A stretch of 63,995 nucleotides of DNA, counting the filler, from Acidimicrobiia bacterium (GTDB lineage Bacteria > Actinomycetota > Acidimicrobiia > Spongiisociales > CAZKJJ01): NCBI GenBank assembly GCA_046759765.1. It is 14 parts of 14 records of this genome, joined end to end, with 100 filler letters (N's around TTAATTAATTAA, not from the genome) between each part and the next. Parts side by side here need not be neighbours in the genome. Positions count along the whole stretch, not along the records: positions 55,801 to 60,139 come from JBHICV010000186.1; 13 more parts are not named here. One strand, 5' to 3'. Within the stretch, counting starts at the first letter, position 1; each line of letters begins with the position of its first letter. The notes under the pieces were generated by a model, which saw only the letters and a list, made by a program, of their open reading frames with translations, searched no databases and was not told the DNA's origin. The translations under genes and the position numbers were made by a program. This document shows positions 1 through 63,995 of this stretch, one piece after another.

Positions 1-1
1 C

Positions 2-82
2 CGGTCGGCGGTGATCCTGGCGGTCTGGGGGTTGGTGTCGGTAGTAGTTGCCTGGGCGGCTCTTACCTACCGCGACGCATAG
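2..82 (+). CDS. C-terminal fragment of a membrane protein, probably an ABC-2 type permease
   Basis: Translates RSAVILAVWGLVSVVVAWAALTYRDA*: a TM helix followed by the RDx* ending typical of ABC-2 permeases. Confidence 0.55.
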   Translation, partial: RSAVILAVWGLVSVVVAWAALTYRDA

Positions 83-1242
83 TCAACGGCAACGGGGACC
101 GGCTCTCCAGCTGTGTCCAAGGCCTCGATGATCCTGGCAATGCGGGCAGTGCAGGTTTCGTCCTCAGCCGGAGGTACGAGCTCGACGAGTCGCCTGGCTG
201 CTTCTTGGAATGCCTTCGCCGCCTCCGAGGTGGGATGCTCCCTAACCACTGGGCGTCCGGAGTCGCCACCGACCACGATTGCGGGGTCGAGCGGGATGTT
301 GGCGACCAGCGGCACTCCCAGGGAGTCGGCCAGCTCTCGTCCGCCTCCTTGGCCGAAGAGAAAGTACTCGTCTCCATCGTCACACCGGAAGCTGGTCATG
401 TTCTCGATCACACCCACCACTGGCATGTAAGAGCGCCTCGCCATGTCGGCCACCCGGATCGCAACCTTCTGAGCGGTTGCCTGCGGGGTCGTCACCACCA
501 CCATCTCGGCCTGCGGCAGCATCCGGGCAAGGGCCATCTGGATGTCGCCAGTACCGGGTGGCATGTCGATCACTAGATAGTCGAGCTCTCCCCAGGCCAC
601 CTGCTTCAAGAACTGCTCGAGAGCCTTCGAGAGCATCAGGCCTCGCCACATGAGGGCGGTCTCCTCCGATTCGACGACGAGTCCGGCGGACACGAGCCTC
701 ACGCCTTGGACGTCAACGGGAATCATTTGGCGGTCCTCGGACGCCGTCAGCCGATCTTCTGCTCCCAGCATCCGAGGAATCGAGAAACCCCAGATGTCGG
801 CGTCGAGAAGTCCTACTCGATAGCCGAGATCCGAGATAGCCAAGGCCAGGTTGGTGCTGACAGATGACTTACCGACGCCTCCCTTGCCGCTTCCGACCGC
901 AATCACCCTCGTTAACGGGCTTACCCGGGTCGGCTCGGCGTTGTCCCGCGCCTTACGCCGGGCCGTAGCCATCAACCCGGAGCGCTGCTCCTTGGACATC
1001 GCGGTCGTTCTAACGACAACGTCCCTGATGCCCGGGAGGGCCATGACCTTGCGGACGGTGTCACCCTCGATCTGGCCCCGCATTGGACATTCGGAGATCG
1101 TGAGCGCGACTCCGATGGTGGCTACGCCGTCTTCAGAGACGGCAACTTCTGAGACCATTCCCAGCTCGACGACATCGCCGCCCAGCTCGGGATCCATCAC
1201 CCCGCGCAGAGCCTCGTAGATGTCATCGTTCGTGACCACCAT
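67..1242 (-). CDS. mrp: Mrp/NBP35 (ApbC) family ATP-binding Fe-S carrier with N-terminal DUF59 domain
   Basis: DPEL..VELGMV, LT..ECP, GKGGVGKS, DADIWG, WRG.ML, DMPPGTGD, VTTPQ and ENM motifs. Confidence 0.95.
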   Translation of the reverse strand: MVVTNDDIYEALRGVMDPELGGDVVELGMVSEVAVSEDGVATIGVALTISECPMRGQIEGDTVRKVMALPGIRDVVVRTTAMSKEQRSGLMATARRKARDNAEPTRVSPLTRVIAVGSGKGGVGKSSVSTNLALAISDLGYRVGLLDADIWGFSIPRMLGAEDRLTASEDRQMIPVDVQGVRLVSAGLVVESEETALMWRGLMLSKALEQFLKQVAWGELDYLVIDMPPGTGDIQMALARMLPQAEMVVVTTPQATAQKVAIRVADMARRSYMPVVGVIENMTSFRCDDGDEYFLFGQGGGRELADSLGVPLVANIPLDPAIVVGGDSGRPVVREHPTSEAAKAFQEAARRLVELVPPAEDETCTARIARIIEALDTAGEPVPVAVDYASR

Positions 1243-1314
1243 TTCATGGTACGCGTAATTTGCACTATCGCCACCTTGCTAATAGAAGAAGGGGACAGAG
1301 CTATACTTCGTGAC

Positions 1315-1671
1315 ATGGAGCAGATGGTCTCGATCGGATCGCAGCAGCGGGCCGTGACCCTCACGCCGAGCGCGGTGACCAAGGTACGGGAGTTGATCGC
1401 GGCCGAGGATCACGACGACGTCGTTCTGCGGATGGGAGTTCGTCCGGGCGGGTGCTCCGGCTTCTCGTATGAGATGTTCTTCGATCGGGAGGTCGACGCC
1501 GACGACATCGTCGAGTCGTTCGACGATGTACAGGTGGTTGTCGACCCACAGAGCGTCGAGCTCATTCGCGGTGCTCAGCTGGACTACACCGAAGGCTTGC
1601 AGGGTGCCGGCTTCGCTATCTCCAATCCCAACGTGACCCGCAGCTGCGGCTGCGGAAACAGCTTCAGCTAA
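1315..1671 (+). CDS. HesB/IscA/ErpA A-type Fe-S assembly protein
   Basis: GGCSGFSY and C-terminal NPN..SCGCGNSF; divergent from mrp. Confidence 0.95.
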   Translation: MEQMVSIGSQQRAVTLTPSAVTKVRELIAAEDHDDVVLRMGVRPGGCSGFSYEMFFDREVDADDIVESFDDVQVVVDPQSVELIRGAQLDYTEGLQGAGFAISNPNVTRSCGCGNSFS

Positions 1672-1782
1672 GCCTGTCCGTCTCTCTGATCATCCCTCCA
1701 AAGGGATCATGTCCGCCCACTAGGCTGCGAAGGCCAATCCAACTCACCGATCGGCGAGCACGTCTCTCCTCAAGGAGCATTC

Positions 1783-3300
1783 ATGGATCAGAGCGAGATC
1801 TTTAGTCGGCTCGGACTCTCCGACGCCAACTCCGGGGTATATGCCGGTGGTTGGCTGGAAGGCGAAGGGGGAGAGCTGGCGGTTGAGAATCCCAGCACAG
1901 GAGAGGTCATCGCGACTGTTCGGAAGGCCTCGGAAGAGGAATTTGACCGCGTGGTGGAACGGGCAGGGAACGCCTTCGATGCGTGGCGCATGCTGCCTGC
2001 GCCGAAGAGAGGCGAGTACGTGCGGAGGATTGGCGATCGGCTCCGCGAGGAACTCGATCCACTAGGGGCTCTGGTCACACTGGAGAACGGGAAGATCCTG
2101 GCCGAGGGCATCGGCGAGGTACAGGAGATGATCGATATAGCCGACTTCTCTGTCGGTCTGTCCCGCCAGCTTTACGGGTTGACTATGGCTTCCGAGCGGC
2201 CCCTGCACCGTATGTATGAGCAGTGGCATCCCCTCGGTCCGATTGGGGTCATAACCGCGTTCAACTTCCCAGTAGCGGTGTGGTCGTGGAACGCCTTCAT
2301 CGGAGCGGTCTGTGGCGACACGATGGTTTGGAAGCCTTCCAGTTCGACACCGCTCGCCGCGGTCGCGGTAACCAATATCTGCGACGAGGTGATGTCCGGT
2401 ACCGGCTACGAGGCGGTGTTCAGCCTCACGGTCGGTGGTGGCTCGTCAATTGGGGAGCTGATGATCAATGACGGCCGTCTGCCGCTGATCTCGGCGACTG
2501 GATCGTGTGCGATGGGGGCCAAGGTAGGTCCCGCGGTCGCCAAGCGGTTTGGGCGCTCACTTTTGGAATTGGGTGGCAACAACGCGGTGATCGTGATGGA
2601 CGATGCCGATCTCGATCTCGCTACACGGGCGGTACTGTTCGCTGCCGTCGGTACCGCCGGTCAGCGGTGCACCTCGCTACGGCGCCTGATCGTTCATCGT
2701 GATGCCTCCGAAGAGCTCACGAACCGGCTCATCGATGCCTATCGCCAGATCACCATCGGCGACCCCATGGGCTCCGAAACGCTGATGGGACCGCTGATCA
2801 CCGAGAGGGCTGTTCACGGAATGACCGCAGCCTTGGAGATTGCCAAGGAGCAGGGTGGCAAGGTCCTATATGGCGGCAACCGCTTGGAAGAGCTCGGCCG
2901 CAACTTTGTGGAGCCGACTCTTGTGCTCATCGATAGCGATGCTGCCATCGTGCAGGAGGAGACTTTCGCTCCGATCCTCTACATCATCGAGGTCGACGAC
3001 CTCGCCGAGGCGATCGAGGTTCAGAACGGTGTCCGACAAGGCCTATCGTCGGCGATCTTCACGGACTCGCTCCGCAACGCCGAGCGGTTTCTGTCCCACC
3101 TCGGGTCCGATTGCGGGATTGCCAATGTCAATATCGGAACGTCGGGGGCAGAGATCGGGGGCGCCTTCGGAGGCGAGAAGGAGACCGGAGGTGGGAGAGA
3201 AGCCGGGTCCGACGCCTGGAAGGCCTATATGCGGCGCCAGACGAACACAATTAACTGGGGAGAAGACCTCCCGCTAGCCCAAGGAATCGAGTTCGGCTAA
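1783..3300 (+). CDS. Aldehyde dehydrogenase, ALDH7/Pcd (aminoadipate-semialdehyde dehydrogenase)-like
   Basis: ITAFNFPVAVW, LELGGNNA, GTAGQRCT, SDCGIANVNIGTSGAEIGGAFGGEKETGGGRE, LPLAQGI; AAGGAG RBS. Confidence 0.93.
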   Translation: MDQSEIFSRLGLSDANSGVYAGGWLEGEGGELAVENPSTGEVIATVRKASEEEFDRVVERAGNAFDAWRMLPAPKRGEYVRRIGDRLREELDPLGALVTLENGKILAEGIGEVQEMIDIADFSVGLSRQLYGLTMASERPLHRMYEQWHPLGPIGVITAFNFPVAVWSWNAFIGAVCGDTMVWKPSSSTPLAAVAVTNICDEVMSGTGYEAVFSLTVGGGSSIGELMINDGRLPLISATGSCAMGAKVGPAVAKRFGRSLLELGGNNAVIVMDDADLDLATRAVLFAAVGTAGQRCTSLRRLIVHRDASEELTNRLIDAYRQITIGDPMGSETLMGPLITERAVHGMTAALEIAKEQGGKVLYGGNRLEELGRNFVEPTLVLIDSDAAIVQEETFAPILYIIEVDDLAEAIEVQNGVRQGLSSAIFTDSLRNAERFLSHLGSDCGIANVNIGTSGAEIGGAFGGEKETGGGREAGSDAWKAYMRRQTNTINWGEDLPLAQGIEFG

Positions 3301-3356
3301 ACGCTCCTTCGGCGCTGACTCCGCATAAGTTCGTTACTTCATCTAACTTGCCACCG

Positions 3357-4675
3357 ATGGACTTTGGGGTGATAGGGCGCGGGCGGATCCTCACGGACAT
3401 CGAACAAGCAATATCCGGCACCCGTGACGGTGGTCTTACGACCGTGGCGCTGGAGGGCCCGCCCGGGAGTGGACGCCGCCGCCTCCTGGATGAGATCGAG
3501 GAACGGGCCCAAGAGGCCGGCTTCCGAGTCAGCCGTGCGGTCGGCTCCGTGGCCGGTCAGTCCAAGGCTGGGGGCGTAGCGGATCAACTGGGCCTCGAGT
3601 CGCTGCCGGAGGCCACTGCCCTGCTGGTCGAAGAGGCCCAATGGGTAGACCCCACCTCGTTTGGTCTCCTACAGCGAGCTATGGCCTCCCCACCTCCGGG
3701 GGGTCTTTTCCTAGCTGTCTCTCACCAGCACGTCACCGGCCATCACGCCCTGCCGCTCCACAAGCTGACGGACACCGCCCGTCGTCGAGGTCAATTCGTG
3801 GATCATGTCTTGGAGCCCCTCGTGGCCGCCGATTTGGCCGACCTGCTTTCGGCTGATGCCGCCGAGCACGTGATCTTGCTCACGGGCGGAGTCTCCGCCG
3901 ATGTTGAGCGGCTTCTGTCCGACTGGGTCGACGAAGGAGTGGTGCAGCGTTCGAACGGCCGGCTCGAGGTAATCAGATCGATGCCTGACACGTGGGAGGG
4001 CGGCGGGCATCTCATGGAGCAGGTCGACCGGCTGGAGCGGACCGAGAGAAAGATCGTCGATTCGGTCTACGTGGCCGGGCATCCCCTGGATCCGGGCCTG
4101 TTGGCGGCAGTCGTCGAAGCCTCGACGGACGACGTTCTCGAGATGGGCGAGCGCCTGACGGGCGCCGGGCTGATCTCACAGACTCGAGATGGGTTCGTGC
4201 CGGTAGACGCGTTGGCAGTCGAGCGGGTCACGGGCAGCCTTGGAGAGGTACGGCACACAGCCACCCTGGCCGGCCTTGCCGAGGGGATGAAGGAGCTCGG
4301 GCGGGACGAGACCGATCCAGGCACCGTCGGGCGCTACTACGCGGAGGCGGGCCTGTGGGATCAGGCGCTCCCCTTCCTCTCGGAGGCTGCGCTTCACTCG
4401 GCCGAGCAGGGCGAGATGGGAGAGTCCTTCCCGTTGCTCGACGCAGCCGTGGAGGCGTATGAGGAGTCTGGCGCCGAAGACCCTGAGCTCGAGGGAAAAC
4501 TGCGGCTCGCGCGCGCTCAGTACTACCAGCAGGCGGGCTGGTCCGACTTCGCCGCGGACGACCTCGAGATCGCGATCCGCCGGCTCGAGGGGACGGCGAG
4601 AGTGGCTGCTCTCGCATTCCTGGCCGTGGTGGAAGACGACCGGCAGAACGACCTGGCTGCCGAACGCGTGGTGGC
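3357..4675 (+). CDS. AAA_16/STAND-like ATPase plus TPR-like protein, truncated at contig end
   Basis: IGR...LEGPPGSGRRRLL (Walker A-like), LLVEEAQWVD..S (Walker B-like), TGG motif, then helical repeats. Confidence 0.7.
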
Positions 4676-4818
4676 NNNNNNNNNNNNNNNNNNNNNNNNN
4701 NNNNNNNNNNNNNNNNNNNTTAATTAATTAANNNNNNNNNNNNNNNNNNNNNNNNNNNNNNNNNNNNNNNNNNNNTGGACCGTTGAGGCCACAACTCCCT
4801 AGCTCGGCGAGGGTTCGG

Positions 4819-4852
4819 GTAGCGCATATGACACTGAGCCGATATGGGCGGC
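4819..4852 (+). repeat. dif-like site copy A (12-nt spacer variant)
   Basis: GTAGCGCATAT-GACACTGAGCCG-ATATGGGCGGC; arms match copies at 7230, 8806, 56694 and 56802. Confidence 0.7.
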
Positions 4853-4861
4853 CGGAAGCAG

Positions 4862-5062
4862 TTATGGGCCGTCGTGGTTGATCCAGACGGGGCGGAGCGC
4901 CCGATCGAGCTCTTGGCTGACCTCGTCGAGCAGGTCGCTCCAACGTTCCCGCTCAGCGTCAGACCAGGCTGCGGAATGTTCTTCCCAGATCCGGCGCCAC
5001 TCCGCGAACTCGTTCTGAGCCTGGCGCATGCTCCGGATGCCCTTTTCAAACTCATCGGACAT
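4862..5062 (-). CDS. Small hypothetical protein (66 aa, MSDEFEKG...)
   Basis: Helical, charged ORF with an AGGGGG RBS; its stop lies 9 nt from dif-like site A. Confidence 0.55.
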   Translation of the reverse strand: MSDEFEKGIRSMRQAQNEFAEWRRIWEEHSAAWSDAERERWSDLLDEVSQELDRALRPVWINHDGP

Positions 5063-5289
5063 CAGTGCCCCCCTTTGTCGGGCTAACCGAGTTCGAACCG
5101 GCTGGTCAGTTCTGGTAACTCGTACCGGGTTCAGATCCGCACCGTAGGCCCGCCCAATCAGCAGCAACAGGGGCAAACGTCACCACCGGCCTTTACGCAA
5201 CGTCCCACCCGTTCGATGACAGGTCAGACTTCTGCCGGTCATCGAACGGAATATGGGCGCGCCTCAAGCCATGGCACCAGTGCATTTGT

Positions 5290-5474
5290 GATGCGATGAG
5301 GGAGTGGGCCTCCGGTCCCCGTTGACGTGTGTCCCCGATAGTCGGGTGTCAATCAAGCCCTCGAGAAGGGAGGCCCGTGTGTCACGTTACGTGGGAATCG
5401 ATTTGCTTCGCCGCCGTTCGGTGGTGGTGATCTTGGACGGGGGCGGCCGGATGCTGTCCTGGCGGAGAGTCGCG
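5290..5474 (+). mobile_element. IS110-family remnant: structured non-coding left end plus the first ~32 codons of the transposase
   Basis: GTG at 5379 after GAAGGGAGG gives VSRYVGIDLLRRRSVVVILDGGGRMLSWRRV, matching the YVGIDLH start of the DEDD RuvC-like domain. Similarity ends at the stop codon of the convergent ALS gene. Confidence 0.75.
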
Positions 5475-7115
5475 TCAGACCAGCATGGTCGAGCGGGGGT
5501 AAGCCACTTCCGGATCGGTGACCACGTTCACGAGAGCAGGCTTGTTGGATCCGAGCGCCCGCTCGATCGCGGGCCGGATGCCGCTGGGCTCGGTGACAAA
5601 CTCGCCATGGCCCCCGAGCGCCTCGACCACCAGGTCGTAGCGACATTCGGGCTGCAGGTCGGCGGCGACGTCGTGTCCGTAAAGGGCTCTCATCGGATGC
5701 TTCTCCAGACCCCAGATCCCGTTGTTGCCGACCACGGCCAGCACCGGGAGTTGGTGCCGTACCATCGTGTCGAAGTCCAAGCCGGAGAAACCGAAGGCTC
5801 CGTCTCCCATCAGAAGCATTACCTGGGCGGTGGGGTGGACGAGACGGGCCGCGATCGCGTATCCGGGTCCGCTGCCCAGGCAGCCGAAGGGACCGGTGTC
5901 CAGCCAACGGCCGGGTTGGCTCGACTTCACATACCTCCCAGCAAAGCTGACGAAGTCCCCGCCATCGCCCATGATGACCGCGTCGTCGTCGAGGATCTGC
6001 TCCAGCTCTCCGTAGATACGGGCCGGGTGGATCGGCATAGCCGCACTCGTGAGCTCAGCGCGGTCGGTGGCCCTTCTCGAGTCTTCTTCCTGCCGCAGGT
6101 GGTAGTGCCACTCATCCAGCGAGTTCGAACTGTCCACGAGTTCGGTTAGTGCGTCGAACATGCGGGCGAGACTTCCGGCCGCAGAGCCGGCAAGGTCGAC
6201 ATGAGTTGCCAGCTGCTCGGGCGCGTCAGCGAGATGCACCACCGAGGACGGTCCGAAGTCGCCGAAGCGAAGCCGGAAGTCGAGCGGGGTGCCGGCAACA
6301 ACCACCAGATCAGCATGAGAGAGCGCGAGCCCCCGTGCTCGGGCATAAGCGAGCGGGTGACCGGCGGGCATTGTGCCTCTAGCTGAGCCAGACGTGAACA
6401 CCGGCATCTGTGTTTTCTCGGCCAGCAATCGCATCGGCTCCCATGCCTCGTCGAAGTAGACGTCGGTTCCTGCCAAGAGAACCGGCGTCCGAGCATCGTC
6501 AATGAGGTTGGCGACCCGCGCGAGATCTCCTTCGTCGGCCTGCAGCATCTCGACCTCCGGTGGACTCCCCAGCTGGGCTGACGCAACAGCGGCTAGGGCG
6601 TCGATTCCGGCATCCAGGAACACCGGCCCCCGATGGGGAGTACAGGCCGCCACAACTGCCGTGTCCACCTGCATTGGGATCTTCCCGGTGGCGGTCACGG
6701 TCTCGGCCCGTTTTGTGATGGGAGCCATCACCGGGACGTGGTCGAGCTCTTGGAGGCTGCCCTGGCCCCACCGGAAGGCTGGTGCCCGGCCACCTACCAC
6801 CACCAGCGGTGACCCTGCGGCTTGGGCGCTGGCTACCGCAGAAGCTGCGTTGGTGACTCCCGGTCCTGCGGTGACGACCGCAACCCCGGGACGACGGGTC
6901 AGCTTGGCGATGCCTTCGGCGGCAAACACTGCCGTCTGCTCGTGCCGGGTGTCGACCAGTCGCACACCGGCCGCTACGCACGCGTCGTAGATGGGAAACA
7001 GATGACCTCCCGACAACGTGAAGATGGTGTCGACGCCATGGCGTTGGAGGGCGGCCACCAGGAGCTTGCCGCCGCTCCCTTCCACCTGATCTCGCTCCTT
7101 TGCTGCCGTGGCCAT
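5475..7115 (-). CDS. TPP-dependent acetolactate synthase-like / 2-hydroxyacyl-CoA lyase (IlvG-like) enzyme
   Basis: FTLSGGH, RHEQTAVFAA, TAGPG, GDGGDF, GPFGCLG and the GDGAFG...NNG TPP motif. Confidence 0.92.
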   Translation of the reverse strand: MATAAKERDQVEGSGGKLLVAALQRHGVDTIFTLSGGHLFPIYDACVAAGVRLVDTRHEQTAVFAAEGIAKLTRRPGVAVVTAGPGVTNAASAVASAQAAGSPLVVVGGRAPAFRWGQGSLQELDHVPVMAPITKRAETVTATGKIPMQVDTAVVAACTPHRGPVFLDAGIDALAAVASAQLGSPPEVEMLQADEGDLARVANLIDDARTPVLLAGTDVYFDEAWEPMRLLAEKTQMPVFTSGSARGTMPAGHPLAYARARGLALSHADLVVVAGTPLDFRLRFGDFGPSSVVHLADAPEQLATHVDLAGSAAGSLARMFDALTELVDSSNSLDEWHYHLRQEEDSRRATDRAELTSAAMPIHPARIYGELEQILDDDAVIMGDGGDFVSFAGRYVKSSQPGRWLDTGPFGCLGSGPGYAIAARLVHPTAQVMLLMGDGAFGFSGLDFDTMVRHQLPVLAVVGNNGIWGLEKHPMRALYGHDVAADLQPECRYDLVVEALGGHGEFVTEPSGIRPAIERALGSNKPALVNVVTDPEVAYPRSTMLV

Positions 7116-7229
7116 AGCCGCATCTCCCTTCACCTCGACCGACGGGCAGCCCTAGCAGCACGAATGTTCGGACCGCGCTTGCCAGAGCCGAAGCTACCCA
7201 GGGTGCTCGCACTGAGCTGACACCTCCGG

Positions 7230-7256
7230 CTAGCGCAATGTGCCGATGTGGGCGGT
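7230..7256 (+). repeat. dif-like site copy B
   Basis: CTAGCGCA-AT-GTGCCG-ATGTGGGCGGT (1-nt deletion in the left arm), intergenic. Confidence 0.7.
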
Positions 7257-7404
7257 CTGGCATGGGACGGGTGGATCGAGGTTCTCACTTTATTCCTGGG
7301 TCTCTGCAGACAACGGCACCGCCGAGCGTGTAGGTGAGCGTCAGTTGAGTGTTCCACCGGGGCTGCTTGAGCTGCGCTGGCAGGCGATTGTCGAGCTCAG
7401 ATCT

Positions 7405-8649
7405 TCATTCGGGTCCCGCGTAGCTTCCAGCCGTGTCGGGAAACATCGCCTTGATGACCTTGAAGCTGGACACGTCGACCGTGGCGTCCATGTGTAGGAA
7501 CACCGAGGCGTCCCGGAAGTACTTTTCGATGCCTACCTCGAGCATCGACCCGTTGCCGCCATGCAGTTCCATCGCCTGCCTGCAGACCTCCAAGATCTCT
7601 TCGGAGGCGAACACCTTGACCATGTTGCAGAGTTTGTCGGTGTCGGCCGCCTCTTCGTCAACTGCCTTCGCTGCGTGGCTCAGCAGCGCCCTGACGGCGT
7701 CTAGCTTGATCGCCATTTGAGCGAGGCGAACTGCCACCGCCTGGTGCTTGATGAGCACACGGCCGCCCTGCACGTGCTGCTGAACAAAGGCGGCCGTGTC
7801 CTCAAAGGCAGCAACGCCAACGCCCAGGTTCTTGGCTGCCTGGAGTATCTTTCCCGGCCGAAAATAGACAGCAGCCTTGCCCAGCGCATCATCCCGGGCA
7901 AGCAGGTGATCTTCGGGCACTCGGCAGTCCTCGAAGACGATCTCCCCGTTGTTCATGTAGCGCCCGCCGATGGTCTCGTTGCACCGGGTCACGACTAGGC
8001 CAGGAGTGTCGCGCGGCACGAGGAAGCTGCTCGTGCCCTCCAGTAAGCCAACCTGTGGGTTGGTGTTGGCATAAACGACAAAAAGGGACGCGTCGTAGCC
8101 GTTGCTGATGAACTGCTTGCGTCCGTTGATCGTCCAACGGCCGTCAGCCAGCACTGCCCGAGTGTCCATGTTGGCCTCGGGTACGTTGTAGGGAAGCCAA
8201 CGGTCCGATGCGCCTTTGGGCTCGGTGAGGCAATGGGCCATCAGGAATGACGGATTGTCCACGTAGCGGGGGAACCATTCTTCCTGGAGATGCTCGGGTG
8301 CCAGGGTCCGCAGCAGGACTGCGATCTTCCAGTTCTGAGCGAGCTTGTCAGCCAGACCCGCATCCCCTCGTGCGATCTCAGTGGCGATGATGGCGAACGT
8401 CTGCGCCTCGGTCCTGGGGTCGAGCTGTACTCCGCCGTAGCGCTCCGGCACCCCCAGGGACCGAAGCCCAGCCGCATCGGCACCTTCGAGGATCTCGGGA
8501 GGGAGCCGCTCCTCCGGCTCGAAGACCCACTCGCGCTCCCGGTTGGCCTGGATGAACGGGGTCACGACCCCGTCCACGAAGTCGCGGCAGGTCTGTTTCA
8601 TTAGCCGCTGCTCAACTGAAAGTTCCTGCTCCTGCATTGTCAACGTCAT
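7405..8649 (-). CDS. Acyl-CoA dehydrogenase family protein
   Basis: CLTEPKGASD, INGRKQFISNG, QGGRVLIKHQAV, ELHGGNG, EKYFRDA. Confidence 0.92.
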   Translation of the reverse strand: MTLTMQEQELSVEQRLMKQTCRDFVDGVVTPFIQANREREWVFEPEERLPPEILEGADAAGLRSLGVPERYGGVQLDPRTEAQTFAIIATEIARGDAGLADKLAQNWKIAVLLRTLAPEHLQEEWFPRYVDNPSFLMAHCLTEPKGASDRWLPYNVPEANMDTRAVLADGRWTINGRKQFISNGYDASLFVVYANTNPQVGLLEGTSSFLVPRDTPGLVVTRCNETIGGRYMNNGEIVFEDCRVPEDHLLARDDALGKAAVYFRPGKILQAAKNLGVGVAAFEDTAAFVQQHVQGGRVLIKHQAVAVRLAQMAIKLDAVRALLSHAAKAVDEEAADTDKLCNMVKVFASEEILEVCRQAMELHGGNGSMLEVGIEKYFRDASVFLHMDATVDVSSFKVIKAMFPDTAGSYAGPE

Positions 8650-8805
8650 TGCTTCCGCCTCCTTTGGCCTTGGATTTCTTGGTCTGCACCTTGACCCGGT
8701 TACAGGCCCAAACCTATCGAGGTTTTCAGAGCGGGCCCTTCGCATGGCCGTGACATCGGGACTATGGCCTCGAGCTCGGCTGCCTACCTACCGCCTGCCA
8801 TCCGA

Positions 8806-8833
8806 GTGGAGCACATGTGCCGATATGGGCGGG
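8806..8833 (+). repeat. dif-like site copy C
   Basis: GTGGAGCACAT-GTGCCG-ATATGGGCGGG, intergenic. Confidence 0.75.
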
Positions 8834-8911
8834 TAATGCGATCGTTTAGTGAAGACAGGCCTGGAGAGCGCGGAAAGGGCGCTCCGACTTGGCGCCGGCA
8901 AGTGTTAGACG

Positions 8912-9265
8912 TCAGCCAGCGAGGCGGCGCTGAAGAGCGGCAGCCACGTTCGTATAAATCTGCCTTCGTCTGAAGTGTCCGAGATGGCGCTGGGACGGTG
9001 CCAGGAAGCCGGACCAAGGAATAACTACTAGCCCTGGCCGGTCGAGCACCTCAGCGCAAGGAGGCCGGTAATCAGACCAAACCTGGTGGACCACAACGGC
9101 ATCAGGCACCTCTGTTACCAAGCACGGCGCTCCCACAGCGGACGGACAATCGGCCATCGTCGCTGCAGGACAAGACCCGACCGTGAATCCGGCCTCGTCT
9201 AGGGACTGGCGCATTCGATCAAGCATGACATCAGAGGACGGGCCCACGACCAGAACGGTGCTCAC
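8912..9265 (-). CDS. Hypothetical Cys-containing protein (117 aa) with receiver-like N-terminus
   Basis: GTG start after GGGAGGG; STVLVV...L.EAGFTV.SCP......CP......C pattern. Confidence 0.55.
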   Translation of the reverse strand: MSTVLVVGPSSDVMLDRMRQSLDEAGFTVGSCPAATMADCPSAVGAPCLVTEVPDAVVVHQVWSDYRPPCAEVLDRPGLVVIPWSGFLAPSQRHLGHFRRRQIYTNVAAALQRRLAG

Positions 9266-9536
9266 ATATCCCTCCCGCACGGGAACCAAGAATTGCCGCC
9301 GGTACTCACCCTTGTGTCTGGCATTCCTCCTCGCTAGGGCCGAAGGTCCCCGAAGCCACAATCCAGCCGGGAGTGCCAATGACTGGAGTTCCCCCTTCTG
9401 GCCGGACACCTTGGTTATGCGGCCATGGTGTTGGTGNNNNNNNNNNNNNNNNNNNNNNNNNNNNNNNNNNNNNNNNNNNNTTAATTAATTAANNNNNNNN
9501 NNNNNNNNNNNNNNNNNNNNNNNNNNNNNNNNNNNN

Positions 9537-9893
9537 GAAGCGCGGCCGGAAGCTGGGGTTGCCGACCAGGTTCTCGATACCGGCGACCAGGTTGGTCATG
9601 GCATAGGTATTGAGAAAGAACATGGTGATGATGGGGGCCACGAAGTTCAGGTCGCCGGCCCAGATGATGCCGAAGGCGGCAATGATGGCCAGAACGGCCA
9701 GCGCGACCTTGGAGAAGAAGAGCGTGCTCCACACGGAGGTGAGCTGGACGGAGTCGAACCAGAGGAAGTCCGTCCAAAAGGACGCCAGACCTCGGGCGGT
9801 CAGGAAGAACACGAGTACAACTACGCCGAGAACGATCAGACCGCGTCGGCGGGGGCCGGCGCGGACGGGAGGTGGCTCGCGGCTGATCATCAA
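9537..9893 (-). CDS. N-terminus of UPF0182 membrane protein with a chimeric tail
   Basis: LASFWTDFLWFDSV...VWST is the UPF0182 N-terminus. The last ~40 aa (GDLNFVAPIITMFFL...NPSFRPRF) look like a cation-chloride cotransporter/amino-acid permease. Confidence 0.8.
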
Positions 9894-9958
9894 TTCGTCA
9901 TTCTATGAAGATTCGGGGACTTGCCTTTGGGGGCTGTTCAGCTGGGGCCGCGAGCGCG

Positions 9959-11650
9959 TCAGCTCGTTGCAACGCCCGCGGCCGCAAGCGTGTCCTGCAG
10001 CCCTTCACCATACGCAGTCTCGGCCAAGGCGGCGACGCGCCGCTCGGAGTGGTCGGTGCGCCACGATCTGTATACGCGGGAGACGCTCGACACGACCTTG
10101 GCCGGTGCTTGGTCGGACTCCCGGGCCCGGTCAAGCGCCGATTGGACCTCCGTGCATAGCGCCTCCGCGAAGTCATCGGTCGGATCGGCCACTGCCGGCT
10201 CCGGGACGCCGACCTCCAGTCCATAGAGCTGGCCTGCACCGTTGGCGCCCGCGCCGTATGAGTCCTGCACGAGGCCGGAGAGCTCGCTCCTCAGCTCGTC
10301 GGCTAGTCCAGTCGGATTGGGCGACCACTCAGGGTCGGCCCGTAGCTCTTCCAAGGCAAGACTCTGGGCATCAGTCAGCCGGCGCTTTACGTTGCGGAGT
10401 CGTTTGTTGACGATGGGAACCAGCAGCTTGGCTTGCACCTCGCCGGGATCTCCACTCGGTGCTGGCTGTTCTGGCGCCTCCTCGACCGCCTTCGGCGGTG
10501 TTTGGGGCTCCTCCTCGACCGTCTTCGGCGGAGGCTGGGGCTCCTCCTCGACTTTCTCCGCGGGGGCTTCCGGCTGTTCGACCGGCTGCAGCCGCAGAGT
10601 GGCGAACAGCTGGTCGACCTCCTCGTCGACATCGGCAAGTTGCTCGATCGCCGGCTCGAGAGCTTGCTCGGATTGCGACTGCTGTGCTTCTCGCAGGCGT
10701 CTCACCTCATCAGCCATTTCGGTGGCGTCGACCGGCTCCTCGGCGGCCTCGGGCAGCTCAGGCTGCGTGCCCTGAGGCGGAACAATTCGTACGTTCTCTT
10801 CAGTCCCCCACTCCGTCGAGTCGTTTTTGGCCTCGGCCGCCCCAGGAGCGGCCTCCTCCGCCTGTTCGTCAGGCGCGTCCACCACCCTGACGGTGGCCGG
10901 CTCTATGGGTTCCTCCGGTGCCGAGGTCCGCTCGTCGATTTGGTGCTCGAGCCTTTGGATCGTGGATCGGACCCCTTCCAGCTCCGTCAGGAGTTCCGCC
11001 CGTCGTACCTCCAACGCACGGGCCCGTTCCTGGGATGTCTCGGCTTCCTTGCGCGCTTCGTCGATGATCTCGTCGTGGCGAGTGCGAGTATCAGCCTGGA
11101 GCCGATCGGCCTCCATCTTCGAGACCCGAACCAGATCTTCAGCTTCGCGGCGAGCAGCCGAGACGGTTCGGTGAGCCTCACGCTCCGCCTCCCCGATGAT
11201 CGAAAGAGCGTCCCTCTCTGCTCCTTGCCTTATCCGTTCTGCCTCCTCGGCTGATTGCTCAACGAGTTGCTCGGATGTTGCCCATGCCTCGCGTCGGAGC
11301 GCCTCCGCGTCCTCTTCCGCCGCCCGAACCGTCTCGGCGGACTCTTCACGAGCCCCGACGCGCCAATCCTCAGCGTCGGCAGTCGCTCTCTCTCGCAGGC
11401 CGTCGGCTGTTACCTGGGCGTCGTAGAGAATCCGCTTCAAATCGTCAGAGACGAGATCGAACTCGGTCCTCAGATCGCGGTCACCCAACTCTTTCAAGCG
11501 TTCCGACAGCCGATCCCGCTCCTCCTCGGCCGACCGGAGCGCGGCGGCCACCTGCGCGACGAATTCGCGCACATCGGCGGGGTCGTAACCCCGAACCTTC
11601 GTACGGAACTGGGCCGCGGCTACCTCATCGGCAGAGAGCTGCTCCGACAT
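9959..11650 (-). CDS. DivIVA domain coiled-coil protein
   Basis: F..KVRGYD..DV.EF DivIVA motif, long coiled coil, and Pro/Glu tandem repeats at about 10470-10570. Confidence 0.85.
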   Translation of the reverse strand: MSEQLSADEVAAAQFRTKVRGYDPADVREFVAQVAAALRSAEEERDRLSERLKELGDRDLRTEFDLVSDDLKRILYDAQVTADGLRERATADAEDWRVGAREESAETVRAAEEDAEALRREAWATSEQLVEQSAEEAERIRQGAERDALSIIGEAEREAHRTVSAARREAEDLVRVSKMEADRLQADTRTRHDEIIDEARKEAETSQERARALEVRRAELLTELEGVRSTIQRLEHQIDERTSAPEEPIEPATVRVVDAPDEQAEEAAPGAAEAKNDSTEWGTEENVRIVPPQGTQPELPEAAEEPVDATEMADEVRRLREAQQSQSEQALEPAIEQLADVDEEVDQLFATLRLQPVEQPEAPAEKVEEEPQPPPKTVEEEPQTPPKAVEEAPEQPAPSGDPGEVQAKLLVPIVNKRLRNVKRRLTDAQSLALEELRADPEWSPNPTGLADELRSELSGLVQDSYGAGANGAGQLYGLEVGVPEPAVADPTDDFAEALCTEVQSALDRARESDQAPAKVVSSVSRVYRSWRTDHSERRVAALAETAYGEGLQDTLAAAGVATS

Positions 11651-11698
11651 TCCCGAAACGTTACCCCTTCCGAGAGGGCTCGGGTCGCGAAATCTAAT

Positions 11699-12754
11699 TC
11701 ACGCGGCCGGGTTGGAGGCAGCCCAGGTGAGTGCATCCTCGAAGTGCTCCACTGGGACAATCTCGATAGGAGCGCCGGCCGATAGGGCTTCCTCGTAGTT
11801 GTCCACGGGCACGAAGATGACGTTCGCACCGGCTCTTTCGGCGCCTAGGACCTTTTGACGAACTCCGCCGATCGCTCCGACCTGTCCCTCTGTATTGATG
11901 GTGCCGGTACCGGCAACAATCAGGCCCTGGAGCTCGTCGACTTCGGGGGTAAGGGCGTTGATCACGCCGAGCGTGTAAACCAGACCGCCCGAAGGTCCGA
12001 TCGCCGCGGAGGCATCTATCTCGACGTCAATCGGGAAGTCGTATATGAGGTTGACGGTGTCGGGTATGAAGCCCACCATCGGGGCGCCCGGATTCTGAGT
12101 GTGCTCAACCAATGTCACCTCGACGTCGAGCGTTTCTTCTCCTCGGAGAAGAGTCAGCGAGATGGTGTCGCCGGGCTCGTAGCTCTGGATGATGACCGAA
12201 CCATCGGTTTGGGAGAGAACTTCCTTACCTTCGATGGCGATGATCACGTCCTCGGGCTGGAGAGCATCTGCCGCGGGAGTGCCCTCGAGCGTGTCGACCA
12301 CCAGCATCCCCTCGCCCTTAAAGGTCACGTCATAGCCCAGATACTGAAGCGCGACGACCTTGGCCACCGTGACGGACTCGTCCATGAGGTTCTCGTTGCG
12401 GTCCCGATACTCCTCATAGGAGACGGTGCTGGGTCTCACGAACTCCCGGGGAACGAGATCGATGTCGGGATCGAGCTGCGCGCTGATGTACTCGTAGACG
12501 TTGACCGGGTTCGTACCGATGGAGACGGTCAACATATAGAGCTCGCTGTCCGGGTCTACGACCGTTCCCTCCACAGTGATCAAGTCCTCCACCTCAATCG
12601 GCGCATATGGAGAGAACGAGAAGTAGGGAAGGGTCACGTTCCAGGCCGTCACCGAGAGAACAACGGCGAGCACTAACCCTCCCACCAGACCGAAGATCCA
12701 GCGAGGGGTAGGGCGGCGCCTGGCTACCGGCTCGTCCGGATTCTGATCAACCAT
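11699..12754 (-). CDS. PDZ-domain Lon-like S16 protease (YlbL/SdrC family)
   Basis: N-terminal TM helix, PDZ domain, GPSGGL catalytic Ser, AGTGTI...GQVGAIGGVRQK. Confidence 0.92.
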   Translation of the reverse strand: MVDQNPDEPVARRRPTPRWIFGLVGGLVLAVVLSVTAWNVTLPYFSFSPYAPIEVEDLITVEGTVVDPDSELYMLTVSIGTNPVNVYEYISAQLDPDIDLVPREFVRPSTVSYEEYRDRNENLMDESVTVAKVVALQYLGYDVTFKGEGMLVVDTLEGTPAADALQPEDVIIAIEGKEVLSQTDGSVIIQSYEPGDTISLTLLRGEETLDVEVTLVEHTQNPGAPMVGFIPDTVNLIYDFPIDVEIDASAAIGPSGGLVYTLGVINALTPEVDELQGLIVAGTGTINTEGQVGAIGGVRQKVLGAERAGANVIFVPVDNYEEALSAGAPIEIVPVEHFEDALTWAASNPAA

Positions 12755-12895
12755 CACTTCAAAGGACCTCACGACTTCCGCCTTCCACCTGATCGTATCC
12801 GAGCCCGCTCACAACCGGACTCGATGAATTGGACGACACCAGGAGACACCCGGTTCCCATTTGGCGGAAGGTCTTAGGCAATTCTCATCTGACGC

Positions 12896-12945
12896 GTTCT
12901 TGTCAATCTCAGCCGCGAAAAGCGCGGTCCAGATTGACAGGAAAC
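12896..12945. repeat. REP-like palindrome
   Basis: GTTCTTGTCAATCT...CCGCG AAAAG CGCGG...AGATTGACAGGAAAC; same arms as 24756-24807. Confidence 0.7.
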
Positions 12946-12946
12946 C

Positions 12947-13504
12947 TCAGGGAAAGGCGAGTGCCGGCGTCGACATCAGGTCGGCTCGCACGACGATCCT
13001 CTGGCGGTACGAGCCCTTCGGGTGACAGGCGAAGAGGGTGAGAATCGGGTCCGGTGTCTGCTCGACGACCCAGATGTCTTCGGGAGTAACGATCAGGGTC
13101 TCGCTGACCTCGTAGCTGACTCTCGTCCCATCGAGGCCTGTTACATGGATCAGGTCACCAGGCGCGAGCTGATCCAGATCCTCAAAGGGAGAAGTGTGCG
13201 TCGAGCGATGGCCCGCCAGAACCAAGTTGCCGACCCCGCCGGGTCTGGCCGTTCCGGCCCAGCGCGCGACGCCCAGGTCGATGACGTCTAGAGAGACGCC
13301 CTCCCGCACTACCTCGTCGACTCCGATCGCCGGCACCTCAACTCTCCCCACGTAGAAGCCGAGCTGCTGCACCGGGGCGTCCACCCGAGCGCGGACCGGA
13401 AGCGCCAAACCCGTCCCAGTATCGACGGGCAGGGAGGCGCCAGCCGGAAGCGCCCCAAAGGAGAGGAGCGCCACGAGGGCCACTGGGAGTGCGATCTCCC
13501 GCAT
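12947..13504 (-). CDS. Sortase (class D/E-like)
   Basis: GNLVLAGHR, L..L.PGD, LTLFACHP...RQR (His-Cys-Arg triad). Confidence 0.92.
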   Translation of the reverse strand: MREIALPVALVALLSFGALPAGASLPVDTGTGLALPVRARVDAPVQQLGFYVGRVEVPAIGVDEVVREGVSLDVIDLGVARWAGTARPGGVGNLVLAGHRSTHTSPFEDLDQLAPGDLIHVTGLDGTRVSYEVSETLIVTPEDIWVVEQTPDPILTLFACHPKGSYRQRIVVRADLMSTPALAFP

Positions 13505-13641
13505 TCTTGCTTAATCGGCGCCACCGTGGGTGGTATTTGAGGACGAATTTCGCGACTTCGTCCTAAAACAGACCGGCGACTGCCTCAGTTCCTACCCAGC
13601 GCGGTTGCAATCCCACTGAAAGTGCTGGGCTAACGGTTGGC

Positions 13642-14173
13642 TCATTCCTCCAGACGGATGAAATCGCTCGCTCGCTCGAGCCCGAAGACACGCTCTCTCA
13701 CCCCAACGGGATTCCCGGGAGCGTCTACCGCGGAAGGGACTCCGGTGTCGTCGAATGCCCTCGGGCCGGCCCCGAAGCCGAAGTCGACCGGAGCGAGGTT
13801 GCCGACTGCGGCCCGAAGCCCCTCACGGGTGACGTCCCGAGCTTTGAACGCCTCGGCCAGAACCAAGTGAACGGTCGCGGCTTGGGTGTAGCCCAGGAAC
13901 GTGTACCAGCTCTCTTGGCGCGCATCTAGCCCGACTCGAGCCAGGTTGTCCTCATAGAGGCGAAGACCCGGCGAAGGATCGCCGGCTTCCTCGAGAGCTC
14001 CCATCACAAAGAGCCGCTCGAGCTGGGCCAGTCCGGCCTCCTCGCCTGCATCGCCGCCCAGAGCAGAGGGAATGGCTGAGTTGTATGAGACGCCGGTGGC
14101 GACGATGAGCGGCTGATATTCCAGAAGCTCGGCCGTCGCCACCATGGACAGAAGCGCGTCTGGTACCGAACAG
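13642..14173 (-). CDS. C-terminal fragment, possibly a branched-chain amino acid-type ABC substrate-binding protein
   Basis: GY..A..V...L..A.....TREGL..A pattern; truncated at contig start. Confidence 0.5.
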
Positions 14174-14273
14174 NNNNNNNNNNNNNNNNNNNNNNNNNNN
14201 NNNNNNNNNNNNNNNNNTTAATTAATTAANNNNNNNNNNNNNNNNNNNNNNNNNNNNNNNNNNNNNNNNNNNN

Positions 14274-16891
14274 ACCTCCTCGTGGCGGGCCGCCTCTCGC
14301 CTCGATTCCGAGCGATGGACCTCGGCTCGGAGGAGGAACTGGTTGAACGGGTGCAGGAGTGGATCGAGCCTCGGATTACCGGCATCCGCATCGTCGTGGC
14401 AGCGGTCTTCGCGGTTCTAATCGGCATCGGAGCTTCAGCTTGGTGGCAGGACCTACTTCTGTTCCTGAACGCGACGCCGTTCGGTTCGGCCGACCCGATA
14501 CACAACACCGATGTCGCTTTCTACGTGTTCCGGATGCCCCTCTACCGCGACATATTGGGTTGGCTACTTCAGCTCCTGGCGATAACCACGATCCTGGTGG
14601 CGGTTCTCCACTACCTCAACGGAGGGATCCGCATACGCCAGGGTCGGGTTCCGTTCTTCTCGGCCGGAGTCAAGGGTCATCTCTCCGTGCTGCTGGCGCT
14701 GATGGCGTTGATCAAGGCGGGCAGCTACTGGCTCGATCGCTTCGACCTGGTCTTCTCCACCCGCGGAGCGGTCTTCGGAGCTTCTTATACCGACGTGAAC
14801 GCGCACCTCCCGGCACTGACCCTGCTTGTCGGCGTCTCCGTCGTGGCGGCCGGCCTGCTCATTTGGAATATCTGGCGGAGAGGGTGGACGCTGGTCGTCG
14901 TGGCCGTAGGCGCTTGGTTGTTCGTGTCGATCGTGGTGGGGGCGATCATTCCCGCCATCGTCCAGCGCTTCACCGTCGAGCCTGACGAGCTCAACAAGGA
15001 AATCCCCTACGTTGACCACCACGTCAGATTCACCCGTCAGGCTTACGCCCTGGCCAACGTGGACATCCGTGACTTTGCCGCCTCGGAGGACCTAACGGCT
15101 GAGGATCTGTTCGGCAACCAAGGAACCATCGACAACATCCGGTTGTGGGATCCGTCAGTCCTCCAAACGACGTATGAGGAACAGCAGGAGATCCGGACCT
15201 ATTACCAGCTGGACAACATCGACGTCGACCGCTACCTCCTAGGCGACCAGCTGACGCAGGTGATGATTGCTACGCGGGAGCTGGACCAGGACGATCTACC
15301 AGCGGCTGGCTGGATCAACGAGCGTCTCGTATATACCCACGGCTACGGAGCCGTGTACTCGCCGGCCAACAGCGTCGAGGCCAACGGGCAGCCCGCCTAT
15401 CTCGTGCGGGACGTCCCTCCGGAGTCGGCTACGCCGGAGCTGCAGATCACTAACCCGAGGGTCTATTTCGGCGAAACGTACGACTCGGACCGGTTCCTGA
15501 TCGTCGGTACTCGTCGCCCCGAGGTCGACTTCCCGGTTGGAGCTACGCAGGTGGACGGTGAGGCGGCCGGCTCGGATGTGCAGTTCACCAGCTACGAGGG
15601 CGTGGGAGGGGTGCAACTCAGCAGCGTGTTCCGTCGATTCGCTTTCGCCCTCCGGTACTTCTTCGATCTGGACACGCTGATCTCACCTGAGGTCACGTCC
15701 GAGAGCCGCATCCTCATGGTCCGCAACATCCAAGACCGCGTCAGTAAAGCGGCGCCTTTCCTGAGGGCCGATCACGATCCCTACCTGGTGTTGCTCGGTG
15801 GGGAGCTCGTCTGGTTGATCGACATGTATACGGTCTCCGATCGCTATCCCTATTCACAGCCGGCCAGCGTCGGACGGCTGGCCGACCGGGCGCCCCTGGC
15901 GTCGGCCCCAGCTTGGAACTACGTCCGCAACTCTGTGAAGGCCACAGTGGATGCGGAAGACGGGACGATGACTTTCTATGTCATCGATTCGACCGACCCT
16001 TTGATCCAGACCTACCAGCGAATCTTCCCGAGTCTTTTTACGGACGAAAGCGCAATCTCTGACGAGCTTCGGGCCCACCTGCGCTATCCCGAGGACATGT
16101 TCCGCGTACAGAGCGATATTTGGGCCGCCTATCACATGGAAGCCGAACGCTTCTACCAGGACGAGGATCTCTGGGAAGTGCCCGGAGACCCGTCGACGGC
16201 GGACCAGATAGAAGTTCTGCGTGGACAGCGCTTCGAGCCCGGCTTCGACCCGATGCTGCCCTACTACTTGCTAATGGAGCTGCCGGAAGAGGACGTCCTC
16301 TCGTATCTGATACTCCAACCGTTCAATCCGCTCGACCGACCCAACATGAGAGGGTTCTTGGTGGCCAAGTCGGGCCCCGAGGAATACGGGAGGGTGATTG
16401 ACTACCGCCTCTCGCCGGGCAGGTTCGTCAATGGCCCGACCCAGGTTTCTGCCCAGATCAACCAAGACCAGGAGATCTCGGCCGCCTTCACTTTGCTTGG
16501 CCAGCAAGGATCCCGCGTGATCCAGGGCAACCTTTTGGTCATACCGATCGAGGATTCGATCGTCTACGTACAGCCGATCTTCCTCCAGAGTGAGCAGAAT
16601 CCTATCCCGCAGCTGACCAACGTAATCGTCGTATATGGCAACCAGGTTGTGCTCGGTTCCTCCCTCAACGCCGCCCTCGAGGAGGTTTTCGGCGACGGGG
16701 CTGCTCCGGAGGAGCCGTCCGAGCCGGTGGAGGTGCCGGGGGATATCACTTCACTGCTCGAGGCGGCGGCCGAAGCATTCTCACTGGCAGATCAGGCGCT
16801 TCGCCGTGGCGACCTCGCCGAGTACGAACGGCAGATCGAGAGGGCGCAGGACTTCATCGATCAGGCGCTTCGGGCCAGCCAAAGCGCGTAG
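14274..16891 (+). CDS. UPF0182 family membrane protein, N-terminally truncated
   Basis: FG..DP....D..FYVF, GA.YTDV.A.LP, NIRLWD, YTHGYG, PRVYFGE, NYVRNSVKATVDA.DG, GNLLVIPI. Confidence 0.95.
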
Positions 16892-17006
16892 CCGACTGGA
16901 TCGCCGACGAGAACTGCGTAACTTCAGTCACTGATCCGTCGGTGACGATATTGGGCAAGCAGGCGCGCCGTGACTTGGCGCGCGTCCTAAACCAAATAGA
17001 TGGCAG

Positions 17007-17555
17007 ATGCTTGGTGAGCGATTCACAGAGGTCCTGAGTGCCGCCCAAACGGGCGGCGAGTGGGCTTGGCATGTTCTCTACCGAGACTTATCGGGCCAGC
17101 TACTCGGCTACGTACGCGCTCAGCGTGCAGTCGAGCCCGAAGACTTGGTGGGCGAGGTCTTCTGCGACCTAGCTCGCAATATCGGGACGTTCACCGGTGA
17201 TGAGTCCTCGTTTCGCTCCTGGGTCTTCACGATCGCTCACCACCGCGTCATTGATGAGCGCCGATACCGGTCACGCCGACCAAATGAGCCAACAGACAGC
17301 CCGGAGGAACCCAGCCCGGCCGGGGATGTGGAGGAGGAGGCCTTGGCCTCATTGATCTCAGCCGAGATCCAGGATTTGCTCGCCAGGTTGACACCGGATC
17401 AGAGACATGTGCTCCTTCTGCGGATTCTGGGTGGCCTGACGCTCGAGGAAACCGCCCGGGTTGTTGGTAAGCGGGTCGGAGCCGTGAAGGCTTTGCAGCA
17501 TCGGGGAGTTATCGCCCTTCGGAAGCTTCTGGCGAATCGACGCGTATCCCTATGA
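17007..17555 (+). CDS. ECF sigma-70 family RNA polymerase sigma factor
   Basis: EDLVGEVF, FRSWVFTIAHHR..D, L..LTPDQR.VL.LR, GAVKALQHR. Confidence 0.95.
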   Translation: MLGERFTEVLSAAQTGGEWAWHVLYRDLSGQLLGYVRAQRAVEPEDLVGEVFCDLARNIGTFTGDESSFRSWVFTIAHHRVIDERRYRSRRPNEPTDSPEEPSPAGDVEEEALASLISAEIQDLLARLTPDQRHVLLLRILGGLTLEETARVVGKRVGAVKALQHRGVIALRKLLANRRVSL

Positions 17556-18580
17556 GGCCGCGCGACGGTAACGAAGTCGAGATGTCCAAGGAGAAGTTCG
17601 CCCGAGATCTCGACCAGGTCCTTCGTGGCAAGCCTGCGTCAGGGGAAAGTGGGCTGGCCGACGTCGAGTCCTTTGTGGCGAGAGTCCGCTCGACGTACTC
17701 CGGCCCTATGCCGGCTGGGACAGAGGCTGGTCATGTGGCCGCGGCCAGTGAGATCGCGAGCTCGTCACAGATGCCGCCTTCGTCTGATGGGCCACAGCGA
17801 CGGCCGTTGAGAAGCCTCATTCCTCGACCGGTGACCGGCGCCGTGGCCCCAACGCTCGTTGCTGCCGTCGTTCTGGCTCTGGTCGTCACCACCGGTGCCG
17901 CCTACGCCGGGGCCCTGCCCCGCCCAATTCAGGATGCCACGGCGGACCTCGCCGGGTCCTTGGGCCTGGCAATTGCCCCTAGCGACGAAGTAGACGCTAT
18001 GACCGACGCTGCCGAGGATCTCACCGAAGCCGCGGACGTGCTGGCCGCCGACGTGACGGATTACGTGGATTGTCAACTCGAGGGAAACGATTCGTGCCTC
18101 CCTCCGGATACTTCGGATGTAGTCAACTCAGCCCATGTGCTGGTAGAGGCGGCGGGCGCCCTTCGGGAGTGGGCGAGTGAGTACAGCACATTTGGTGAGT
18201 GCATCGCGGCACGGGTGGCGGAGCTCGAGCCCGAGCTCGCTCAAGGGTCGATTTCAGATCTCTCATTGGACAGCCTCCTCGATGAATGTGGCCCATTGCC
18301 TCCGCCCATCGACGAGCTGAATGATTTCCCGGACGACTTCCATATACCCGAGCTCGACCAACTTGACATACCCGAGCTGGATGACCTCGATCGTGAGGCT
18401 GTACGCGATTTCACCCAGGCCGTCAGAGACACAGCCATGTGTATAAGGGATAGGGCGGCAGGTCGGGACGCCGTCGAAGACCTCGCCGCTCTCATCGCTG
18501 ACTGCGAACTGCCCGATCCGGCCGACTACGGCCTCGACTTCGAGCTACCGAAGCTCCCAGGAATCTTCGACGACAGTTGA
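17552..18580 (+). CDS. Putative membrane-anchored anti-sigma factor
   Basis: ATGA overlap with the sigma gene; one TM helix followed by AYAGALP.PIQ; acidic, Cys-containing C-terminal domain. Confidence 0.65.
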   Translation: MRPRDGNEVEMSKEKFARDLDQVLRGKPASGESGLADVESFVARVRSTYSGPMPAGTEAGHVAAASEIASSSQMPPSSDGPQRRPLRSLIPRPVTGAVAPTLVAAVVLALVVTTGAAYAGALPRPIQDATADLAGSLGLAIAPSDEVDAMTDAAEDLTEAADVLAADVTDYVDCQLEGNDSCLPPDTSDVVNSAHVLVEAAGALREWASEYSTFGECIAARVAELEPELAQGSISDLSLDSLLDECGPLPPPIDELNDFPDDFHIPELDQLDIPELDDLDREAVRDFTQAVRDTAMCIRDRAAGRDAVEDLAALIADCELPDPADYGLDFELPKLPGIFDDS

Positions 18581-18624
18581 GATCTGTGAACGGTGGGCCG
18601 GAGGGCTACAATGCCCTGGAGCGA

Positions 18625-18698
<74 letters not shown>

Positions 18699-18701
18699 CG
18701 A

Positions 18702-18730
18702 GAAACCCCAGGTCAACGGCCTGGGGTTTC
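18702..18730 (+). terminator. Terminator hairpin after the tRNA
   Basis: GAAACCCCAGG-tcaacgg-CCTGGGGTTTC. Confidence 0.75.
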
Positions 18731-19028
18731 CTTCATCTCTCACGGAGCGTGGTTGCCTAAAGCCATTCTGAAGCCACGATTCTCGGCGACCTCGGTACTG
18801 AAGAAACCGTAGATCAACGTTCCAAGGTGCTGGTCGGGGTAAAGCAGCAGTAGTCGACGTCTGAGCAGCCCACACTTCCTTGATGGGCAACTAGGGCACC
18901 ACATAGGTNNNNNNNNNNNNNNNNNNNNNNNNNNNNNNNNNNNNNNNNNNNNTTAATTAATTAANNNNNNNNNNNNNNNNNNNNNNNNNNNNNNNNNNNN
19001 NNNNNNNNAGTCAGGCGGCGCTCGTCGT

Positions 19029-20180
19029 ATGTCCGTGATCGATCGCCTGTACGAAGCAATCAGGCGGCCTGTACCCGCCCGGCCCGTCGGCTTCGTTCGG
19101 ATCGTCGTGGGTGCTGCGGCACTGCTCCGCGCCTGGGAAGGCGTGAAGATCATGTGGCCACTGACCCGTCCCGAGATTCTTCGCCTGCCGAATGCGGAGT
19201 GGGCTCCCGAACCTACCCCGGCACTGGTCATTGCGGTCCTTGTCGTCTGGGTCGCAGCCGCCCTCGCTTTCACTCTAGGACTGCGGACCCGCGCTGCCGG
19301 AGGCGTCCTCTTCATCGTGCTGGGGGTCGTTCTACTTTCCGATCAGCAGGCCTACAGCAATCACCTCTCCCGACTCGCTCTGCTCGTGCTTCTGCTTACC
19401 GTCGGCGATGCAGGAGCGGCGATGTCGCTCGACTCCAGGGTCAGCCCGAGGGAGACCGTCCCGGCCGGCCCGATTCTGCTCATGAAGGCACAGATCTCCA
19501 TCGTCTACGGATTCGCGGCGCTGACCAAGCTCAACGCCGGCTTCCTGGGCGGAGGGGTGCTCGCCGCCCAGTTGGGCACTGGCTTTGTTCCGGTCCCCGA
19601 CGGGCTCCGGGTGCCGGTGGTGATGATGACGCTCGCCGGCCTCGTAGTAGTTCTGGAGGCGTTTCTGGCACTGGGACTCTGGTCCCGTCGGTACCGGCCG
19701 GCGGCGCTGGTCCTCGGCCTGGCCTTTCATGTATCGATCGTGCTGCTGATGGATCCCGCAGTGCAGCTGGTCGTCTTTGCCTTGGAGATGCTGGCGGTCT
19801 ATCTGTTGTTCCTCGATCTCCAGCCGTCGTCGCGAGAGGTGGTGTTCGACGATGAATGCGGGTTCTGCAGTCGGATCGTGGCAGGTATCCGTGCGCTGGA
19901 CTGGCTGAGGGTGCACCGCTTCGTTGGATCCTCCGAGACCGCTGAGCTAGAGCGGCTCTCGGTCAGCCACGAGGAGGCGCTCACGTCTGTGCAGCTGGTG
20001 TCCCCGACAGAGCGAGCTGCAGGCTTCGCGGCCTTGGGGAATGTGGCCGAGCGGCTGCCAATCTCCTTTCTTTGGGCACCGCTCCATCGCCTGGTTGGCG
20101 GACCCGGCGAGCGTTTTTATCGAATCGTCGCGGAGCGTCGGAGGTGCCGGCGCAAGTTGGTTGTAGACCGTATCGGCTAG
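19029..20180 (+). CDS. HTTM (vitamin K-dependent carboxylase-like) membrane domain fused to a DCC1/DUF393 thiol-disulfide oxidoreductase domain
   Basis: RIVVG, LGLRTR, YSNH, QISIVY.FA.L.KLN..FL.G, FHV.I; C-terminal FDDECGFC...LDW...FYRIVAERR. Confidence 0.8.
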   Translation: MSVIDRLYEAIRRPVPARPVGFVRIVVGAAALLRAWEGVKIMWPLTRPEILRLPNAEWAPEPTPALVIAVLVVWVAAALAFTLGLRTRAAGGVLFIVLGVVLLSDQQAYSNHLSRLALLVLLLTVGDAGAAMSLDSRVSPRETVPAGPILLMKAQISIVYGFAALTKLNAGFLGGGVLAAQLGTGFVPVPDGLRVPVVMMTLAGLVVVLEAFLALGLWSRRYRPAALVLGLAFHVSIVLLMDPAVQLVVFALEMLAVYLLFLDLQPSSREVVFDDECGFCSRIVAGIRALDWLRVHRFVGSSETAELERLSVSHEEALTSVQLVSPTERAAGFAALGNVAERLPISFLWAPLHRLVGGPGERFYRIVAERRRCRRKLVVDRIG

Positions 20181-20226
20181 CTCGATCGTCTCCGGCGGAA
20201 AGCCGGCACCGTCCTAGGATCGGCTT

Positions 20227-22071
20227 GTGGAGCGGCCCAGCACCGCAGAGATACCCGACGCACCGGGCGCATACCTTTTCCGCGACGAACACGGCCAGGT
20301 CGTCTACGTCGGCAAGGCCAAGTCGCTGCGGAAGCGCGTCTCGTCGTACTTCACGAAACAACAGCCGGAGAGGGCCTCGATGTTGGAGACGGCCGAGAGT
20401 GTGGAGTGGATCGTCACTGCCAATGAGGTCGAAGCGCTGATGCTCGAGTACTCGCTCATTCAGCGTCATCGGCCCCGTTTCAACTATCGACTGCGCGATG
20501 ACAAGAGCTACCCATACCTCGCCTTGACGCGATCCGACGAGTGGCCCCGGGCCCGCGTGATGAGAGGGCGCAAGCGGAAGGGCACCCAATATTTCGGACC
20601 GTACGCGCACGCGTATGCCATCAGATCGACTCTCGACCTCCTCCTGAAGACCTTCCCGATCCGAACTTGCTCGGACTCTTTATTCCGGAGGCAGGAGGCG
20701 ATGGGCCGACCCTGCTTGCTCTATCACATCGGTAAGTGCTCGGGGCCTTGCATAGGAGATGTCTCCGCCGATGACTACGCCGAAATGGTGGAGGGTCTCG
20801 CCTCCTTCCTGGAGGGCGACACGGATGAAGTTGTGGGCCACCTCGAGAGGGAGATGAAGGAAGTCGCCGACGTGCTCGAATACGAGCAAGCCGCCCGCTA
20901 CCGCGACCAGCTGCGGGACGTGCGTCGTGCCATCGCTCGACAAGAGGTGGTCACCGACCGTCCGGAGGACTTCGATCTCGTGGCACTGGTGGAAGACGAG
21001 CTCGAGGCCGCGGTTCAGGTGCTCATGGTGCGTCGTGGGCGGGTCGTGGGTCGTTTGGGGACGATCATCGACAAGGTCGAGCCGCTCACCCCGGGTGAGA
21101 TCGTGGCCAGCATGCTGAGGGAGCTATACGGGGATGAGAAGCCGCCGCCACAGGTCCTGGTCCAAGAGATGCCTCCGGGTGCGGAGGTGTGGGAGGCATG
21201 GCTGGCGGAGCGCAGAGAAGGCCAAGTCTCACTCCGCGTCCCTCAACGGGGAGCCAAGCGCCGGCTCCTCGAGACGGCCGGTACGAACGCCCAGGAGGCC
21301 TTCGAGCGCCACCGGCTCCGGCGCCAGTCGGATCACAATGCGCGCGCTCGAGCGCTGAGAAGCCTGCAGGATGCGCTGGGCCTGGGAGACCCTCCGCTTC
21401 GGATCGAGGCCTTTGACATCTCCACCATCCAGGGAACGAACACGGTCGGGTCGATGGTCGTCTTCGAGGACGGGTTGCCACGCCGATCCGATTATCGGCA
21501 CTTCCGCGTTCGCACGATTCAGGAGCAGGACGACTTCGCGTCTATGGAGGAAGTGCTGCGCCGCCGCTTCCAGGCTTACCTGGCCGAGCGCGAGCTTCCG
21601 GTCGAGAAGCGGAAGCGGTTCGCCTATCCGCCGTCCCTGGTCGTGGTCGACGGCGGAGCCGGCCAGCTGGCCCGAGCTGTCAAGGTGTTGGACGAGCTGG
21701 AGCTGGATATCCCGGCGGTGGGTCTGGCGAAGCGCATGGAAGAGGTCTATCTACCCGGTGAGCCAGACCCCCTTCAGATAGCCCGCGACGCAGAGGCCCT
21801 CTATCTACTCCAGCAGGTGCGTGACGAGGCGCACCGGTTTGCCGTCACCTACCACCGCAAACTTCGGGCGAAGTCGATGGTCGACTCGATACTGGATGAC
21901 GTACAAGGCATTGGACCGGCGCGAAAGAAGAAGCTTCTCCGACACTTCGGATCGCTGAAGCGGATGAGAGAAGCCGACCTCGAGGCACTCGCGGAAGTGG
22001 TCCCCGCCACGGTGGCTGGCGACCTCTACGCTGCTCTACATGGACAAAGAAGGAATGCCCGTGCTGGATAG
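20227..22071 (+). CDS. uvrC: Excinuclease ABC subunit C
   Basis: GIY-YIG (PGAYLF...YVGKAKSLRKRV), DDKSYPY, RIEAFDIS, VDGG.GQ, RDEAHRFA, HhH. Confidence 0.98.
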   Translation: MERPSTAEIPDAPGAYLFRDEHGQVVYVGKAKSLRKRVSSYFTKQQPERASMLETAESVEWIVTANEVEALMLEYSLIQRHRPRFNYRLRDDKSYPYLALTRSDEWPRARVMRGRKRKGTQYFGPYAHAYAIRSTLDLLLKTFPIRTCSDSLFRRQEAMGRPCLLYHIGKCSGPCIGDVSADDYAEMVEGLASFLEGDTDEVVGHLEREMKEVADVLEYEQAARYRDQLRDVRRAIARQEVVTDRPEDFDLVALVEDELEAAVQVLMVRRGRVVGRLGTIIDKVEPLTPGEIVASMLRELYGDEKPPPQVLVQEMPPGAEVWEAWLAERREGQVSLRVPQRGAKRRLLETAGTNAQEAFERHRLRRQSDHNARARALRSLQDALGLGDPPLRIEAFDISTIQGTNTVGSMVVFEDGLPRRSDYRHFRVRTIQEQDDFASMEEVLRRRFQAYLAERELPVEKRKRFAYPPSLVVVDGGAGQLARAVKVLDELELDIPAVGLAKRMEEVYLPGEPDPLQIARDAEALYLLQQVRDEAHRFAVTYHRKLRAKSMVDSILDDVQGIGPARKKKLLRHFGSLKRMREADLEALAEVVPATVAGDLYAALHGQRRNARAG

Positions 22072-22921
22072 GCCCCAAGTGGTGGTGCTAACGGGCATGT
22101 CGGGCGCCGGGCGCTCGACTGCCGCGCGAGTACTGGAGGATTTGGGGTACTTCGTAGTGGACAACCTGCCGCCGACCCTCATCGGAGAGGTAGTTCGTGT
22201 CAACGACCTCGCCGAATCTCCGCGGCGGCTGGCGATGGTCGTGGACTCGCGCGGAGGATTTGCGCTCGAAGAGCTGACGGAGGCGATGGACGACCTCATG
22301 CGTCAAGGAGTCGGCGTTCTCTTGCTGTTCCTGGATGCCAACACAGAGGCGCTGATTCGACGCTACGAAGAGAACCGTCGTCCGCATCCGCTGGGTCTCG
22401 CCACACTGCCCGAATCCATTTCATCGGAGCGGGAGTTGTTCTCCGAGCTACGGGCGACCGCCGACCTCGTGGTGGATACCACCGACTTCAACGTTCATCA
22501 GCTTCGCGGGCGCATAGAGGAGCAGTTCCGGGAGGGCGAGCCTGAGCGCCCCATGCGCGTGGCTATCACTTCATTCGGTTTCAAGCACGGCTCGCCCCGG
22601 GACGCCGACCTGGTGCTCGACGCCCGCTTTCTTCCCAACCCATATTGGGAGGAAGAGCTGAGGCCGTTGTCAGGACTCGATGAGCCGGTCCGGGCCTTCG
22701 TTCTCGGTCATGAGGATGCCAAGGGATTCATCGAGCGACTGGAGGAACTTCTTGACTTCCTAATCCCGCGATTCCGAAACGAGGGCAAATCGTACGTCTC
22801 GGTCGCAATCGGCTGCACCGGTGGGAGGCACCGGTCAGTTGCCATCGCCTCAGAGCTGGCCCAATGGCTCGAGGACCAGGGTGTGTCCGTGTCGATCCAG
22901 CACCGAGACATCGACCGATGA
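22055..22921 (+). CDS. rapZ: RNase adapter RapZ
   Basis: TGMSGAGRS, VDNLPP, RRPHPL, SFGFKHG, RFLPNP, GCTGGRHRSV. Confidence 0.96.
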   Translation: MPVLDRPQVVVLTGMSGAGRSTAARVLEDLGYFVVDNLPPTLIGEVVRVNDLAESPRRLAMVVDSRGGFALEELTEAMDDLMRQGVGVLLLFLDANTEALIRRYEENRRPHPLGLATLPESISSERELFSELRATADLVVDTTDFNVHQLRGRIEEQFREGEPERPMRVAITSFGFKHGSPRDADLVLDARFLPNPYWEEELRPLSGLDEPVRAFVLGHEDAKGFIERLEELLDFLIPRFRNEGKSYVSVAIGCTGGRHRSVAIASELAQWLEDQGVSVSIQHRDIDR

Positions 22922-23612
22922 GCACCTACGAGCCTCAGACCCAGCTCAGCCCGCTAGAGCTGTCTCCGGGCGGGCCGGCGGTAGTCGCGATCGGCGGAGG
23001 CCATGGACTGGCGCAGGCCCTCGAGGCAGTTCTGGCGTACGCGTCGAGCGTGACCGGAATCGTCACTGTCGCCGACGACGGGGGAAGCTCCGGCCGGCTC
23101 ACCAGCACGCTGGACATCCCGCCACCGGGGGATGTTCGAAAGGCATTGCTGGCCCTGAGTCCTGAGCCGTCCGTTTTCGGCGAGCTGTTCGCGTACCGCT
23201 TCGAGGACACAGACGTGGCCGGCCACTCCCTCGGGAATCTGATACTCGCGTCGCTAACCGATCTGCTTGGCGACTTCACGACCGCTATCCGGACGGCGGA
23301 AGTCATGCTGGGTGCTCTGGGACGTGTGATACCGGCCGCGCCGACCTCGTTGCATCTGCAGGCGACCATTGACGGCACGATCGTTGAGGGCCAGGCCACC
23401 ATCAACAGCACCCGCGGCCGCATCGAGGAGATGAAGCTCATCCCCGAGGACACGAAGGCAACCCGCGAGGCTCTCGATGCCATTACGGAGGCAGACCAGA
23501 TCGTGATCGGCCCAGGGAGCCTCTATACGTCCCTGATCACGGCTCTGATGGTCCCGGGCATACCTGAGGCGGTCGAAGCCGCCCGCGGTCGTCTGATCTG
23601 GGTCATGAACCT
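22918..23612 (+). CDS. yvcK: YvcK/GlmR gluconeogenesis factor (UPF0052), truncated
   Basis: GGGHGL, VTVADDGGSSG, PPGD.R, GHSLGN, GPGSLYTS; uvrC-rapZ-yvcK synteny. Confidence 0.95.
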
Positions 23613-23712
23613 NNNNNNNNNNNNNNNNNNNNNNNNNNNNNNNNNNNNNNNNNNNNTTAATTAATTAANNNNNNNNNNNNNNNNNNNNNNNNNNNNNNNN
23701 NNNNNNNNNNNN

Positions 23713-24739
23713 GTTCGCCGTGGCGTCCGCGGGGGTCGGCCGCGCACTTCTCAGCCGTGCGAAGATCGCAGCCGCCGGCAGGGACGAGGTCGTGCTGCCC
23801 CTGGCACGCGCGACCGTCTCGGACCCCAGCCCGGCTGCTTCGTTCAATGTTTCGGGTCTCAGTCCCATTGTGACCAGCAATGAGGAGTTCTATCGAATCG
23901 ACACTGCACTCACCCCGCCGAGGATCGACCTGGAGGGCTGGTCGATGAGCATCACTGGCATGGTGGACCGCCCGTTGGAGCTCACCTATGAGCACCTGCT
24001 CGACATGCCAATGATCGAACGATATGTGACGCTTTGCTGCGTATCGAATGAAGTCGGTGGAAACCTCATCAGCAATGCCAAGTGGCTGGGCGTTCCGCTG
24101 GAGGACCTGCTGGTCCGGGCCGGAGTTCACGATGGTGCCACCCAGATCGTGGGTCGTTCTGTCGACAAGTTCACGGTTGGCTTCCCGACTGAGACAGCTC
24201 TCGACGGACGCGAGGCGCTAGTTGCAGTCGGCATGAACGGTGAGCCGCTTCCCTTCGAGCACGGCTTTCCGGCGCGCATCGTCGTGAGCGGTCTTTATGG
24301 ATATGTGTCGGCGACGAAGTGGCTCTCCGAAATCGAGCTAACCACTTGGGAGGCCTTTGACGCTTATTGGATTCCACGAGGGTGGTCGAAGGAGGGACCC
24401 GTCAAGACCCAGTCGCGCATCGACCTTCCCCGAAGCGGGGCAAGGCTGAACCCCGGGCTCAACCAAATCGCCGGCGTCGCTTGGGCCCAGAACCGAGGCA
24501 TAACCAAAGTCGAGGTTCGGACTGGCGACGACGCGTGGCGGGAAGCCCAGGTCTCGGAGCCGCTGTCCAAGGACACCTGGGTCCAATGGGCCATCGACTG
24601 GGACGCCCCGCCCGGCAGCCATCTCGTTTCCGTACGCGCCACCGACGCCACCGGTATAACCCAGGGCGCGACTCCCCGCCCACCCCGGCCCGACGGAGCC
24701 GAGGGATACCACTCGATCTCCGTGGCTGTCTCGGCCTAA
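23713..24739 (+). CDS. Molybdopterin-dependent oxidoreductase (sulfite oxidase family), C-terminal part
   Basis: FYRIDTAL, CVSNEVGG, MNGEPLP.EHGFP.R, GLYGYVSATKWL, YW..RGW. Confidence 0.93.
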
Positions 24740-24755
24740 CGGGCCGACGACAACG

Positions 24756-24807
24756 CGTTTCTGTCAATCGAGATGGCGCCTGGCGGCATTCAGATTGACA
24801 AGAAACG
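24756..24807. repeat. REP-like palindrome
   Basis: CGTTTCTGTCAATC...GATTGACAAGAAACG; related to 12896-12945. Confidence 0.7.
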
Positions 24808-24831
24808 GTGTCTGCCTGTCAAACTCGGCTG

Positions 24832-25917
24832 ATGGCCCTCAAAGCCGGAATCGTCGGGCTGCCCAACGTTGGCAAGAGCACGCTCTTCACTGCTCTGACG
24901 GCCGCTCAAGTGGAGCGGGCCGCCTACCCCTTCACCACGATCGATCCGAACGTGGGCGTGGTGCCGGTTCCCGACGGGAGGCTCGACCAGCTAGCCGGGA
25001 TCTTTCCCGACCGCGACGTGATCCCGGCAACAGTTGAGATCGTCGATATCGCCGGGCTCGTGAGAGGCGCGTCAGAAGGGGAGGGCCTCGGTAACCAGTT
25101 CCTCTCTCACATCCGGGCGGTCGACGCCATGCTGCACCTAGTCCGCTGCTTCGAGGACCCGAACGTCGCCTCGGTCACGGGAAAGCTCGATCCTGCAGAC
25201 GAAATCGACACAGTCCGCGATGAGCTGACGCTGGCCGACCTCCAAGTCCTAGAAGGCCGGCGTCAAAAGGCCGCGCGAGCGCATCGGACCGGTGACAAGA
25301 ATGCCGAACACTCCCTGAAGGCCATCGAAAAGCTGATCGCAGTCTTGACAGACGGCCGACCTTTCAGGTCGGAGCCGTGGACCGAGGAGGCCGAGCTCGC
25401 GATCCGCGATGCGCAGCTTCTGACGGCCAAGCCGCTGCTATACGTCTGCAACGTGGGTGAAGAGGAAAGTGACGATGCGTGTGTAGAGGTCGTCAGGCAG
25501 ATGGCGGCTTTGGAGCGAGCGCCGGTGGTTGTGATCTCCGCTCAGCTCGAGGCCGAGATCGCGGAGCTGGCGCCGGAGGATCAGCAAGAGTTTCGGAAAG
25601 AGGCCGGCGTCACCGAGCCGGGGACCTCGGTGCTCGCCCGCAAGACCTACCGGCTCCTTGGTCTCATCAGCTTCTTCACCACACCTACCCAGGTCCGAGC
25701 CTGGCAACTCCCCGAGGGCGGAACAGCCATCGAGGCAGCCGGCGAAATTCACACCGACTTTGCGGACCATTTCATACGAGCCGAGGTGTACCGAATCCCG
25801 GATCTCCTCGAGCAGGGAGGCGAGCCCCAGCTTCGCTCCGCGGGACTCATGCGAACGGAGGGCCGTGATTACGTCGTTACCGACGGCGACGTGATGCTGT
25901 TCAAGACCGACGCCTGA
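24832..25917 (+). CDS. ychF: Redox-regulated ATPase YchF
   Basis: GIVGLPNVGKST, YPFTTIDPN, DIAGLV.GAS.GEGLGN.FL, AAG.IHTDF, EGRDY.V.DGD. Confidence 0.95.
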   Translation: MALKAGIVGLPNVGKSTLFTALTAAQVERAAYPFTTIDPNVGVVPVPDGRLDQLAGIFPDRDVIPATVEIVDIAGLVRGASEGEGLGNQFLSHIRAVDAMLHLVRCFEDPNVASVTGKLDPADEIDTVRDELTLADLQVLEGRRQKAARAHRTGDKNAEHSLKAIEKLIAVLTDGRPFRSEPWTEEAELAIRDAQLLTAKPLLYVCNVGEEESDDACVEVVRQMAALERAPVVVISAQLEAEIAELAPEDQQEFRKEAGVTEPGTSVLARKTYRLLGLISFFTTPTQVRAWQLPEGGTAIEAAGEIHTDFADHFIRAEVYRIPDLLEQGGEPQLRSAGLMRTEGRDYVVTDGDVMLFKTDA

Positions 25918-25921
25918 GGGT

Positions 25922-26476
25922 TCACACCAGCGTCGGCAACAGATCCTTTACGTGGGTCCGCAGATCGAACTCCGGGTCGAGGAAACTCACGAAGGCAAGA
26001 CCGTTGAGGGTTGCCAAGAGCCGCTCGGACCGCAGCCGGGCTTCCTCCTCTGAAAGCTCAAGCGACTCGCGGCGCAAGGCGTCAGAGAACCGATCCACCC
26101 GCCGGTGGTGGTGCCCGAGCATCCGGTGGGCGAGCACCGGGTCTGTCAGGCCTCCGGACACGGCCAACTGGAGATAGATCTTGGCAAGGTCGGGCTGGCC
26201 GAGCACGAAGTCCAAGTAGGCGTCGACAAGCTCGGGAATCGAGTCGTGGCCCGCTCCATCCGGGCGCGGGTCGACGGCCGCGATGGCGTCTGCAATCACG
26301 CTGAGGATCGCCTCGTCCTTCGACTCGAACAGGTTGTAGAACGAGCCGGGCTTGATGGCTGCCCGCTGACAGATGGCCTTGATCGTCGTGCCATCGAGGC
26401 CTACTTCGCCCAACAGTGCCCGAGTCGCTTCGAGAATGCGGGATCTGGTCTCAATGCCGGTGCGGTAACGAGCCAT
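25922..26476 (-). CDS. TetR/AcrR family transcriptional regulator
   Basis: TR.RILEA...G..GTTIKAICQRA.I..GSFY.LF.SKD. Confidence 0.92.
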   Translation of the reverse strand: MARYRTGIETRSRILEATRALLGEVGLDGTTIKAICQRAAIKPGSFYNLFESKDEAILSVIADAIAAVDPRPDGAGHDSIPELVDAYLDFVLGQPDLAKIYLQLAVSGGLTDPVLAHRMLGHHHRRVDRFSDALRRESLELSEEEARLRSERLLATLNGLAFVSFLDPEFDLRTHVKDLLPTLV

Positions 26477-26499
26477 CGGAGTCCAAGTAGGCGAAAATA

Positions 26500-26511
26500 G
26501 AGTGTACACTC
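26500..26511. promoter_or_regulatory. Candidate TetR operator
   Basis: Perfect palindrome GAGTGTACACTC in the 52-bp gap between divergent tetR and acyl-CoA dehydrogenase genes. Confidence 0.6.
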
Positions 26512-26528
26512 AAATTACACAGGACGAC

Positions 26529-28312
26529 ATGGGTCACTTCCGAAACAACCTCCGCGACATCCACTTCAACCTCTTCGAGGTCAGCCGACTCGACGAGTAT
26601 CTCTCCTCAACCCCCTTCGACGTCGACTCGGACACCGCTCGCCTGATCCTCCAAGAGGTCGAGAACATGTCTCTGGGTGACTTCGGTGCCAGCTTCGAGG
26701 ACGCCGACCGCAACCCTGCCGAGCTCGTCGACGGAGGCGTGCGGCTGCCCGAGAGCCTCAAGCGCAGCCTCGACTCCTATTACGGCGCCGGCTGGCAGAG
26801 CTTCTCGATGCCGCCGGATTTCGGAGGTGCGGCTGCGCCTCCGTCGCTGCATTGGGCGATGCAGGAGATGTGGGCGGGGTCCAACCCGACGGCATACCTG
26901 ACGGCGGGAACCGGACTGATGGCCAGGGTCATCGCGGACGAGGGCACCGAGGAGCAGCGTGAGTTCTGGGCTCGCCAGATGATCGACCGACCCTGGGGCG
27001 GCACGATGGTCCTCACGGAGCCCGATGCGGGTTCAGATGTCGGAGCCGGCACCACCAAAGCCATCCCCGTCGAAGGCGACATCTATCACCTCGCGGGCGT
27101 CAAGCGGTTCATCACGTCGGGCGACAACGACTACTTCGAGAACATCGTTCACTTGGTGTTGGCCCGACCTCCCGACGCTCCGCCTGGGACCAAAGGGCTG
27201 TCGATGTTCATAGTGCCCAAGTACCTGGTATCGGAGGACGGGACAATCGGCGAGCGCAACGGCTATGTCATCTCCCGCCTCGAGGACAAGATGGGTATCA
27301 AGGCCTCGGCAACCTGCGAGATGGTCTTTGGTCAGGACTCACCTTGCGTCGGCTACTTGGTCGGAGGAATCCACGATGGAATCCGGCAGATGTTTCGTGT
27401 GATCGAATTCGCCCGTATGCTCATCGGCGCCAAGTCGCTGGCGACCTTCTCGAGTGGCTATCTCCATGCCTTGGAGTTCGCACAAGAGCGAGTCCAAGGG
27501 CCGGATATGACGCAGGCCACCGATAAAGCCGCCCCGCGAGTGGCGATCATCAATCATCCCAACGTGCGCCGGATGCTCATGCTCCAGAAGGCCTATGTCG
27601 AGGGACTGCGCGCGTTGTACTACTACACGGCTTGGGTGCACGATCAGTCTTTGCTCAGGCCGGACGACGACCGATGGGAGCGCCGCCAGGATCTCCTTTT
27701 GCCTCTCGTGAAGGGATACTCATCGGAGAAGGCCTACGAGCTTCTTGGTCAATCGCTCCAAGTCTTCGGCGGCAGTGGGTACACGAAGGACTACCCACTC
27801 GAGCAATACATACGGGACGTCAAGATCGACTCTCTGTACGAGGGCACTACCGGCATCCAGGCTCTCGATCTGTTCTTCCGGAAGATCATCCGGGACCGCG
27901 GAGAAACGCTCCAGGATCTGCTCACCGAAATTCACGAGTTCGTCAAGGCAGGAGAAGCTGAAGACTCGCTGGCGGACGAGCGAGAGCTGCTCGGAGCCGC
28001 GCTGGAGGACTTAAGAGGACAGCTCGAGGTGATGGTGTCGCACTCAATGGGCTACCTGCAAGAGCCCGCTGAGATCTATAAGACCGGCCTCCATGCCAAC
28101 CCATTCCTCGAGAGCCTCGCCGAGGTGGTGATTGGCTGGCTGCTGCTCCGACACGCCGAAGTCGCATTGGCCGCGCTCAACGGCCAAGACGAAGCCGACC
28201 GCCACTTCTACGAAGGAAAGGTCGCCTCGGCCCGCTTCTTCGCGAGGCACGCGCTGCCTGGCGTAGCGAGTCGGCGCCAGATGGCCGAGCAAGAAGACGG
28301 CTCGCTCATGGA
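26529..28312 (+). CDS. Acyl-CoA dehydrogenase (FadE5-like), truncated near the C-terminus
   Basis: N.RDI.FNLFE, TMVLTEPDAGSDVG, KRFITSGD, GTKGLS.F.VPK, RD.KIDSLYEGTT.IQ. Confidence 0.94.
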
Positions 28313-28412
28313 NNNNNNNNNNNNNNNNNNNNNNNNNNNNNNNNNNNNNNNNNNNNTTAATTAATTAANNNNNNNNNNNNNNNNNNNNNNNNNNNNNNNN
28401 NNNNNNNNNNNN

Positions 28413-29596
28413 TCTGCCAGCAAATCGCGATCGGTGGCCGGGAGGTCGACTGTGACGACAATCTCACTCGAAGATGTGGCCAGAACGGGGGTTCCGGCGT
28501 TCACGGGGCTTCCAAGTGTGACGAGCTCGTCGGCGATGCGCACCGCCCCGGAGAGAAACACCACCTCGCCCAGGTCGACGACTCCGTCGTTCTCCATTCC
28601 CACTGATTCCTGCCACTGCTTCAGCGCAGCCTCGGTTTCGTCATCGAAGATGCCATTGACCTCCAGACCGGTACCGAATCCCAACCTCAGAAGCGACTCC
28701 TGAAGTTGAGCGACGTCGGGACGCTCGGTATCGGTTATCGGGGCAACCACCATGAGGGTCTGGGAACCTGCCACGGTCGCGCCTGGGTCAGACAGAATGT
28801 CGGTGATTTGGACCGGCCCGGGAAGAAACACGACCTCGCCCAGATCGACCCTGCCATCTTCGGCGGCACCTAAGTTCTCCTGCCAGCGTTCGACCATGGC
28901 CTCAGTTGACGACGTGAAGTCCTCGTCGATCGTCACGGTTCCGTCGGGGTCGTAGCCGAGAGCGACCAGCGACTCCTCCAGCTGACGCACATCTGGGCCT
29001 TCAATGTTGCGCCGGAGGTTGCGCCAGGCGGGAATGTCGCCATAGAGCAGAGTGACCGGTTGGTTGTTGACCCAATAGAGGTTGCTGCCTTCAGAGGCGA
29101 TGCTGTATTCCTGTGCTACCGCAGTAAGCGTCCCTGCAACCCGGTTCACAATCATCAGCTCCCCATCGCCCAGGCCGATGTCGCGGAAGGCGGGTGCCTC
29201 GCCGTAGAGGAGAACGACGGGTTCGGCGTCGACCGAGTAGAGGATGGCGCCTTCGGTTACCACCTCTCCGGCATCGACCGAGGACGTCAAGATCCCGCTG
29301 AACCCAGTGGAGATCGGATCGCCCTCCGCAAAACCGAGGGTTCCGTCGAGGGTTTCGGTCTCGGTCAGGTCCGTGCGGACCACCTCGGCGGTTCTGATGG
29401 AAGCAGTCTGTTCGAAGCTCCCGTCTTCGCTGCCCCATATCAGCCAGTAACCGACTACTGCTATCGCAACCGCTGCGAGCGTGACTCCGGCGGCGAGCCA
29501 GCCGCGCTGGGGTTTTCGCGACTTGGCGGAACCATCCCGCGGCAGGGAGGTCTCAGTAAGAGTTTCCGTCGGGGTTTCGTTCCGCCTGCCGCTCAT
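28413..29596 (-). CDS. Peptidoglycan-binding efflux adaptor (MacA-like) with duplicated PG-binding module, truncated
   Basis: TM helix, V.R.DL...E..DGTL, and two units of PV.LLYG..PA.R...DV.QL..SL..LG...WQE..G...DG.VDLGEVVFL.G.V. Confidence 0.82.
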
Positions 29597-30189
29597 GACC
29601 CGGGACGTCCGTTGCCGGGTCCTCCGAGCCGGCCTCCGAAGGCATCGGTGAAGATCTCTTGGCAGATTTCATTGGCGGTTTGGAAAGCCGGATCGTTGGG
29701 ATCGATGGCTCCGCCAAACGGACCGCCGCCCTGGCCTGGTCCGAAGCCGGAGAAGTCGGGGTCGGGCATGTCGTAGCCGTTCTCGCGCATGCAAGCGGCG
29801 TATTCGACCAACGTGTCCTGAATCTCGGTCAAGTCCCTCCCAATGAATTGCTGGACAACGCCCTCGATGTGCTCCTGGCATACGCCGAACGCAGCTCTGA
29901 TGTCCTCGGGGTCTGCCCCCGGATCCCGGTCGAACCCTCCGAAGGTGATGTTTCCATTGGCATCGAGCTCGGGATCCGGCAGGTCGATCCCCTCGTCACG
30001 CATGCACTGCGTGAAGGCGAGAAAGGATTCCTCAACGTTGAGGTCTTCTGTTTCGCCGCTCGGTTCAGCGCCGATAGTGGTGTCGGTATCGCTGAGGCTG
30101 GCGACACCCTCGGCGGAAGCTTCGCTGCCACAAGCAACGGCGACGAGTGCTAGGGCGGCAAGCAGCCCAACCAGACTGGGTTTCATCAC
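29593..30189 (-). CDS. Lipoprotein with two CMR.(E/N)G..PDP repeats
   Basis: Lipobox AVAC; FTQCMRDEGIDLPDP and YAACMRENGYDMPDP; ATGA overlap with the adaptor gene. Confidence 0.8.
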   Translation of the reverse strand: MMKPSLVGLLAALALVAVACGSEASAEGVASLSDTDTTIGAEPSGETEDLNVEESFLAFTQCMRDEGIDLPDPELDANGNITFGGFDRDPGADPEDIRAAFGVCQEHIEGVVQQFIGRDLTEIQDTLVEYAACMRENGYDMPDPDFSGFGPGQGGGPFGGAIDPNDPAFQTANEICQEIFTDAFGGRLGGPGNGRPGS

Positions 30190-30361
30190 GCTCCTTCGAT
30201 CCCCAGGAGTGTGACAGACGGCCCTCAGCGGTTGATGAGACTCGCCTAAGAAAGGCGTGAGAATCAGTCTCCTCGGCGCTTCTTATCCAGTTCTCATCTG
30301 CCGTTCAGAGTTCCTTTACACGTGGGGTGCAACCTATGGGCAACTACGCAAGGAGTTGGCA

Positions 30362-30991
30362 GTGCGACGCATCCTCATCGGAGTCTCGGCGATGTTGGTT
30401 CTTGTAGCTGGAGGCGTGGCCGCGGTGGCTCTCCTCACCGCGCCCACCCTGGCTGTGGCCCAGCAGACGGACGCTGCTGCCCAAACCGAGGAGTATCCCG
30501 GGATGGAACGGGCCAGGCAATGGCTCTTCGATGCGACCGCGCATCTCGTCCCCACGGTGGTCACTCCGGAGCAGCAAGCGGCGATGGTGGGGGCGATTGT
30601 CGACGCGGGTGCCGAGCATTTCCGCGAGAAGGTGGACCACTACCGTCATCGAGCGCGGCGGCTCTTCGGCGCGGCTCTCGAGGTATCGGCGGGGGCCATC
30701 GGGATCGACCCCGAATTTCTCAAGGCTGAAGTTCTGGCGGGGGAGACGATCGCTTCAGTTGCGGAAGACAACGGCGTTGCCGTCCAGGTCGTGATCGACG
30801 AGCTCGTGGCTGCGGCCGAAGAGGCGATCGACGAGAAAGTAGCCACTGCTGATCGAGACATCGATCCCGAACGTGTTGCGAAGCTCAAGGAGAAGCTGCC
30901 GGAAATAGCCGAACGGTTCGTGAACGGTAACTGGGGCGATCGGTTCCGACGCTTTGCTGATCATGCGGAGGAGGCCGGGACTACCGGCTGA
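30362..30991 (+). CDS. Secreted/membrane-anchored hypothetical protein
   Basis: AAGGAG RBS, signal peptide, and A.AIGI....L..E...G.TIA.VAE.NGV motif. Confidence 0.75.
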   Translation: MRRILIGVSAMLVLVAGGVAAVALLTAPTLAVAQQTDAAAQTEEYPGMERARQWLFDATAHLVPTVVTPEQQAAMVGAIVDAGAEHFREKVDHYRHRARRLFGAALEVSAGAIGIDPEFLKAEVLAGETIASVAEDNGVAVQVVIDELVAAAEEAIDEKVATADRDIDPERVAKLKEKLPEIAERFVNGNWGDRFRRFADHAEEAGTTG

Positions 30992-30993
30992 GC

Positions 30994-31182
30994 ATGCCCG
31001 ACATCATCCGCGCCCGCCGAGTCCCGCCCTCGGGACGGCGGCCCCTGTTGGGTCGCGCGGGGCGTACCTGCGCCGAAGAGGGCTGTGACACAGTTCTCTC
31101 CCACTACAACCGCCGCGACTACTGCTACCTCCATGCTCCGACCCGCTTCCCACGGGTGCGGGGAAGAGTCAAGAGGCGCTGA
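30994..31182 (+). CDS. Small basic putative zinc-binding protein (62 aa)
   Basis: RTCAEEGC.T.LS.YN....C..H pattern. Confidence 0.65.
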   Translation: MPDIIRARRVPPSGRRPLLGRAGRTCAEEGCDTVLSHYNRRDYCYLHAPTRFPRVRGRVKRR

Positions 31183-31186
31183 GAGC

Positions 31187-32362
31187 TCAGACCTCTTGGA
31201 CGGCCCTGTCGATGGCAGCGCGGTCCCACATGCTGAAGACAGGTATCGCAGCCACGATGACGAACGCACACGCGGCAAACATCGCGCTGTAGCCCCAGAC
31301 GTCTATGACCGCGCCGAGGACTGGACCACCGATAAGAAGGCCGAGGTCTATCTCCGTCGTGAAGAGCGCTACAGCTGATCCCCGTTCGGCATCGGTGGCG
31401 CGGTCGACGACCATCGTCAGAAGGATCGGGAAACCGAAGCCATGGCCAATGCCCGACAGCATCCCCGCTAAGGCAATGTGCAAGGCAGATCCGGTCCCGG
31501 CGAGGACCAGGAACCCAAGGGCAAGTGCTCCGAAGGATGGATAGAGGACGCGACGCGGTCCTACGCGATCGGGGAGCCAGCCAAGAGACACTCGGAGCAA
31601 GATGGCAGTGACTGCATAGACCGCGAAGAACAAACCCACCGAGCCGATGCCGGTTTCACCGATGAAGGTCTTGAGGAAGATGAAGTACGAAGTGAGAACC
31701 AGCGCGAACACACCGATTATGAACCACAGAGGCAGGAGCCGCCGATCTCCCAGAGCCCTAAAGAATCCTCTTCGTGGCACTGCGGATGATTCACCCATTT
31801 TCACCGTCTCGCGTAGAGACAACGAAAGGAGCAGTGCGATGATGGCGAACGAGAGCGCAGTCATGAAGAGCGCTTGGAAATCCCATAACCCCAGGACCAG
31901 ATCCCCTATGACGCCTCCAAGGGCGATGGGCAGAAGACCCGAGACACCGAAGAGGGCCAAGCCCTGGGTCCGACGGTCCTCCGGCACAACGTCGGCGGCG
32001 TAGGTGAAGAGAACCGGAAAGAGGATTCCAATCCCGATTCCGTGGATGATCCTGACGACGTAGAGCCATGGTCCGATGGAGCTCACTGTCAAGTAGAGGA
32101 ACAACGCGAGGACGTTGATGGCGTTGCCCAGAAGGATGAGTGGTCGACGGCCGCGGGTGTCGGACGCCTGCCCCACCCACGGCCGGGCGGCAATCGACGT
32201 GAGCGATGCCACCCCAACGACCACGCCGATCTGCACCTCGCTGGCGCCCAGATCCTGGAGGTAGCCGGGGAAGTGGAGGAAGAGCGCCCAGGACAGGCCT
32301 TCCGTGAGGGCGGCAAACCAGACGAGGACGAAAGCGCCGGTGAGCAGACCCTTGGAATTCAC
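31187..32362 (-). CDS. MFS transporter
   Basis: About 12 TM helices; G.ASD..GRR and G.L.DR.GPRR motifs. Confidence 0.92.
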   Translation of the reverse strand: MNSKGLLTGAFVLVWFAALTEGLSWALFLHFPGYLQDLGASEVQIGVVVGVASLTSIAARPWVGQASDTRGRRPLILLGNAINVLALFLYLTVSSIGPWLYVVRIIHGIGIGILFPVLFTYAADVVPEDRRTQGLALFGVSGLLPIALGGVIGDLVLGLWDFQALFMTALSFAIIALLLSLSLRETVKMGESSAVPRRGFFRALGDRRLLPLWFIIGVFALVLTSYFIFLKTFIGETGIGSVGLFFAVYAVTAILLRVSLGWLPDRVGPRRVLYPSFGALALGFLVLAGTGSALHIALAGMLSGIGHGFGFPILLTMVVDRATDAERGSAVALFTTEIDLGLLIGGPVLGAVIDVWGYSAMFAACAFVIVAAIPVFSMWDRAAIDRAVQEV

Positions 32363-32453
32363 CGGTGCAACCTAGCAACCGGTCTGTCTGAACTTTTCCT
32401 AAACCGGCTCGGGAAGCTCGCGATAAGCCGTAGCGGCAGCGTACGCTGGCGTT

Positions 32454-33008
32454 ATGGATTCTCCGGCGCCGTCAGTTTCGCCGAGCCCCGTCACTGACAT
32501 GCCTGCCCCGCCTTCAGTTGCGGCGCGTGCTACAGCCGGTGCCGCCGCCGCCGCTGTCTCCATCGCCGTCTCGGAGCTCCTAACCGGTTTGCTCGGGGCC
32601 GGGTCTTCGTTGGTCGAGGCAATCGGCGAGCTCATCATCGACATCTCTCCAGAGCCCGTAACTCGGTTCGCGATCGCGGTATTCGGCCTCTACGACAAGC
32701 TCGCTCTGATCGTCGGCATCGTCGTCGTCAGCCTGGCTTTGGGTGCCGTTCTGGGGATTCTCTCGAGCAGAGCTTCGTGGGTTCCGATGGTCGGCTTCGC
32801 TGCCTTTGGTGCCTTCGGCGCGTACGCGGGCAGCACCCATCCCGACCTATCGACTGGGCTATCGGTGTTTGTGGCTTCGATCTCGGCCATAGCCGGCCTG
32901 GTGGTCCTCGGTCGATTGCTAGGGCTGGTGACGCCCAAGGTCCGACGGGCCGTAGGAGATGCCGAGGAAGGCGCCCCTTCTCCCGAGCGGCGAGCACTGC
33001 TGGTCGGG
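32454..33008 (+). CDS. Membrane N-terminal part of a molybdopterin oxidoreductase, truncated
   Basis: A.G...ID.SP......AI..FG.YDK.AL and a twin-Arg-like RRAL; complements 23713-24739. Confidence 0.8.
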
Positions 33009-33252
33009 NNNNNNNNNNNNNNNNNNNNNNNNNNNNNNNNNNNNNNNNNNNNTTAATTAATTAANNNNNNNNNNNNNNNNNNNNNNNNNNNNNNNNNNNN
33101 NNNNNNNNGATCCTGCCCTGGCTCGGCGTGGCCGCGACGGCCTCCTCCGTCATATGGGGAGGAGGAAACAATGCGGTCAGGGTCTTCGCTCCGCTTTGGA
33201 CCCTGGGATTCCTGGCAATGGCCACCCGCAAGGCCGTAGTGAGCCCAGAGCT

Positions 33253-36069
33253 TCAGAGAACCTCTCTGAGGAACTTGCCGGTATAGCTCTCAGGGAGCTC
33301 CACTACCTGCTCCGGCGAGCCCTCCGCGACGATCCGTCCGCCCTCGTCGCCGCCCTCCGGTCCCAGATCGATGATCCAGTCTGCCTGCTTGATCACGTCG
33401 AGATTGTGTTCGATGACAACGACGGTGTTGCCCAGGTCGACTATTCGCTGCAGAACGCCCAGCAACTTCCTCGTGTCATCGAAGTGCAGTCCCGTCGTCG
33501 GCTCGTCGAGTATGTAGAACGTGCTACCGGTGGCTCGCTTTCCCAGCTCGCTCGCCAGCTTGACGCGTTGGGCCTCGCCGCCTGACAGGGTGGGCGCCGG
33601 CTGACCGAGTTTGATATAGCCGAGCCCTACGTCGTGGAGCGTCTGCAGAATTCGGGCGATGGGCGGCTGATGTTCGAAGAACCTCAGTGCTTCGGTGACG
33701 GACATGTCGAGGACGTCCGCAATCGAGCGGCCCTTCCAGAGAACCTCGAGAGTCTCACGGTTGTACCGGCGTCCTTCACATACTTCGCATGGGACGTAAA
33801 CGTCGGGGAGGAAGTGCATCTCGATCTTGATCGTCCCGTCCCCGCGGCAGTTCTCGCAGCGCCCACCGCGTACGTTGAACGAGAACCTCCCGGGCTTATA
33901 GCCGCGGACCTTCGCTTCCGGGCTCGCCGCGAACAACTTGCGGATCCGGTCGAAAACGCCCGTGTACGTGGCGGCGTTGGATCGCGGGGTACGGCCGATC
34001 GGCGATTGATCGATGGTGATCGCCTTGTCGATGTGATCCAGCCCCTTGACCGTTTTGTGTCGCCCTGGGACCTCACGGGAGCTGTACAGACGTGAGCGAA
34101 GCGCCTTGGACAGGATCTCCTCCACCAGGGACGACTTGCCGCTCCCTGAGACGCCGGTGACGCAGATGAGCAAACCGAGTGGGAAGCGGACATCGATGCT
34201 CTTGAGATTGTTCTCGGCCGCCTCCACGACCTCGAGCCAGAGGTCGGTCGTCTCTCGCCTCCGTTCCGGCACGGGGATGCTCTTCCGACCGGTCAGGTAG
34301 TCCCCCGTCACGGATGACGGCTCAGCTTCGATCTCGGCCATCGTCCCTTCGGCCACCACCCTTCCGCCGTACTCCCCGGCTCCAGGCCCGAGGTCAACGA
34401 TGTAATCGGCCGATCTGATGGTGTTCTCGTCGTGCTCGACGACGATGACCGTGTTGCCGAGGTCACGAAGCCGGGCCAGGGTCTCCATCAGCCGATGGTT
34501 GTCGCGCTGGTGTAAGCCGATGGATGGTTCATCGAGAATGTATAGAACTCCAACCAACCCCGACCCGATCTGAGTGGCGAGCCGAATCCGCTGCGCTTCG
34601 CCACCCGACAGGCTGGCCGCGCCTCTGGAGAGAGTGAGATAGTCGAGACCGACGTCCAGTAGGAACCGAAGCCGCTCGTGAACCTCCTTGAGCACTCGCT
34701 CGGCGATGGCTCGCTCCCTTTCGGTCAGATCGAGGCCGGACAGAAAGTCGTCAGCGTCCGAGAGCGCCAGCGAGGAGACCTCATGGATGTTCAGGCCCGC
34801 GACCGTTGCTCCCAAGGCGATCGGGTTCAGACGTGCCCCCCCGCACGCATCACATGGGACCTCTCGCATGTACTCCTGGTAGTACTCCCGGGCCGAATCG
34901 GAATCAGCTTCCTCGTGACGCCTACGCAGGAACGGCACCACGCCCTCATAAGTGGTCGTGTACTGGCGGCGGCGTCCGAACCGATTGACATACGACACCT
35001 TGACCGGCGTCTCGCCTGTCCCGTACAGAACCAGTTTTTGCTCGGACGGCTTCAGATCTGAGAAAGGTGTCTCGACGCTGAATCCGTGCAACTCGGCAAC
35101 CCCCTCCAGGAGCCGCTGGAAGTAACGACCGCGGTGCCCTGACCAGGGCGCGATCGCTCCGTCTGCAATCGACAGATCATGATTGGGTATGGCCAGCTGA
35201 GGATCGACTTGGTACCTCGTTCCGATGCCTGAGCACTCTTCGCAAGCTCCATAGGGGCTGTTGAACGAGAAGTTGCGCGGTTGCAGCTCCTCGAAGGACA
35301 ACCCGTCGTGAGGGCAGGCGAGATGCTGACTGAACGTCAAGCTCCGCCCGTCCTCGACCTCTACCACCGCGACGCCCTCCGCCAGTTGGAGAGCAGTCTC
35401 CATCGAGTCAGTCAGCCTGCGCCCGATGTTCTTCTTCTGCACCAGCCGGTCGACAACCACTTCGATCGTGTGCTGGAAGTAACGATCCAGCCGAATGTGC
35501 TCGCTGAGATCGCGTACCTCCCCGTCGATGCGAGCCCGGCTGAAGCCCTGTTGGGAGAGATCAGCCAGCAAGGTCTCGTACTCGCCCTTTCGCCCGCGGA
35601 CCACCGGAGCGAGAACCTGAAACCGGGTACCTTCGGGAAGTTCGAGGATCCGATCGACGATCTGCTGCGGCGTCTGGCGGGTGACTTCGCGACCGCACCT
35701 CGGACAATGCGGGATACCGATGCGGGCGAAGAGCAGGCGAAGATAGTCGTGGATCTCCGTCACGGTGCCGACCGTGGAACGCGGGTTTCTGCTGGCGCTC
35801 TTCTGATCGATCGAGATGGCGGGAGACAGACCCTCGATGAAATCGACATTGGGCTTGTCCATCTGACCCAGGAACTGCCTGGCATAGGCCGACAGGCTCT
35901 CCACGTAGCGGCGCTGGCCTTCGGCATAGATCGTGTCGAACGCCAGCGACGACTTACCTGAGCCGGACAGCCCCGTGAAAACGATGAGCTTCTCGCGCGG
36001 AAGCTCCAGCGAGATGTTCTTGAGATTGTGCTCGCGGGCGCCGCGAATGGTGATCGTGTCGCTGGACAT
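33253..36069 (-). CDS. uvrA: Excinuclease ABC subunit A
   Basis: [32 protein letters not shown], two LSGGEAQR signatures, zinc fingers. Confidence 0.99.
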
Positions 36070-36116
36070 GGACGGGCTGCGTCTTCGGGCTCGCCAGTGT
36101 ACTGTGCCCTCCGGCC

Positions 36117-36130
36117 CGAACGTGTGTTCG
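36117..36130. promoter_or_regulatory. LexA (SOS) box upstream of uvrA
   Basis: CGAAC-GTGT-GTTCG fits the Gram-positive/actinobacterial consensus; TACACT -10 on the minus strand near 36096-36101. Confidence 0.85.
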
Positions 36131-36167
36131 TTTCCTTGTTCTTGTGACGCTCAGCTACCCATACGGT

Positions 36168-37491
36168 TGTGAGCTGTCTCATGTGATCGTTTCCATCGGT
36201 GTCGCGCAGCATCGCTGACATTTGAGAGCTGCCTGGTCAGTCTTTTCTGGTTCGAGGAGAGGAGGCTCCGGTGGCGGCGAGGGAGGCGATTGCTTTGGAC
36301 GAGAAGATGCGGATGGTGCTGCTGGCCGAGCAGCCCGATATGTCCATCAGCGGGGTGTGTGAACAGTTTGGGGTGTCTCGGCAGACGGTGAGCAAGTGGA
36401 GACGCCGGTATCGGGAGGAGGGGATCCAGGGCCTTGGGGAGCGGTCTCGTCGTCCGGGTCGTATCCCCCATCAGACCCCGGCCTGGCTGGAGGATGAGAT
36501 CGTTCTTCTCCGTAAGCAGCTGACCGAAACGGGCTTGGACGCCGGGCCGTTGACGATCGGCTGGCATCTACGGCAGAAGGGCATCGGCGGGCCTTCTGCC
36601 GCCACCATCCACCGGATTCTGGTCCGACGGGGCCAAGTAGTCCCGCAGCCTAAGAAACGACCCAAAATGACGATGGTCCGCGAATGGCCCCAACCCAACG
36701 CTCTATGGCAGATAGACGCCACCGAATGGCAGCTGGCCGATGACTCCAAGATCTGGATCATCGACTGTATAGACGACCACTCCCGTTACGTGCCGGCGGT
36801 GAGGGCAGTAGCCGCAGTGACGATGCAAAACGCCTGGCAGACGATGCAGACCGCTATCAGCGAAGCGGGAGCACCGGCCCGGCTGCTCTCAGACGGTGGT
36901 CTGGCGTTCACCGGTCGCCGCCACCGGACCCGGGTCGAGTTCGAGGACTGGGCCGCCCAGGCCGGCATCCACCAGATCGTCTCCTCCCCCTACCATCCCC
37001 AAACCTGCGGCAAGATCGAACGGTTCCACCAGACCCTCAAAAAGTGGCTGCGAGCACAGAAACCCGCAGCTGCAACCATCGGGGAGCTACAAACCCAGAT
37101 CGGCTTCTTCCGCAGCTACTACAACCACCAGCGACCCCATCAGGGCATCGGCCGGACCATCCCCGCCGACAGATACCAGGCCACTCCCAAAGCCCAGCCA
37201 GGAACCATCAACCCGGAGCCACCCACCCGGGTCGGACATCGGATAGTCCATCCCAACGGACACGTCGCCTGGAACGGTCACCTCCTCGGAGCTGGAAGCA
37301 AACGAGCCGACACAACCCTCACCGTCATACAAACCGGAGTCATCGTCGAGGTGTTCGCCGACCACCAGCTCATAGGCACCGCCAACCTCAACCCCAAACG
37401 CCGCTACCAGCCCCTAACCTCCACCGGCGAACAACCAGACATGTCAGCGATGTCCTGACACAGCACGTCAGCGATGAGCCGCGACATCACA
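36168..37491 (+). mobile_element. IS481-family insertion sequence
   Basis: TGT...ACA ends with internal repeated CATCGCTGAC boxes; ACCCATACGG duplicated at 36157-36166 and 37494-37503. The exact left end is uncertain by a few nt. Confidence 0.88.
36271..37458 (+). CDS. IS481-family DDE transposase
   Basis: HTH (CEQFGVSRQT..KW.RRY), WQID, DDHSR, SDGG..F, P.HPQTCGKIERFH.TLK, YN..RPH. Confidence 0.95.
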   Translation: MAAREAIALDEKMRMVLLAEQPDMSISGVCEQFGVSRQTVSKWRRRYREEGIQGLGERSRRPGRIPHQTPAWLEDEIVLLRKQLTETGLDAGPLTIGWHLRQKGIGGPSAATIHRILVRRGQVVPQPKKRPKMTMVREWPQPNALWQIDATEWQLADDSKIWIIDCIDDHSRYVPAVRAVAAVTMQNAWQTMQTAISEAGAPARLLSDGGLAFTGRRHRTRVEFEDWAAQAGIHQIVSSPYHPQTCGKIERFHQTLKKWLRAQKPAAATIGELQTQIGFFRSYYNHQRPHQGIGRTIPADRYQATPKAQPGTINPEPPTRVGHRIVHPNGHVAWNGHLLGAGSKRADTTLTVIQTGVIVEVFADHQLIGTANLNPKRRYQPLTSTGEQPDMSAMS

Positions 37492-37535
37492 CCACCCATA
37501 CGGCCTTCCGGCGCCACAAGAAAACGGGCTCTCGA

Positions 37536-37586
37536 TTCGTGTGACGCTCAACTACCTATACGGTCGTCAAACGTCACAAGAACGGG
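37536..37586. repeat. REP-like palindrome (intact copy)
   Basis: TTCGTGTGACGCTCAACTACCTATACGGTCGTCAAACGTCACAAGAACGGG; homologous to the copy split by the IS. Confidence 0.75.
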
Positions 37587-37782
37587 GCTAGATATCCGCC
37601 GGTTCGACTTCCGCGAGCGGGCCTTGCACCGCCCGCGCGCCGTCCTCCCGTGTGAACACCGCCAGAACGAAGCCGGTCAATGNNNNNNNNNNNNNNNNNN
37701 NNNNNNNNNNNNNNNNNNNNNNNNNNTTAATTAATTAANNNNNNNNNNNNNNNNNNNNNNNNNNNNNNNNNNNNNNNNNNNN

Positions 37783-38304
37783 TCGGCGCGAGACGAGCTT
37801 CAGCAGTTCCAGCGGCGCATCGGGACGACGACCATCTACGTGACCCACGACCAGGTGGAGGCCATGGGCTTGGGTGACCGCGTTGCCGTGATGGAGAGCG
37901 GCAAGGTGAGTCAGATCGGGACGCCTCAGGAGGTGTATGGCGAGCCTGCCGACACCTTCGTGGCCAGCTTCCTGGGGTCGCCGCCGATGAACCTCCTCGC
38001 GGGGCGGGACCGTCTCGTCGGATTTCGGCCGGAGCACTTTCTCCCGAAGGAGGTTTATGAGGGCAAGGGCGGGGTGGCGACGTTCACCTTCCGGGTGACC
38101 CGAGTCGAATATCTCGGAGCGGATCGGCTGGTGTATGGCCACCTCGGCGGGCAGTTCCCGGACGAGAAGGCTATCGCCAAGCTCCCATCCACCGTGACCC
38201 TCCCGATCGAGCCTAGCACGAGCTACGAGTTCGCCGTCCAGGAGAAGGACCTGAAGTTCTTCGAACGCGCGACCCGCCTCCGAACGGGACCGCGACCGCT
38301 GTAA
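37783..38304 (+). CDS. Sugar ABC transporter ATP-binding subunit (MalK-like), C-terminal part
   Basis: [36 protein letters not shown] domain. Confidence 0.93.
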
Positions 38305-38313
38305 AGGCGCGCG

Positions 38314-39261
38314 ATGGGCACGTTCGGGCAGGACACTGTGGTCGCGGCGGGAGAGGCGAGATGGGGCGGTCTGCGCTTTCTCCTCGACCGCGAGGAGTGG
38401 CTCGGGCGGCTCATGATCGCGCCCGCTATTCTCTACATTGCAGCCTTGATCGGCTTTCCCTTCTTTCTGGCGCTCTACTACAGCGTGAGCGACGTGACGG
38501 TCGGGAGCCAGCGGCTGGGGTTCGCGGGGCTCGAGAACTTCAGGGACATCGTGCAGAACCCCTCGTTTCGGCGGGCTCTAGGGAACACCTTCATCTTCGC
38601 CTTCGTCTCTCAGGCCCTGGTGCTCGTGCTCGCGAAGGTGCTCGCCCTGGTGCTGCTCAAGGACTTTCGTGGCAAGTGGGTCGTTCGGCTCCTCATCCTG
38701 CTCCCGTGGGTGGCGCCGATTTCGCTGGGTTCGATCGGGTGGCTGTGGATCCTGGATTCGATCTACAGCGTGATCAACTGGACTCTCCAGGCGGTCGGTG
38801 TCTTCGGCGCACATACGTGGCCGATCTGGCTCGGTGACCCGACCCTTGCCATGGTGTCCATCATCGGCGTGCACGTCTGGCGTCTCCTCCCCTTAGCCAC
38901 GGTGATCCTCCTCGCCGGGCTGACGTCGATACCGAGGGACATCCATGACGCGGCGGCTGTCGATGGGGCCGGCTTCTGGCGCCATCTCTTCCAGATCACG
39001 GTTCCCCTGGTGTTCCCGATCATGCTGGTCGCCGTCCTCTTCGGGCTCGTGTTTGCGTTCACCGACATGATCGTGGTCTTTGTGCTGACGCGCGGCGGCC
39101 CGTACGACACGACTCAGGTCCTCGCAAGTCTGGCGTGGTTCACCGGCATCGACGGGGGCAACCTCTCGGGGGGTGCGGCGATCGCCCTCTTCCTGTTCCC
39201 GGTGCTGCTCGCCGGAGCCATCGTCCTTCTCCGGCTCGCCCGGCGGGCCGAGGTCGCCTAG
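38314..39261 (+). CDS. Carbohydrate ABC transporter permease
   Basis: LLAGL..IP.DIHDAAAVDGA (EAA loop), TRGGP. Confidence 0.93.
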   Translation: MGTFGQDTVVAAGEARWGGLRFLLDREEWLGRLMIAPAILYIAALIGFPFFLALYYSVSDVTVGSQRLGFAGLENFRDIVQNPSFRRALGNTFIFAFVSQALVLVLAKVLALVLLKDFRGKWVVRLLILLPWVAPISLGSIGWLWILDSIYSVINWTLQAVGVFGAHTWPIWLGDPTLAMVSIIGVHVWRLLPLATVILLAGLTSIPRDIHDAAAVDGAGFWRHLFQITVPLVFPIMLVAVLFGLVFAFTDMIVVFVLTRGGPYDTTQVLASLAWFTGIDGGNLSGGAAIALFLFPVLLAGAIVLLRLARRAEVA

Positions 39262-39262
39262 G

Positions 39263-40117
39263 ATGACGCGCCCGCTCTTGCGGCTCAGGCGGTGGGCGAT
39301 GAACGGTGGCCACGTTGGCGCGGTGGCCGCGTTCACCATCTTCGCAGCGTTCCCCTTCTACTGGATGCTCATCACGACCTTCAAGGAAACTCGTGATCTG
39401 CTAGACACCGAGAACAACCCCTTTCTCTTCAACGCTCCGCCGACCCTGGAACATCTGAAGCTTCTGTTTTTCGAGACCCAGTACGGCCAGTGGCTCATGA
39501 ACACGGCCTTTGTGGGCGTCATTGTCGTCGCCATCACTCTCGTGCTGGCCATCCCCGCAGGCTACAGCCTCGCGCGGCTGAGCGGGCGGGTGGGCGAGCA
39601 GCTCGGCATCGGGATCTTTCTCACGTATCTCATCCCTCCCACGCTGTTGTTCATCCCTCTCTCGCGCGTGATTGGCGACCTCGGTCTCTACGATTCCCTC
39701 TGGGCTTTGGTCTTGGTGTACCCGAGCTTCACCGTTCCGTTCTGCACCTGGCTCCTGATGGGGTTTTTCAAGGCGATCCCCCGAGACCTGGAGGAGGCCG
39801 CGATGATCGATGGGCACAGTCGCCTTGGAGCCTTCGCGCGGGTGGTGATTCCGATCTCGCTGGCGGGAATCCTCACCGTGGTGATCTTCAGCTTCACGCT
39901 GGTCATGCAGGAGTTCGTCTACGCGCTCACCTTCATCACAGCCGCATCGAATTTTACGGTGAGCGTCGGAGTGCCGACGTTCCTCGTGCGAGGAGACGTC
40001 TATTTCTGGGGCTCGCTCATGGCTGGCTGCTTTATCGCCAGCGTGCCGATCGCCATCCTCTACAACCTCTTCGTCGACCGGTTCATCGCCGGCTTCACCG
40101 TCGGGGCCATCAAGTAA
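39263..40117 (+). CDS. Carbohydrate ABC transporter permease
   Basis: PFYWM..T.FK, IP.DLEEAAMIDG, F..G.T.GAIK. Confidence 0.93.
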   Translation: MTRPLLRLRRWAMNGGHVGAVAAFTIFAAFPFYWMLITTFKETRDLLDTENNPFLFNAPPTLEHLKLLFFETQYGQWLMNTAFVGVIVVAITLVLAIPAGYSLARLSGRVGEQLGIGIFLTYLIPPTLLFIPLSRVIGDLGLYDSLWALVLVYPSFTVPFCTWLLMGFFKAIPRDLEEAAMIDGHSRLGAFARVVIPISLAGILTVVIFSFTLVMQEFVYALTFITAASNFTVSVGVPTFLVRGDVYFWGSLMAGCFIASVPIAILYNLFVDRFIAGFTVGAIK

Positions 40118-40118
40118 T

Positions 40119-40700
40119 TCACAGGGGCTCGAGCCCCTGCTCCGTGATCAGCTGCAACGCCCTCAAGGCGGGCAGATAGCTGGGTCGGTGCGACAGCGCG
40201 CGCTCGAACGAGCGCTTGGCCTCGGCGATCCGTCCCTTCTCCAGGAGGATCCGACCGAGGTTGAAGTGCGGGAACTCGTAGCAGCAGTAGCGTTTGGCCT
40301 CCACCGCCTGCTTGAGCCAGGGAATCGCGTCGTCGGGCCGGCCGAGCTCGATGAGATACACGCCGATGTCGTTATACGGGTTGCCGTACTCCGCATCTAA
40401 CGCGATCGCCTTCTTGCACTCGGAAATCGCCCTCTCGAATCGGCCCAGCTTGCTCAGCGACCAACCGAGAAAGGTATGGGCCTCGGCGGTGGGACGGACG
40501 TCGATGGATCGTTGGAAGAGGAGGATGGCCTTGTCGAACTCGCCGGACAAGTGAAAGAAGTAGCCCGCTTGCCAGAACAAGTACGCCTGTTCGAGCGGGT
40601 CCGCCTCCCCAGGTGATTCTGCCCGCAGTGGCGCGGCGGCCCACATCCACACGAGGGAGATGAAAACCAAGACACGTCCGACACGGCGTTGGTGACTCAT
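40119..40700 (-). CDS. Secreted TPR-repeat protein
   Basis: Signal peptide; PTAEAHTFLGW, YGNPYNDIG.YL, FPHFNLGR. Confidence 0.88.
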   Translation of the reverse strand: MSHQRRVGRVLVFISLVWMWAAAPLRAESPGEADPLEQAYLFWQAGYFFHLSGEFDKAILLFQRSIDVRPTAEAHTFLGWSLSKLGRFERAISECKKAIALDAEYGNPYNDIGVYLIELGRPDDAIPWLKQAVEAKRYCCYEFPHFNLGRILLEKGRIAEAKRSFERALSHRPSYLPALRALQLITEQGLEPL

Positions 40701-40873
40701 TCCTTACCTGGTTTCGGCCGCTTTGAAAACACGAAGATCCATCGCGAGTCGGTGGGATCGGGGAGGCAGAAGATAATCTCCCAGCCTTGATCGCCGAGGC
40801 GGTTTAAGCCGGCTGTGACGTCCTTAGTGTTTGCGACTGGAACACTCTCGACGAGATACTCCCACTTCGTCAT
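40697..40873 (-). CDS. DUF4177-like small protein
   Basis: MTKWEY...LNRLG.QGWE......F.KRP. Confidence 0.8.
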   Translation of the reverse strand: MTKWEYLVESVPVANTKDVTAGLNRLGDQGWEIIFCLPDPTDSRWIFVFSKRPKPGKE

Positions 40874-40920
40874 CGCATTGTTGATCGGAAGCGACGCGGC
40901 CGTTGGCGGGGAATGTGCTC

Positions 40921-41577
40921 CTATGTCTGCAGCGCTTTCGTCGCAGCCAGCAGTTCCTCGTCCGTCGGGAACTTGCCGAAGCCGGCCGGTCCCTCCGTGG
41001 CGCACTCGATGCCGGCCCAGCGGACGATGCCGTTCAGATCCACTAGGAATTGTCCTTTGAGCTGGGGGAACTGTCGCTCGGAATCCTGTCGGTCGGTCTC
41101 ACTGGGCTTGAAACCATCCAATCGGTCGAGGGCTTCGTGCGCTTCGGAAATCGGGAGCGGCTCCCGTAGCTCGCCCGTCGGGTTGATTCGCGCGGCCTGA
41201 ACGGCCTGCATGAGTTCCGGCGTCATTGCGGGACGCGGCAGGCCGTATGCCCAGTGCGTGATCAACTCGGGGTCGGCAGCCAGGGGCAGGGGCGCGGGAC
41301 GAAACCGGAAGTAGAGCCGCGCATGCTGCGGGTTGGTGGCGACGATCCCGAGGGTCTCCACGCCCACGGCCTTGAGCTTTTCTCGGATCGAGCCCATTTT
41401 CGTGATGGCCCGCCGGCAGAAGGGGCAGTACACCCCGCGGAAGATGGCCAGGAGCAACGGGCTCTTGCCACGGTAGTCAGCCAGCGAGACGGTGCTCTCC
41501 CGCTCCACCGCTGGTAGGGTGAAGTCCGGGGCTGGCTCGCCCGGCTGCACTGGCGGTCGTGGTTCAACACTTGCCAT
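40921..41577 (-). CDS. AhpC/TSA (peroxiredoxin-like) redoxin
   Basis: G.PAPDF.LP....VSLADYRG, FRG.YCPFC, GQFLVD..GIVRW. Confidence 0.88.
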   Translation of the reverse strand: MASVEPRPPVQPGEPAPDFTLPAVERESTVSLADYRGKSPLLLAIFRGVYCPFCRRAITKMGSIREKLKAVGVETLGIVATNPQHARLYFRFRPAPLPLAADPELITHWAYGLPRPAMTPELMQAVQAARINPTGELREPLPISEAHEALDRLDGFKPSETDRQDSERQFPQLKGQFLVDLNGIVRWAGIECATEGPAGFGKFPTDEELLAATKALQT

Positions 41578-41620
41578 CTTGCAGTCTCCTTTTCCGTCGG
41601 GGTTGGGCTTGCTCTTCATG

Positions 41621-41775
41621 TCAGCAGCGCCCGTGCCAGCACTGCAGCTCCTCGTCGCTCGAAAATTGCTCCAAACCGACGAAGCCTCCCCAATTGTACT
41701 CGATGTTGGTCTGACGAACGATGCCGGCTCGTTCCATCAAGGATTGTCCTGCGACTGAGGAGCGGTCAAGCTCGC
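41621..41775 (-). pseudogene. Degenerate C-terminal remnant of a paralog of the adjacent redoxin
   Basis: GQSLMERAGIVRQTNIEYNWGGFVGLEQFSSDEELQ aligns without gaps to GQFLVDLNGIVRWAGIECATEGPAGFGKFPTDEELL. Confidence 0.7.
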
Positions 41776-41865
41776 GGAGCCGCCCACTTCGGCTCCTGTG
41801 TCGCATTCTGGACATTGACAGCACTTTGCCTGGCGCCCATAACAAGTGTATCAGGCGCAGCAGAA

Positions 41866-41895
41866 TTGACTTTTTCCGGGCTCCGCCCGTACAAT
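41866..41895 (+). promoter_or_regulatory. Sigma-70 promoter of recA
   Basis: TTGACT-N18-TACAAT. Confidence 0.6.
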
Positions 41896-41987
41896 GACAT
41901 AAGTCCTTGTAAGATCGAGTTTTTGCCATTGTTCGCAGGGTCGGCTCGCGAGGGGCGCTTCCCTCCGATCGTTCACGGGAGGCAGAC

Positions 41988-42289
41988 ATGGCTGAGGGAA
42001 AGAGTGACCGCCGTCAGGCGCTTGAGGTGGCGATCTCCCAGATCGAGCGGCAGTTCGGCAAAGGCGCCGTCATGCGCTTGGGGGCTCGCGGGGCGCTCGA
42101 CGAGGTGCCCGTCATTCCCACGGGCTCCCTGGCCCTGGATGTGGCCCTCGGAGTCGGTGGAATCCCGCGGGGGCGCGTGACGGAGATCTTCGGCCCGGAG
42201 TCGTCAGGGAAAACCACTCTGGCGCTCCACATCATCGCGGAGGCCCAGCGCCTCGGGGGGATCGCCGCATTCGTCGACGCCGAGCACGC
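41988..42289 (+). CDS. recA: Recombinase RecA, truncated
   Basis: [45 protein letters not shown]. Confidence 0.98.
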
Positions 42290-42389
42290 NNNNNNNNNNN
42301 NNNNNNNNNNNNNNNNNNNNNNNNNNNNNNNNNTTAATTAATTAANNNNNNNNNNNNNNNNNNNNNNNNNNNNNNNNNNNNNNNNNNNN

Positions 42390-42587
42390 AGAAGCGCCGC
42401 CCAAGCCGCTGCCCTCGACCACCTGGCCGAAGGCAGAACGTCGGTCAGAGCTGAAGTCGATGAGCTCCGACCTCCCCCACCCAACGACGAGCTTCTCGAA
42501 CTTGCCGCCATGGTGGCCCGACGGCGCGCTCAACGCGAGCGGCTCGAACGTCAACAGCCAGGGATCGAGCTAGGCCTGGGTCGGTGA
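42390..42587 (+). CDS. C-terminal tail of a probable MobF-type relaxase/helicase
   Basis: RSAAQAAALDHL...RERLERQQPGIELGLGR*; resembles actinobacterial relaxase tails, but no catalytic motif is visible. Confidence 0.4.
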   Translation, partial: RSAAQAAALDHLAEGRTSVRAEVDELRPPPPNDELLELAAMVARRRAQRERLERQQPGIELGLGR

Positions 42588-43012
42588 TGAAACCACAAAG
42601 CGCGGTTTATGGATCAGCGAGATAATGCCGGTTCGGTGTGGGTGTCGGCATTCGATCGCTGGTCGGTGTGCCGTTGTTATGAGCGGGCTGGCAGGAGTGA
42701 GCTGGCCTCTGCGGCTTTCAGTTTTGAGACCCTTTAGGGGGCTGAAGTAACAGGGCCGCCCTTCCGGAGAGTCAGTCACCGAGCCGGTGGAGCCACTTTG
42801 ATCCGAAGTCCTGGCCCGGCGGTGGGCGAGCGAATCAGAGTCGCGCGGCCTTCGAGTTCGTTGAACGGATGGACCTCGAAGGAGTCAACTGGCGGAGCTT
42901 GAGGGCGCGAAACGTTGCCGCCCGGAATGATGTAGCTGCCAGCAGGTCTCTTCCTATGCTTGGTCGCATCGGCGGGGGTCAGACGCGCCCCCCGGGGTCG
43001 AGGAGCCAGGGC

Positions 43013-44011
43013 TTGACCAGTATTAGAGATGTCGCGGCAGCGGCGGGAGTCGGCGTGGGGACCGTCTCCCGGGTTTTGAACGACAGCCCGCATGTGTCTC
43101 CCGAGACTCGAGTTCGTGTCGAGGCCGCTATCGCCCGTCTCGGTTATCAGCCCAACCTGACGGCCCGGGCCCTGTCGTTGGGCCGGTCGACATCGATCTG
43201 CGTGGTGGTGGCGCCGCTGGATGATCCGGGCGTGACCGAGCGCCTGGCGGGCGCCGTGGAGGTCCTCAGTAAGGGGCGGTTCGAGCTGGTCCTGTCGGTG
43301 GCGGAGAAGCCGGAGGACGTGGCTCGAATCGTCGATGGCCGGTCCTCGTTGGACCGCGCAGCAGGGATCCTGTTTCTCGGTGTGCCCGTCGCCGCCGAAG
43401 CTGCGGAGGGGTTGCTGGCAGCCGAGGTCCCGGCTGCTGTTAGCGGCTCGGTCCCCTCGATTCTGGCCGGCAGCTGGGCTGACGGGACGAGCGCCGTTCG
43501 GATGGCGACCGAGCACCTGATCGGGCTCGGCCACCGTGAGATCGCCCTGGTGCAGCACCAGGAGTCTGCCCATCCTGGACAGGCCCCCCGGCGGCAGGGT
43601 CATCTAGATGCTCTCCGTGCGGTGGGGGCGCGCCCGCGGATCGAGACGGACGTCGATCCGAAGGATCCCGCCCGCCGGAAACGGATAGAGCAGCTGATCT
43701 CTCCCTCGGGGGGGATCACCGCTGTGGCGACCACGTCCGACGATCTCGCCTACGCGGTTCTGGCCGGTGCCACCGCTGCGGGCTGCATCGTCCCGGACGA
43801 CGTGTCAGTCGTCGGAAGCGGAGATCTCGCCCCCTCCGCCTACGTCGGCCTCACCACAGTCCGGGAGGACCTATCCGCGTCGGCCGCATGGGCTGCCGAG
43901 CAGCTGCTGAGGATGATCGACGGCACCGTTTCTGAGCCAACCCGGATGGAGGTACAGCTAGAGCTGGTCGTGAGAGACATGACCGGGCCGCCGCCCCGTC
44001 CGGTCAGCTGA
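43013..44011 (+). CDS. LacI family transcriptional regulator
   Basis: TSIRDVAAAAGVGVGTVSRVLN, LGYQPN..AR.L, LGHR.IA, VPDDVSVVG; AGGAG RBS before TTG. Confidence 0.93.
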   Translation: MTSIRDVAAAAGVGVGTVSRVLNDSPHVSPETRVRVEAAIARLGYQPNLTARALSLGRSTSICVVVAPLDDPGVTERLAGAVEVLSKGRFELVLSVAEKPEDVARIVDGRSSLDRAAGILFLGVPVAAEAAEGLLAAEVPAAVSGSVPSILAGSWADGTSAVRMATEHLIGLGHREIALVQHQESAHPGQAPRRQGHLDALRAVGARPRIETDVDPKDPARRKRIEQLISPSGGITAVATTSDDLAYAVLAGATAAGCIVPDDVSVVGSGDLAPSAYVGLTTVREDLSASAAWAAEQLLRMIDGTVSEPTRMEVQLELVVRDMTGPPPRPVS

Positions 44012-44190
44012 GCCTCCCAAGCTCCTCCTCGACCGCTCGGTGGCCTGTGATATTCCGATGAACACTGGTGTAGCCGACCACCTGGGCGTCGTCGTCGCGT
44101 AGGGCATCGACGGAAACCTCGGCCAGGAACCGGGAGCATCCCTTTGTCGTGAGGATGATCTCGGCGTGCCAACGGCTATCAGCGAACGAC
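44004..44190 (-). pseudogene. PAS/PAC domain remnant
   Basis: W..EI....K..SRFLAEVSV.ALRDDD..VVGY.SVHRNIT..RAVEEEL; no upstream sensor or downstream output domain. Confidence 0.7.
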
Positions 44191-44492
44191 GAAGGACCGC
44201 CGCTAGCCCGAAGGCTCCAGGGACAACGGCGGCCCTTCATAACCATCAGATGTGGCTGCGGTTGGAGGGTACCGTCTTAGCCCTGGGAATGGTGTGGTGG
44301 GGTCGATCTCTACGTAAAGCGTCGTTCCTGCCGCCAGGGCGGCCCGGACTTCCATCAGGATCCGACACTGGTCGGCTGGTCGGCTTTTCGGCTTCCTTTT
44401 TCGACACGGAGCATCCGTTCCGAACGGGGAACCGACCGATAAGCACGATCGCACACTCGTTCGGTTTCACCGCATGTCACTGTGAGGGCGCT

Positions 44493-45392
44493 GTGAGCGC
44501 CCGGTTGACCGATCCTCGTGGACCCCCTGGAGACACTCCGCAGACAGGCAGCGGGCATGCTGTTGATGGCGCCTCAGAGCAGGTGACTGCGGCCACCAGC
44601 TTTTGCCGCCTCTGGCTGGGAACCGGCCCTTGGGAGACAGAAAAGAGGCCCACGATCCCAACGCTGAATGACGAGCCTGTACTCGTAGAGCAGATCGATG
44701 CCGAGATCAGCCGGGTTCTCGACGGGGGTGACTTCGCTATCTGGTACCTGCCCGTGTTCGATTTCGCCGCCTGGCTGACCGGCTCCCGCCGAGCGATGGG
44801 CCTGGAAGCGCTGGCCAGATTCCCCGATGGCCTCAGCCCAGCTGACGTCTTCCGGCGGGCCACCGCCACCGGACAGTCGCTTGCCCTGGAGTTGACAGCC
44901 ATGAAACGCGCAATCGGGGATCTGCCCCGCATCGATCCGGATCTCTACCTGAGTCTCAACGCCTCCCTCCCCACAGTCATGTCCGCCGGCTTCTACCAGC
45001 TGATCGAACAGACCCAACCAGATCGGATCGTGGTTGAGATCCCCGCACAACAGGTCACCGAAGCTGGCGCCCATACCGTCGACAGCCTCCAGCCGGTCAC
45101 CGAGTGGGGGATACGTCTGGCCATTGACGACACTTTGGCCAGTGTCGACGGGATGTATCCGCTCCTGCTGGCACATCCGCAGTTCATCAAGATCGACACA
45201 GCTGTCATCCGCGGGATCGACCAGGACCCGGCCCGACAACGGATCGTTGACACCATGGGCCGTCTGGCCGCCACCATCGATGCTGATCTGGTAGCCGAAG
45301 GAGTCCACAACGAGGGGCTGGTCGCACTCCTCACGGACCTGAAGGTCCCCTTCGGGCAAGGCTTCGGGCTCTCACAACCCCAAGCCATCTGA
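44493..45392 (+). CDS. Stand-alone EAL domain protein, possibly degenerate; start uncertain
   Basis: GLEALARF, LSLNAS, IVVEI, LAIDD, P.FIKID, VAEGV, GQGF.L..P. Confidence 0.85.
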   Translation: MSARLTDPRGPPGDTPQTGSGHAVDGASEQVTAATSFCRLWLGTGPWETEKRPTIPTLNDEPVLVEQIDAEISRVLDGGDFAIWYLPVFDFAAWLTGSRRAMGLEALARFPDGLSPADVFRRATATGQSLALELTAMKRAIGDLPRIDPDLYLSLNASLPTVMSAGFYQLIEQTQPDRIVVEIPAQQVTEAGAHTVDSLQPVTEWGIRLAIDDTLASVDGMYPLLLAHPQFIKIDTAVIRGIDQDPARQRIVDTMGRLAATIDADLVAEGVHNEGLVALLTDLKVPFGQGFGLSQPQAI

Positions 45393-46001
45393 GCGGAAAC
45401 GAAGCCGACAAGTCCTCGTACAAGACAGGCAGACCACTCCAAGGCACGACTCGGCGAACACCAACGGGTCGCCCCATCAGCCTATAACCGCACCGCCAAC
45501 ACCCTCCTTCCGCGGGAACAGCACCATCCACAGTGGGGTCAGTGACCTAAACTGCTAAGAGCGACCAACAACCTGCTCCACAATGCCGTTCCCGACGGGT
45601 CAATCCGACTGGGGAGAGCTCAGGTCGGCGTGATGATGAGCCGCTTTCAGTCGGCTCCGGAGTGTGCTGCCAGATAGAGGCAGATCCATTCCTACTGCCG
45701 AATTCGTGGGATTAATCGCCGCTGGAGCATCGGCCGGATCGCGCGGCGATAGCTGTCCGTGCCGATGCCGGAACACCCAAGCGGAGCAACGAGTCCATCT
45801 CTGGGCCCGATCGGCGACGAACGACCACGCTCCGTCTGACAGAATCATGACGCCAGGACCTTTGCTCATTAATCCATTCACGGGGATGCTGCAGAATGGG
45901 TCCGGTTGACACGCCTGACCCAAAGGAGGACACTGCCAGACAGTCGCCCATGGTGTGATGGGTTGGTCCCAGGGATGTGCTACCTCGTGACTCGCCACCT
46001 G

Positions 46002-46493
46002 ATGAACCGACGCGCTTGTGTCGCCGCGTATCTGCTTGCGTTCGTCCTCGTGGCGGCGGCGTGCGGCGCCGCCGAGGAACTCGACGAGATAACTGAGGAA
46101 AGAGAGTTTGTGATGATCGCCGGCCAGCTCAGGGAAGGATATGAGAGTTTTCCCTCTGAGTCCTCGGCCGGCTACGCCCATGAGGGCGAAGAGATTACCG
46201 CACCCGGTCCCACGGTCCGGGTAGGAGTGGGCGATCGAGTGACTATCACCTTTGAGAACGAGCATTACGTGGACGAGCGTGCCTACCCAGAGCCCCACAA
46301 CTTCGTGGTTGTGGCAGACAAGGACGACTACTTCGCGGAGCCTCTCTGGGAATCGAGAACACTCGCGATCAGCCCCGGCGAGTCTGACTCCGTCACCTTC
46401 ACCCCGGACGCCCCTGGGACCTACTACTACATCTGCTCTTTGGGGAATCACCGTGCTCGCGGCATGTGGGGACAATTCATCGTGGAGCCCTAG
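46002..46493 (+). CDS. Plastocyanin/azurin-type blue copper lipoprotein
   Basis: Lipobox AAAC; PHNF and GTYYYICSLGNHRARGM type-1 copper ligands (H, C, H, M). Confidence 0.9.
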   Translation: MNRRACVAAYLLAFVLVAAACGAAEELDEITEEREFVMIAGQLREGYESFPSESSAGYAHEGEEITAPGPTVRVGVGDRVTITFENEHYVDERAYPEPHNFVVVADKDDYFAEPLWESRTLAISPGESDSVTFTPDAPGTYYYICSLGNHRARGMWGQFIVEP

Positions 46494-46661
46494 CGCCCAG
46501 AGATGACGGGTATACGTGCTAACGCCTGGAAGTATGGCCCCTATTCTCGACCCGCCCCTCTGCTGGGCCGCTCACGGGATCAGGTCGCAGAAGCGGAACG
46601 AACACTCGACACCTATCGCTGAAACGCTGTCATTCGATCTGAGGCCACTCACTCTGCCACG

Positions 46662-46689
46662 GTCACCCATAACACCCGCTATGCGCCAT
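46662..46689 (-). repeat. dif-like site, reverse orientation
   Basis: Minus strand reads ATGGCGCATAG-CGGGTG-TTATGGGTGAC, an exact 11-6-11 layout. Confidence 0.6.
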
Positions 46690-47094
46690 AACGCTCAGAT
46701 CGGGAAGTGCGCAAGATCGGAACATCACGTGCGGGCGCGAAGGTCAAGGGCGGCTTCCGGTCCGAATGCCGGTTNNNNNNNNNNNNNNNNNNNNNNNNNN
46801 NNNNNNNNNNNNNNNNNNTTAATTAATTAANNNNNNNNNNNNNNNNNNNNNNNNNNNNNNNNNNNNNNNNNNNNCCTGGTGGCGGCTGCACTGGGGTGGT
46901 GGATAGTCACGGCAATACTTGCCCTGTCGATCCTCGCGCATGGTCTGCTCTGGGTCTGGCTCTACCAGCAGGCCGAGACCGGCGCCCCGAGAGAGGAGGG
47001 CAGTCGGAACCTGCATGACGAGACACCCGAGGTCTAAACTTCCCGCTCGGGTGGCTGTTCCGCTTCCCCTGTACCACTCGTAGGAGGATTCATC

Positions 47095-48270
47095 TTGGAA
47101 GGAAGATCAAGAACCTGGCTCTGGGTGGGGATTGGCGGGGCCGTCGTCCTCGTCATCGTCCTATTCATTGTGTTCACCGGGGGTGAGGAGGCACCCACTA
47201 CCACCCCCGTTGCTCAGCCCGCGACTACGCAAGCTCCGCCTGAGACAACTGCTCCGCCAGCGACCACCGCGCCGCCCGAGACGACCGTGCCCATGATCGG
47301 TGAAGGTCGGGTGGTCGGCATGGCCTACGACATAGGTGGCCGAGGCGACAAGTCGTTCAACGACCTGGCCGCGCTGGCCTGGGACACAGGTATGGAGCAG
47401 TACGGCTATATGGGCGAAGAGCTAACCCCGACAGCAGGGGGCGAGAACCGCGAGGAAAACCTTCGCTTGCTGGCTGAGACGGGGCATGAGTGGATCCTGG
47501 CCAACGGATTCGCTTTCGCCCAGAACGTTTTCCGGGTGGCGACCGAGTTCCCTGAGGTCTTTTTCGCCATAACCGACGCCTGCCCGGCGGATGAGGCCTT
47601 CGCCACAGTCGATATGCCCAACGTGGCTTGCCTGCTGTTCGCCGAACACGAAGGATCCTTCCTGGTCGGGGCAATCGCCGGCCTCAAGACCGAGACCAAC
47701 GACATCGGCTTCATTGGCGGCGTCGACGTACCACTCATCCGGAAGTTCCAAGCGGGCTTCGAAGCCGGAGTGCGGCACGTGAACCCCATCGCGGCCATCT
47801 CCGACACCTACCTGACGCAGCCGCCCGACTTCAGCGGGTTCAACGACCCGGCGAAAGGAAACGAAGCTGCGCGTGCGATGTTGGAGGGCAACGCTGACAT
47901 CGTCTATCACGCGGCGGGTGGCTCGGGAACGGGCATGTTCGAGGCTATCAAGGAGCACGCCGAGGCCACAGGTAGGACGGTCTGGGGCATCGGCGTCGAT
48001 GCGGACCAGTTCAACACGGTGGGCGAGGATCTGCAGCCCTGGGTTCTGACGTCGATGCTGAAGCGAGTGGATGTAGCCGTGTTCGGCGCGATCACAGAGT
48101 TCCTGCAGGGCAACTTCGTGTCCGGAGCGAACATCTTCGACCTTTCCCGCGACGGGGTCGGCTACTCGCAGACCGGCGGTTTCGTAGACGACATCTCCGA
48201 TGAGATCGACGCCCTGAAAGTCCAGATAATCAACGGAACTATCGTCGTGCCGGAGACCCTGGAGGGCTGA
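47095..48270 (+). CDS. BMP family ABC substrate-binding protein (nucleoside-type)
   Basis: GGRGDKSFN, F.EHEGSFLVG, IGFIGG, AAGGSG.G, IGVD.DQ, TSMLKRVD. Confidence 0.93.
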   Translation: MEGRSRTWLWVGIGGAVVLVIVLFIVFTGGEEAPTTTPVAQPATTQAPPETTAPPATTAPPETTVPMIGEGRVVGMAYDIGGRGDKSFNDLAALAWDTGMEQYGYMGEELTPTAGGENREENLRLLAETGHEWILANGFAFAQNVFRVATEFPEVFFAITDACPADEAFATVDMPNVACLLFAEHEGSFLVGAIAGLKTETNDIGFIGGVDVPLIRKFQAGFEAGVRHVNPIAAISDTYLTQPPDFSGFNDPAKGNEAARAMLEGNADIVYHAAGGSGTGMFEAIKEHAEATGRTVWGIGVDADQFNTVGEDLQPWVLTSMLKRVDVAVFGAITEFLQGNFVSGANIFDLSRDGVGYSQTGGFVDDISDEIDALKVQIINGTIVVPETLEG

Positions 48271-48293
48271 AAGCTCAGGCCGCTGCTAGCTTG

Positions 48294-48323
48294 ACCGGGC
48301 CCGGGGTTTCCCTCGGGCCCGGC
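48294..48323 (+). terminator. Intergenic hairpin after the BMP gene
   Basis: CCGGGCCCGGGG-tttc-CCTCGGGCCCGG. Confidence 0.55.
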
Positions 48324-48340
48324 TTCATTTGGGAGACCTG

Positions 48341-49864
48341 GTGGGAGAAACGCCCGCGGTCGAACTGGATGGGATCACCAAGCGATTCCCCGGCGTGATC
48401 GCCAACCACAACGTCCGGCTCTCCGTCGAAACGGGTGAGGTTCACGCGGTCGTGGGCGAGAACGGCGCCGGCAAGTCCACCCTGATGAAGATCCTTTACG
48501 GGATGCAGGCGCCTGACGAAGGGACGATCCACGTCGACGGCCAGGCCGTCAGATTCCGAACCCCGAAGGACGCGATCGCCGTTGGCATCGGCATGGTCCA
48601 CCAGCACTTCATGCTGTCCGACAACCTGACGGTCCTCGAGAACGTGGTTCTGGGGCTCGAGCCCCGGGCGGGTCTCGAGATCGGCTTCGCCGAGGCCCGC
48701 CGGCGTATATCGGACCTCGGAACTACGTACGGCCTAGAACTCGACCCCGATGCACTGGTCGAAACCCTCTCGGTGGGGGAGCGGCAGCGGGTCGAGATCA
48801 TCAAAGTTCTGTATCGGGGCGCGCGCATCCTGATTCTCGACGAACCCACATCGGTGCTCGTCCCGCAGGAGGTCGAAGAGCTGTTCGCTTCCCTGCGGGA
48901 GCTCAAGGCTGAAGGGGTGACGGTCATCTTCATCTCCCACAAACTCGATGAGGTCTTGGCGGTGGCAGATCGAATCACCGTGCTCAGAGACGGACGAACG
49001 GTCGGGACGGTCCTGCCGGCGGACGTCGACGCTCGTCAGCTGGCGGAGATGATGATCGGCTCCCAGCTCCCCACCCCGGATACCCGCGAGTCCACGGTCA
49101 CCGACACCGTCGAGCTGTCGGTGGAGGGCCTCGGCGTCAAAGACGACGAGGGCAGATGGATAGTGCAGGACGTCAGCTTCGAGATCCGTCGGGGTGAGGT
49201 CGTCGGCATCGCGGGCGTCGAGGGCAACGGCCAGGCTCCATTAGTCGAGGCACTGGTGGGGCTGCGACCGCTTACCGAGGGAAAGCTGGTGGTCGGGGGA
49301 GAGGATGTCTCGGCTCGAGATGCTCGGAAACGCCGGGAAGGAGGCTTCGGCCTGATACCGGACGACCGACAGCGATTCGGACTTCTCTTGCCTTCTGCCC
49401 TCTGGGAAAACGCCATGCTGGGCCATCAGACGGTTCAGCCCTTCTCCAACGGATGGTGGGTCAACCGTCCGGGGGCCCGCGCCCGTACGCGAGAGGTGAT
49501 GGAGGCCTTCGACGTCCGCTCGCCGACCGAGGACACGGCTGCGGTCGCTCTCTCCGGCGGTAACCAACAGAAGCTCATCGTGGGCAGGGAGATGCTCGCC
49601 GGCCCTCGTGTCCTGATCGCTTCTCAACCGACACGAGGCATCGATGTGGGCGCTCAGGCCGCGGTCTGGGATGAGCTCCGAAAGGCGCGGGCGGCTGGGA
49701 TGGCGATCCTGCTCATCTCGGCCGATCTCGAGGAATTGATCGGATTGTCGGACACACTGCACGTGATCCTCAGGGGACGTCTGGTTGCCCAACTGGATCC
49801 GGCTCTGGTGACTCCGGAGGAACTCGGCAGCTACATGACCGGCGCAGCTCTGGAAGCCTCGTGA
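48341..49864 (+). CDS. ABC transporter ATP-binding protein (two NBDs, NupA-like)
   Basis: GENGAGKST, GMVHQHF, LSVGERQR, LSGGNQQK, QPTRG.D. Confidence 0.95.
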   Translation: MGETPAVELDGITKRFPGVIANHNVRLSVETGEVHAVVGENGAGKSTLMKILYGMQAPDEGTIHVDGQAVRFRTPKDAIAVGIGMVHQHFMLSDNLTVLENVVLGLEPRAGLEIGFAEARRRISDLGTTYGLELDPDALVETLSVGERQRVEIIKVLYRGARILILDEPTSVLVPQEVEELFASLRELKAEGVTVIFISHKLDEVLAVADRITVLRDGRTVGTVLPADVDARQLAEMMIGSQLPTPDTRESTVTDTVELSVEGLGVKDDEGRWIVQDVSFEIRRGEVVGIAGVEGNGQAPLVEALVGLRPLTEGKLVVGGEDVSARDARKRREGGFGLIPDDRQRFGLLLPSALWENAMLGHQTVQPFSNGWWVNRPGARARTREVMEAFDVRSPTEDTAAVALSGGNQQKLIVGREMLAGPRVLIASQPTRGIDVGAQAAVWDELRKARAAGMAILLISADLEELIGLSDTLHVILRGRLVAQLDPALVTPEELGSYMTGAALEAS

Positions 49865-50976
49865 GCGCTCGCCGTCTGTTCTGGAATTTCGCCGCCGCCG
49901 TCGCGGCTCTGATCTTCGCCTTCGGTGTGGCGGCGGTGGCGCTGACACTGGTCGGGCTCGATCCTGTCTTCGCGTTCAAGGAGATGGCGAACTTCGCCGC
50001 CAGCGTGGCTTCCTTCATCTCGATCATCAACCGAGCAACGCCGCTGTTCGTGTCGGCGATCGCGGTGGCAATCGGGTTCAAGATGGGTCTCTTCAACATC
50101 GGAGTTGAGGGGCAGTACCTCCTGGCTGCCCTGTTCGCGGCCTACCTGGGAGCCCAGGTGACGCTGTGGGCGCCGCTCCACGTCGTGTTCATCTTGGCCA
50201 TAGCCATGGTGGTGGGCGCGCTGTGGGCGGGGATCGCGGGCGCGCTGAAAGTGGCCAGAGGGATCCACGAGGTCATCTCCACGATCATGCTCAACTTCAT
50301 GGCCATCGGGCTGTCCGCCTACTTTTTCATCAACTTTTTCAGAGAAGACCCGGCGGCTCTCAACCTCTTCACCGCCCCCATTCCGCCTTCGGGCTGGCTC
50401 CCCTCTCTCAACCCGGTCCTCGAACGGCTTGGATTCGAGGTGCCGGGAAGCCAGAACCTCACGTCGTTCGCGCTCATCGCAATCTTGATCGGCGTCTTCT
50501 ACTACCTGCTCGTGTGGCGAACGAGGTTTGGGTATGACCTGAGAGCCAGCGGGATCAATGCCTTTGCCGCCCAGACCAGCGGCGTCGATCGAAACCAGAT
50601 GGTGCTAAAGACCATGCTCCTGAGCGGTGCCATGGCCGGCTTGGTCGGCATGTCCCCCCTTCTCAGCTTTCAACACCAGTACGTCAGCGACTTCCCAGTC
50701 CAGCTCGGCTTCACGGGCATCGCGGTGGCGCTGGTGGGCCGCAATCATCCGGTTGGGATCGCCCTGGCGGCCTTGCTCTTCGGCCTGATGGACCGTTCGG
50801 CATTGATTCTCGACGTCCGCGGGATTCCGCGAGAGATCATCGTGATAATCCAGGGAACCGTGGTGCTGGCGGTGGTCGTGGCCTATGAGGTCGTTACCAG
50901 AATCGTCGAACGCCAGGAGGTCCGTGCTGCGGCCCGGGCGACCGGTGAGCTGGATGAGGAGGAGCTGGCCGCATGA
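49861..50976 (+). CDS. ABC transporter permease (NupB-like)
   Basis: [35 protein letters not shown]. Confidence 0.93.
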
Positions 50977-51239
50977 CCGCCACCCTTACCTGGCTTGACT
51001 CTCGTTCCAAGCGAACTCAAACCACGCTGTACGCGTTGAGTCTTGGCCTTGGTGCCGTGCTCCTTGCTTCCATCGTCGAGGAAATCGCCGCTACCGACGA
51101 TCTGGTGTCGAGCAGTACGACCGGAGCCACCTTTCGCCTCGCGGTTCCCATCATGCTGGCCGGGCTCGGCGCCCTTTACTCGGAGCGCTCGGGCGTCATC
51201 AACATCGGGCTGGAGGGAATGATGATCGCCGGCACCTGG
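50973..51239 (+). CDS. ABC transporter permease (NupC-like), truncated
   Basis: [15 protein letters not shown]. Confidence 0.9.
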
Positions 51240-51339
51240 NNNNNNNNNNNNNNNNNNNNNNNNNNNNNNNNNNNNNNNNNNNNTTAATTAATTAANNNNN
51301 NNNNNNNNNNNNNNNNNNNNNNNNNNNNNNNNNNNNNNN

Positions 51340-53098
51340 ACGCTGGACCGCGCTCTCGGCATACGGGACTCCCGACCACGAGCGGGGGAGAAGCGAGGTA
51401 GTTCGCCCGACAATCGGGTGATATACGGCCCTCGAAGTTGCGGTTGCCCGACAGAACCGAGGCCACGACGAGATCATTGGCTGAGATGGCATCGTGAATG
51501 GGATCGGGGAGGGGGCCCGAGTTGCCGATGCAGGTCGTGCAGCCGTAGCCCACGAGGTAGAACCCGGTCGCCTCCAGATCTACCAGGAGGCCGGAGTGGG
51601 TCAAGTATTCAGTCACAACTTTGGAGCCAGGAGCCAGCGACGTCTTGACCCATGGCTTCGGTTCTAGACCTCTGGCGCGGGCGTTTCGAGCGAGCAGGCC
51701 GGCGGCGACCATCACATCGGGATTCGATGTGTTCGTGCACGACGTGATTGCGGCGATAACGACCTTGCCGTGATCCAGCTCGAACGTATGCCGGTCATAG
51801 GTCACAGGAACTCCGTTGAGGTCTCGTCCGGACGCACGCACGGGTCCACCTTCGTCTTCCCACGTCTCGACAGTGCTTTGGACGGTGCCGGCCGACTTTC
51901 CGAAGGTGTTGACCAGCTCCCAGCGCCACGATGACTTCACGGCGCTGAGATCGACTCGGTCCTGGGGACGTCGGGGCCCGGCCAGCGAAGGCTCCACTGT
52001 GGCCATGTCGAGCTCGAGGTGAGCCGAGTACGTTATCTCGTGGCTGTCGTCCCTCCAGAGTCCCTGCTCCCGGTAGTACTGCTCCACCGTGTCGACCAGA
52101 TCGTCGGGCCGGCCCGTTAGGCGCAGATAGTCAAGCGTTTGCTCGTCAACCGGGAAAAAGCCGGTGGTGGCGCCGTACTCAGGGGCCATGTTGGAGATGG
52201 TGGCCCGGTTGGCGACCGGCATATCCGAAAGGCCTGGCCCGTAGAACTCGACGAATCGCCCTACGACTCCGAACTCGCGGAGCATTTGGGTTACCCGCAA
52301 CACCAGGTCGGTGGCAGTTGCTCCTTGCTTCAGCCGGCCTGTCAATCGGAATCCCACCACCTCCGGCAAGAGCATGTAGATGGGCTGACCGACCATGACG
52401 GCCTCGGCCTCGATTCCACCTACTCCCCATCCGACCACGCCGAGTCCGTTGATCATTGTGGTGTGCGAGTCGGTGCCTACGAGGCTGTCCGGGTAGAGGT
52501 AGGTGCCGTCGTCCCAGACCACCCTCGCGAGGTACTCGAGGTTGACCTGGTGGACAATTCCGGTGGCGGGCGGCACGACTCGCAGGTTGTCGAAGGCGGC
52601 CTGGCCCCATTTGAGGAGTTCGTAACGCTCTTGGTTGCGCTCGAACTCTTTCTGGCTGTTTATGCGCAGGGCGATACCGCTCCCGAAGGCGTCTACCTGG
52701 ACCGAGTGGTCGACGACCAGGTCGCTCTGCACGCGCGGATTGACCTTTAGAGCGGCCTTCTCGTCACCGGTCATCCTCACTATGGCGCTCCGCATGGCGG
52801 CCAGGTCGACTACCGCGGGGACGCCAGTGAAATCCTGAAGGACGACGCGGCCCGGAATAAACGCAATCTCTTGGTCGCCCACCTTGGACGCGTCGTAGGA
52901 CGCCAGAGCTTCGACGTCCTCGTCTGTGACGATCCTCCCGTCGTGACTGCGCAAAGCCGATTCGGCCAGCACCCGAATGGAGTAGGGCATCCGATCGATG
53001 TCACCAAAGTCACGGAGCGCTTCGAGCTTGGCGATCGTGCGTTTGCCGAGAGGAGTGTCGAGTTCAGCGCGCGCCGAGAACGGATCAGTCGCCACCAT
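51340..53098 (-). CDS. acnA: Aconitate hydratase A, truncated
   Basis: [59 protein letters not shown]. Confidence 0.98.
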
Positions 53099-53166
53099 CC
53101 GAGTGTACCGAGGGCCTTGAGCCGCGCCCTCGTCTGCTTCACAGCATTCCGGCTAGGTTCTCCCGG

Positions 53167-53817
53167 ATGCGCCGCCTGGGGAGTGGGTTCGCGATGGTCG
53201 CTCTGGTCGTCAGCGCCTGCGGAGGGGGAGCAGTGTCGACCACCGCGACCCCAACCGCGGCTCCGACCAGCGTCGCCACTTCGCCGCCGACGACCACGCC
53301 ACCTCCAACGACGGAGGCGCCTACAACGACCGCAACCACTGAGCCTGTTCCTACTACCACCCTAAAGACGGAGATCTCCGTGCAGGGATCGGATGACTTC
53401 GTCGGCCATACTGGGAATGCGCTGGCGCTGCTTCAGGAACGAGCTGTTTCTTATTACGAACAGGTGTTCACGTACATCGACACGATCAAGTCCGTTCCGG
53501 CAGGATCCGGAATGCACGTCGAGACCAAGATCTTCGATGTCGGTGACGAGACCGCCTACGCCCCGGGCTACAACCTGACGCAGCAGGTCGCCTGGTACGC
53601 CGGGGCGATGGCGCACGACTCATGCCACAGCCGGCTCCACGCCAATGGAGAGCCACACAGAGGCAAAGCTGCGGAGATCGCGTGCCTCGAAGACCAGCTC
53701 ATGGCTCTCCAGTCCATGGGCGCGACGCGGCGCTTCGTTGACTACGTGCAAGGTCTCATCGACGGCGCCGACGATCCGGAGAACCAGTACTGGAACGACC
53801 CTAACCGCCACTGGTAA
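53167..53817 (+). CDS. Lipoprotein with Thr/Pro linker and HDxxH (zincin-like) domain
   Basis: Lipobox VSAC; WYAGAMAHDSCH...EIAC...Q. Confidence 0.75.
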   Translation: MRRLGSGFAMVALVVSACGGGAVSTTATPTAAPTSVATSPPTTTPPPTTEAPTTTATTEPVPTTTLKTEISVQGSDDFVGHTGNALALLQERAVSYYEQVFTYIDTIKSVPAGSGMHVETKIFDVGDETAYAPGYNLTQQVAWYAGAMAHDSCHSRLHANGEPHRGKAAEIACLEDQLMALQSMGATRRFVDYVQGLIDGADDPENQYWNDPNRHW

Positions 53818-53833
53818 AGGTCTAGGCGCTGGC

Positions 53834-54550
53834 TCAGCGCGCCGAGATGCTGACCGGTACCTCCGTGACGCACTCCTCTTCGAGTCTCCGATGGGGATAG
53901 ATCTGAGTGGTCACGTCCTGGTGCAGAACCTCCATCATCCCTGCGACGATCCCCTGATCGAGCGAGCAGATCAGGTCGGGGTGGTCGGTCGCAGTGGTAC
54001 CGAAGGGGCAGTGGTTGGTGATCAGCCGCTCGCCCTTCGTGTCGGGAGCCATGGTGAACCCGACACCCGACATGGCTTTCGCCACCGATTTCACGGCCGC
54101 CTCGAAGCCTGAGTCGTCGGGAAACTCGAGGCGCCGAGCCAGTTCCCGGCCATAGTCCTGGCCCACCTCCATCGCCACCGCACCTACGTTCTCCGGTGCG
54201 ACACGCTCAACCACACGGACGAGTAGCTCGGAGAGAAGGTCGTATCGCTGTGCAGGAAAGTGGAGATCGATCTCCTTACTAGTGGCCTCGTAGGACTTGG
54301 CGGGTCGCCCCGCTCCGGTCTCCTTCTTGGCCGTTCGCTTGCGGCTGGACACCTCGACATACCCATCCGATGCCAGACGATCGAGATGGTGACGAGCCAC
54401 ATTGGGATGGATCGAGAAGGCCTCGGCCACGTCCGACACGGTCACCGGGTCGGACGTCTCGCGGATCATCAAGTAGATCCCGCGCCTCGTCGCATCGCCT
54501 AGTGACGATGCCAGATCGGCGAGTGTGCGGTCAAGCTGGCTTGGATCCAC
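53834..54550 (-). CDS. SufR-like / ArsR-type HTH regulator
   Basis: LGD.TRR.IY, HPNVARHHL..L, GRP...Y, NHCPF, ICSLD.G, EEC. Confidence 0.85.
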   Translation of the reverse strand: MDPSQLDRTLADLASSLGDATRRGIYLMIRETSDPVTVSDVAEAFSIHPNVARHHLDRLASDGYVEVSSRKRTAKKETGAGRPAKSYEATSKEIDLHFPAQRYDLLSELLVRVVERVAPENVGAVAMEVGQDYGRELARRLEFPDDSGFEAAVKSVAKAMSGVGFTMAPDTKGERLITNHCPFGTTATDHPDLICSLDQGIVAGMMEVLHQDVTTQIYPHRRLEEECVTEVPVSISAR

Positions 54551-54621
54551 TACTGAATAGGATCGATCAAGGTCTCACTATAGTTTCGGACACCCCCAAA
54601 ACCCCTAGGTAAGCGGCTGAA

Positions 54622-55700
54622 ATGGCGGATACAGACGCGGTCCGAGCTGTCCTGGAGCAGGTCGTCGACCCTGAGCTGCTGCGTCCGCTGGCGGACTTGC
54701 GCACTGTTCGTAGGGTCGAGGGCCGTCGGCGGGGCACGGTCGAGATCGAGATCGGGCTCGTCGCTCCTAACTACCCGCAGGCCTCGCAGCTCGAGCAAAG
54801 GGTGCGGGAGGCCGTCGGTTCCTTGCCGGACGTCCGATCCGTGTCGGTGTCCTATTCGGTCCTCTCCGATGAGGAACGCAGCGAGTTGATGGGTCACCTA
54901 CGCCCCGAGCGCGGGGAGCTATCCAAGCCGGGATCGAAGACCCGGATCGTTGCCGTCTCGAGCGGCAAAGGCGGGGTAGGCAAGTCCTCGATCTCTGCCA
55001 ATCTCGGCGTGGCGTTGACGGCCGGAGGTCAGTCCGTGGGGTTGATCGACGCCGATGTATGGGGCTTCTCGATTCCAGCGATGCTGGGAGTACAGCGTGA
55101 ACCGATTGTTCTGGAAGGGTCGATCATTCCGCCAGTCGCCCACTCGGTGAAGGTGATCTCTATGGACTACTTCGTGCCTCCCGACCAGGCGGTGATCTGG
55201 CGCGGACCGATGTTGCACAAGGCCGTCGAGCAGTTCCTTACCGACGTCTGGTGGGACGAGCCCGACTTTCTTCTCATAGATATGCCGCCCGGAACCGGGG
55301 ATGTGGCGATCTCGCTGAGTCAGTTCGTCCCCTCTTCGCAGGTGCTGGTGGTAACGACCCCCCAACCGACCGCCCAGAGAGTGGCCAAACGGGCTGCCCT
55401 GATGGCACGACGCGTCAACCAGGAAGTGATGGGAGTCGTCGAGAACATGTCGTGGTTCACGGCCGACGACGGCAGGCAGTACCCGCTTTTTGGTGAGGGC
55501 GGTGGCGCTCGGCTGGCCGAGGAGCTGGAGGTCCCCTTGCTGGCCCAGATCCCGCTGGTGCCCGCGATGCGTGAGGGAGCAGACGAAGGGGTCCCGATCA
55601 GCGTGGCCGCGCCGGACTCCGAGGCGGCAGAGGCGTTTGAGCAGCTAGCGCAGGAAGTAATCGACCGCAAACCCCGCGTCCGCACCCACCCCGACCTGGT
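54622..55700 (+). CDS. mrp: Second Mrp/NBP35 family ATPase, nearly complete
   Basis: DPEL, GKGGVGKS, DADVWG, WRGPMLHK, DMPPGTGD, ENMS. Confidence 0.95.
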
Positions 55701-55812
55701 NNNNNNNNNNNNNNNNNNNNNNNNNNNNNNNNNNNNNNNNNNNNTTAATTAATTAANNNNNNNNNNNNNNNNNNNNNNNNNNNNNNNNNNNNNNNNNNNN
55801 GGTCGGTTAACG

Positions 55813-56580
55813 CTAGATGCGTTGACCAACCCAATGAAAGAGGCGGCTTAGCTGCCGGTAAGGATCACGACGACTTGCCTCCAATTCGACCGCTTGCACA
55901 TCGGAGACCTCGTCCTCATCGATGTCTTCTTCGACCCAGCCGTCGGTGAATAGTCGTACTCCGTACCACTCGATCAGCTCGACACCAATCAGGCGCATTC
56001 TGTCGGTCAGCGTCTCGATGGAATCCGCTCGAGTCTGCCTCCCGAGCCGATTGATCTCTCCTTCGGCACCGAACTGCGACAACGCTTCCCTCCATCTCCC
56101 GTCAAGCGCAGGTCGCACCACTAAGCCGGCCTGACTCTTGCCCACGATGGAAACCAGCCCGTGTGGTCTGGCCAGCCCGGCCAGAGCATCCAGCATTCCA
56201 CTGGGATCAGACAGATACGGAACTACTCCGTGGCATAAGACAGCATCGAACCGTTCGTCCAGGACCCCAGGAGCATCCTCACCGGCAGCTTCAACCAGGG
56301 TCACCCGAGCGGCGACCTCCGGAGGCTGCGAGGCAAGAACACGTTCGGCCCGTTCCAGCATCGACGGCGACGAATCGACAATCGTGACCCGATAGCCGCG
56401 TCGTGCCAAAGGGATCGACTGATTGCCAGCACCGCCGCCGACATCGACAATCGCCGCCGGTGGACCTGGGAGATGCGACGCCAAGTGCTGTTCGATGACA
56501 TACAGCCGAACACGGCCATGAAGAGATCGGTAATGCTTGTCAACGAAGGTGTCCGCGATCTCGGCCCAATCATCCGTCAC
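55813..56580 (-). CDS. SAM-dependent methyltransferase (CmoM/SmtA-like)
   Basis: Y..L.GRVR, VDVGGGAG, VD.S..ML, FD.VLCHGV, YGVR.FTD, RRDPYR. Confidence 0.9.
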   Translation of the reverse strand: MTDDWAEIADTFVDKHYRSLHGRVRLYVIEQHLASHLPGPPAAIVDVGGGAGNQSIPLARRGYRVTIVDSSPSMLERAERVLASQPPEVAARVTLVEAAGEDAPGVLDERFDAVLCHGVVPYLSDPSGMLDALAGLARPHGLVSIVGKSQAGLVVRPALDGRWREALSQFGAEGEINRLGRQTRADSIETLTDRMRLIGVELIEWYGVRLFTDGWVEEDIDEDEVSDVQAVELEASRRDPYRQLSRLFHWVGQRI

Positions 56581-56693
56581 GCCGATTGAGGATACGAGTC
56601 CACCTGGCTACGCAGGGATTCAAATGGGAGGAGACTCCGCCCAAACTTGCGAGCGAAATGACCGCAGATGTGTGCGGCCAACGCCCGACTCTG

Positions 56694-56721
56694 GGTACGC
56701 ATATGTGCCGATATGGGCGGT
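56694..56721 (+). repeat. dif-like site copy D (best copy)
   Basis: GGTACGCATAT-GTGCCG-ATATGGGCGGT; CATAT/ATATG inverted arms around a 6-bp core. Confidence 0.8.
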
Positions 56722-56801
56722 TCATTCCTCGAGGAAGACGACGCTGTTGAGAATCGGGTTGACAGTCTCCTCCAGGTACTCGTCGAAGGCGGATACGCGA
56801 A
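56722..56801 (-). pseudogene. Orphan 3' tail of a gene lying between dif-like sites E and D
   Basis: ...SAFDEYLEETVNPILNSVVFLEE*; the TGA at 56722-56724 abuts site D. Confidence 0.5.
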
Positions 56802-56828
56802 GTAGCGCATATTTGCCAGTGGGGAGGT
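56802..56828 (+). repeat. dif-like site copy E
   Basis: GTAGCGCATAT-TTGCCA-GTGGGGAGGT; left arm identical to copy A. Confidence 0.6.
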
Positions 56829-57071
56829 GAGTCGCCGGCGTCGGGCGGGAAGCGTGGGAAACAGACGGAACTTATCCCAGGTTGGGTGTGATGAGTACTC
56901 CTAGAGGTATTGGGATGACACCCCGCACCGTGTTGCACACGTTAGGCGCCCTCGCACTGACCACTGCGGCGTGTAGCGGCGACGGGACAACGCAGGCTTC
57001 AGGACCGCCCACCTCCGCAGTGGCCCGACCGCCCGCCACCGCGCCGCTGGTACCAAGCCGAACCGGCGCTG

Positions 57072-57296
57072 CCGACCACGGAGGAGAACATCGCTTGGAC
57101 CCGTTCCACCTACGCAGCCATGGAGCCGTATCTTGCCCAACGGCGGTGGCTGAATTACCTCGCCGATGACGATGACGATGATGCGGTTCGGGCCGCATAC
57201 GGGCCCAACTACGAGCGGCTCGCCGGGGTGAAACGAAAGTACGACCCGGACAACTTGTTCCGCCTCAACCACAATATCGAGCCCGCTGCTGCTTAG
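57072..57296 (+). pseudogene. C-terminal (BBE domain) fragment of a FAD-linked oxidase
   Basis: ENIAWTR.TY.AM.PY...WLNYL...VRAAYGPNYERLA.VKRKYDPDNLFRLNHNI.P*; the FAD-binding domain is missing. Confidence 0.88.
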
Positions 57297-57427
57297 CCTG
57301 AGGGCCCGCTCAGGCCCCTCCTGGCGCATACCGCCCATCAGCGGCAGGTTCTCAGCCAGATCCATGATGCGCGAGATCCAGCAACAGGAGCGGCCTCCTG
57401 CGGCTCCTCCCGATCAGCTTCGGGAGT

Positions 57428-58045
57428 TCACAGCTCTTTTTGGAGGTCCGATATCCAGAACACCGCATACTCGCCGCGGAGGGCGTGGTCGGGGTTCATG
57501 CACAGAACCACGAATGTGCCGGCGACGTTACCGGCGACAAACCTGAGGCCGGGTTTGCCCGCCGTGGCCAAACCGCTGCCCTCTGCTCCTGGCGCAACGG
57601 TCTCGGTGAAGAGGTAGCTGATCGTATAACCCTCGTCGTCGACCTCTACCAACGCGTGGGCAGGGAGTTCAGGTTCGTCCTCGTCTCCGTCTCCGGGATG
57701 GAAGTGCCCCACTTTCCCGCTTTCCTCGCCGGGGTAGATCAGTTGGGCGAGACCTGGTGGATTCACAAGTCCGGCAACCAGGTCGACCGTACCCTGCGCC
57801 TCGAGGTGTCTCTCAAGCTCTTCGATCGTCAGCCGGGTAGATACCACGATGGGCTGGTGGGTCTCGGAACCCTGGTTCGAGAACGTGAACTCGAGCGTGG
57901 CCACATCCTCGAAGGCCATCGGGTCGACGGACCAAGCCCCCTCGGTCATGAAGACTGTGACCTCCTGGGAGCCGCCAGCGGCACAACCGGCCAGGAGTGC
58001 AGCACCGACGATTGCGGCTGAGATGAACTGTTTCGATCTACGCAT
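57428..58045 (-). CDS. Cupredoxin-like lipoprotein with atypical axial ligand
   Basis: Lipobox LAGC; N.G...H and G.FVVLCMNPDHALRGE. Confidence 0.7.
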   Translation of the reverse strand: MRRSKQFISAAIVGAALLAGCAAGGSQEVTVFMTEGAWSVDPMAFEDVATLEFTFSNQGSETHQPIVVSTRLTIEELERHLEAQGTVDLVAGLVNPPGLAQLIYPGEESGKVGHFHPGDGDEDEPELPAHALVEVDDEGYTISYLFTETVAPGAEGSGLATAGKPGLRFVAGNVAGTFVVLCMNPDHALRGEYAVFWISDLQKEL

Positions 58046-59345
58046 AGTTCACCGCATCTATCTGAGTGTCCGCCTGCTCTCGGGGCCGATCGTCCACGCC
58101 TCGGAGCACTACCCGGGCGACGGCAATGAGGACAACCAAGGCAGCCATGGCAAAGCTACGGCCCAGACCCAGCGCCACGACGATGATCAGCCAAAGCAAG
58201 GGTCCGAGCCAAGTGGCGAACCGGCCCACGGTGGCATACAGCCCGTAGAACTCACCTAGATGCTTGGGCGGCGAGATTCGCGCCATGTAAACGCGGTCCG
58301 ATGCCCAGGTAGCGCCCAACGCCAGGCCACCGACAGGACCGAGCAGCCAGCCCAGGCCCGGGGCGTCGATGGTGGCGGCGACGATGCCGACTGATATCGC
58401 TGCAATCCAGACATAAAGCGCCAGGTGCAAGACGCGGCGGGGTCCGTAGTAGTCCACCAGACGGCCGGAGCCGAGGCCTCCGATGATCGAAGCACCTATC
58501 GCGATGGCCAGGAGCTGTTGCACTTCCTCGAGTTGGAATCCCAGTTCGTTGAGCAGGAATAGCGTCAGAAAACCGGCGATGAGGGTGTTGATGGCATCGG
58601 TGTAGAAGAAGCGACCGATCAGAAAGCGCGTCACACCTGGGAAGGCTCGGGTCCTACGCCACGACCTTACGAGGTGCGCCATGACCGCTCGGAATGCGGG
58701 GGCGCCCGGTCGTGGCGGGCGAGGTCTTTCCTGGATGAAGAACAATGCTGGGAGAGCAAAGAGCAGGAAGAGCAACGCAACGGTCCGGAAGTAAGCCGCG
58801 TAGCCGAGGCGGTCCACGACCAATACGCCGGCGATAAGTGCGATCGCCGAGCCCAGGTAGCCGACACCCACCCCAAGCCCGGACACGAGCCCGCGATTCC
58901 CTGGGGTGCTCACATCGGGGAGGAGTGCGTCATACACGACCGAGCCCAGGTTGAAACCAATCAAGCCGACAACCAGGAACACCAACGAGGGCAGCACACC
59001 GAACGTGGCCAGAAAGAAGGTGGCGCCGACCGCCAGCACAGTCGTGGAGATCAGATAAGGGATACGTCGGCCGGCAAAGTCCGATCGGGCTCCGATCCAG
59101 GGGCCGAGGACAATCGCGGCGAGCATTGCCACTGAAATCGTGACGGCCAACCTCAGGTCGGAGACCTCGGAAGGCAGCGTGTCGGTGACGCTCGAATCAG
59201 GCTCTCCCTGCACTGAGACGAGCCAAGCGGGAAAGTAGAGGCCGAGGACACCGAGGGCTAAGATCGTGTTGGCCAGGTCGAACAGCACCCAGGACCCGGT
59301 GCTGCGTCTGGACGGCTCCAACCCGGGTGTTGCTGAGCGCTTCAT
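58038..59345 (-). CDS. MFS transporter (Atg22/UMF1-like)
   Basis: W.LFDLANT, YDALLP.V, SG.G...GYLG, P....GEFYGLY. Confidence 0.92.
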   Translation of the reverse strand: MKRSATPGLEPSRRSTGSWVLFDLANTILALGVLGLYFPAWLVSVQGEPDSSVTDTLPSEVSDLRLAVTISVAMLAAIVLGPWIGARSDFAGRRIPYLISTTVLAVGATFFLATFGVLPSLVFLVVGLIGFNLGSVVYDALLPDVSTPGNRGLVSGLGVGVGYLGSAIALIAGVLVVDRLGYAAYFRTVALLFLLFALPALFFIQERPRPPRPGAPAFRAVMAHLVRSWRRTRAFPGVTRFLIGRFFYTDAINTLIAGFLTLFLLNELGFQLEEVQQLLAIAIGASIIGGLGSGRLVDYYGPRRVLHLALYVWIAAISVGIVAATIDAPGLGWLLGPVGGLALGATWASDRVYMARISPPKHLGEFYGLYATVGRFATWLGPLLWLIIVVALGLGRSFAMAALVVLIAVARVVLRGVDDRPREQADTQIDAVNYA

Positions 59346-59457
59346 TCCCCGTTCTCCTCGAGTCCTCATTCGGTCACTCCTCAGCCCACCGTATGGGCGG
59401 AGAGCCGACCGATCTATCGGGGAGATCCCTTATGGCGTAGAAAGCGCTTCTGGAGCT

Positions 59458-60139
59458 TCAGCTGGTAGCAGCCAACCCGCGACCGCTGGCCCAGATCACC
59501 ACCTCTTGCCGGTTGGTGAGCTGGAGCTTGCGGAAGACGCTTCGCAGCTGGGATTCGACTGTCTTGGGGGAGGTCGACAGGCGCCTGGCAATCTCCTTGT
59601 TGGTCAGTGCGCGAGACACCAGGCTCACCACTTCGAGTTCTCTTGGTGTGAGCAGATCGACGCGGGGATCCACAACGTCGGGGCCTTCAGGTCCGAGGGC
59701 CGTTCTGATGAGGTCAGCGAGCTTTGGCGAGTAGACGATCGCGCCCGTCGCTGCCGTGATTACTTGTGGGACGAAATCCTCCCGGTGGACGTCTTTGGTG
59801 AGGTATCCCAACGCGCCGGCGCGAATCATGGGGATCACGTCTGTCGGCTTGTCGTACGCCGAGAGGGCCAGGAAGTGGATATGTGGATGCGTCGCCTTGA
59901 CCGCCTTGACGACTGCCAGTCCCCCGCCGCCAGGCATCCGGACGTCCACAAGTACCAGGTCCGGTTCTCGTTCCCGGATCAGCTCGATGGCCGCTGGTAC
60001 GTCGTCGGCCTCTCCAACGATGTCGACCGCCTCGCCGAGCACCCCACGGGCCCCCGCTCTCATCAGATCGTGATCGTCCACGAGGAATACCCGTGCGCGT
60101 GACTGGTCTGCCAGCCCTGCCGGCTTGGTACGTAGCGGT
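59458..60139 (-). CDS. NarL/LuxR family response regulator, 5' end truncated
   Basis: VFLVDDH, D.RMPG, GA.GYL.K, LTPRE.EV, TN.EIA..L..S.KTV. Confidence 0.93.
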
Positions 60140-60518
60140 NNNNNNNNNNNNNNNNNNNNNNNNNNNNNNNNNNNNNNNNNNNNTTAATTAATTAANNNNN
60201 NNNNNNNNNNNNNNNNNNNNNNNNNNNNNNNNNNNNNNNATACCTTTGCCGGCGGTGAATCCACCGGCAGTGCCGGCTGGACCGGTTGGCCCAGTTGGCG
60301 GACCCGCACGGACAAAATCCTGGAGGCGTTCTTTCCTCTGAAAGCGAAGAACTGAAGGGCTGCGCGCGACTCCGTACAAGCGGGCTACCAGCCACTGTGA
60401 TGGCTCAGGAAGTGGGCTGCAGGATTAGGCACCGACGGAATCCGTGGTCGAGAACTGGTTTGACGAACTCCCGGGGCAGCCCCCGGTCTGGAGGGGGACC
60501 CGCCGGCCAAGGGCCTTG

Positions 60519-63500
60519 TTACGGCCCCCACTCTACGAGCACCTCGATGTAGTCGGCCTTTGTCTTCTTGCCGTTGAAGGCGTTGTTCTTGATTCGAAGC
60601 TCCAGCCCGTCGATTCTGGCGTGGGTGCCGACCGCGCCGGTCACGTCCCAGGAGTCCTGCGCCTCGTTCTTCTCGTCCTTCCGGAGCAGGATCGAGGGGT
60701 TCGTGGACCAAACCTGGGGACTCGCCGGCCAGCCTGTGCCGGCCTGCCACTCCAGGCTCCCTTGGAAGTCATTCTCCTCCCAGTGCTCGACGCGCACCTC
60801 GACCTTCGTGATCTTCGCGCCGGCCGGTATCGCTACGTCGGAGAATTGATAGGAGGTGAAGTACCCTTCCTCGATCTCCCACCACTCGTTGTCGCTCGTC
60901 TGCACCGTGTAGGTCTTGCCGTCCTCCTCGAGGGTCTTCTCGTTCTTCTGGTCCCAGCCGTCAAGGACGGTCAGCACGGCCGAGCCGGGGGGGATGCTGG
61001 ACTTTTCGTTCACCGTGATCGTGACGGTGCCCGGGGCGCTGTCCACGGTGCCGTCGTTCGTCTTGAAGGTGAAGCTGTCGGTGCCGAAGAAGCCCGCGTT
61101 GGGGGTGTAGGTCAGGTTCGGGGCCGGTCCGCTCATCGTGCCGTTCGCGGGCAGAGTCAGCACGGTGAAGGTCAGGGGATCCCCGTCCGCGTCGCTCGCC
61201 GTCAAGGTGACGGCCACCGGAGTGTCCTGATCGGTGGTCACCGACTGGTCGTCGGCCGTGGGCGCGTCGTTCACCGCCGTCACCGTGATCGACACGGTGG
61301 CCGGCAGGCTGTCGGCCAGGCCGTCGTTCACCTTGAAGGTGAAGCTGTCCGAGCCGTTGAAGTCCGCCTTCGGCGCGTAGGTCAGGTTCGGGGCCGTGCC
61401 CGACAGCGTCCCGTTCGCGGGCTGGCTCAGCACGGTGAAGGTCAGGGGATCGCTGTCCAGGTCGCTCCCGGTCAGCGTGATCGCCTTCGGCGTATCCTCG
61501 GCCGTCGTCACCGACTGCGGATCGGCCGTTGGCGGGTTGTTCGGGGCCACGGTCATCGTCACCGTCCCCAGGTTGCTATCCAGCACGCCGTCGTTCGCCT
61601 TGAAGGTGAAGCTGTCGGTCCCGCTGAAGCCCGCGTTCGGGGTGTAGGTGAGGTTTGGAGGCGTGCCGCTCAGCAGCCCGTTGGTCGGAGCCGTCGCGAC
61701 TGCGTAGGTCAAGGGATCGCCGTCGGCGTCGCTCGCCGCCAGCGTGATTGCGACGGGCTCGCCCTGCTTCGTCGAGACCTGCTGGTCCTGGGCCACGGGC
61801 GCGTCGTTGACCGCGGTCACCGTGATCGAGACCGTGGCCGGGGCGCTGTCCACCGTGCCGTCGTTCACCTTGAAAGTGAAGCTGTCGGAGCCGTTGAAGT
61901 CCGCGTTCGGGCTGTAGGTGAGGTTGGGGGCCGTGCCGCTCAGCGTCCCGTTCGCGGGCTGGCTCAGCACGGTGAAGGTCAGGGGATCGCCGTCCAGGTC
62001 GCTCCCGGTCAGCGTGATCGCCTTCGGCGTATCCTCGGCCGTCGTCGCCGACTGCGGATCGGCGACGGGCGGCTGGTTGGTAGGCGCGGTGGTCCAGCTG
62101 ACGTACACGGAGATGTAGTCCACCAACGTCTTCTTGCCGTTGGTGCCGTTGTTGACGACCAAGAGCTCCAGGGCGTTGATTCGGGCCGGGGTGTTGACCG
62201 CGGCCGTCACGTCCCCGGAGTCTTGCGTCTCGTTGCTTTCGCCCTTCCGGAGCGGGACCGAGTCGTTCGTGGCCCACACCTGCGGGCTCGCCGGCCAGCC
62301 CGTGCCAGCCTGCCACCGCACGCTTCCCTTGAAGCCCTTCTCCTCCCAGTGCTCCACCTGGATCACGACCGAGGTGATGGTCGCGCCGGCCGGGACGGCG
62401 GCGTCGGAGAACTGATAGGAGGTGAAGAATGCATCCTCGGTCTCCCACCAGTCGTCGTCGCTGGCCTGCAGCACGTAGACCTTGCCTTCCTGCAGCAGAG
62501 TCGTTTCGTTCTTTTGGTCGTAGCCGTCGGTGACGGTGAGCGTCGCGGACTCACCGGGCGGAGGGGCCGAGGCGGCCGCCGCGTCGGCGTCCACGAGGCC
62601 GTTGCCGACCCACTCGGCGGGCAGCCCGAGGTCCTCGGCGGTCTGGTTCATCCGGTCGCGGACCTCGTCGTTGATCCGTCCGTTGAGGTTCTGGTCCGTG
62701 ATCCCGGAGGCGATCACCAGGGCGCCGGTGCCGGCCACGTGTGGCGTGGCCATCGAGGTGCCGCTGCCGAGGCCGTACCCGCCCCCGAGCAGGGTCGAGT
62801 TGATGTCCACCCCCGGGGCCGCGATCTCCACGTCGGGGCCGGTGCTGGAGAAGCAGGGCACGCCGTCGGTGCTGTTCGTCGCCGCCACGGCGATGACCGA
62901 GGCGTACCTTGCGGGGAAGTTGACGCTGTCGCCGGTGCCGGCGCAGTTGCCGGCGTTGTCCGCCGCCGCCACGTTCAGGAGGCCGGCCGCCTCCGCGTTG
63001 TCGAAGGCCTGCTTGACCGTGAGTCCGGGGTCGCCCAGGCTGCCGTAGCTGTTGTTCGTGACCTGCATCCCGTTGTCCACGGCCCACTGCAGCGCGGCGA
63101 TGATGTCGCTGTAGTTCCCGTTGCCGAACTGGTCCAGCACCTTGAGGACGTAGAGGCTCGCCTCCGGGGCGACCCCCACCAGGCCCGCGTTGTCGTCCTC
63201 GGCCGCGATCGAGCCGGCCACGTGGGTGCCGTGGCCCTCGTCGTCCATCGGGTCGGCGTCGTTGTTGACGAAGTCGTGGCCGCCCGCGAAGTTGGCGTTG
63301 AGGTCCGGATGGATGTAATCGATCCCTGAGTCGAGGACCGCCACCTTCACCCCCAGACCGAGGTTGGCCCCGTCGTGCACGAGGCCGGAGCCGATGCGCT
63401 TGACGCCCCAGGAGTTGTCCAGCTCCGCGTCGAGGGCATGCACCTGGAGGTCCAGGTCCACCCTTTGCACGAGGAAGTTTTCCGTCAGCTCGACCAGGGC

Positions 63501-63740
63501 CGACTCGGGCACGGTCGCCGCGATGGCGGGGACCAGGTGGTAGACGTACTTGAGCGTGCCGCCCAGCTCGAGGATGTCCTCCACGTCGAAATCGTCCGGA
63601 TCGTCGTAGTAGGCGATGATGACGTCGACGGGCGCGCTCGAGCCCTGAGCGGCCGGGTTACCTTGCGCCGCCGCGGGGCGGGCCAGCGGCAGCGCGGCGA
63701 GAGTGAGGCTCAGGAAAACGGAAAGAGTTTTCTTTGCCAT
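60519..63740 (-). CDS. Secreted subtilisin (S8) with I9 prodomain, four Ig-like (Big_9/cadherin-like) repeats and a duplicated uncharacterised domain
   Basis: Signal peptide; VAVLDSG, HGTHVAG, GTSMATP triad; four N..P.A...D.DGDPLT...P.NGTLSG..PNLTY.P..F.G.DSFTFK.NDG repeats. Confidence 0.93.
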   Translation of the reverse strand: MAKKTLSVFLSLTLAALPLARPAAAQGNPAAQGSSAPVDVIIAYYDDPDDFDVEDILELGGTLKYVYHLVPAIAATVPESALVELTENFLVQRVDLDLQVHALDAELDNSWGVKRIGSGLVHDGANLGLGVKVAVLDSGIDYIHPDLNANFAGGHDFVNNDADPMDDEGHGTHVAGSIAAEDDNAGLVGVAPEASLYVLKVLDQFGNGNYSDIIAALQWAVDNGMQVTNNSYGSLGDPGLTVKQAFDNAEAAGLLNVAAADNAGNCAGTGDSVNFPARYASVIAVAATNSTDGVPCFSSTGPDVEIAAPGVDINSTLLGGGYGLGSGTSMATPHVAGTGALVIASGITDQNLNGRINDEVRDRMNQTAEDLGLPAEWVGNGLVDADAAAASAPPPGESATLTVTDGYDQKNETTLLQEGKVYVLQASDDDWWETEDAFFTSYQFSDAAVPAGATITSVVIQVEHWEEKGFKGSVRWQAGTGWPASPQVWATNDSVPLRKGESNETQDSGDVTAAVNTPARINALELLVVNNGTNGKKTLVDYISVYVSWTTAPTNQPPVADPQSATTAEDTPKAITLTGSDLDGDPLTFTVLSQPANGTLSGTAPNLTYSPNADFNGSDSFTFKVNDGTVDSAPATVSITVTAVNDAPVAQDQQVSTKQGEPVAITLAASDADGDPLTYAVATAPTNGLLSGTPPNLTYTPNAGFSGTDSFTFKANDGVLDSNLGTVTMTVAPNNPPTADPQSVTTAEDTPKAITLTGSDLDSDPLTFTVLSQPANGTLSGTAPNLTYAPKADFNGSDSFTFKVNDGLADSLPATVSITVTAVNDAPTADDQSVTTDQDTPVAVTLTASDADGDPLTFTVLTLPANGTMSGPAPNLTYTPNAGFFGTDSFTFKTNDGTVDSAPGTVTITVNEKSSIPPGSAVLTVLDGWDQKNEKTLEEDGKTYTVQTSDNEWWEIEEGYFTSYQFSDVAIPAGAKITKVEVRVEHWEENDFQGSLEWQAGTGWPASPQVWSTNPSILLRKDEKNEAQDSWDVTGAVGTHARIDGLELRIKNNAFNGKKTKADYIEVLVEWGP

Positions 63741-63908
63741 GGCGGGGCGTTGTCTACCATAGCATGACCGAACGTGAGAGCCACAATATCGAGCGTTCAA
63801 GAGAAGCCACGATGTCAATATCTTGGGGCTCTGTGAGTTTGGGATCCATTAACTTGGACAATACCACTGGTTTGTATAATTAGCAAGGTCATCTGAGCGG
63901 AGCAAGAC

Positions 63909-63995
63909 ATGCGGCGAGTTTCATGGCTGGTTTTCGTGTTTAGTCTCTTATGGGGATATTCGTGGGCCGAACCCCCCGAGCGGATTCAGGTGGTT
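63909..63995 (+). CDS. Start of a secreted protein, truncated by the window end
   Basis: MRRVSWLVFVFSLLWGYSWA signal peptide; GGAG RBS; TATAAT at 63875. Confidence 0.6.
   Translation, partial: MRRVSWLVFVFSLLWGYSWAEPPERIQVV

Follow-up and report, generated by a model that had tools for sequence, protein, structure and literature searches.

Genes and sites of the array

The window, i.e. the whole stretch of 63,995 nt that was analysed, joins 14 short contigs from the MAG of an uncultured Acidimicrobiia bacterium (2.7 Mb, 92% complete, 308 contigs). One of them (C174; 4661 bp, window positions 4776-9436) carries a putative cassette array, whose features are listed here with one further site on another contig.

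4819..4852, plus strand: site A, with left arm, 12-nt spacer (6 extra nt), core-like GAGCCG and right arm ATATGGGCGG
4862..5176, minus strand: small ORF, 104 aa from TTG; putative cassette cargo
5251..5261, plus strand: right-arm half site ATATGGGCGCG; core and left arm unrecognisable
5359..5462, no strand: element of about 100 bp, multi-copy in community contigs
5475..7133, minus strand: acetolactate-synthase-like thiamine-diphosphate enzyme gene, 552 aa; putative cassette cargo
7230..7256, plus strand: site B, degenerate: left arm short by a 1-nt deletion, right arm with A>G
7405..8652, minus strand: acyl-CoA dehydrogenase gene, ATG start at 8652, 415 aa; putative cassette cargo
8806..8833, plus strand: site C, core and right arm exact, four mismatches in the left arm
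8912..9409, minus strand: ORF, uncertain gene, 165 aa; failed the GC3-based caller
56693..56720, plus strand: site D, GGGTACGCATATGTGCCGATATGGGCGG, on contig C186

The thiamine-diphosphate enzyme matches the Pfam families TPP_enzyme_N, TPP_enzyme_M and TPP_enzyme_C (E-values 9e-37, 1e-17 and 3e-30), and the acyl-CoA dehydrogenase matches Acyl-CoA_dh_N, Acyl-CoA_dh_M and Acyl-CoA_dh_1. The open reading frame of the latter runs on to 8745, and its start was read from the sequence. No Pfam family was found for the small ORF or for the ORF at 8912..9409. The true start of the small ORF is likely the ATG at 5062, behind an RBS-like run (AAAGGGGGG), which would give a protein of 66 aa. In the community contigs the element at 5359..5462 has a depth 4-8 times that of its flanks, and no second copy of it was found in the MAG. 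The guess that it encodes the N-terminus of an IS110 transposase was not borne out by Pfam.

When the window was searched with the 16-mer GTGCCGATATGGGCGG at up to two mismatches, four matches were obtained, all on the plus strand, versus 0.04 expected from 100 shuffles. Site A follows 10 nt after the stop codon of the small ORF. Site B is located between genes, 147 nt from the acyl-CoA dehydrogenase stop and about 115 nt from the start of the thiamine-diphosphate enzyme gene. The preliminary description of this DNA had reported sites A, B and C, the half site and copy D, and all are present at these positions. Some of its details have to be amended. The 12-nt spacer of site A is correct for this assembly, but the canonical form with a 6-nt spacer occurs in community contigs of runs X1 and X3, two of the three runs holding the stretch. 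Site B was correctly placed, with the left-arm deletion to be added, and a further copy at 46662 is a non-match at up to three mismatches. Three of the four minus-strand genes were recovered by the GC3-based caller; the fourth was not.

A 28-bp site in direct repeat across the genome

At the same tolerance the 16-mer has 44 matches genome-wide, and a 28-mer rule gives 47 sites in the MAG. Their consensus, GGTAGCGCATATGTGCCGATATGGGCGG, is a 28-mer with sharp boundaries, whose ends are the exact limits of conservation in the aligned genomic sites and whose positions 14-22 are nearly invariant. A left arm (GGTAGCGCATA-T) and a right arm (A-TATGGGCGG), each of about 11 bp and together forming an inner dyad CATAT/ATATG, enclose the 6-bp core GTGCCG. 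Because this core is asymmetric, the site is directional. Two arms, dyad and core are what the proposed dif-like tyrosine-recombinase site called for, and the 28 bp, the 11-bp half sites with partial dyad symmetry and the 6-bp centre agree with the 11-6-11 layout of dif in the part of a review available to us (PMC5357621). In some lineages (e.g. at L110 and L137) the arms are nearly symmetrical, CCGCCCATAT-GTGCCG-ATATGGGCGG, and such arms would suit a single enzyme. At E up to 1 the site matched nothing in Rfam, and four copies showed no folding signal against shuffles (z from -1.07 to +1.21). Identity with attC was rejected, as conservation is limited to 28 bp and folding is no better than in shuffles.

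The sites are very unevenly distributed: 45 of the 47 are on contigs of at most 12 kb (1.26 Mb in total), and the longer contigs, which add up to 1.47 Mb, carry the other two, both at contig ends. Full sites are thus nearly absent from long contigs, as had been claimed for housekeeping contigs, and are not equally frequent in core regions. Orientation is uniform on all ten multi-site contigs, where the 23 adjacent pairs are all direct, in line with the direct repeats first described; the median spacing there is 799 bp. Although the site contigs are 74% coding, 44 sites are intergenic. The distance from site to gene start ranges from 6 to 1191 nt, which is not the fixed promoter distance of an operator, and in 12 of 20 right-side cases a gene 3' end lies 0-77 nt from the site. 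The co-oriented genes first noted are a property of C174 only, since across the genome the genes run both ways relative to the sites, and the estimate of about one site per gene has to be relaxed in that cassettes may hold two genes. Half sites with core and right arm alone occur in further cases elsewhere in the MAG. IS110-like transposase genes were also seen near sites on its array contigs.

Because the array contigs are short, their membership of the bin needs support. It rests on their GC content (62.1% versus 63.2%), on the sites at the ends of two long contigs and on the chromosomal arrays of relatives.

Cassette exchange in related genomes

The site was found in 25 of the 151 genomes of the order (19-mer, up to two mismatches), with none for a reversed control, and co-oriented site runs occur in G024, G089, G082, G042, G130 and G147. 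The viral contigs searched held neither site nor recombinase. No such cassette system was found described for Acidimicrobiia in the literature.

The congeneric genomes G024 and G089, with about 76% identity in flanking core DNA, have blocks of 1766 bp (99.5%), 853 bp (99.1%) and 470 bp (98.7%) in common. Block ends lie inside sites, one at the left-arm/core boundary and the other in the outer right arm. Among 132 sequences, the blocks with at least 95% identity have 13 internal ends; 8 of these are inside a filtered site, and two further ends, judged by eye, are in variant sites. The claim that the sites bound mobile cassettes, with breakpoints at the core, is thereby supported in relatives, where cassettes of about 99% identity stop inside sites. 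Loss of homology at the GTGCCG core is the signature of a tyrosine-recombinase crossover. Paralogous segments inside the MAG also end at sites (e.g. C217/C263 and C263/C117). Near-identical copies of MAG cassettes were not found among the loci compared, and the direct evidence for exchange therefore comes from the relatives. The community contigs yielded no circular junction or empty site; the two joints found there had sides of less than 30 nt. In G082 and G089, IS30-like transposase genes directly adjoin half sites.

An array-linked Xer-like recombinase

In G082, inverted sites bracket a gene for a 296-aa recombinase with Phage_integrase and SAM_1 domains (PF00589 + PF02899), and 12 co-oriented sites follow. 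A 99% copy is present at a second place. The unit also occurs in G118 and, as a pseudogene, in G014, and the G042 gene is bracketed by a 25-nt inverted repeat with core TGCCGG. Inverted pairs are confined to these recombinase flanks and a few units in relatives. In the recombinase alignment the catalytic K, H-x-x-R, H and Y columns show no variation, and the first catalytic Arg is present in all members except a broken copy in G084. The protein scores under the cut-offs of the XerC, XerD and IntI models; on the models for integron integrases it reaches 79 of the 265 bits required by TIGR02249 and 51 of the 435 required by NF011946.

GTGCCG-core sites abut the gene in all five metagenome loci with a recombinase of at least 74% identity, and in two loci (L254, L192) the exact MAG site type is found 10-17 nt past the recombinase stop. 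A subfamily at 65-71% identity has different flanking sequences. The family (at least 60% identity, fragments counted) is present in 13 genomes, six of which have the 19-mer, and recombinase and site thus co-occur only partly in the order. The Xer-like gene expected near the sites heads arrays in some relatives and metagenome contigs, bracketed there by two inverted copies of the site, but it was not found in the MAG, nor in G024 and G089 (95% complete, 6 and 7 contigs). The latter are the two genomes in which cassette exchange is seen. The MAG has 14 Phage_integrase domain matches, 13 of them above cut-off. Its XerD-like gene scores 327 bits on the XerD model, and its XerC-like gene scores 288 bits on the XerC model. 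Outside these genes lie 11 of the matches, two of which possibly belong to one split gene.

Alternative explanations

Host XerC and XerD alone could drive the system, as proposed for Acinetobacter pdif, the third paralog being a passenger. The two host-type genes of the MAG and the 11-6-11 layout fit this idea, as does the swapping of cassettes by G024 and G089 without the third paralog. However, 126 of the 151 genomes are without the site at up to two mismatches, and it is therefore unlike an order-wide dif if Xer genes are assumed to be general in the order. The G024 arrays, at 0.23, 1.19 and 1.80 Mb, are apart from the GC-skew switch (about 0.65-0.95 Mb); with 47 copies in the MAG besides, the site does not behave as the single terminus site that dif is. 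A search for CATAW-N6-WTATG in 85 kb around the terminus of G025 gave no match. XerCD/FtsK is known to delete bona fide dif sites efficiently when they are directly repeated, and perfect direct repeats should therefore not persist. The paralog gene, moreover, is specifically site-flanked in four genomes and in all five close metagenome loci. We consider it unlikely that the host pair acts alone.

The neighbourhood of tRNA genes suggests a different origin, with the repeats as attL/attR scars of tandem island insertion by classical phage-type integrases. At all six long-context loci (G024, G089, G082) a tRNA gene lies within about 0.2-3.5 kb, with the array always on its 3' side. In G082 a 435-aa integrase separates the tRNA-Ala gene from the array, in G024 the remnant of one does so, and the MAG has its 11 additional Phage_integrase matches. 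Yet the tRNA genes next to this one 28-mer are of four kinds (Ala-GGC, Arg-CCT, Arg-ACG and Lys-TTT) and it overlaps none of them, cassettes are as small as about 300 bp without integrase, and the arms-and-core structure is that of a simple recombinase site, which brackets an Xer-like gene. This origin is very improbable.

A role outside recombination, whether as operator, as REP-like structural repeat or as RNA element/terminator, is hardly credible and was rejected: the motif is intergenic and often near gene 3' ends, and a recombinase between inverted repeats recalls REP/RAYT (REPIN), in which an HUH (Y1) transposase lies between inverted REP sequences, but the flanked gene here encodes a tyrosine recombinase, gene-start distances and orientations vary, Rfam and folding gave nothing and homology blocks terminate in the core.

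Relation to known systems

The arrays resemble integrons in their small cassettes with one site per junction, all direct, and in their diverse accessory cargo; cassettes separated by directly repeated sites, with exchange at the sites (here in relatives), are a feature they share with integron arrays. In both, a recombinase heads the array in some genomes and others have enzyme-less arrays. Insertion sequences target the sites in both, with IS1111-attC as the precedent. An attC is an imperfect palindrome some 57-141 bp long, and recombination uses its folded single strand, whereas the site here is a 28-bp double-stranded dif-type sequence without fold signal, not a hairpin. The available portion of PMC3458562 agrees with this description of attC. 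The arrays differ further in the low IntI model score of the linked recombinase, mixed gene orientation, several tRNA-linked loci per genome and a recombinase bracketed by inverted sites. IntI-type integrases are marked by matches to the integron-integrase models and by an insertion of their own in the catalytic domain. No IntI-type integrase was found in the MAG, whose arrays could be enzyme-less in the manner of CALIN, an attC cluster without integron integrase.

In Acinetobacter, according to the accessible part of PMC6449649, dif-like 28-bp pdif (xrs) sites flank adaptive genes, occur as XerC/D and XerD/C pairs, and bound modules common to replicons and species in almost unchanged form. 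Insertion sequences target these sites (PMC10132070, in the part seen), and the portion at hand of a preprint (bioRxiv 10.1101/2024.04.09.588662) reports plasmid cointegrates via host XerCD, not module excision. The 28-bp sites, shared modules and insertion-sequence targeting are alike. Here, in contrast, the sites are direct repeats (no opposite-orientation module among the 23 adjacent MAG pairs), the arrays are chromosomal in well-assembled relatives, and some lineages have a dedicated Xer-like paralog.

IMEX (CTXphi, TLCphi, the gonococcal island) are likewise mobile DNA exploiting an Xer-type site, and arrays of them can form by successive integration there, as stated in the available part of PMC5357621. 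They use a single chromosomal dif at the terminus, whereas here tens of sites occupy several loci, those of G024 off the GC-skew switch, and the viral contigs held neither site nor recombinase. Single-recombinase Xer systems (XerS/difSL, XerH/difH, archaeal XerA/dif) also have the recombinase gene beside its own site, which for XerS directly adjoins it (PMC5357621, same part), and the nearly symmetrical arms of L110 and L137 recall them. They differ in having one site per chromosome for dimer resolution instead of cargo arrays.

Proposed mechanism and significance

The 28-mer is probably a double-stranded Xer-family site that bounds cassettes in an Xer-type integron-like system. Two direct-repeat sites would recombine within the core to release a circle with one rebuilt site, and in the reverse reaction the circle could insert at any resident site. 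Because of excision and reinsertion at the sites, arrays of self-contained cassettes of 0.3-3.4 kb would accumulate, shuffle and cross species. We infer that the best candidate for the acting enzyme is the divergent third Xer-like paralog, whose gene, flanked by inverted sites, could flip and not be excised. As this paralog was not found in the fragmented MAG, the arrays there may be served in trans, by host XerC/XerD-like proteins, or may be enzyme-less like CALIN.

On balance we lean towards a broader view, namely that Acidimicrobiia have a cassette system of their own, with a dedicated Xer-like clade, short double-stranded sites of the dif type that pass on their outer left arm together with the cassette, several arrays per chromosome anchored at tRNA genes, interspecies traffic and homing by IS30-like and IS110-like elements. 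Xer-type cassette platforms could then stand beside integrons as a widespread and independent counterpart. In textbooks, capture and shuffling of single genes are the work of integrons, which, to our knowledge, are regarded as essentially absent from Actinomycetota. A testable question is what protects directly repeated dif-like sites from deletion by host Xer. If our view is correct, a 28-bp site and one small recombinase would be a candidate genetic tool. It would also explain the hypervariable, badly assembling regions of Acidimicrobiia MAGs, and it would mean that the machinery of dimer resolution gave rise to the same cassette solution in another phylum.

Dif-like sites on one contig and across the source genome

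The window, 63,995 bases long, strings together 14 short contigs of one MAG with N spacers between them. The finding in it is on a single contig, C174 (4661 bp, window 4776-9436), which carries the following copies of the dif-like site.

4819-4852, site A, with six extra bases in the spacer
5251-5261, half site
7230-7256, site B, with a 1-nt deletion
8806-8833, site C

These positions agree with those of a preliminary description made from the sequence alone; the additional copy that it placed at 46662 has no match to the motif. The canonical form of site A is carried by contigs from two of the three community runs holding that stretch (Logan contigs were used, from four runs of one study). 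With up to two mismatches, the 16-mer GTGCCGATATGGGCGG occurs four times in the window, each time on the plus strand, versus 0.04 occurrences expected from 100 shuffles, and a 24-mer with up to three mismatches is found twice versus 0.00 expected. Across the source genome (G000; 308 contigs, 2,726,369 bp, 63.1% G+C), the 16-mer is present in 19 exact copies, 16 with one mismatch and nine with two. When the G000 copies were aligned with 60-nt flanks, the information content changed sharply at both ends of a 28-mer, GGTAGCGCATATGTGCCGATATGGGCGG, and the sequences flanking it were unrelated from copy to copy.

This site has the same 11-6-11 layout as dif, whose central region fixes the points of strand cleavage and exchange, according to the available text of PMC5357621. 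CATAT and ATATG, the inner bases of the arms, make up a dyad about the asymmetric 6-bp centre GTGCCG. Positions 14-22 are near-invariant among the G000 sites, and the greatest variation lies in the outer left arm. Core and dyad are kept in the variants of other genomes of the order, CATAAGTGCCGTTATG in G118 and G014 and CATAGGTGCCGATATG in G082, and the arms are near-symmetrical on some contigs (CCGCCCATAT-GTGCCG-ATATGGGCGG). Several ORFs of G000 run into the left arm of a site, where its TAG would serve as stop codon.

Applying a 28-mer rule (right half with at most one mismatch, or at most seven mismatches overall), we found 47 sites on 24 contigs of G000. Contigs of up to 12 kb (244 contigs, 1.26 Mb) hold 45 of them, and the two on the 64 longer contigs (1.47 Mb) are each about 110 bp or less from a contig end (C8 and C21). 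Orientation is uniform in all ten multi-site contigs (23 adjacent pairs), and adjacent sites are 44 to 3443 bp apart (median 799 bp). According to our own ORF calls, 44 of the 47 sites are intergenic, on contigs with a coding share of 74%. About ten consist of core and right arm only, with an unrelated left side.

Tests spoke against several other readings. An operator at a fixed promoter distance, the explanation that the preliminary description had set against its own, is disfavoured by the variable distance between sites and the starts of neighbouring genes in G000 (6 to 1191 nt) and by the mixed facing of these genes, since all four arrangements of gene and site are present (19 and 20 cases on the left of the motif, 20 and 16 on its right). 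The co-orientation of genes proposed as a feature of the system is thus true of C174 but no general rule. The motif is unlikely to be a terminator, structured RNA or attC-like hairpin, because folding of four site copies was not better than that of shuffled sequence (z from -1.07 to +1.21); Rfam gave no family for C174 at E up to 1.

Cargo of the arrays

C174 carries genes for a thiamine-diphosphate enzyme and an acyl-CoA dehydrogenase as its cargo, along with two ORFs that match no Pfam family. The other array contigs of G000 carry genes for methyltransferases, two adjacent SRPBCC-type proteins, a LysE exporter, a sigma-70 factor, a beta-eliminating lyase, a PspC-domain protein, a MacB-type ABC pair, a histidine kinase, a HEPN/nucleotidyltransferase pair, hydrolase-cyclase fusions and IS110-like transposases.

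In the community contigs, joints were seen between window positions 4852 and 8811 and between 8834 and 9384. Their sides are only 21-24 nt long and lie in or beside the repeat, so these joints are no evidence of excision. In community contigs, the final 54 bases of C174 (window 9383-9436) are 3-4 times as deep as their flanks and, in two runs, are joined straight to the end of a site-C-like site; on account of this raised depth and direct joining, they are probably the start of a cassette common in the community. An element of about 100 bp (window 5359-5462) is multi-copy in community contigs, at 4-8 times flank depth with both ends loose, and a second copy in G000 was not found. Pfam gave no support for window 5379-5483 as the N-terminus of an IS110 transposase.

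Exchange of cassettes between relatives

The genomes G024 and G089 are congeneric and about 76% identical in flanking core DNA. They have in common a block of 1766 bp at 99.5% identity that holds a gene for a 145-aa protein and an adenylate cyclase gene, a block of 853 bp at 99.1%, and one of 470 bp at 98.7% that G024 also has at another locus. At base resolution, the 1766-bp block both starts and ends inside sites. At one end, the identical stretch takes in the right arm and core and breaks off at the left arm's first base; at the other, it takes in the left arm, core and invariant ATATG and breaks off within the outer right arm. Exchange within GTGCCG, the place where the preliminary description had suggested looking for breakpoints, would account for both ends. 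If circularised, the 1766-bp unit would hold exactly one rebuilt site.

In an all-against-all comparison of 132 sequences, ends internal to both partners were counted where the block reached 95% identity and 200 bp. Eight of the 13 internal block ends fall in a filtered site, two in variant sites recognized by eye and three off-site; 17 further block ends at locus edges were left out of the count. Paralogous segments inside G000 likewise end at sites, for example between contigs C217 and C263 and between C263 and C117. Comparison of the G000 cassettes with all fetched loci gave shared segments that are IS-like only. In a search for an empty site in G117, the right flank was found and the left flank had no match.

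A Xer-like recombinase heads arrays in relatives

In G082, an array of 13 sites is headed by a gene for a 296-aa recombinase with Phage_integrase and SAM_1 domains. The gene lies between two inverted sites, after which come 12 co-oriented sites, and a 99% copy with the same flanks is found at the end of another contig. The recombinase gene of G118 also lies between inverted sites, with arrays on either side that mirror each other, and in G014 the gene so placed is a pseudogene. In G042, the two sides of the recombinase gene carry the arms of a 25-nt inverted repeat that is 96% complementary and has TGCCGG as its core. Because the bracketing sites are inverted, recombination between them could flip the recombinase gene and would not excise it.

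The catalytic Lys, His-x-x-Arg, His and Tyr are invariant columns of the recombinase alignment, and the first catalytic Arg is present in all aligned sequences but the broken G084 copy. The protein is Xer-like yet stays under all curated cut-offs (156 bits with the XerD model, 79 bits with the integron integrase model). At E up to 1e-30 it was detected in 18 of 151 genomes of the order, with at least 60% identity in 13 (fragments counted), and this search did not find it in G000, G024 or G089. G000 has 14 Phage_integrase domain matches, 13 of them above cut-off, including a XerD-like gene on C33 (327 bits, XerD cut-off 330) and a XerC-like gene on C69 (288 bits, XerC cut-off 335). None of the 14 is on an array contig, and no recombinase was found among the 89 array-contig proteins scanned.

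Metagenome contigs contain at least 568 relatives of the recombinase. Among the matches listed, GTGCCG-core sites abut the gene in all five loci that reach 74% identity (L250-L254); on contigs that include both of its flanks, the upstream site is directed away from the gene and the downstream site with it. The downstream site starts within about 20 nt of the recombinase stop in L250, L251, L253 and L254, and the exact G000-type 28-mer lies 10-17 nt past the stop in L254 and in L192, a short MAG contig. Loci at 65-71% identity have a higher G+C content and other downstream sequences, often hairpins and a TGCCGG-centred dyad. In seven loci of this subfamily (L256-L259, L269, L277 and L280), a G+C-rich hairpin is followed by a short TGCCGG dyad with lineage-specific arms. 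These dyads may be the sites of sister systems.

A near-identical 213-aa tyrosine recombinase, catalytic domain only, is encoded in G024 (L228:9632-10273) and G089 (L229:9885-10526), with a small gene upstream and a neighbourhood that is unlike between the two genomes; no sites were found near it in either. On contig C96 of G000 (8600-9286), a phage-type integrase ORF of 195 aa, limited to the catalytic domain, comes after a tRNA-Thr gene; near its 5' end, close to the contig end, the ORF includes part of a site-like sequence.

Distribution and genomic location

Of 151 genomes of the order, 25 (G000 among them) have the 19-mer GCATATGTGCCGATATGGG with up to two mismatches, and none has the reversed 19-mer used as control. 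The counts are 29 in G000, 19 in G042, 11 in G082, eight in G024, seven in G089, four in G072, three each in G130 and G147, and one or two in the remaining positive genomes. The fetched relatives likewise have their sites in co-oriented runs interspersed with genes. In the species-representative genome collection, an exact 21-mer was found in at least 142 stretches, most of them short MAG contigs with a G+C content of about 61%. Some of these records bear non-actinobacterial names; at least one of them (L122) comes from a genome placed in this order, so no cross-phylum conclusion is drawn. Viral contigs gave neither exact sites nor recombinase relatives, and the closest recombinase relatives on plasmids are at most 51% identical and annotated merely as tyrosine-type recombinase/integrase.

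A tRNA gene lies about 0.2-3.5 kb from each of the six array loci with long context (L023, L024, L025 and L026 of G024, L052 of G089 and L049 of G082), and the array is on its 3' side in all six. These genes are Ala-GGC (twice), Arg-CCT, Arg-ACG (twice) and Lys-TTT, and the 28-mer overlaps none of them. Between the tRNA-Ala gene and the array, G082 has a gene for a 435-aa phage-type integrase and an HTH_17 gene, and G024 an integrase remnant at the corresponding place. Given these neighbouring tRNA genes and the integrase or its remnant, the arrays appear to sit in tRNA-anchored islands. No tRNA genes were found on the G000 array contigs.

IS30-like elements (HTH_38 and rve domains) abut half sites starting with CCCCTGAAA in G082 and G089.

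L049:4415-5632, IS30-like element (G082)
L052:4150-5360, IS30-like element (G089)
L052:10514-11721, IS30-like element (G089)

One copy in G089 is inserted into a site that G024, the sister genome, has intact, and the element therefore appears to home in on the site's core. Genes for IS110-like (DEDD) transposases are located near sites on G000 contigs C172 (159-1229) and C259 (756-1808) and may represent a second IS family with the site as its target.

Relation to known recombination systems

The arrays are not an IMEX, as they lie away from a single dif at the terminus. In G024, arrays are at 0.23, 1.19 and 1.80 Mb of a 2.09-Mb contig whose GC skew changes sign at about 0.65-0.95 Mb (10-kb samples, noisy). 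The terminus of G025, a complete genome, was placed from dnaA at 1.339 Mb and a switch of skew and gene strand near 3.06 Mb, and no true dif of the form CATAW-N6-WTATG or ATAW-N6-WTAT was found at 3.05-3.135 Mb. The lone motif match, at 3.1253 Mb, is probably in coding DNA, 35-65 kb off the switch.

The Acinetobacter dif modules share the type of site. Their sites are oppositely oriented according to the accessible part of PMC6449649, and they rely on host XerCD, with cointegration and not excision, in the portion of bioRxiv 10.1101/2024.04.09.588662 available to us. The likeness to integrons put forward in the preliminary description holds in that direct sites bound single cassettes and exchange occurs at sites; it fails for both defining features tested, an IntI-type integrase and an attC site. 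We found no description of such arrays for Actinomycetota in the literature covered, which takes in few of the subscription journals and includes the accessible text of a classification of tyrosine recombinases (PMC8138268).

The initial reading of dif-like sites in direct repeat around cassettes has held up on the layout of the site, its uniform orientation on multi-site contigs and the shared blocks of relatives that end in sites. As a system of recombination sites delimiting mobile cassettes, the arrays are real and non-random, and in these Acidimicrobiia they are likely a cassette-exchange system of the Xer family.

Follow-up and report, generated by a model that had tools for sequence, protein, structure and literature searches.

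The stretch at 55801-60139 probably represents the eroded end of an integron-like system for gene swapping, which is predicted to have its own Xer-like enzyme. On balance, we favor the reading that, of its two recognizable sites, D is an intact copy of a 28-bp site ending single-gene cassettes and E a broken one, and that a recombinase family here labeled IntX excises and inserts these cassettes as double-stranded circles in the manner of Cre. A wider interpretation is tentative: one actinobacterial order may harbor a second, independently evolved gene-cassette machine with one Xer-like recombinase and two orthogonal lox-like sites, S1 for single genes and S2 for mini-arrays and the machine's own gene, in which orphan arrays of up to ~100 sites would revive when the enzyme returns.

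Data and Scoring

The window, that is, the whole stretch of 63,995 nucleotides that was analyzed, consists of joined MAG contigs of an Acidimicrobiia bacterium (GCA_046759765.1, hereafter G000); 55801-60139 is contig C186 and 4776-9436 is C174. Site scores come from a PWM for which only other genomes served as training data (290 S1 and 100 S2 contexts), against a background of 2.07 Mb of G000 contigs without arrays. S1 is a 28-bp site with an 11-bp arm, the spacer GTGCCG and another 11-bp arm; S2, the second site class, has arms as in S1 and the spacer CCGGCA. IntX denotes an Xer-like tyrosine recombinase family flanked by S1/S2-type sites. A literature search found no paper describing this site system. 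Among the matches listed in one scan of other records, some titles name other classes.

Sites and Gene Debris on C186

Features of C186 (positions in the window)
Feature	Position	Strand	Basis
SAM-dependent methyltransferase	55813-56580	-	Pfam Methyltransf_11; 91% paralog on C109
D, intact lone S1 site	56694-56721	+	11-6-11 layout, independent PWM
Orphan gene tail, 80 bp, stop codon against D right arm	56722-56801	-	Coding score
E, half site (consensus left arm and 4/6 spacer, without right arm)	56802-56818	+	PWM
Lipoprotein N-terminal piece	56915-57075	+	ORF; cut at junction without site
FAD oxidoreductase C-terminal BBE piece, fused to lipoprotein piece	57075-57296	+	Pfam BBE, E 3e-14
Predicted lipoprotein, 205 aa, accessory	57428-58045	-	ORF
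MFS transporter	58038-59369	-	Extra copy, 80% aa
LuxR-type response regulator, runs off contig	59458-60139	-	ORF, Pfam

The initial annotation assigned D and E to a family of dif-like sites at the borders of gene cassettes, an assignment that holds; the locus is a decayed one. D is a full site copy, as proposed: it scores 37 bits and exceeds all background positions. It has no S2 partner upstream, folding reveals no hairpin there (z 0.2), and no variants of it were seen across four runs. A loose end at 56699 in run X1 was considered as a D recombinant and rejected, as it is the paralogous site of C109. E had been described as a 27-bp copy, which is correct for its left arm (56802-56812, equal to the consensus, P = 5e-7, PWM against background) and for four of the six spacer bases; its right arm is background (P = 0.06). 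In one run, E has another left neighbor, from 56840. Since contigs of four out of four runs (one study) span D, the tail and E at 99-100%, the arrangement is no assembly artefact.

The interior between D and E was read as a gene tail with its TGA at D, and it is indeed coding-like in that frame (score 15.9 versus -2.1±4.1 for shuffles, P = 0.0005). The coding signal begins at ~56793, within ~10 bp of E, and ends at D. The tail adjoins the outer edge of the E arm, not the E spacer, a junction that crossover in the spacer leaves unexplained; in exchanged cassettes, the spacer is where the break falls. No parent gene of the tail was found in 300 other genomes, nor any homolog by a word-index search, a weak one with a 48-aa query that included non-tail residues. 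The sole library-wide match, a repetitive 2614-aa protein of eukaryote type, was taken as spurious; the weakly matching sequence on C21 (E 0.11) is another orphan fragment. Atlas clues point only toward PsbP/DcrB-type proteins.

The second site cluster claimed for C186 shrinks to one full and one half site that pass the PWM. The degenerate copies at 56606 and 57321 and the half sites at 58037 and 59391 face, at best and per contig strand, at least 8, 0.6-4, 7 and 0.8 expected chance matches, respectively; that at 58037 sits within the overlap of the MFS gene stop and the next gene start. A further S2-like match at 57367 is also at chance level (1.1 expected). The GGTCGGT at the contig start, taken for the end of an arm, aligns to spacer DNA of the C109 paralog, 64 bp short of its site, and is therefore no arm. 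The methyltransferase is likely cassette cargo, and as the site of its paralog lies 64 bp past the shared segment, its own left site would probably lie just beyond the contig end, at a predicted ~65-95 bp to the left of 55801.

Debris was said to be bounded by the sites. This is true of the 80-bp D-E fragment and not of the other block (56830-57320, encoded on the plus strand), whose break at 57075 coincides with no site; FAD oxidoreductase homology begins at ~57078, and run X1 carries different DNA beyond 57075. The four intact genes all lie on the minus strand, as noted before. The 205-aa lipoprotein has no Pfam match and no significant adjoining site in the PWM scan, and the other MFS copy in G000 is syntenic with relatives. 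The supposed gene-to-site polarity does not hold as a rule: right of sites, 120 genes have the stop and 108 the start toward the site, and left of sites the counts are 107 and 99. Relatives have several separate arrays far apart, so linkage of C186 to contig 4776-9436 is not implied. Beyond an intact site, a half site and the 80-bp relic, the locus itself adds little; the relic may be informative about cassette formation or decay.

The Site Family and Its Cassettes

G000 bears 31 site copies of at least 25 bits on 18 contigs; three shuffled genomes have none of at least 14 bits. Of 301 genomes from the order, 33 have arrays, as against none of 224 from other orders; one genome (G061) has 102 sites. 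All sites share the same strand in 12 of 12 multi-site contigs. Strong copies occur on accessory contigs of small size; C21 is the only contig of at least 10 kb to have one, at its end. The median inter-site unit is 828 bp, with about one accessory gene each. Many site copies begin with GTAG and are near-palindromic, and IS30- and IS110-type elements are inserted into sites; a XerD-like arm beside the C259 and C274 sites proved to be the end of an IS110 element.

Near-identical cassettes occur in differing neighborhoods, and the break falls in the 6-bp spacer. Among 152 inter-site units, eight pairs are at least 99% identical over the whole unit, six of which differ in at least one flank. For a 1718-bp unit shared by L284 and L295, and likewise for a 277-bp unit present three times in L125, the copies agree in their inner arms but not in their outer ones, and a scan found no S2 inside either unit. 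Moreover, G024 and G094 carry a cassette of 99.6% identity at different places. On one replichore of G094, four loci point in one direction and one in the opposite direction; in G123, divergent arrays occur. The single chromosomal dif of G000 is at C31:1150-1177. In G014, dif lies at 1,587 kb and sites at 113, 524 and 1,491 kb; in G123, dif lies at 1,397 kb and sites at 1,662 and 2,186-2,190 kb.

S2 lies upstream of 76 of the 319 S1 copies and downstream of none, at a distance of 43-47 bp (65 cases) or 32-35 bp (10 cases), two classes about one helical turn apart. Where a lone S2 has visible flanks, S1 is upstream in 14 of 15 cases and downstream in one; the background is 0 in 4.1 Mb. A terminal S2 is found at just 14 of 31 array ends.

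A Candidate Recombinase

In L287 and L289, IntX is flanked by S1 sites in inverted orientation, from which the arrays extend outward. A TGCCG core is found 3' of 23 of the 25 IntX genes, the opposite core in 11 of 25, against a background of 30%; the test of the upstream core is weak (15/21 versus 9/21 in the control). IntX is present in 10 of 33 site-bearing and 21 of 268 other genomes (P = 6e-4, Fisher's exact test, with kin that are not independent). At E<=1e-40 it was not found in 23 of the 33 site-bearing genomes; none was found in G000, G024, G094 or G224, and G265 and G177 retain only remnants. The family keeps the catalytic residues, aligns to XerD/XerA, lacks the IntI-type insertion (73 bits on TIGR02249, cut-off 265) and is 30-32% identical to host XerC/XerD; G000 itself has XerC and XerD genes. 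IntX is the likely enzyme of the cassette system.

Proposed Mechanism and Alternatives

IntX is predicted to work as Cre does on lox sites, so that cassettes would leave and enter as double-stranded circles. Single cassettes would move by recombination of S1 with S1, and entire mini-arrays of the form S2-[17 bp or IntX gene]-S1-(cassette-S1)n-cargo-S2 by that of S2 with S2; the differing spacers would hold the two reactions apart. The arrays of G000 would be orphans, served by IntX only when it is present. At C186, the methyltransferase cassette would end at D and the 80-bp relic would occupy the D-E interval, E would have lost its right arm, and the DNA to its right may have decayed through ordinary deletion. 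Points against the IntX model are its absence from G000 and most other site-bearing genomes, including G024 and G094 with their shared cassette, the weak upstream core test, the few terminal S2, the S2-S1 hairpins described below, the invariance of D in four runs and the position of the tail at the E arm. With one enzyme and two 28-bp sites named, the system is directly testable by plasmid assay, and S1 and S2 could serve as a naturally occurring orthogonal pair for recombination.

The same cassette system could be run by host XerC, with or without XerD, and IntX be a passenger. The S1 right arm equals, at 9 of 11 bases, the arm of the G000 dif that we take from the dif layout to be the XerC side, and cassettes moved recently in genus g20, where none of the seven genomes has an IntX match. 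However, no site arm is similar to that on the XerD side of dif, we know of no XerC action without XerD, the arrays are distant from dif, and spacer cores accompany IntX even in array-free genomes. We consider this alternative rather unlikely. We also consider it unlikely, and slightly more so, that S2, loop and S1 fold as a single strand in which two staggered bases flip out, as in integron attC or CTX-phage attP, and recombine by a single strand exchange that replication resolves. This would yield the same array layouts, lone terminal S2 included, and S2-S1 pairs do fold as strong hairpins (z -4.9 to -7.1 in three of three tested), their spacers pairing over five bases with one bulge per strand. 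Yet covariation of the arms is not significant (outer P = 0.40, inner P = 0.04), nor is the pairing of S2 arms with the upstream cassette start expected under the integron rule (P = 0.15, n = 30). The fixed 45/34-bp spacing suits double-stranded phasing, 243 of 319 S1 copies lack S2, including D and recently moved cassettes, arrays go both ways at one locus, and the IntI insertion is missing from IntX.

The initial annotation read C186 as a turnover hotspot with six or seven sites, at which insertion and truncation of cassettes had occurred repeatedly. The coding signal that runs from close to E up to D and the differing neighbor of E in one run would fit such a history, but four of the six sites in that list, like the contig-start motif, are chance-level matches or misreadings, only one of two debris blocks ends near a site, the 57075 junction has none, and truncation at E is not checkable by homology because the parent gene of the tail was not found; we think a hotspot improbable. 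Less credible still is a dispersed REP-like palindrome that attracts insertion sequences but takes no part in site-specific exchange of cassettes. Its appeal lies in the near-palindromic, GTAG-initial copies and the IS30- and IS110-type insertions. Against it, a Y1/RAYT transposase was matched in none of five array genomes (control 6/14; the assemblies are incomplete), orientation is strictly direct instead of dispersed inverted pairs between core genes, identical cassettes change neighbors at the spacer, and the sites flank a tyrosine recombinase.

Comparison with Known Systems

The arrays resemble integrons and CALINs in their directly oriented sites with about one accessory gene each, in the tyrosine recombinase that lies beside some arrays while many have none, and in their IS insertions. 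For Actinobacteria, the portion of PMC4889954 available to us reports no complete integrons. The site here is a short, conserved 28-bp sequence, whereas attC sites are variable palindromes with GTT/AAC cores; the window has no Rfam match but a tRNA. Cassette genes here face either way (120 versus 108; 107 versus 99) instead of being mostly co-oriented like those of integrons, which are read from a platform promoter, IntX is without the IntI insertion (TIGR02249 73 versus 265), and a second spacer class brackets the arrays.

The pdif modules of Acinetobacter (dif modules of XerC/XerD) similarly have 28-bp 11-6-11 sites that bound gene modules, with crossover in the spacer. Their recombination needs identical spacers, and spacer identity sets the partners, according to the accessible part of PMC13141974. 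A pdif site, however, joins one XerC and one XerD arm, whereas both arms here are XerC-like; pdif orientation alternates around C and D modules, whereas direct repeats are found here in 12 of 12 contigs, and the spacer here is invariant and the arrays chromosomal. In Cre/loxP, two like arms surround an asymmetric spacer that gives direction, and lox variants with different spacers would give independent reactions; the arrays here differ in being natural and multi-cassette, with site numbers between tens and 100 in a genome and a Xer-like enzyme. IMEX at dif (CTX phage and kin) have tandem dif-like sites and possibly a hairpin substrate, whereas the present arrays occupy several loci distant from the chromosomal dif and have no XerD arm. 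Overall, the arrays look like a convergent substitute for integrons, built from Xer-type parts.

The Locus and Its Sites

The initial annotation saw a second cluster of dif-like sites at 55801–59401, a turnover hotspot with debris bounded by the sites. The locus lies on C186, one of the MAG contigs joined in the window; the host is probably an acidimicrobial actinobacterium, judging in part by protein names. All six proposed sites were scored with a PWM built from other genomes, and array-free contigs of the source genome G000 served as background. Site D reaches 37 bits on this independent PWM and holds as a full dif-like site; it has no partner of the second site class S2. At E, taken as a further copy, the left arm and partial spacer pass, but the remainder fails. 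The degenerate and half sites at 56606, 57321, 58037 and 59391 have a chance expectation of 0.6 to 8 or more per contig strand, and 58037 is just the overlap of one stop codon with one start codon. The contig-start motif, read as an arm, is ordinary spacer DNA; a 91% paralog on C109 meets its site just 64 bp beyond. The locus is the decayed margin of a single array, and the greater part of the local detail proposed for it is not real.

The 80-bp D-E interval resembles coding sequence in the frame proposed for a gene tail (p=0.0005), the signal starting ~10 bp from E with none across E itself. Searches for a parent gene returned none, and the Atlas neighbours, PsbP/DcrB-type proteins, are a lead only. 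Stop codons near a right arm are frequent: among 120 genes with the stop toward one, 36 terminate no more than 10 bp away. The D-tail-E stretch is spanned almost unchanged by contigs of 4/4 runs, hydrothermal-vent metagenomes of one study that may contain the stretch's source, and one run shows a different neighbour of E from 56840. E may have arisen when a 108-bp mini-cassette entered a poor site, or its right arm may have been lost later; it is not among the IS-split sites. Right of E, a plus-strand lipoprotein start is fused at 57075 to a BBE tail, with no site at the junction. Run X2 shares this junction. In run X1, 31 letters are added at 57050 (region 57046–57075) and different DNA follows 57075, so that population probably carries a longer or intact lipoprotein gene. 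The MFS gene duplicates a core gene as a spare copy and has no significant site close to it.

The Cassette System

The cassette system behind the locus is real and directly testable. Its 28-bp site S1 (spacer GTGCCG between 11-bp arms) has 31 strong copies in G000 (2.73 Mb, 308 contigs, 92% complete), on 18 mostly short contigs and in a single orientation on 12/12 multi-site contigs. The exact 16-base core turns up in 33 of the order's 301 genomes, against 0 for the reversed control, and in 9/76 same-order versus 0/224 other-order genomes of a class-wide sample. G061 has 102 copies of the site. Gene orientation relative to the sites is mixed. Arrays, several per near-complete genome, are not located at dif but far from it. 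The candidate dif of G000 is a separate single copy; one of its arms shares 9 of 11 bases with the S1 right arm, and the other has no counterpart anywhere in the repeats. Matching single dif sites occur in G002, G003, G006, G054, G014 and G123, and the same pattern finds none in three genomes of genus g20.

In G000, the likeness between paralogous genes on C217, C263, C254 and C117 (87–90%) ends at or inside sites, beyond which the neighbours differ. A comparison of 152 inter-site units across genomes yielded 19 homologous pairs. In eight of these, identity over the whole length is at least 99%; two of the eight have both flanks in common, and six have at least one different flank. Inner arms are identical in the informative pairs and outer arms are not, so the crossover falls in the spacer; a cassette therefore comprises spacer, right arm, gene and left arm. 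From these alignments we infer cassette swapping. Short cassettes without a clear gene also recur in several arrays, possibly as RNA or regulatory cassettes.

S2 has the same arms around CCGGCA. With counts deduplicated by sequence context, it lies upstream of 76 of 319 S1 sites, at ~45 or 34 bp, and downstream of none. Lone S2 make up 36 of the 103 S2 sites; among 15 with enough visible flank, S1 is upstream in 14 and downstream in 1. S2 closes 14/31 array ends (background 0 in 4.1 Mb). G000 has one clear S2-S1 pair (C217) plus a few decayed pairs.

Many "half sites" elsewhere prove to be full S1 sites that elements with presumed IS30-like ends have interrupted at the centre of the spacer, leaving a 2-base duplication. 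Such splits suggest that IS30 elements target S1. The C293 fragment matches IS30 at E 8e-5, below the cut-off, and full IS30 transposases are present in other arrays. IS110 appears to target S2: on C259 its transposase terminates against an S2 right arm.

Coordinates of features in the window, in G000 and in other genomes and site-bearing loci (L)
Feature	Location	Remark
Site D	56694–56721	
Gene tail	56722–56801	
Site with extra-base footprint	4818–4852	2–6 extra bases kept at some sites
1099-aa subtilase-like protein	60240–63995 (G000:C201)	repeated domains, higher GC (0.66), AT-rich end; may originate in another organism of the bin
Candidate dif	G000:C31:1150–1177	
S1 split at spacer centre	G000:C97:4095–4109, C117:585, C274:59–74, C293:148–161, C115:6990, C197:3509	presumed IS30-like ends, 2-base duplication
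S1 split at spacer centre	L073, L078, L096, L107	same pattern
S2 right arm joined directly to IS110-type ends	L023 (G000:C259), L026 (C274), L106, L149	17 bp before S1
S2-S1 ... S1 ... S2 layout	L097, L116, L256, L287, L292	
Short cassettes, no clear gene	L112:276–2530, L313, L181	165–200 bp, 76–86% identity
IntX gene between inverted S1	L287:2667–3860, L289:10451–11467	
215-aa tyrosine recombinase	G024:C5:21697–22143, G094:C7:2645950–2646396	catalytic domain only
Further PF00589 matches	G000:C33, C54, C71, C76, C96, C127, C194, C214, C227, C245, C299	

Candidate Enzyme and Proposed Mechanism

IntX is a 307-aa Xer-like protein (PF00589 + PF02899), 30–32% identical to host XerC/XerD, that retains R-K-H-R-H-Y and lacks the IntI-type insertion. 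Its gene immediately adjoins sites; at L249–L260 it lies between a CGGCA and a TGCCG core whose outer arms vary, and at L287 and L289 arrays extend outward from the inverted S1 sites that flank it. There it is possibly invertible by its own product, as an on/off switch. IntX is enriched with sites (10/33 site-bearing versus 21/268 other genomes, overlap counted by hand). Relatives number thousands in metagenomes (7905/8000 candidates scored), with two on Pseudonocardia plasmids. Besides XerC/XerD, G000 has twelve PF00589 matches, mostly phage- or island-type integrases and none IntX.

We lean toward double-stranded, lox-like recombination, in which IntX would act on duplex S1 and S2 sites and the two spacers would be orthogonal, because cassettes without S2 moved recently, the S2-S1 distances are one helical turn apart, the arms show no covariation and IntX has no single-strand-binding insertion. 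S2-S1 folds well into a hairpin, and a hairpin as substrate predicts identical array layouts; we consider that model improbable. Against IntX as the enzyme, none is found in G000, G024, G094 and G224, and only remnants in G265 and G177; both G024 and G094 carry arrays and the 215-aa recombinase. Host XerC could act instead, which is unlikely.

Comparison with Known Systems

The system is apparently undescribed, the full-text literature searched, outside which most subscription papers lie, containing no description of it. A search of five array genomes for RAYT found none. In its working the system is similar to integrons and CALINs, but it does not match them in IntI, attC or orientation; in build it is similar to pdif, without the XerD arm and without alternation.
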